Assembly (NCBI GenBank): GCA_048938445.1
Contig: JBHLME010000100.1
Span: 1 to 16,363, forward strand
From: Promethearchaeota archaeon
GTDB lineage: Archaea; Asgardarchaeota; Lokiarchaeia; Sigyniarchaeales; SOKP01
Direction of reading: 5' to 3'
DNA length: 16,363 nt
Position 1 is the stretch's first letter. Every line of letters starts with the position of its first letter. Position numbers and translations under genes: made by a program. The notes below the pieces were generated by a model. The model saw nothing but the letters and a program-made list of their open reading frames with translations, made no database searches and was not told the origin of the DNA. This document shows positions 1-16,363 of the stretch, one piece after another.

Positions 1-66
1 TCTGATAAAGAAGCTGATTTTTTAAATAAATTCTCTGATAAAGAAGCTGATTATTTTAAAAAATTC
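1..66 (+). repeat. In-frame 33-bp tandem duplication (at least 2 copies; may continue left of the window)
   Basis: 1-33 tctgataaagaagctgattttttaaataaattc versus 34-66 tctgataaagaagctgattattttaaaaaattc: 30 of 33 positions identical. Encodes SDKEADFLNKF / SDKEADYFKKF. Confidence 0.9.
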
Positions 67-627
67 TATTATAAAGGGGTTTCAGCCATTTTTTTCGTAT
101 TTGATTTATCTCAACCAGAAACTTTTGAAAGCTATCAAAAGCTTATTAAAAAGGCATGGAATGAGGGTTTATTAAAAAAGTGTCCTGTACTGATAATTGG
201 GAATAAACTTGATTTAGTAATAAATCCAAAAACAATTGATAGACAAAAATATCGAGAATTTGTTAAAAAAGAAGGTTTATTAGGATATATTGAATTAAAT
301 TCAAAGGGTAATATTCATCCTTTAATAAAAGAAATTCCCCAAATTATTCAAACTAATTTAAAAAAGAATTATCAAGTTAAATTCTTAGTGAACAGCAAAG
401 AATTTGAAGAAATTAGAAGATCTGCTAAAATTTCTCATCAAACGAGATCTGAATTTATTCGTGCTGCAATAAGAGATAAAATACGAGTATTAAATTCTCA
501 AGAACAGGATTTGGATAGACCTCAAGAAATTCATGAAGATAAATTAAGATTGGAAGAGCTGAAGTATATTCGAGAAGTGTTAGAAAGAATGGAAAAGAAA
601 GAAAATAAATTAAAAGAAATGAGATGA
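1..627 (+). CDS. 5'-truncated small GTPase (Ras/Rab-like) fused to a C-terminal ribbon-helix-helix (CopG/MetJ/Arc-type) domain and coiled coil
   Basis: Frame +1 translated by hand has no stop from 1 to 624: SDKEADFLNKFSDKEADYFKKFYYKGVSAIFFVFDLSQPETFE...CPVLIIGNKLD...LGYIELNSK...YQVKFLVNSKEFEEIRRSAKISHQTRSEFIRAAIRDKI... The stretch YYKG-xx-IFFVFDLS-xxETF and the G4 motif NKLD (202-213) are Rab/Ras-type. 370-483 has the strand-helix-helix pattern of an RHH domain. The track's 388..627 ORF is only the 3' end. Confidence 0.85.
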   Translation, partial: SDKEADFLNKFSDKEADYFKKFYYKGVSAIFFVFDLSQPETFESYQKLIKKAWNEGLLKKCPVLIIGNKLDLVINPKTIDRQKYREFVKKEGLLGYIELNSKGNIHPLIKEIPQIIQTNLKKNYQVKFLVNSKEFEEIRRSAKISHQTRSEFIRAAIRDKIRVLNSQEQDLDRPQEIHEDKLRLEELKYIREVLERMEKKENKLKEMR

Positions 628-713
628 TAACATTTTGACAGTTAATTTTGCTCAAGTGTTCTAAAGAAATATGTAAATTTAAATAATATATCTTAATTAT
701 TGGTGAAAAAAGA

Positions 714-2102
714 ATGACTATGAATGAACCAAATAATATAATTATTGAAAGTAAAAAGAAAGTAAAGAAGGCATCAAATGAGCAAGAAAAATTAAGAAGT
801 TTCATCTATTTGCTGATTGGTCAATTTATATCTCTTTTTGGATCATCAATTGTTGGATTTGCCATAGTTTGGTGGATTACTATTGAAACTGGAAGTAGTG
901 TATTTCTATCGATTGCAGCTTTTCTAGTATATGCCCCTGTAATTTTTTTAGTGCCCATTACTGGTGTGTATGCAGATAGATGGAATAAAAAACAATTGAT
1001 CATAATATGTGATTTTCTACAAGCAATTTTTACATTAGGTTTAATTATTTTATTTATATTAGATATGGTAAATATTGTAGCAGTTTTATTATTGCTTCTA
1101 TTGAGGGGGATTTGCCAAGCTTTCCATCAGCCTGCTTTAATGGCCATAATCCCATATATGATTCCAATGCAACATTTTTCAAAGTTTAATTCTGTAAGTA
1201 TTCTAACATCAGGCATGCTTAATTTTATTGCTCCTGTAATTGCTTCGTCCCTAATGATTTTTTTATCCATTGGACAAATACTTTGGGTAGATATAGTCAC
1301 ATTTTTAATTGCTCTAATCCCTTCAATATTTTTAAAATTCTCAGTAAAGAAAAGAAAAAGAAAAAAGAAATCCAATTTCAGAAAGGAATTTAAGGAAGGA
1401 TTGTTTGCCTTAAAAGAAATTGAAGGGTTAATTTCATTATTAATATTTTTTGCGCTTGAAAGTTTTTTTATAGTTCCATATTTCATACTTATGCCCTATT
1501 TTGTCAATATTACTCATTCAGGAACGGAATTTGATTTGGCCATGATACAAGCACTCTTTCAAGCAGGTATTGTATTTGGATCTATAATTCAATATAGAAA
1601 GAAAAAATGGAATAAAAAAGTAGTAACAATAATAAAAATAACGAGTTTACAGATGCTTGCTACCACCTTTCTTCTTTTTTCTCCAAAAGGTGCCTTTTTG
1701 ATGATTGGAATGGGCCCATTTATAATTGGATTTGGTAATGCTATCACAACTGCCTTGATAATGACATTAATTCAGTCTATAATACCTAGAAAAAAACAAG
1801 GTAGGGCTATATCAATAATCATCGTAATAGTAAGTTCTAGTGTACCTTTAAGCATGATAATCTCTGGATTTTTTGTAGAATTGATTGGAATTTACATTTA
1901 TTATTGGATTTGTTTAATTGCCATGCTCATTATCCTCTCACTTGCAATGTTAATGACGAGTATTTTAAGCCTTGATAAAAGAATAGAAGAGAGAATGAAA
2001 CAATTATATCCTTATTCACTTAAATCTAAAGAGAATAAAGAAATGAATTATAATATGAAGGATTACTCGAATCTAAAATTTCTGAGAAAAAAAACAAATT
2101 AA
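714..2102 (+). CDS. MFS transporter, DHA3/MefA-like drug:H+ antiporter family
   Basis: About 12 hydrophobic segments. N-terminal GQFISLFGSSI...WWIT.ETGS is typical of MefA-like proteins. MFS motif A: GVYADRWNKK. Basic central loop. SD-like GGTGA at 702-706. Confidence 0.9.
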   Translation: MTMNEPNNIIIESKKKVKKASNEQEKLRSFIYLLIGQFISLFGSSIVGFAIVWWITIETGSSVFLSIAAFLVYAPVIFLVPITGVYADRWNKKQLIIICDFLQAIFTLGLIILFILDMVNIVAVLLLLLLRGICQAFHQPALMAIIPYMIPMQHFSKFNSVSILTSGMLNFIAPVIASSLMIFLSIGQILWVDIVTFLIALIPSIFLKFSVKKRKRKKKSNFRKEFKEGLFALKEIEGLISLLIFFALESFFIVPYFILMPYFVNITHSGTEFDLAMIQALFQAGIVFGSIIQYRKKKWNKKVVTIIKITSLQMLATTFLLFSPKGAFLMIGMGPFIIGFGNAITTALIMTLIQSIIPRKKQGRAISIIIVIVSSSVPLSMIISGFFVELIGIYIYYWICLIAMLIILSLAMLMTSILSLDKRIEERMKQLYPYSLKSKENKEMNYNMKDYSNLKFLRKKTN

Positions 2103-2135
2103 ATAATAGCAAATTAATAAGAAAAATAAAAAATA

Positions 2136-2144
2136 GAGGAGTGA
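2136..2144 (+). promoter_or_regulatory. Putative Shine-Dalgarno site of the histidine kinase gene
   Basis: gaggagtga, 9 nt upstream of the ATG at 2154. Confidence 0.5.
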
Positions 2145-2153
2145 AATACTATC

Positions 2154-2918
2154 ATGAAAATATATAGAAATAATTCAAATGTAATTACGGGAGGTTCAAG
2201 TAGTACCTTCAATAGATCCAACTTTTATAAGGATATGCTCGCCCATAATATGAATAATATTTTAAATTGTATTAATTTGGCTGTGGATTTCCTTTCCAGG
2301 TGTAAAATAAATTCCAATAATTTGGAAATTTTTGAAGGAAATGTTGACATTATAAAAAGATCCGTGAATAGGGCAGAGAAATTAATTTCCACGGTGAATA
2401 AATTATCTGAGATCGAAGATTCAAGCATTTTAAACCACAATATAGATTCCAAAATTCTTTTATATGAGGCAATCAATAATATTAGAAATAATTTTCAAGA
2501 TAAAATAATTGATATCCAAGTTTTTTTCAATAGTAGTAATGTTCAAGTAAAGGCAAATGAACTCTTGTTAGATATTTTTGAAAATATTTTAGAAAATGCT
2601 TTAAAATACAATAATGCTTCAATCGTGAAAATAGAAATATTAGTGACGGATATGAAAGATGATGATAGGAACTATCTCAAGTTTGAATTCATTGATAATG
2701 GAATTGGAGTTCCTGAGTCTAGTAAAGAAGCTATTATGGAAGAAGGATACAAAAAGAAAAGTGACATAAGAGGATTAGGGATTGGATTATCATTAGTCAA
2801 AAAAGCTATAGAGAGTTATCAAGGTAAGTTTTGGGTTGAAGATAAAGTGAAGGGAGATCATACGCAAGGAAGTAATTTTGTAATTTTGATACCCAAATCA
2901 TATATCATTATGAAATGA
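2154..2918 (+). CDS. Soluble histidine kinase core (HisKA + HATPase_c) without sensor domain
   Basis: H-box-like DMLAHNMNNILNCI, N-box DIFENILENALKY, G1 DNGIGV, G2 GLGIGLSLVKK, terminal GSNFVILIP. Only about 25 aa precede the H-box helix. Confidence 0.88.
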   Translation: MKIYRNNSNVITGGSSSTFNRSNFYKDMLAHNMNNILNCINLAVDFLSRCKINSNNLEIFEGNVDIIKRSVNRAEKLISTVNKLSEIEDSSILNHNIDSKILLYEAINNIRNNFQDKIIDIQVFFNSSNVQVKANELLLDIFENILENALKYNNASIVKIEILVTDMKDDDRNYLKFEFIDNGIGVPESSKEAIMEEGYKKKSDIRGLGIGLSLVKKAIESYQGKFWVEDKVKGDHTQGSNFVILIPKSYIIMK

Positions 2919-3029
2919 CCTAAATATGATTGATTAAACATTGTTTCACAGAGATGAAGCTATAAAACCCCGTATTCACGACATTTTAAGCAGAAATATA
3001 AATTTGTTATGAAGCTCAATTTTAAGTAA

Positions 3030-3365
3030 TTATCTTAAATTAATATTAAAATAATTAACAGTTGGTTTATCCTGTAGAAATTTCTTGATTTGTTTAATTA
3101 AATGTTTTTCAGCACCCAATGAAAAACCATATCCACTCCCACCAGAAATTATTACATGAACACGACATTCATTTTGATTTATAACATCGAATATGATTGT
3201 CGCTGATAATTTTGATTTAATACGGTAATAATAATAATCAAACACAACAATGACGCCACCACCATTATAATTTTTATAATTAAAACTCGGAGGAATTTTT
3301 TTTATAAATTCATTGATAATGGTGTTAGGATCTATATCTTTAAGAGTTATGGTTTCACGTTTCAT
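3030..3365 (-). CDS. Conserved hypothetical protein, DUF6054-like
   Basis: VFDYYYYRIKSKLSATI...ISGGSGYGFSLGAE resembles the DUF6054 pattern as I recall it (E/D-x-Y-x-x-R...SGG...GAE). ATG at 3365 preferred over the track's TTG at 3377. Confidence 0.6.
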   Translation of the reverse strand: MKRETITLKDIDPNTIINEFIKKIPPSFNYKNYNGGGVIVVFDYYYYRIKSKLSATIIFDVINQNECRVHVIISGGSGYGFSLGAEKHLIKQIKKFLQDKPTVNYFNINLR

Positions 3366-3491
3366 ATTTATTCTCAAAAAAATATTTTTAGATCTTGTAT
3401 TTGGTCAATTTAAAAGTACTCATATTACCTATTTAAAGTTGTATGGTAATTTTCTGAAGTATTTGAAATAGTAAGAAAAACTTTAAAAAAA

Positions 3492-4229
3492 TCATTCAAA
3501 TTTTTTTGTGTACTCTTTAAATTTATCAGGAGGCCACGCTTTAGGAGTGGTGCTAATTCGAGTATATCGATGATCACATTCAGAAGCCCCATTAGCAAGA
3601 GATTGAGTACGTGATAGGCCAAATCCCATAACATTTGCTTGAGCAAAATCGATAAGACATGCAAAAGGAGCATATTTTTCAGCGCTTAGTTTCTTATATG
3701 CTTTAAGTATTCCACATTCAGACACTTTAAAGCCATAATCGAAATCTTCATCAGTACCTTCCAAGAATTCCATTACCCAACTATCAGGATATTTCCTCTT
3801 ATGTGAATCAATGCAATGCTTTTTTAGAGAATTGATAAAAGGATCACTAAAATAGAGATCTAAAAGATTCATTCCTCTCTTCTCTGCTCTTTCCATAGCT
3901 TTTTTTGTTTCAATCTCCGTGAATTTATTGTTAAATTCTCCAATTTCTCGATATGTATATCCTTCATTTTCAAGAATTCGAAATATTGCTAATAAAGATA
4001 CTTTAGATGTAAGAATCGTAATGAAAAAGTTCCTCTTTCCTCCAACATCGGTCATATTAGTCAAGATATCTTCATATTCCTTTCGTATTTGGTTGATTAG
4101 ACCTTCTGATTTAGATTCATTAAATCTCTCATTTAAAAGATCTTTAGCGATTTTTAGAGAATATTCAAATTGCTTCATTAACTTTTGTTTATTTTTTGAA
4201 TAATAATCTAAAGAACTCTTAGTTGACAT
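3492..4229 (-). CDS. L-2-amino-thiazoline-4-carboxylic acid (ATC) hydrolase family protein (V4R/HNOX-like fold; true function unknown)
   Basis: FDYGFKVSECGI...FACLIDF...GLSRTQSLANGASECDHRY matches the family's three-Cys C-terminal signature (EC...C..D...L.RT.TLA.G...CDF). Confidence 0.8.
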   Translation of the reverse strand: MSTKSSLDYYSKNKQKLMKQFEYSLKIAKDLLNERFNESKSEGLINQIRKEYEDILTNMTDVGGKRNFFITILTSKVSLLAIFRILENEGYTYREIGEFNNKFTEIETKKAMERAEKRGMNLLDLYFSDPFINSLKKHCIDSHKRKYPDSWVMEFLEGTDEDFDYGFKVSECGILKAYKKLSAEKYAPFACLIDFAQANVMGFGLSRTQSLANGASECDHRYTRISTTPKAWPPDKFKEYTKKFE

Positions 4230-4443
4230 TAATATATCACTTCTAATAAGAAGAATATTTTAATTTATTTACTTGACAGAAAAGTAAAAATACTTTTTAA
4301 ACTTAATTTTAATCTTCATAGATTCCTTCAATTTAATAACTTGATTCTATTAAAAACTACAATTTCCCATTCTTACCTTTTGTTTTGTATAAATGTTATT
4401 TTGATCTTATTATTTATCATAAATTTTTTATAATTGAATTTAA

Positions 4444-4475
4444 TAAAAAATTCTTAGTGGTAAAAAATTCTTAGT
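4444..4475. repeat. Perfect 15-bp direct repeat in a divergent intergenic region
   Basis: taaaaaattcttagt at 4444-4458 and 4461-4475, separated by gg. Confidence 0.8.
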
Positions 4476-4566
4476 CTTATACATAAAAGTTAAAAATTAT
4501 AGATAATAGCCATATATAACATCTCAGTTTAGTAGAATTGTTTAAAGCATGAATGTTTGAATAAGG

Positions 4567-5751
4567 ATGATGGATATCAACCATATAAAGAAGGTAGTAG
4601 TAGTTGGTTCCGGAGTAATGGGTTATGGAATCGGCCAAGTTGCTTTAATGGCAGGATTTAACGTTAATTTAGTTGACATTAAGGATGAAATTGTCAGTAA
4701 TGGTGTTGAAAAGATTAAAGAAGGATTACAAAAAGTTAAAACAAAGGGAAAATTAGCAGAAGATGTTTCAATTGAGGATCTAATGGCAAGATGTCAAACA
4801 TCAACGGATTTAGCTTCTGCGGTTAAAGATGCGGATTTTGTTTTTGAAGCTGTTGCTGAAAAGATCGAAATAAAGAAAAATGTCTGTGAAACTGTGATGA
4901 AAGATTCACCATCTCACTGCATTTTTGCCTCAAATACATCAACATTTAGAATAACGGATATTGCTGCGAATTCAAATAAACCTGAACAAGTTATTGGAAT
5001 GCATTTTTTCCTTCCAGTCATCCTTCAATGCTGTGTTGAGGTGATGAAAGGTGAAAAAACTTCAGATGAAGCATTGGATATTGGTGTGGAAATGGGAAAA
5101 AGATTGCCTTGTCTTAAGGGAAAGAGACTTTCCGTTCGAATTGAAAAAGAAAGCCCCGGATTTATAGCAAATAGGTTACTCATTCCCCCAAATATATATA
5201 ATAATTGGGTTTTTGACCAAGCATTTGAAAAAGGCATTCCATGGGAACAAATAGATGCTGATGCTGGGAATTTAACACCAATGGGACCTTGTGAATTAGC
5301 TGATTATCTAGGATTAGATGCTAGTTATAATTCCATGAAAAGTTACGAAAATATATTCTCTAAAGAATTTACTCCGGGAAAAATTCTCACGAAATTAGTT
5401 ATAGAAGGAAATCTGGGAAAAAAAACGGGTAAGGGTTTTTATGATTGGTCAAAAGGCAAACCAGTAATAGATTTTAGTAATAAAGCAGGGATGTATCAAC
5501 CTGAAATGGTAATGGCAATAATGTTAAACGAGGGTTGTAAACTACTAGAAGAGGGTGTAGTGCCTGGTTATAAAATCATTGATGATGTGATGTTATCGGG
5601 AACTAGCATTCCTGGACCATTTGGTCCTGGAAAGAGAAATTATGAAAAATGGTCAAAAATGCTAGAAGAATTTGTAGAAATCAGTGGTAAGAATTATCTA
5701 AAACCTTGTGAATTGATGAAATCTGGGGAATTTAATAAAATGCGAAAATGA
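4567..5751 (+). CDS. 3-hydroxyacyl-CoA dehydrogenase (NAD-binding domain plus two C-terminal dimerisation-type domains, archaeal type)
   Basis: Rossmann VVGSGVMGYGI; FEAVAE...K; ASNTS; GMHFF; PGFIANR; PMGPCELADYLGLD; GNLGKKTGKGFYDW; second C-domain NEGCKLLEEGV...ID...GPF. Confidence 0.93.
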   Translation: MMDINHIKKVVVVGSGVMGYGIGQVALMAGFNVNLVDIKDEIVSNGVEKIKEGLQKVKTKGKLAEDVSIEDLMARCQTSTDLASAVKDADFVFEAVAEKIEIKKNVCETVMKDSPSHCIFASNTSTFRITDIAANSNKPEQVIGMHFFLPVILQCCVEVMKGEKTSDEALDIGVEMGKRLPCLKGKRLSVRIEKESPGFIANRLLIPPNIYNNWVFDQAFEKGIPWEQIDADAGNLTPMGPCELADYLGLDASYNSMKSYENIFSKEFTPGKILTKLVIEGNLGKKTGKGFYDWSKGKPVIDFSNKAGMYQPEMVMAIMLNEGCKLLEEGVVPGYKIIDDVMLSGTSIPGPFGPGKRNYEKWSKMLEEFVEISGKNYLKPCELMKSGEFNKMRK

Positions 5752-7590
5752 CTAATTTGAATTAATAATTTCAATTTCATTTTCCATAATATTATATAAA
5801 GTATAGAGGAAATTATCAATTTCATTTTGCATTTGAAGTATTAGATTATCGTATACACCATTATTTTTCTCTAAAGCACGCATTATTCTATCAACTCTCT
5901 CAACAATTTCTTTTTTGAGATTTTCTGAAGGTTTAACAATTGGTAAATGTCTGATCATGTATTGATTTAAATTTATTGTTGTTCCTTTTTGGTTGTTTAT
6001 TCCATACGTGCAGTAAAATTTTATCAATTTAGAATTAAGAACAGCACATAAATATTTCAATTCATCAGTATCATCATGTAGTAATGAATAAATTGATGAT
6101 GTAAAGCACATTCGTTCTTTTGTAAAAATAGCTTCTGGAATAATATTATTGTGTTTAATTAAGAGTCTTGGATTTTCATAATACTCATAATTTTTACCTT
6201 TTAAGATTGAAGGATCAATTCGGTCAAGATCAAATGATTTGTTTTTTTTTATGAAATAATAAGAAAAATCCTCTTTAGCATTCACAAAAATACAATTATA
6301 ATTAAGATTGTTTTTGATTAATTTCCTAATTGCTGCTAAACCTTTATCTTCTTCACCACGAATCATTTTTGGGAAATCTTTTACATTCAAGTAATTTAAA
6401 TTTCCTAATTTTTCGATTTTATTTATTATTTGGAGTTGTTTAGAAGTTGGTTTTATTCTTAGTCTATTAAGTTTAATTGTATCATTGTTACAATATGGAC
6501 AATGATAATCAAAAGAGTAAACAAAAATTTTTTTTGATTTCACGCATATTGAACAATGAGAATTCAAGCAAGCTCGAAGTTCATCAAATTTCTGATTTTT
6601 ATATGTTATTATTTTAGTTTTAGGGTAATTATAAACATCTAAGTTATCATTTATTCCATTTTTTTTATCATAAATTATGATTTGAACTTCATTTGTAGCT
6701 TTTTTAAACAAGTTTGGACCAAGATCATATATTTTCTGAATATTCATATTTGAAAATAACTCCTTCCTAAAATGAATATATCCTTGCCGTAAAAGAAAGC
6801 TTTTTGGAATTAAAAAACAAATTAATCCATTTGACCACTCTAATGCTTTCAGCAGAAAGGTACAATAAATATCCTTATAAAATAAACCTTCTTTCTTTAA
6901 AATTTCTTTCTCCTTTGTTGAAAGAATATTCCCATAAGGAGGATTTCCTATTATAATGTCAAATTTTCCCTTAAAAGAAGATATAACACTATTTTTTATT
7001 TTTATATTAGATTTTAGACGAGTGATTATATTATACTCAGGACTTTTTGAAATTGAAACCCAAGAAAATAGTTTTAATTGACATAACTTAATCGCCTTCT
7101 CATTGATATCAAATCCATATAAATTATTGATTATAGTTTTTCTTAAATCCAAATCACTCATATTTGAATTATTTTTTTTTAAAATATCATATAAACAGTT
7201 TGCTGCACTTAAGAGAAAGACCCCTGCTCCACAAGCAGGATCTAATATTTTTATTTTTAATAAAGAATCATAAATACTTTTTTTTATTTCTAAATCAAGG
7301 TTATTAATTTCATCAAAATCGTTTAAATCAATATTATATTGAAAATTTCTTTCTAGAATTTTATTAATAAAAAGAAGAATTGACTTTTCAACAATAAAAT
7401 TAGAAAGCTCTTCATTTGTATAATAAACACCTTCAGACTTTCGGTTGCGATAACTTGTTAAAAAGGATAATTCTTGTGATTTAATTAAATTTAAGAAATC
7501 CTTTACCTTTTCTCCATTTTTTGCTTTTACCGCTTCTTCAAATGACTTAAAAAGCTGTGAATTTAAGTCAAACTCGTACCTATCATTCAT
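5752..7590 (-). CDS. N6-adenine DNA methyltransferase, gamma class (TaqI/Eco57I-like) with TaqI-type C-terminal specificity domain
   Basis: Motif X GVYYT, motif I ILDPACGAGVFL, motif II LYGFDIN, motif IV FDIIIGNPPY, and C-terminal LKYLCAVLNSKLI..Y...IRHLPI. No nuclease domain seen. Confidence 0.9.
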   Translation of the reverse strand: MNDRYEFDLNSQLFKSFEEAVKAKNGEKVKDFLNLIKSQELSFLTSYRNRKSEGVYYTNEELSNFIVEKSILLFINKILERNFQYNIDLNDFDEINNLDLEIKKSIYDSLLKIKILDPACGAGVFLLSAANCLYDILKKNNSNMSDLDLRKTIINNLYGFDINEKAIKLCQLKLFSWVSISKSPEYNIITRLKSNIKIKNSVISSFKGKFDIIIGNPPYGNILSTKEKEILKKEGLFYKDIYCTFLLKALEWSNGLICFLIPKSFLLRQGYIHFRKELFSNMNIQKIYDLGPNLFKKATNEVQIIIYDKKNGINDNLDVYNYPKTKIITYKNQKFDELRACLNSHCSICVKSKKIFVYSFDYHCPYCNNDTIKLNRLRIKPTSKQLQIINKIEKLGNLNYLNVKDFPKMIRGEEDKGLAAIRKLIKNNLNYNCIFVNAKEDFSYYFIKKNKSFDLDRIDPSILKGKNYEYYENPRLLIKHNNIIPEAIFTKERMCFTSSIYSLLHDDTDELKYLCAVLNSKLIKFYCTYGINNQKGTTINLNQYMIRHLPIVKPSENLKKEIVERVDRIMRALEKNNGVYDNLILQMQNEIDNFLYTLYNIMENEIEIINSN

Positions 7591-7695
7591 ATCTGAAAAA
7601 AATGTATATCTTTTTAGTTATCTTTCTAATTATATTTGTTATTTTCCTTAATTATATGTAACAATTCTTATATATAATATATTTCTTTTAGAATG

Positions 7696-9603
7696 TTATT
7701 TTTTTTGGGTGAAATCAAAATAAAATTCTGTTGATTGCCCTTCTACTGAAAATATAGTTTTATAGGGGATGTTATGCAAAATATGAGCCATTGCTCTGTT
7801 AGTCGTAAGAAATTCTCCATAAAGTCCTCGTATACCTTTCTCATGAGCTATTTCGATAAGTTTTTCTAAAAGAAACTTAGCTAATCCTTGACCCCGGTAT
7901 TCTTTTGCCACAGTCATCGCAAATTCAGCAAAACCAGTATTCTTATTAAGATGATAACCAATGGCACCAATAATTTGTTCCTGTTCCACTTCTCCAACTA
8001 CAGCAACGAGAGTCATGCTAGTTTGATAGTCGCATACAACCTTTTGTTGAATTTGTGAATGTTTAAAATAATGTTTTGGTGTAAAAAATCGTAAGAGTCG
8101 GTCATAAGAAGATAATTTATAGTAAAGATCTTGCATTAATCTCTCATCTGTAAGCTTAATTGGCCTTATTAATATAGATTCCTTATCTTTTATTTGATAA
8201 GTCCATTTAATTTCAGGATAAATTACAACAACACCCTCACTGGTCATTGGTATTTTTTGGTCATCATAAATAAATCCAGTTCCTTTAGCAAGTTCAAGTA
8301 ATTTTTGCCGGAATTTAGGATGAGCAATTCCTATCATCTGCAATATTCGTTCTCTTACCGATTTACCATGTAAATATGCTATTCCCCATTCGGTGACTAT
8401 ATAGTGAACATCAAATGCCCTTAATGCAACGGGTTGAATGTCTAATATGGGTTTAATACTTGATTTTCCATCAGGAGTAATACTGGGTAATGCTACAATA
8501 CATTTACCTCCTTTTGTTAAAGAAGAACCCATCATGAATTCCGATTCTCCACCTATCCCTGAGTACATGCCTAGTCTAGTATGATTCGTTGCTTGTCCTA
8601 CTAGATCGACTTCTAGAGCTCCATAAATAGAACAGAGCTTATGATTAGAAGCAATTCTTGGTATATTACAAATAAATTCAGTAGGGTGTATTTCGATGAA
8701 AGGATTCTTATCAACATAATCAAAAAATTTTTTCGTACCTATGATGAAACTTGTCATGCAATGAGGAAATGTGCTCTTGGAGCAAGTTACTATATTATTC
8801 TCAATGAGGTCAATGATTGATTCAGGAAGCATTTCACTATATATTCCTAAGTCTTTTTTTTCATTCAAGTATTTAGGAAGAAAATGAGGAATTTTACCTA
8901 ATCCAAAGTTTAAGGTTGAACCATTTTCTATTAACTGGGAGATATACCACGCAATTTTTTCCATTTTTTCGATTCTTTCCTTCTGTTCATGATCTGCGTC
9001 AATGAAGTCGTATTTAAATTCCAAAAGAGGAGTATCTTCATAAACAAAATAATCAATATCCGATATTTTTATAAAAGAATTACCCATTGTCCAAGGCATT
9101 TGGGGATTTATATGAGCAATGACTATTTTTGCAACGTTACACATTGTCATATTTATATCAACATTAGTACCTAAAGAACAAAATCCATTTTTATCAGGAG
9201 GAGATACCTGCACTAAGGCAACATCAATCAATAATCTTTTACCAATTCCCCTAAGAAGGGGAGGGATTTGGCTAGACATTATTGGGGTATAATCGCTTAT
9301 GCCCATATTAATGGCTTTTCTCATAGAAGGAGAGCCAATTATAGATAGTGTATTATGTCTGAAAGCAGTTGGTTGTTCTTTTATGAAAAATTTTTGATCG
9401 GATAAAGTAAAAAAATGATAGATCTGACAATCTATAAATTTAATCATATTATTTGCTAACTGGCTTGTTAAAATTACAGGTTCAGAACAAGCACTTCCAA
9501 AATATACTCTTGAACCGGGTTTTATTATTTCAACCAACTTATCAGGAGTAATCTCCTTATCTTTATACTTTCCCCTCCATTCTGTGAGTTTTAATTGAGC
9601 CAT
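7696..9603 (-). CDS. Acetyl-CoA hydrolase / 4-hydroxybutyrate CoA-transferase family domain fused to a C-terminal Pat-like GNAT acetyltransferase
   Basis: DVALVQVSPPDKNGFCSLG, GLGKIP, LGIYSEM (catalytic Glu position), EVDLVGQ, SGIGG, VTEWGIA.L.GKSVRER...IAHPKFR. C-terminal IRPIK..D...LS...LRFF...DY...AEFAMTVAKEYRGQGLA...NRAM is a GNAT domain. Confidence 0.9.
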   Translation of the reverse strand: MAQLKLTEWRGKYKDKEITPDKLVEIIKPGSRVYFGSACSEPVILTSQLANNMIKFIDCQIYHFFTLSDQKFFIKEQPTAFRHNTLSIIGSPSMRKAINMGISDYTPIMSSQIPPLLRGIGKRLLIDVALVQVSPPDKNGFCSLGTNVDINMTMCNVAKIVIAHINPQMPWTMGNSFIKISDIDYFVYEDTPLLEFKYDFIDADHEQKERIEKMEKIAWYISQLIENGSTLNFGLGKIPHFLPKYLNEKKDLGIYSEMLPESIIDLIENNIVTCSKSTFPHCMTSFIIGTKKFFDYVDKNPFIEIHPTEFICNIPRIASNHKLCSIYGALEVDLVGQATNHTRLGMYSGIGGESEFMMGSSLTKGGKCIVALPSITPDGKSSIKPILDIQPVALRAFDVHYIVTEWGIAYLHGKSVRERILQMIGIAHPKFRQKLLELAKGTGFIYDDQKIPMTSEGVVVIYPEIKWTYQIKDKESILIRPIKLTDERLMQDLYYKLSSYDRLLRFFTPKHYFKHSQIQQKVVCDYQTSMTLVAVVGEVEQEQIIGAIGYHLNKNTGFAEFAMTVAKEYRGQGLAKFLLEKLIEIAHEKGIRGLYGEFLTTNRAMAHILHNIPYKTIFSVEGQSTEFYFDFTQKK

Positions 9604-9787
9604 ATATCTCTAACTAATAATATTGTATTTATTTTAATTGATATTTACAGGATTATATAATTTATTAAATTAATATGGCTAATGAAAAATTTGTATTGAG
9701 CACATAATAAAATCTTTCTAAAAGAATAATTTTATAAACTTCCCAATTTTACAGATGTATTTTAGGAAGTTTAATTATAAAACCATA

Positions 9788-10399
9788 TTAAGTATTTAAA
9801 TAATTTGAACTTTCAACCGTAAGTAATTCACTCTTGATTAAATCTTGAAATATTAATTTTAAAATTGTTTCAAAAGAACTCAAAACTCCTTCACCATTTA
9901 AAGCAGTGGTATATTCGGCTGTCATATTTTGAAATCCATCATATCCAATTTCATTCATAAATTGCATTGATTTGAATTTATTAGGAAGATCTTGCTTGTT
10001 AAAACATATGACAATAGGTAATTTTTCAATACCAGTTTTATAATAAGAAAGGAGTTCATTCCATGAGATTAAATTTCTTTTATATGCTGTTATTTGAGAA
10101 TCTACAACATAAATTAATCCATCAACTCCTTTTAACGTAGTTGGTCGAGTAACAATATAGAAATCTTGTCCTGTCGTGCTATAAAGGTGAATTTTAAGCT
10201 GCCATTCCTCATTTTGAAAGATCATTGTCCCGTAGTCGAAAAAAAGCGTTCTATTTAACGTGTTTTCAACACTAATTAGCTCATCCAATTTTCCAAAATG
10301 ATTGAATAACGACTTAATTGAAGTAGTTTTGCCTGACAACGCAGGTCCGTAATATACTATTTTTATATTAATTGTTTTATCTAACGCGTTAATTATCAT
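9788..10399 (-). CDS. mglA: MglA-family small GTPase
   Basis: INIKIVYYGPALSGKTT (G1), NRTLFFD (G2 with the MglA intrinsic Arg finger), YSTTGQ (MglA-type G3 lacking Asp), LKGVDGLIYVVDSQ, NKQD (G4), TALNGEGV (G5). Confidence 0.85.
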   Translation of the reverse strand: MIINALDKTINIKIVYYGPALSGKTTSIKSLFNHFGKLDELISVENTLNRTLFFDYGTMIFQNEEWQLKIHLYSTTGQDFYIVTRPTTLKGVDGLIYVVDSQITAYKRNLISWNELLSYYKTGIEKLPIVICFNKQDLPNKFKSMQFMNEIGYDGFQNMTAEYTTALNGEGVLSSFETILKLIFQDLIKSELLTVESSNYLNT

Positions 10400-10691
10400 A
10401 ATTTTCTCATGAAGTTATTTTAGCATTATTTTAAAATTAGATTTAAAAAAACCTATTTTTTTTAGAAAAATTTCGATTAAAAATTTTTAAAAAAAAAGAT
10501 CTTGATCTTATATCCACTCAGGAGCATGCTACCCTAATTCTTAAGATTTATTGTATCTGTTTTACGAATAGTTATGAAGAAAAGATCTTAAAAAAAACAA
10601 AAATTTTGTGTAACTTTAATCCATATTAATTTAAATTATATAATTTATTTAGTCTATATGATTTACAAATAAGTAAATATATTAGGCGAAA

Positions 10692-11378
10692 ATGTTGAAT
10701 ACACTAAATAAGAAAATTTTAGTTGCATTTTTTTCAAAGTACGGATATATTAAAGAAATAACTGAATTCATTTCAACACAATTCAAGGAGAATGGACTGC
10801 AAGTAGATCTTCTTGATTTAAGAAAACCTAAGAGAAATAAATGGCCTTCTTTAAACGATTATAAAGGTGTTATTATAGGTTCTAGTAAAACATTATATAG
10901 ATTTTGGCATAGAACAGTTAAGAAATTTGTAAAGGATAATATATATTTTTTAATCAATCACTATAAAATTGTTGGATTCTTTTTAAGTGATCCTAATGAA
11001 GCGTTGATTTTACTAGATCCAATTGAATGTGATAACAAATTTAAAGAACGAATAATAAAGAATTTTAAATTCTTACCTGATTTTTATTTGGATTTTGGAC
11101 CTGTCCTCGATTTTTCTAAGAGATCGAAGCTAAATTATGATGAAAGAAGAGATTTAAGACAAAATATTAAATTACTTTTGGGGAGAACAAGCATCAAGAT
11201 TGATTATAATGGTTTTAACGATTTTCGAGATTGGGATAAAGTTCGAAATTTCACTCTAAACTTCTTAAATATATTGATAGAAGGAAAAAAATGTAATGCT
11301 TGTGGTAAAGTAATAGCATTTTCCGCAGTATTTTGTACCAATTGTGGAATAAAACTAGAAATTAAAAAATTAATTTAA
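10692..11378 (+). CDS. Flavodoxin-like (HemG/Flavodoxin_5-type) protein with C-terminal zinc ribbon
   Basis: KILVAFFSKYGYIKEI; L..YKGVIIGSS; DFRDWDKVRNF (HemG-like D.RDW..I..F); C-terminal CNACG-x8-FCTNCG at 11292-11348. Confidence 0.75.
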   Translation: MLNTLNKKILVAFFSKYGYIKEITEFISTQFKENGLQVDLLDLRKPKRNKWPSLNDYKGVIIGSSKTLYRFWHRTVKKFVKDNIYFLINHYKIVGFFLSDPNEALILLDPIECDNKFKERIIKNFKFLPDFYLDFGPVLDFSKRSKLNYDERRDLRQNIKLLLGRTSIKIDYNGFNDFRDWDKVRNFTLNFLNILIEGKKCNACGKVIAFSAVFCTNCGIKLEIKKLI

Positions 11379-11628
11379 GATTAAGATGTCCAAATATAAA
11401 GAAATCAAGAGCAGCTAAGTTTTCATTTTTCTTACTTTTTACAAATATAATGGTTATAATTCGTTCTAGTTGGTAAAAAAGAATCAGATATAGTAAATTC
11501 TTAGGATTCTGAAAAGATTTTCTTTTATTCTATTAACACAACAAATCGAAAAGATGGCTTATATGTTAACCAATATCATCAGTATTTGAAAAAATGAAAA
11601 AAATTATCCAAAAAAATCAAGAATATCA

Positions 11629-13140
11629 TCAGGAGGAAGTATGAACAACCAAACCTTTATCCTGTAATTTTTTTATGGATTTAGAAATCTTTAAATTGTC
11701 ATTATTTAATTTTAAATTTAATATTTTAAGAGAGGAAAGCAACCCCATAGATTCTGGAAGAAAATTAAGTTTATTACCACTTAAATTTAATACTTCTAAA
11801 TTGAATAAAGAACCAATCCATTCTGGTAGTTTTATGAAATTATTCCAACTTAGATCAAGAGTTTTAAGAGAAGTTAGATTCTTTAATGATTTTGGTAAAT
11901 CATTAAGCTGGTTATTATTTAATGTTAATTTTTCCAGGGAATTTAATGTACCAATTTTATCAGGGAGATGCTCAATATTATTATTTCCTAAATTCAAATT
12001 TTTTAAATTGGGTAAATTAGCAATCAATTCCTTAAGATTAAATTCATTCTTATTTCCGCTTAATCCCAATTTTTTTAGAGACTCAAAATTTTTTATCCAT
12101 TTTGGAATTATTGTTAAATTATTTAATCCGAGTTCTAGTTTTTTTAGTGAGGTGAGATTTTCCAGTGAATTCGGTATTTTAGTTAATTGATTTCCATGTA
12201 AATCTAAAACTTTAAGTGATGTCAAATTCGAAATTGAATTTGGAAGGAGTGTTAATTTATTGTGTCTTAAATCTAAAATTTCTAATAATTTTAAAAAACC
12301 AATAGAATTGGAAAGCTCGGTCAAATTATTGTATTTTAAATCTAAATATTTAAGAGCTTGAAGTTTGAAAATAGAATTAGGAATCTCTCGGAATTTATTA
12401 TAACTTAGATCTAAATATGCTAATGATGATAGATTACCAAGAGAAGTAGGTAATCCACCTATTTTTGTTAATTTTAAATCTAATTTATTAAGTTCTTTAA
12501 AGATTTTAAAAACTTCTGTTAGATTTTTTAAAATTTTCCATCCAAAAACATTATTATTAATATTTGATAAATTCAACTCAGTTATAAAACCATTTTCTAC
12601 ACTATAATCAAATTCAGTTAGAGTTTCTTTAATATATTGAATCATGAAATAATTATTAATGATATCAGCAAGTTGGTTAGTAGATAAATCATGAATTTTA
12701 TTTGTCTTTGTTAAATTCTTTATACTATCATTAAATTTTGCATTTTGAAAATTTTTAATTTTATCTATTAAAATTGCTTTAGCCATATCATCTTCTATTT
12801 CAGATATCATTGAAGTAATTGGAATTAAAAATTGTAATGATTTCTCATGATTTAATATCCATTCAAAAGGACCTAAAGCCTTTTTCTCAAATAAAGCTTT
12901 TAAAGTTCTTGCTGCTAAAATTCGAATTTGATCATCATTATCAGATATAAGCGAATTTTCTAAGAATAAAAAGACGGATTTATCTTTAATTTTAATTTTA
13001 TTTAAAATATCAATGCTTTCTAATCGAACTTCAATCTCATTGTTATTTTCTATTATAAAAATCAATAATTGAGCTGCATATGACTTATCAATTTTATTTT
13101 TTTTGAAATCTTTAAAAATCTGTTTTGGTGTTAATGCCAT
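11629..13140 (-). CDS. Leucine-rich repeat protein with N-terminal HEAT-like helical repeats
   Basis: About 12-13 repeats of 23-24 aa (LPxSIxNLxSLxxLDLxxNxLxx) from about residue 186. N-terminal EVRLESIDIL...FLENSLISDNDDQIRILAARTL is HEAT-like. No signal peptide or TM segment evident. Confidence 0.92.
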   Translation of the reverse strand: MALTPKQIFKDFKKNKIDKSYAAQLLIFIIENNNEIEVRLESIDILNKIKIKDKSVFLFLENSLISDNDDQIRILAARTLKALFEKKALGPFEWILNHEKSLQFLIPITSMISEIEDDMAKAILIDKIKNFQNAKFNDSIKNLTKTNKIHDLSTNQLADIINNYFMIQYIKETLTEFDYSVENGFITELNLSNINNNVFGWKILKNLTEVFKIFKELNKLDLKLTKIGGLPTSLGNLSSLAYLDLSYNKFREIPNSIFKLQALKYLDLKYNNLTELSNSIGFLKLLEILDLRHNKLTLLPNSISNLTSLKVLDLHGNQLTKIPNSLENLTSLKKLELGLNNLTIIPKWIKNFESLKKLGLSGNKNEFNLKELIANLPNLKNLNLGNNNIEHLPDKIGTLNSLEKLTLNNNQLNDLPKSLKNLTSLKTLDLSWNNFIKLPEWIGSLFNLEVLNLSGNKLNFLPESMGLLSSLKILNLKLNNDNLKISKSIKKLQDKGLVVHTSS

Positions 13141-13169
13141 TTTTAATTTTTCTTAGTAATATAAAAATA

Positions 13170-14258
13170 CTATCCTAAATTAGCTAATTCAATAATTGTT
13201 TTCGCTATTTCTTTAGGTTTATGTTCTTCGATAAAATGACTAACATTTTCGAAAGTTTTTACGTGTCCCTCGAGTTGAGGTAGATGGGTCACCCATTGTT
13301 GTATTACTTCATCTTTAGCTGAAGGATCCCACTTTCCACAAAGTGCGCGAACGCCAATATTTTGACCATCGGGACCCCAAGTCTTACTTATCTTTTCTTG
13401 TATGTTACGATAAAAATCAGTAGTTTCTCGCTTACCAATACTTGGTTCATCATAGATGTTACCATATCCCCATACTGGCGTTTGAAGCACTAATCGCTTT
13501 GAACTTAAAATATTAGCTTCTGAATCAAATTGCTGTTTATATACCCTTTGGGCCGTTTTTTCTTCATGAGGAAAGTTTCCATTTCCCATTTCACGAATAG
13601 AGCTCATTAAATTTGTTAATAACATCTCATCTTCTTCTATTGGTTCAAGAAAGATAATACTAGCAGCAAATGCGCCCCAGTATTCATTGGCTATTAATCT
13701 AGGTGATTTAGCCCAAGAAACTAGCCGTGATGGATACGTCTTATAGGTTAATCCTGTTTCAGGCATTGGAAAAACTGTTGAATTTAAAATAACTAAATTT
13801 GATACTTTCTCTGGAACCTTTAGGAAAGCACCTATACCTATTGGACCACCCCAATCATGGATTATAAGAGTTACGTTCTCTAAATCTAAAAATTTAATTA
13901 GCTGCAATAAGTTTTCTGCATGATCCATGCAAACCATTTCATAAGTAGCTTGATCAGATAATCCATATCCAATATGGTCCATTGAGACAATTCGAAATGG
14001 TTTTTTAGATAGATTTAGCATGTTTGAAATAACTTTACGATATGTATATGAACATTCAGGATTACCATGGACAAATACGATAGTATTTTCTGGTTCTCCG
14101 TTTCCATGCTTGCTCTCTCTAAAAAACATTTTCTTATTCTCATCTAATCCTTCCGATAGCTCAAACCAAAATCCACAATCTTTTGGAAAATAATCTGAGG
14201 GATAATCTTTTAGAGGGCTATTTCCTTGAACTTTCGTTACTTCTTTTACAAAATTCAT
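13170..14258 (-). CDS. Alpha/beta hydrolase, haloalkane dehalogenase subfamily III / OleB-like
   Basis: FVHGNP, DHIGYGLSD, nucleophile elbow IHDWGG, LVILNS, acid GKWDP, base SHFIEE. SD-like AGGTG upstream of the start. Confidence 0.82.
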   Translation of the reverse strand: MNFVKEVTKVQGNSPLKDYPSDYFPKDCGFWFELSEGLDENKKMFFRESKHGNGEPENTIVFVHGNPECSYTYRKVISNMLNLSKKPFRIVSMDHIGYGLSDQATYEMVCMDHAENLLQLIKFLDLENVTLIIHDWGGPIGIGAFLKVPEKVSNLVILNSTVFPMPETGLTYKTYPSRLVSWAKSPRLIANEYWGAFAASIIFLEPIEEDEMLLTNLMSSIREMGNGNFPHEEKTAQRVYKQQFDSEANILSSKRLVLQTPVWGYGNIYDEPSIGKRETTDFYRNIQEKISKTWGPDGQNIGVRALCGKWDPSAKDEVIQQWVTHLPQLEGHVKTFENVSHFIEEHKPKEIAKTIIELANLG

Positions 14259-14291
14259 AAAAACACCTATATAGTTAAAAAAAAATATGAT

Positions 14292-16133
14292 TTAAAAGGC
14301 CATTGATTCGGTTCTTCTTCTTAGTCCGTGTATCATGGAGTTTGTTATATAAGGATCTTTTTTCCTATCACCTGTAAATCTAGCAAGAATTTTAAGTAGA
14401 TTAGAATCTATGAACGCCTTTCTCTTGCTTTTTTTCAATGATCTTGGAGTTTTTGAAATTACTTTCGTGATATAAGGAATGTCACCATCTTTTAACTTGT
14501 CATTCTTTGGATATATGTATTTTTTGGCTGGTTCTTCCTTTGGAAATTGTCTGAATTCATCAAACATGTTTTCTTTTTTGAATTTTAAAGCCCTTTTTTC
14601 AAGAATTTTTGAAAATACTTTTTGGGTAACCAAAGGTTCACCTATTAATTCCCTGTATTTTTCATCAATTTTTCGGACTCTTCTTCTCACGACACCATTA
14701 GGGGCTAAATGATCCATCGACGCTAATGTACACCATAAAGTAGCAGCATCTTTTTTAAAGAATTTAGATTTATGTTCGCTCATTATTGGATTATCAGAAT
14801 TCAAACAATGTTCATAACCCCTAAGCGATACATCAAGTTTTCTGAGAATAGAAGGCCCCCATGTCTTATAGATCAAATCGTATCCATATTCCGTTATATT
14901 TAAGGTTTCATGAGTCTCCAAAGCAATGTTCTCCTGCGACCCGCTCCAAAAATGTACATCCTCCCAAGGAACATTTTTAACTCGACCGGCTTTCTTCATT
15001 TTAGTATATAATGCAGTTCCCGGAAACGGAGAAAGTCGAGTTAATTGTTCATACGTTGGATAACAAGCTACAAAATAATTGAGATCCTCCATTATATTTG
15101 AATGGTCATGAAAATCAAAACCAGCTATCCAAGCGCCAATAGTACGAATACCGCGATCATGGAGATTATTAAACACTTCTCGTGCATCTGCTTCCTTTAC
15201 TTTACTATAGCCATGATCTCCAGCAAATTTCGACTCCACCCCTATAAAAATACACCCAATGCCAACCTCCGCTATTGCATCCCATCCATATTTATCAGCA
15301 AAATTCCAGATATGATCAACTGAACCAAAGGAAAACCAATCAACATTCTCAACGACCTTCGGATTGCTTTCATAATATTGCTTAGTTTTTGCCACGTATT
15401 CAGGATGACGGAAATGATCTTCCTCAATTACAAAAATCTGGTGGACATCTGGAAAATGTTCATGGTAAAGATTCATATGTTGAATTAATTCTTCAGGTGA
15501 AAGCATTTGTAATCTTTTATATCCAAACATTTCGGTAGTTGCACAAAAATCACATGCTCCCGGACATCCTAATCCTGATACGAGGAATCCAATAGTTCCT
15601 CGAGGATATTCATCGACCCATTTAATAGATCCGCCACATTTTGGCATGAGTTTTTGTTCAATAGGGCGATTTGGATCTTCTCCTAATAAATCTCTTAGAA
15701 ATCTTACACCTTCTCCTTTTACTGCGTAATCAACATATTTTTTTTGGGTCTCTTCATCATATTTTGCCTTGAATGCTTGCGCGCCATATGATCCAATCAT
15801 GATTTTGGTCTCAGGAGATTTTTCTCGAATGTACTCACACATCTTTAGTACATTATCTAAGTGTACTGGTAAACAACTAATTCCGATATATTCATACCCT
15901 TTATCTACTTCCTTTGTAAAATCTTCCCATCTTGGATATTCAAGTAATACTGAGGGAGTTTCTATGTTTTGTGCCAATATATGATTTCCATAACAATGAG
16001 TATGAGATATAATTGTAAATATATCGTCACCATGGGTAAAACGCTGGCCTGTGGCATCGGTAAGTGAATCATTAGCGGGTAAGGTAGGATATGGAAATAC
16101 GGGAGTAGATAATAAAATTTTATTTTTAAACAT
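14292..16133 (-). CDS. Cobalamin-binding (class B-type) radical SAM protein
   Basis: CxxxCxxC motif GCPGACDFC; N-terminal Rossmann-like B12-domain pattern (YIGIS...IREKSPETKIMIGSYGA...VKGEG); core motifs IFIGVES, IAGFD, LSPFPGTALY. Confidence 0.85.
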   Translation of the reverse strand: MFKNKILLSTPVFPYPTLPANDSLTDATGQRFTHGDDIFTIISHTHCYGNHILAQNIETPSVLLEYPRWEDFTKEVDKGYEYIGISCLPVHLDNVLKMCEYIREKSPETKIMIGSYGAQAFKAKYDEETQKKYVDYAVKGEGVRFLRDLLGEDPNRPIEQKLMPKCGGSIKWVDEYPRGTIGFLVSGLGCPGACDFCATTEMFGYKRLQMLSPEELIQHMNLYHEHFPDVHQIFVIEEDHFRHPEYVAKTKQYYESNPKVVENVDWFSFGSVDHIWNFADKYGWDAIAEVGIGCIFIGVESKFAGDHGYSKVKEADAREVFNNLHDRGIRTIGAWIAGFDFHDHSNIMEDLNYFVACYPTYEQLTRLSPFPGTALYTKMKKAGRVKNVPWEDVHFWSGSQENIALETHETLNITEYGYDLIYKTWGPSILRKLDVSLRGYEHCLNSDNPIMSEHKSKFFKKDAATLWCTLASMDHLAPNGVVRRRVRKIDEKYRELIGEPLVTQKVFSKILEKRALKFKKENMFDEFRQFPKEEPAKKYIYPKNDKLKDGDIPYITKVISKTPRSLKKSKRKAFIDSNLLKILARFTGDRKKDPYITNSMIHGLRRRTESMAF

Positions 16134-16235
16134 CTTTTTCGCACTTCTCTATAGTTAAAACAATAGTTTAGCCATTAATACTAATTTGTAAAAATAGCTA
16201 ATTATTTTATTTGATTTTTATTATATTTAAGTGTT

Positions 16236-16259
16236 GTGCAGCAGTGCACTGCACTAGTG
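16236..16259. promoter_or_regulatory. GC-rich nested palindrome (candidate operator) next to a TATA-like element upstream of the radical SAM gene
   Basis: gcagtgcactgc (16241-16252) is a perfect 12-bp palindrome. It overlaps agtgca-c-tgcact (16243-16255), gtgcag-N7-ctgcac (16236-16254) and cactagtg (16252-16259). ttaaatataa lies on the minus strand at 16230-16221. Confidence 0.5.
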
Positions 16260-16363
16260 AATAAATATTCAAATAGAGAATTAAAACAACATAATAACTA
16301 TTTTAGGCATGGAATAATAATTAAGAATATAACATGATAAGATCATTTTTCCAATTACAATTT

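Follow-up and report, generated by a model that had tools for sequence, protein, structure and literature searches.

[quoted passage not shown] As known from Arc, MetJ and CopG, dimers of RHH dimers sit on palindromic tetramers spaced by one helical turn. The family of Asgard proteins described here shares with NikR, PutA, MetJ, Arc and CopG a strand-helix-helix module, for which PutA-RHH, NikR, Arc, AmrZ and CopA were found among the top structural ranks. It also resembles RHH repressors by short repeated or palindromic sites on its own promoter and by a second domain which could set DNA affinity. Unlike in NikR and PutA, the RHH domain is C-terminal, its partner is a Rab-like G domain or leucine-rich repeats (LRR), and an extra conserved helix ends the chain.

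ROCO proteins have the architecture LRR-Roc-COR. LRR repeats and a Ras/Roc-like G domain are also the two alternative N-terminal parts of the module studied here. However, these two parts never share one chain in our family, COR is absent, and Ras scores over Roc.

CdrS and aCcr1, two small archaeal RHH regulators, are described at the promoters of cell-division genes (PMC7439475, PMC9976878). In the accessible text of these papers they stand alone, with no evident fused signalling domain, whereas the RHH domain is fused here; they are likened to our family by description only. The accessible text of another study reports many small-GTPase paralogues in Asgard archaea (PMC10933270). Our family resembles the Asgard Rab-like GTPases (e.g. 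Thor-Rab) by its Rab-like G-domain fold and by the many paralogues present in the host genome. The same text presents the GTPases of strain MKD1 as single-domain proteins and as roadblock or longin fusions, the rest being drawn as "?" (PMC10933270). An RHH fusion is not named in the accessible main text, and our family differs from these GTPases by this fusion and by the missing switch I Thr and G3 Gly and Gln. Finally, bacterial group 3 MglA is a Ras-superfamily GTPase linked with a predicted DNA-binding regulator (PMC4316618). According to the accessible part of that paper, the link is a neighbouring gene (receiver plus winged-helix) and the G domain is of the MglA type, whereas the present link is a fusion and the G domain is Rab-like.

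In the full-text literature, covered at the level of main texts, no description of a fusion between a Ras-superfamily GTPase and an RHH domain was found; the supplementary domain tables of Asgard surveys could still list one. Such a fusion is not mentioned in the accessible text of PMC11529989, PMC10933270, 10.1101/2020.10.19.343400 and PMC4316618. Thus, in agreement with the preliminary description, no characterised protein of this architecture is described in the literature searched, and no precedent was found in print for an RHH autoregulator with a Rab-like or LRR input domain.

The GTPase-RHH fusion gene

The window, i.e. the whole stretch of DNA analysed (G000:C10:1-16363), corresponds to bases 1-16,363 of contig C10. 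The assembly comprises 4.63 Mb in 256 contigs, with a completeness of 96.5% and a contamination of 8.2%. No stop interrupts frame +1 before the TGA at 625-627, which a TAA follows immediately; from base 1, the frame encodes 208 amino acids with an open 5' end. Since the window starts at the first base of the contig, the gene is truncated by the contig end and not by biology. Full-length relatives have 250-260 residues, and the part present at 1-627 of the forward strand (208 codons plus stop) is therefore the 3' part of the gene. The missing 5' end, off the contig on the same strand, amounts to approximately 60-90 codons with G1-G3, plus the promoter.

It had been proposed that this frame runs without interruption through half of a G domain, an RHH strand and a terminal helix. 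The sequence confirms this, and the motifs quoted in support are all present (YYKG, VFDLS..ETF, GNKLD, YQVKFLV, SEFIRAAIRDKI and the terminal helix). The C-terminal two thirds of a Ras/Rab-type G domain were located at 55-312 (positions 64-146 out of 162 in the Pfam Ras profile), including the G4 motif GNKLD, responsible for guanine specificity, at 199-213. The RHH domain occupies 361-501, as delimited by Pfam, by the helices of a model of the module (residues 12-24 and 29-47) and by structure comparison. The strand YQVKFLV corresponds to 370-390, helix A to about 394-432 and helix B to about 445-501. A conserved amphipathic C-terminal helix follows at 550-621, with the family consensus LRLxELKKIRELLERLE. 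All these features lie on the forward strand. The GTG at 388, from which an alternative ORF of 79 residues would start, is the last codon of the strand YQVKFLV. As noted earlier, the RHH strand thus lies upstream of this start, and a separate 79-residue protein would be devoid of it.

At E<=1e-3, a search of 5.8 billion protein clusters returned 43 relatives. Full-length proteins of 250-260 residues, about 30 in number, combine G domain, RHH-like part and terminal helix in a single chain, and a longer form of 317-356 residues carries an insert of about 65 residues between the two domains. In species-representative genomes, the frame runs unbroken from the P-loop (G1) through the terminal helix at 23 of 25 loci; of the remaining two, one is masked and the other (L039, on the same contig as L049) is frame-shifted. 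The architecture was therefore recovered from other Asgard genomes as a single chain, not always as two genes. These relatives are publicly named "Rab family GTPase", "GTP-binding protein" or nothing at all, and NCBIfam detected only the generic small_GTP domain in the family. Since public annotation names the GTPase only, the DNA-binding half is currently overlooked.

The junction was also followed in contigs from public sequencing runs of two studies. Two intervals are covered, 15-372 by X1 (which may be the source sample) and 47-1098 by X3 (from a separate study), and over both the contigs match the window base for base, free of indels and joints. A single X3 contig spans 47-435, i.e. the entire junction between the G domain and the RHH domain; these contigs show no stop or frameshift between 213 and 370, which would have contradicted the fusion. 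To the left of base 15, three runs agreed on a different sequence, in frame and free of stops over 30 letters, while bases 1-44 of the window itself are backed by a 55-nt unitig. Bases 1-14 of the window (forward strand) make its first 22 residues resemble a tandem duplication of 11 residues in the switch II region. This apparent duplication is an assembly branch point or a strain variant, and the contig probably ends in the gene because of a branch point near base 15.

These data bear directly on whether the fusion could be an assembly chimera or a missed frameshift, two proteins being made in reality. The window contig does end inside the gene, and the two parts of L039/L049 are in adjacent frames as a result of a one-base shift within an A-run. 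However, continuity is seen at 23 of 25 loci and in about 30 database proteins that stem from independent assemblies, the contigs of two studies confirm the junction of the window, and a separate start would remove the strand. The artefact reading is therefore close to refuted: the GTPase-RHH fusion is genuine, as the preliminary description had argued, and it is conserved.

The missing N-terminus was not found elsewhere in the window assembly, where the best matches (at most 43% identity) were all paralogues. An exact 33-base pattern from the window gave no match in metagenome contigs, and a protein-guided scan of these contigs returned a single locus (L089, 52% identity). The gene was present in 3 of the 40 closest relatives of the window genome (E<=1e-30). 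At the same threshold it was found in none of five genomes of the same genus (68-94% complete), one of which, G001, contains a short, module-only form. The window genome itself gave 31 small-GTPase matches, i.e. paralogues.

Folds of the two domains

In Pfam searches, the window fragment matched Ras above threshold (7.2e-9, residues 19-104) and Arf at 1.5e-6, and Ras ranked over Roc. An AlphaFold2 model of the full-length relative P0002 was obtained with a pLDDT of 78 and a pTM of 0.63, the G domain comprising residues 1-178. When this model was compared with the PDB by Foldseek, all matches listed among ranks 1-50 were Rab-family chains (TM 0.71-0.81, target-normalised). The predicted G-domain fold thus appears closest to Rab.

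The nucleotide-binding motifs were inspected in an alignment of the relatives (A1). Of the 31 rows, 28 contain the P-loop GxxxxGK[ST] and the other three are truncated. The G4 motif is found in all 31 rows, as GNKLD in 24 and as GNRLD, GNKAD, GTNLD, GNKRD or GNKLE in the 7 others. Because the P-loop and NKxD are retained, the G domain probably binds a guanine nucleotide. The residues of the switch are different. At the switch I position, 23 of 30 rows have Lys and just 2 of 30 have Thr, and the glycine of G3 DxxG is found in 1 of 30 (P0038, a chimera-like sequence). The residue after the G3 glycine position is Asp, Glu or Asn and never Gln. The window copy has only a portion of the switch I/G3 region. 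Owing to the loss of the switch I Thr and of the G3 Gly, it is doubtful that this family has a canonical GTP/GDP switch. In the Ras superfamily, such losses predict nucleotide binding without a loaded-spring switch or Gln-dependent hydrolysis. A sensor that works through its bound nucleotide or partner is a more likely role for the G domain than a switch with fast hydrolysis. The terms "GTPase-gated" and "eukaryote-like switch" used previously are unsupported as stated, in view of these substitutions and of the replaceability of the G domain described below.

For the C-terminal part, residues 121-168 of the window protein matched the NikA-like family (7.7e-5, 24.5 bits for a cut-off of 27) and RHH_1 (1.2e-3, 20.2 bits for a cut-off of 20.5), both scores being just below the curated thresholds. 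With an alignment of the module (A2, 19 sequences, matches counted at E<=0.1), NikA-like was matched in 19 of 19 sequences (best 2.3e-8), DUF6290 in 19 of 19 and RHH_1 in 14 of 19. The P0002 model contains an extended segment at 179-186 (QVKFLV) and helices at 187-199, 204-225 and 239-251. An AlphaFold2 monomer model of the module alone had a low mean pLDDT of 62.3, with helices at residues 12-24 and 29-47, and was used only for secondary structure and for a VIA-align search. Both models display the order strand-helix-helix.

When the module model was compared with 48,161 representative solved chains, RHH proteins occupied ranks 1-12 (Z 4.4-5.6) and most of the top 25. The Z values of 4.2-5.6, over model residues 2-50, are modest (the caution line of the tool is 8), and they agree completely with the profile matches of the module. 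The structural matches included the antitoxins Rv0298, MazE6, TacA and ParD2, together with TraM, NikR, Arc, CopA and SvtR, as well as PutA-RHH and AmrZ with DNA bound. PDB sequence searches with the module, as a single sequence and as a profile, gave nothing significant (best E 0.029 and 0.25). A two-copy homodimer prediction of the C-terminal module from A2 scored 0.28, the mark set by the tool for an answer being 0.42. Altogether, an RHH fold of the C-terminal part, proposed earlier from the sequence, is well supported by these profiles and models. The strand residues QVKFLV are invariant across the family, and so are L, E, L, I, R and L in the terminal helix, which is probably an oligomerisation element.

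A GTAC element upstream of the module genes

When the sequences preceding the start codon were aligned for 23 loci, two palindromes, (A)TGTAC-N7-GTACA(T), proved to be conserved. Site 1 lies immediately 5' of a TATA-like TTTATAAAT box. Site 2 starts 49-54 bp beyond site 1 in the GTPase forms, approximately 40-60 nt before the start codon. GTAC-N7-GTAC was found 45 times in these 23 loci (246,759 bp), always 40-113 nt upstream of the start of the gene, and 22 of the 23 loci contained two copies. Control spacings from N3 to N12, except 7, gave 0-3 matches in the same loci. Among de-duplicated loci with a Q-x-K strand, the element was upstream in 38 of 42, with no match elsewhere in 376,512 bp. 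Contig ends truncate three of the four loci that lack it; the only true miss (L082) is a 104-residue remnant which has the Q-x-K strand and no site. The element is thus present in 38 of 39 testable loci.

In five whole genomes bearing the gene, the strict palindrome occurred 2-4 times, including 1-2 times at this promoter, and the reversed control occurred 0-2 times. The element is thus a mark of this promoter and not of a regulon. A partition system of the ParG/omega type, in which RHH proteins and an NTPase act on repeats, was set aside in view of the 1-2 sites per genome and of the Rab-like, non-polymerising fold. In the assembled window genome, eight single GTAC-N7-GTAC were counted in 4.63 Mb, i.e. 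the background level, and no pair was found. The putative operator is established for the relatives only, as the window copy has neither its 5' end nor its promoter.

The palindromes could also act as RNA, as a terminator-like hairpin after the upstream pyruvate formate-lyase (PFL)-like gene followed by a hairpin in the 5'-UTR. Indeed, site 1 of L018 folds into a 9-bp hairpin (-7.9 kcal/mol, z -3.9). By contrast, site 2 folded no better than shuffled sequences in three of four loci (z +0.16 to +0.52). Moreover, the arms are kept as the sequence GTAC, beyond mere pairing, the five phased GTAC of L087 and the direct GATC repeats of paralogues (see below) form no hairpin, and at non-syntenic loci a terminator would have no PFL-like gene before it to act on. 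An action as RNA is therefore improbable, and a site on DNA remains the preferred reading.

The usual neighbourhood of the gene consists of an AMP-binding enzyme, a PFL-like glycyl radical enzyme, the GTPase-RHH gene and a CheR-like methyltransferase, followed by a steroid-reductase-like protein, a HAD hydrolase and an acyltransferase. The genes downstream in the window (an MFS transporter, a HATPase_c protein and others) are unlike this synteny, and a close PFL-like orthologue was not found in the window genome (best 32%). As NikA-like proteins, TraM and RHH antitoxins lead its Pfam and structural matches, the module might belong to a toxin-antitoxin-like system or a mobile element, with the RHH domain as antitoxin or NikA-like relaxosome accessory domain. 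Autoregulation through operator repeats is typical of toxin-antitoxin-type modules and would fit this origin. However, no toxin, relaxase or integrase family is found among the conserved neighbours, which are metabolic genes; in the window, the neighbours are the MFS transporter and the HATPase_c protein, and no relaxase or other mobilisation gene is present. The locus also keeps its position in many genomes, and the module is joined to a G domain or to LRR repeats. Such an origin seems even less probable than an action as RNA.

A profile search of 1.84 billion representatives returned 57 proteins with the module, always at the C-terminus. Its N-terminal partners are the Ras domain, LRR repeats (P0042, P0046, P0047, P0056 and P0058) or a short part. 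No module-bearing chain combined a G domain with LRR, and no COR match was obtained. The module is present in 52 of 400 genomes of the phylum, nearly all from one GTDB family (f1, 50 of 134 genomes; f3, 1 of 1; other families, 0). LRR and short forms occupy the same position between the PFL-like and CheR-like genes and keep the operator pair, with an inter-site distance of 37-58 bp compared to 49-54 bp in the GTPase forms. As position and operator are shared, the N-terminal domain was exchanged in place. Sister genes having LRR or nothing instead of the GTPase, the G domain is one among several interchangeable N-terminal parts and not the core of the device.

Module genes outside the syntenic position also carry the element directly before the gene, and their surrounding 10 kb or so contains it at no other place. 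L079, an LRR form in an unrelated neighbourhood, has two sites flanking a TATA-like box. In L083 and L084, both short forms, one site abuts the TATA-like box, L084 being from the genus of the window genome. L088 and L087 are also in unrelated neighbourhoods; the former has one site and the latter five GTAC tetramers in an 11-bp phase. In L086, the pair of sites heads an operon formed by an SDR-like ORF and then the GTPase-RHH gene. The element thus tracks the RHH module across N-terminal domains and neighbourhoods. Most loci share a single GTDB family and a single syntenic position and are therefore not independent; independent support is provided by about six non-syntenic loci and by the paralogue classes.

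Paralogues with an F-x-K strand, including C70:1923-2315 of the window genome, contained GTAC-N7-GTAC in none of eight cases and GATC repeats in all eight. These loci have 3-6 GATC tetramers just past the TATA-like box, with a period of 9 bp in six loci and N6/7 spacers in two. Paralogues with an L-x-K strand have GATCATAAA-like or GGTCCATAAAG-like repeats. The residue differing among these classes aligns with the Q of QVKFLV. According to the alternation rule of the RHH ribbon (Arc, MetJ, CopG), this position would face the DNA.

It could be argued that the RHH-like tail is an oligomerisation or partner module of a cytoplasmic Rab-like GTPase, and that the palindromes are read by another factor and co-inherited with the gene. 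Most loci are indeed at one syntenic position after the PFL-like gene, where promoter and gene would be inherited together, and the RHH assignment of single sequences gives sub-threshold or modest scores. On the other hand, the element is found with the module even where the neighbourhood is unrelated or the N-terminal domain is a different one, a change of strand in the paralogues goes with a change of repeat, the strand residues presumed to face DNA are invariant, and palindromic tetramers one helical turn apart fit RHH dimers of dimers. We consider this alternative unlikely, although less so than the RNA and mobile-element readings. The DNA-binding, one-component regulator proposed previously gains strong new support from these operator-like sites, which follow the module and covary with its strand, and may well be the role of this protein.

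Proposed mode of action

The explanation that we favour, and regard as fairly likely as a whole, is that the gene, of which the window has the 3' two thirds, encodes the Rab-like G domain, the RHH domain and the terminal helix as one chain whose RHH part reads GTAC and represses its own gene. RHH dimers would read the GTAC palindrome through the strand residues Q-x-K, and a dimer of dimers would occupy one site made of two GTAC tetramers, whose spacing of 11 bp is close to one helical turn. Site 1 abuts the upstream side of the TATA-like box, where a BRE would sit, and site 2, 49-54 bp further, would be near the expected transcription start. As the two sites would cover the BRE side and the region of the expected start, the protein most probably represses its own promoter. 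The terminal helix might link the dimers. More speculatively, the N-terminal domain (G domain, LRR repeats or nothing) could set the affinity or the oligomeric state of the RHH domain. With only 1-2 sites per genome, the main target would be the own promoter and the co-transcribed genes, not a wide regulon. Thus, in the overall reading given by the preliminary description, the fusion and the RHH domain hold, while gating by GTP is probably too simple, the switch residues being non-canonical.

A broader proposal, which we put forward tentatively as a possibility, is that these proteins are plug-in one-component regulators of Asgard archaea. An RHH domain with its terminal helix, together with a self-promoter carrying four phased GTAC tetramers, would be wired to an exchangeable Rab-like or LRR domain, and the nucleotide or partner state of this domain would control transcription with no intermediary. 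The strand residue would then set the operator (Q for GTAC, F for GATC) as a readable code.

Asgard small GTPases are studied as forerunners of the switches of eukaryotic membrane traffic, and their targets in archaea are almost unknown. Here, a Rab-like domain shares its chain with a DNA-binding domain, and its likely target can be read from genomes as a 15-bp site, paired at its own promoter. This predicted site would offer a cheap and direct handle on the role of the G domain, with no need for a cultivated host. The covariation between strand and operator forms a small test set for the rules of RHH recognition. Finally, the exchange of G domain and LRR at one position, with promoter and RHH domain kept, is a clear case, offered by nature, of signalling proteins shuffling their domains in the lineage closest to eukaryotes.

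Conserved element beside the RHH domain and a split copy

Outside the ribbon-helix-helix (RHH) domain itself, a conserved element, approximately (I/L)P(S/A)HxNGxYLEKPxEEE with a charged helix after it, lies N-terminal to the RHH in three types of protein: the LRR forms, the short forms and the long GTPase forms. It is carried by P0046, P0047, P0048 (where it occurs in two copies), P0049, P0056 and P0058, and by the long GTPase forms P0032-P0041. Unlike in these forms, the element is placed C-terminal to the RHH in the stand-alone paralogues typified by the copy on contig C70 of the window's genome. No match to this YLEKPxEEE-type element was obtained in Pfam.

Compared with its relatives, the window protein is longer by about eight residues within switch II (window 1-66), and it is in this stretch that either strain variants or the assembly itself branches. 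A split copy was found at L039, identical to L049 and represented by a single contig. There, the first 350 bases encode the G domain in one frame and the RHH module in an adjacent one; the cause is a one-base shift in an A-run that coincides exactly with the KKN/Y junction. The shift reflects either an error of sequencing, a pseudogene or slippage.

Distribution and gene neighbourhood

Submitters' record titles for L015-L039 place carriers of the gene in Promethearchaeota, Hodarchaeota, Hermodarchaeota, Thorarchaeota, Odinarchaeota and even Thermoplasmatales. In contrast, a GTDB-based scan placed nearly all holders of the gene in one family; submitters' titles are an unsafe guide to the breadth of its distribution.

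At L015-L037 and L073-L081, an AMP-binding (acyl-CoA-synthetase-like) gene and a PFL-like glycyl radical enzyme of 786 aa were always located upstream of the GTPase-RHH gene, both on the same strand as the regulator. A radical-SAM activase was absent from the annotated conserved neighbour clusters at these loci. In the LRR-form loci L068, L069, L071 and L072, a conserved small ORF (about 55 aa, N-terminal sequence M(T/A)QML(L/M)KKPE) separates the LRR gene from the operator pair. It is the first gene downstream of the operator-bearing promoter, and appears to share a transcript with the LRR-RHH gene.

GTAC array and GATC-bearing paralogues

The 70-aa-class QIKFLV module gene at L087 (contig C156 of genome G026) is preceded, about 40 nt 5' of its start, by five GTAC tetramers phased at exactly 11 bp (approximately 4911-4958). 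This arrangement is an array, not a pair.

The stand-alone RHH-helix paralogue on C70 (1923-2315, minus strand) shares the strand motif KF[IV]K[VI]M[VL] with those at L094, L095 and L098-L102. Each displays 3 to 6 GATC tetramers ahead of the start, immediately 3' of a TATA-like box, with a 9-bp period in six loci and N6/7 spacers in two. Judged from sequence, this strand motif and the GATC repeats form a putative second strand/operator pair within the RHH-helix family.

Other genes of the window

The window also encodes, all on the minus strand, a second small GTPase (Arf/Ras-like, 203 aa; 9788-10399), an LRR protein of 503 aa (11629-13140), and a type IIG-like, Eco57I/MmeI-like N6 DNA methyltransferase of 612 aa with a TaqI-like specificity domain (5752-7590). 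Over the whole genome, 31 small-GTPase-like matches were obtained. Because the candidate operators consist of the short palindromes GTAC and GATC, this methyltransferase may matter here.
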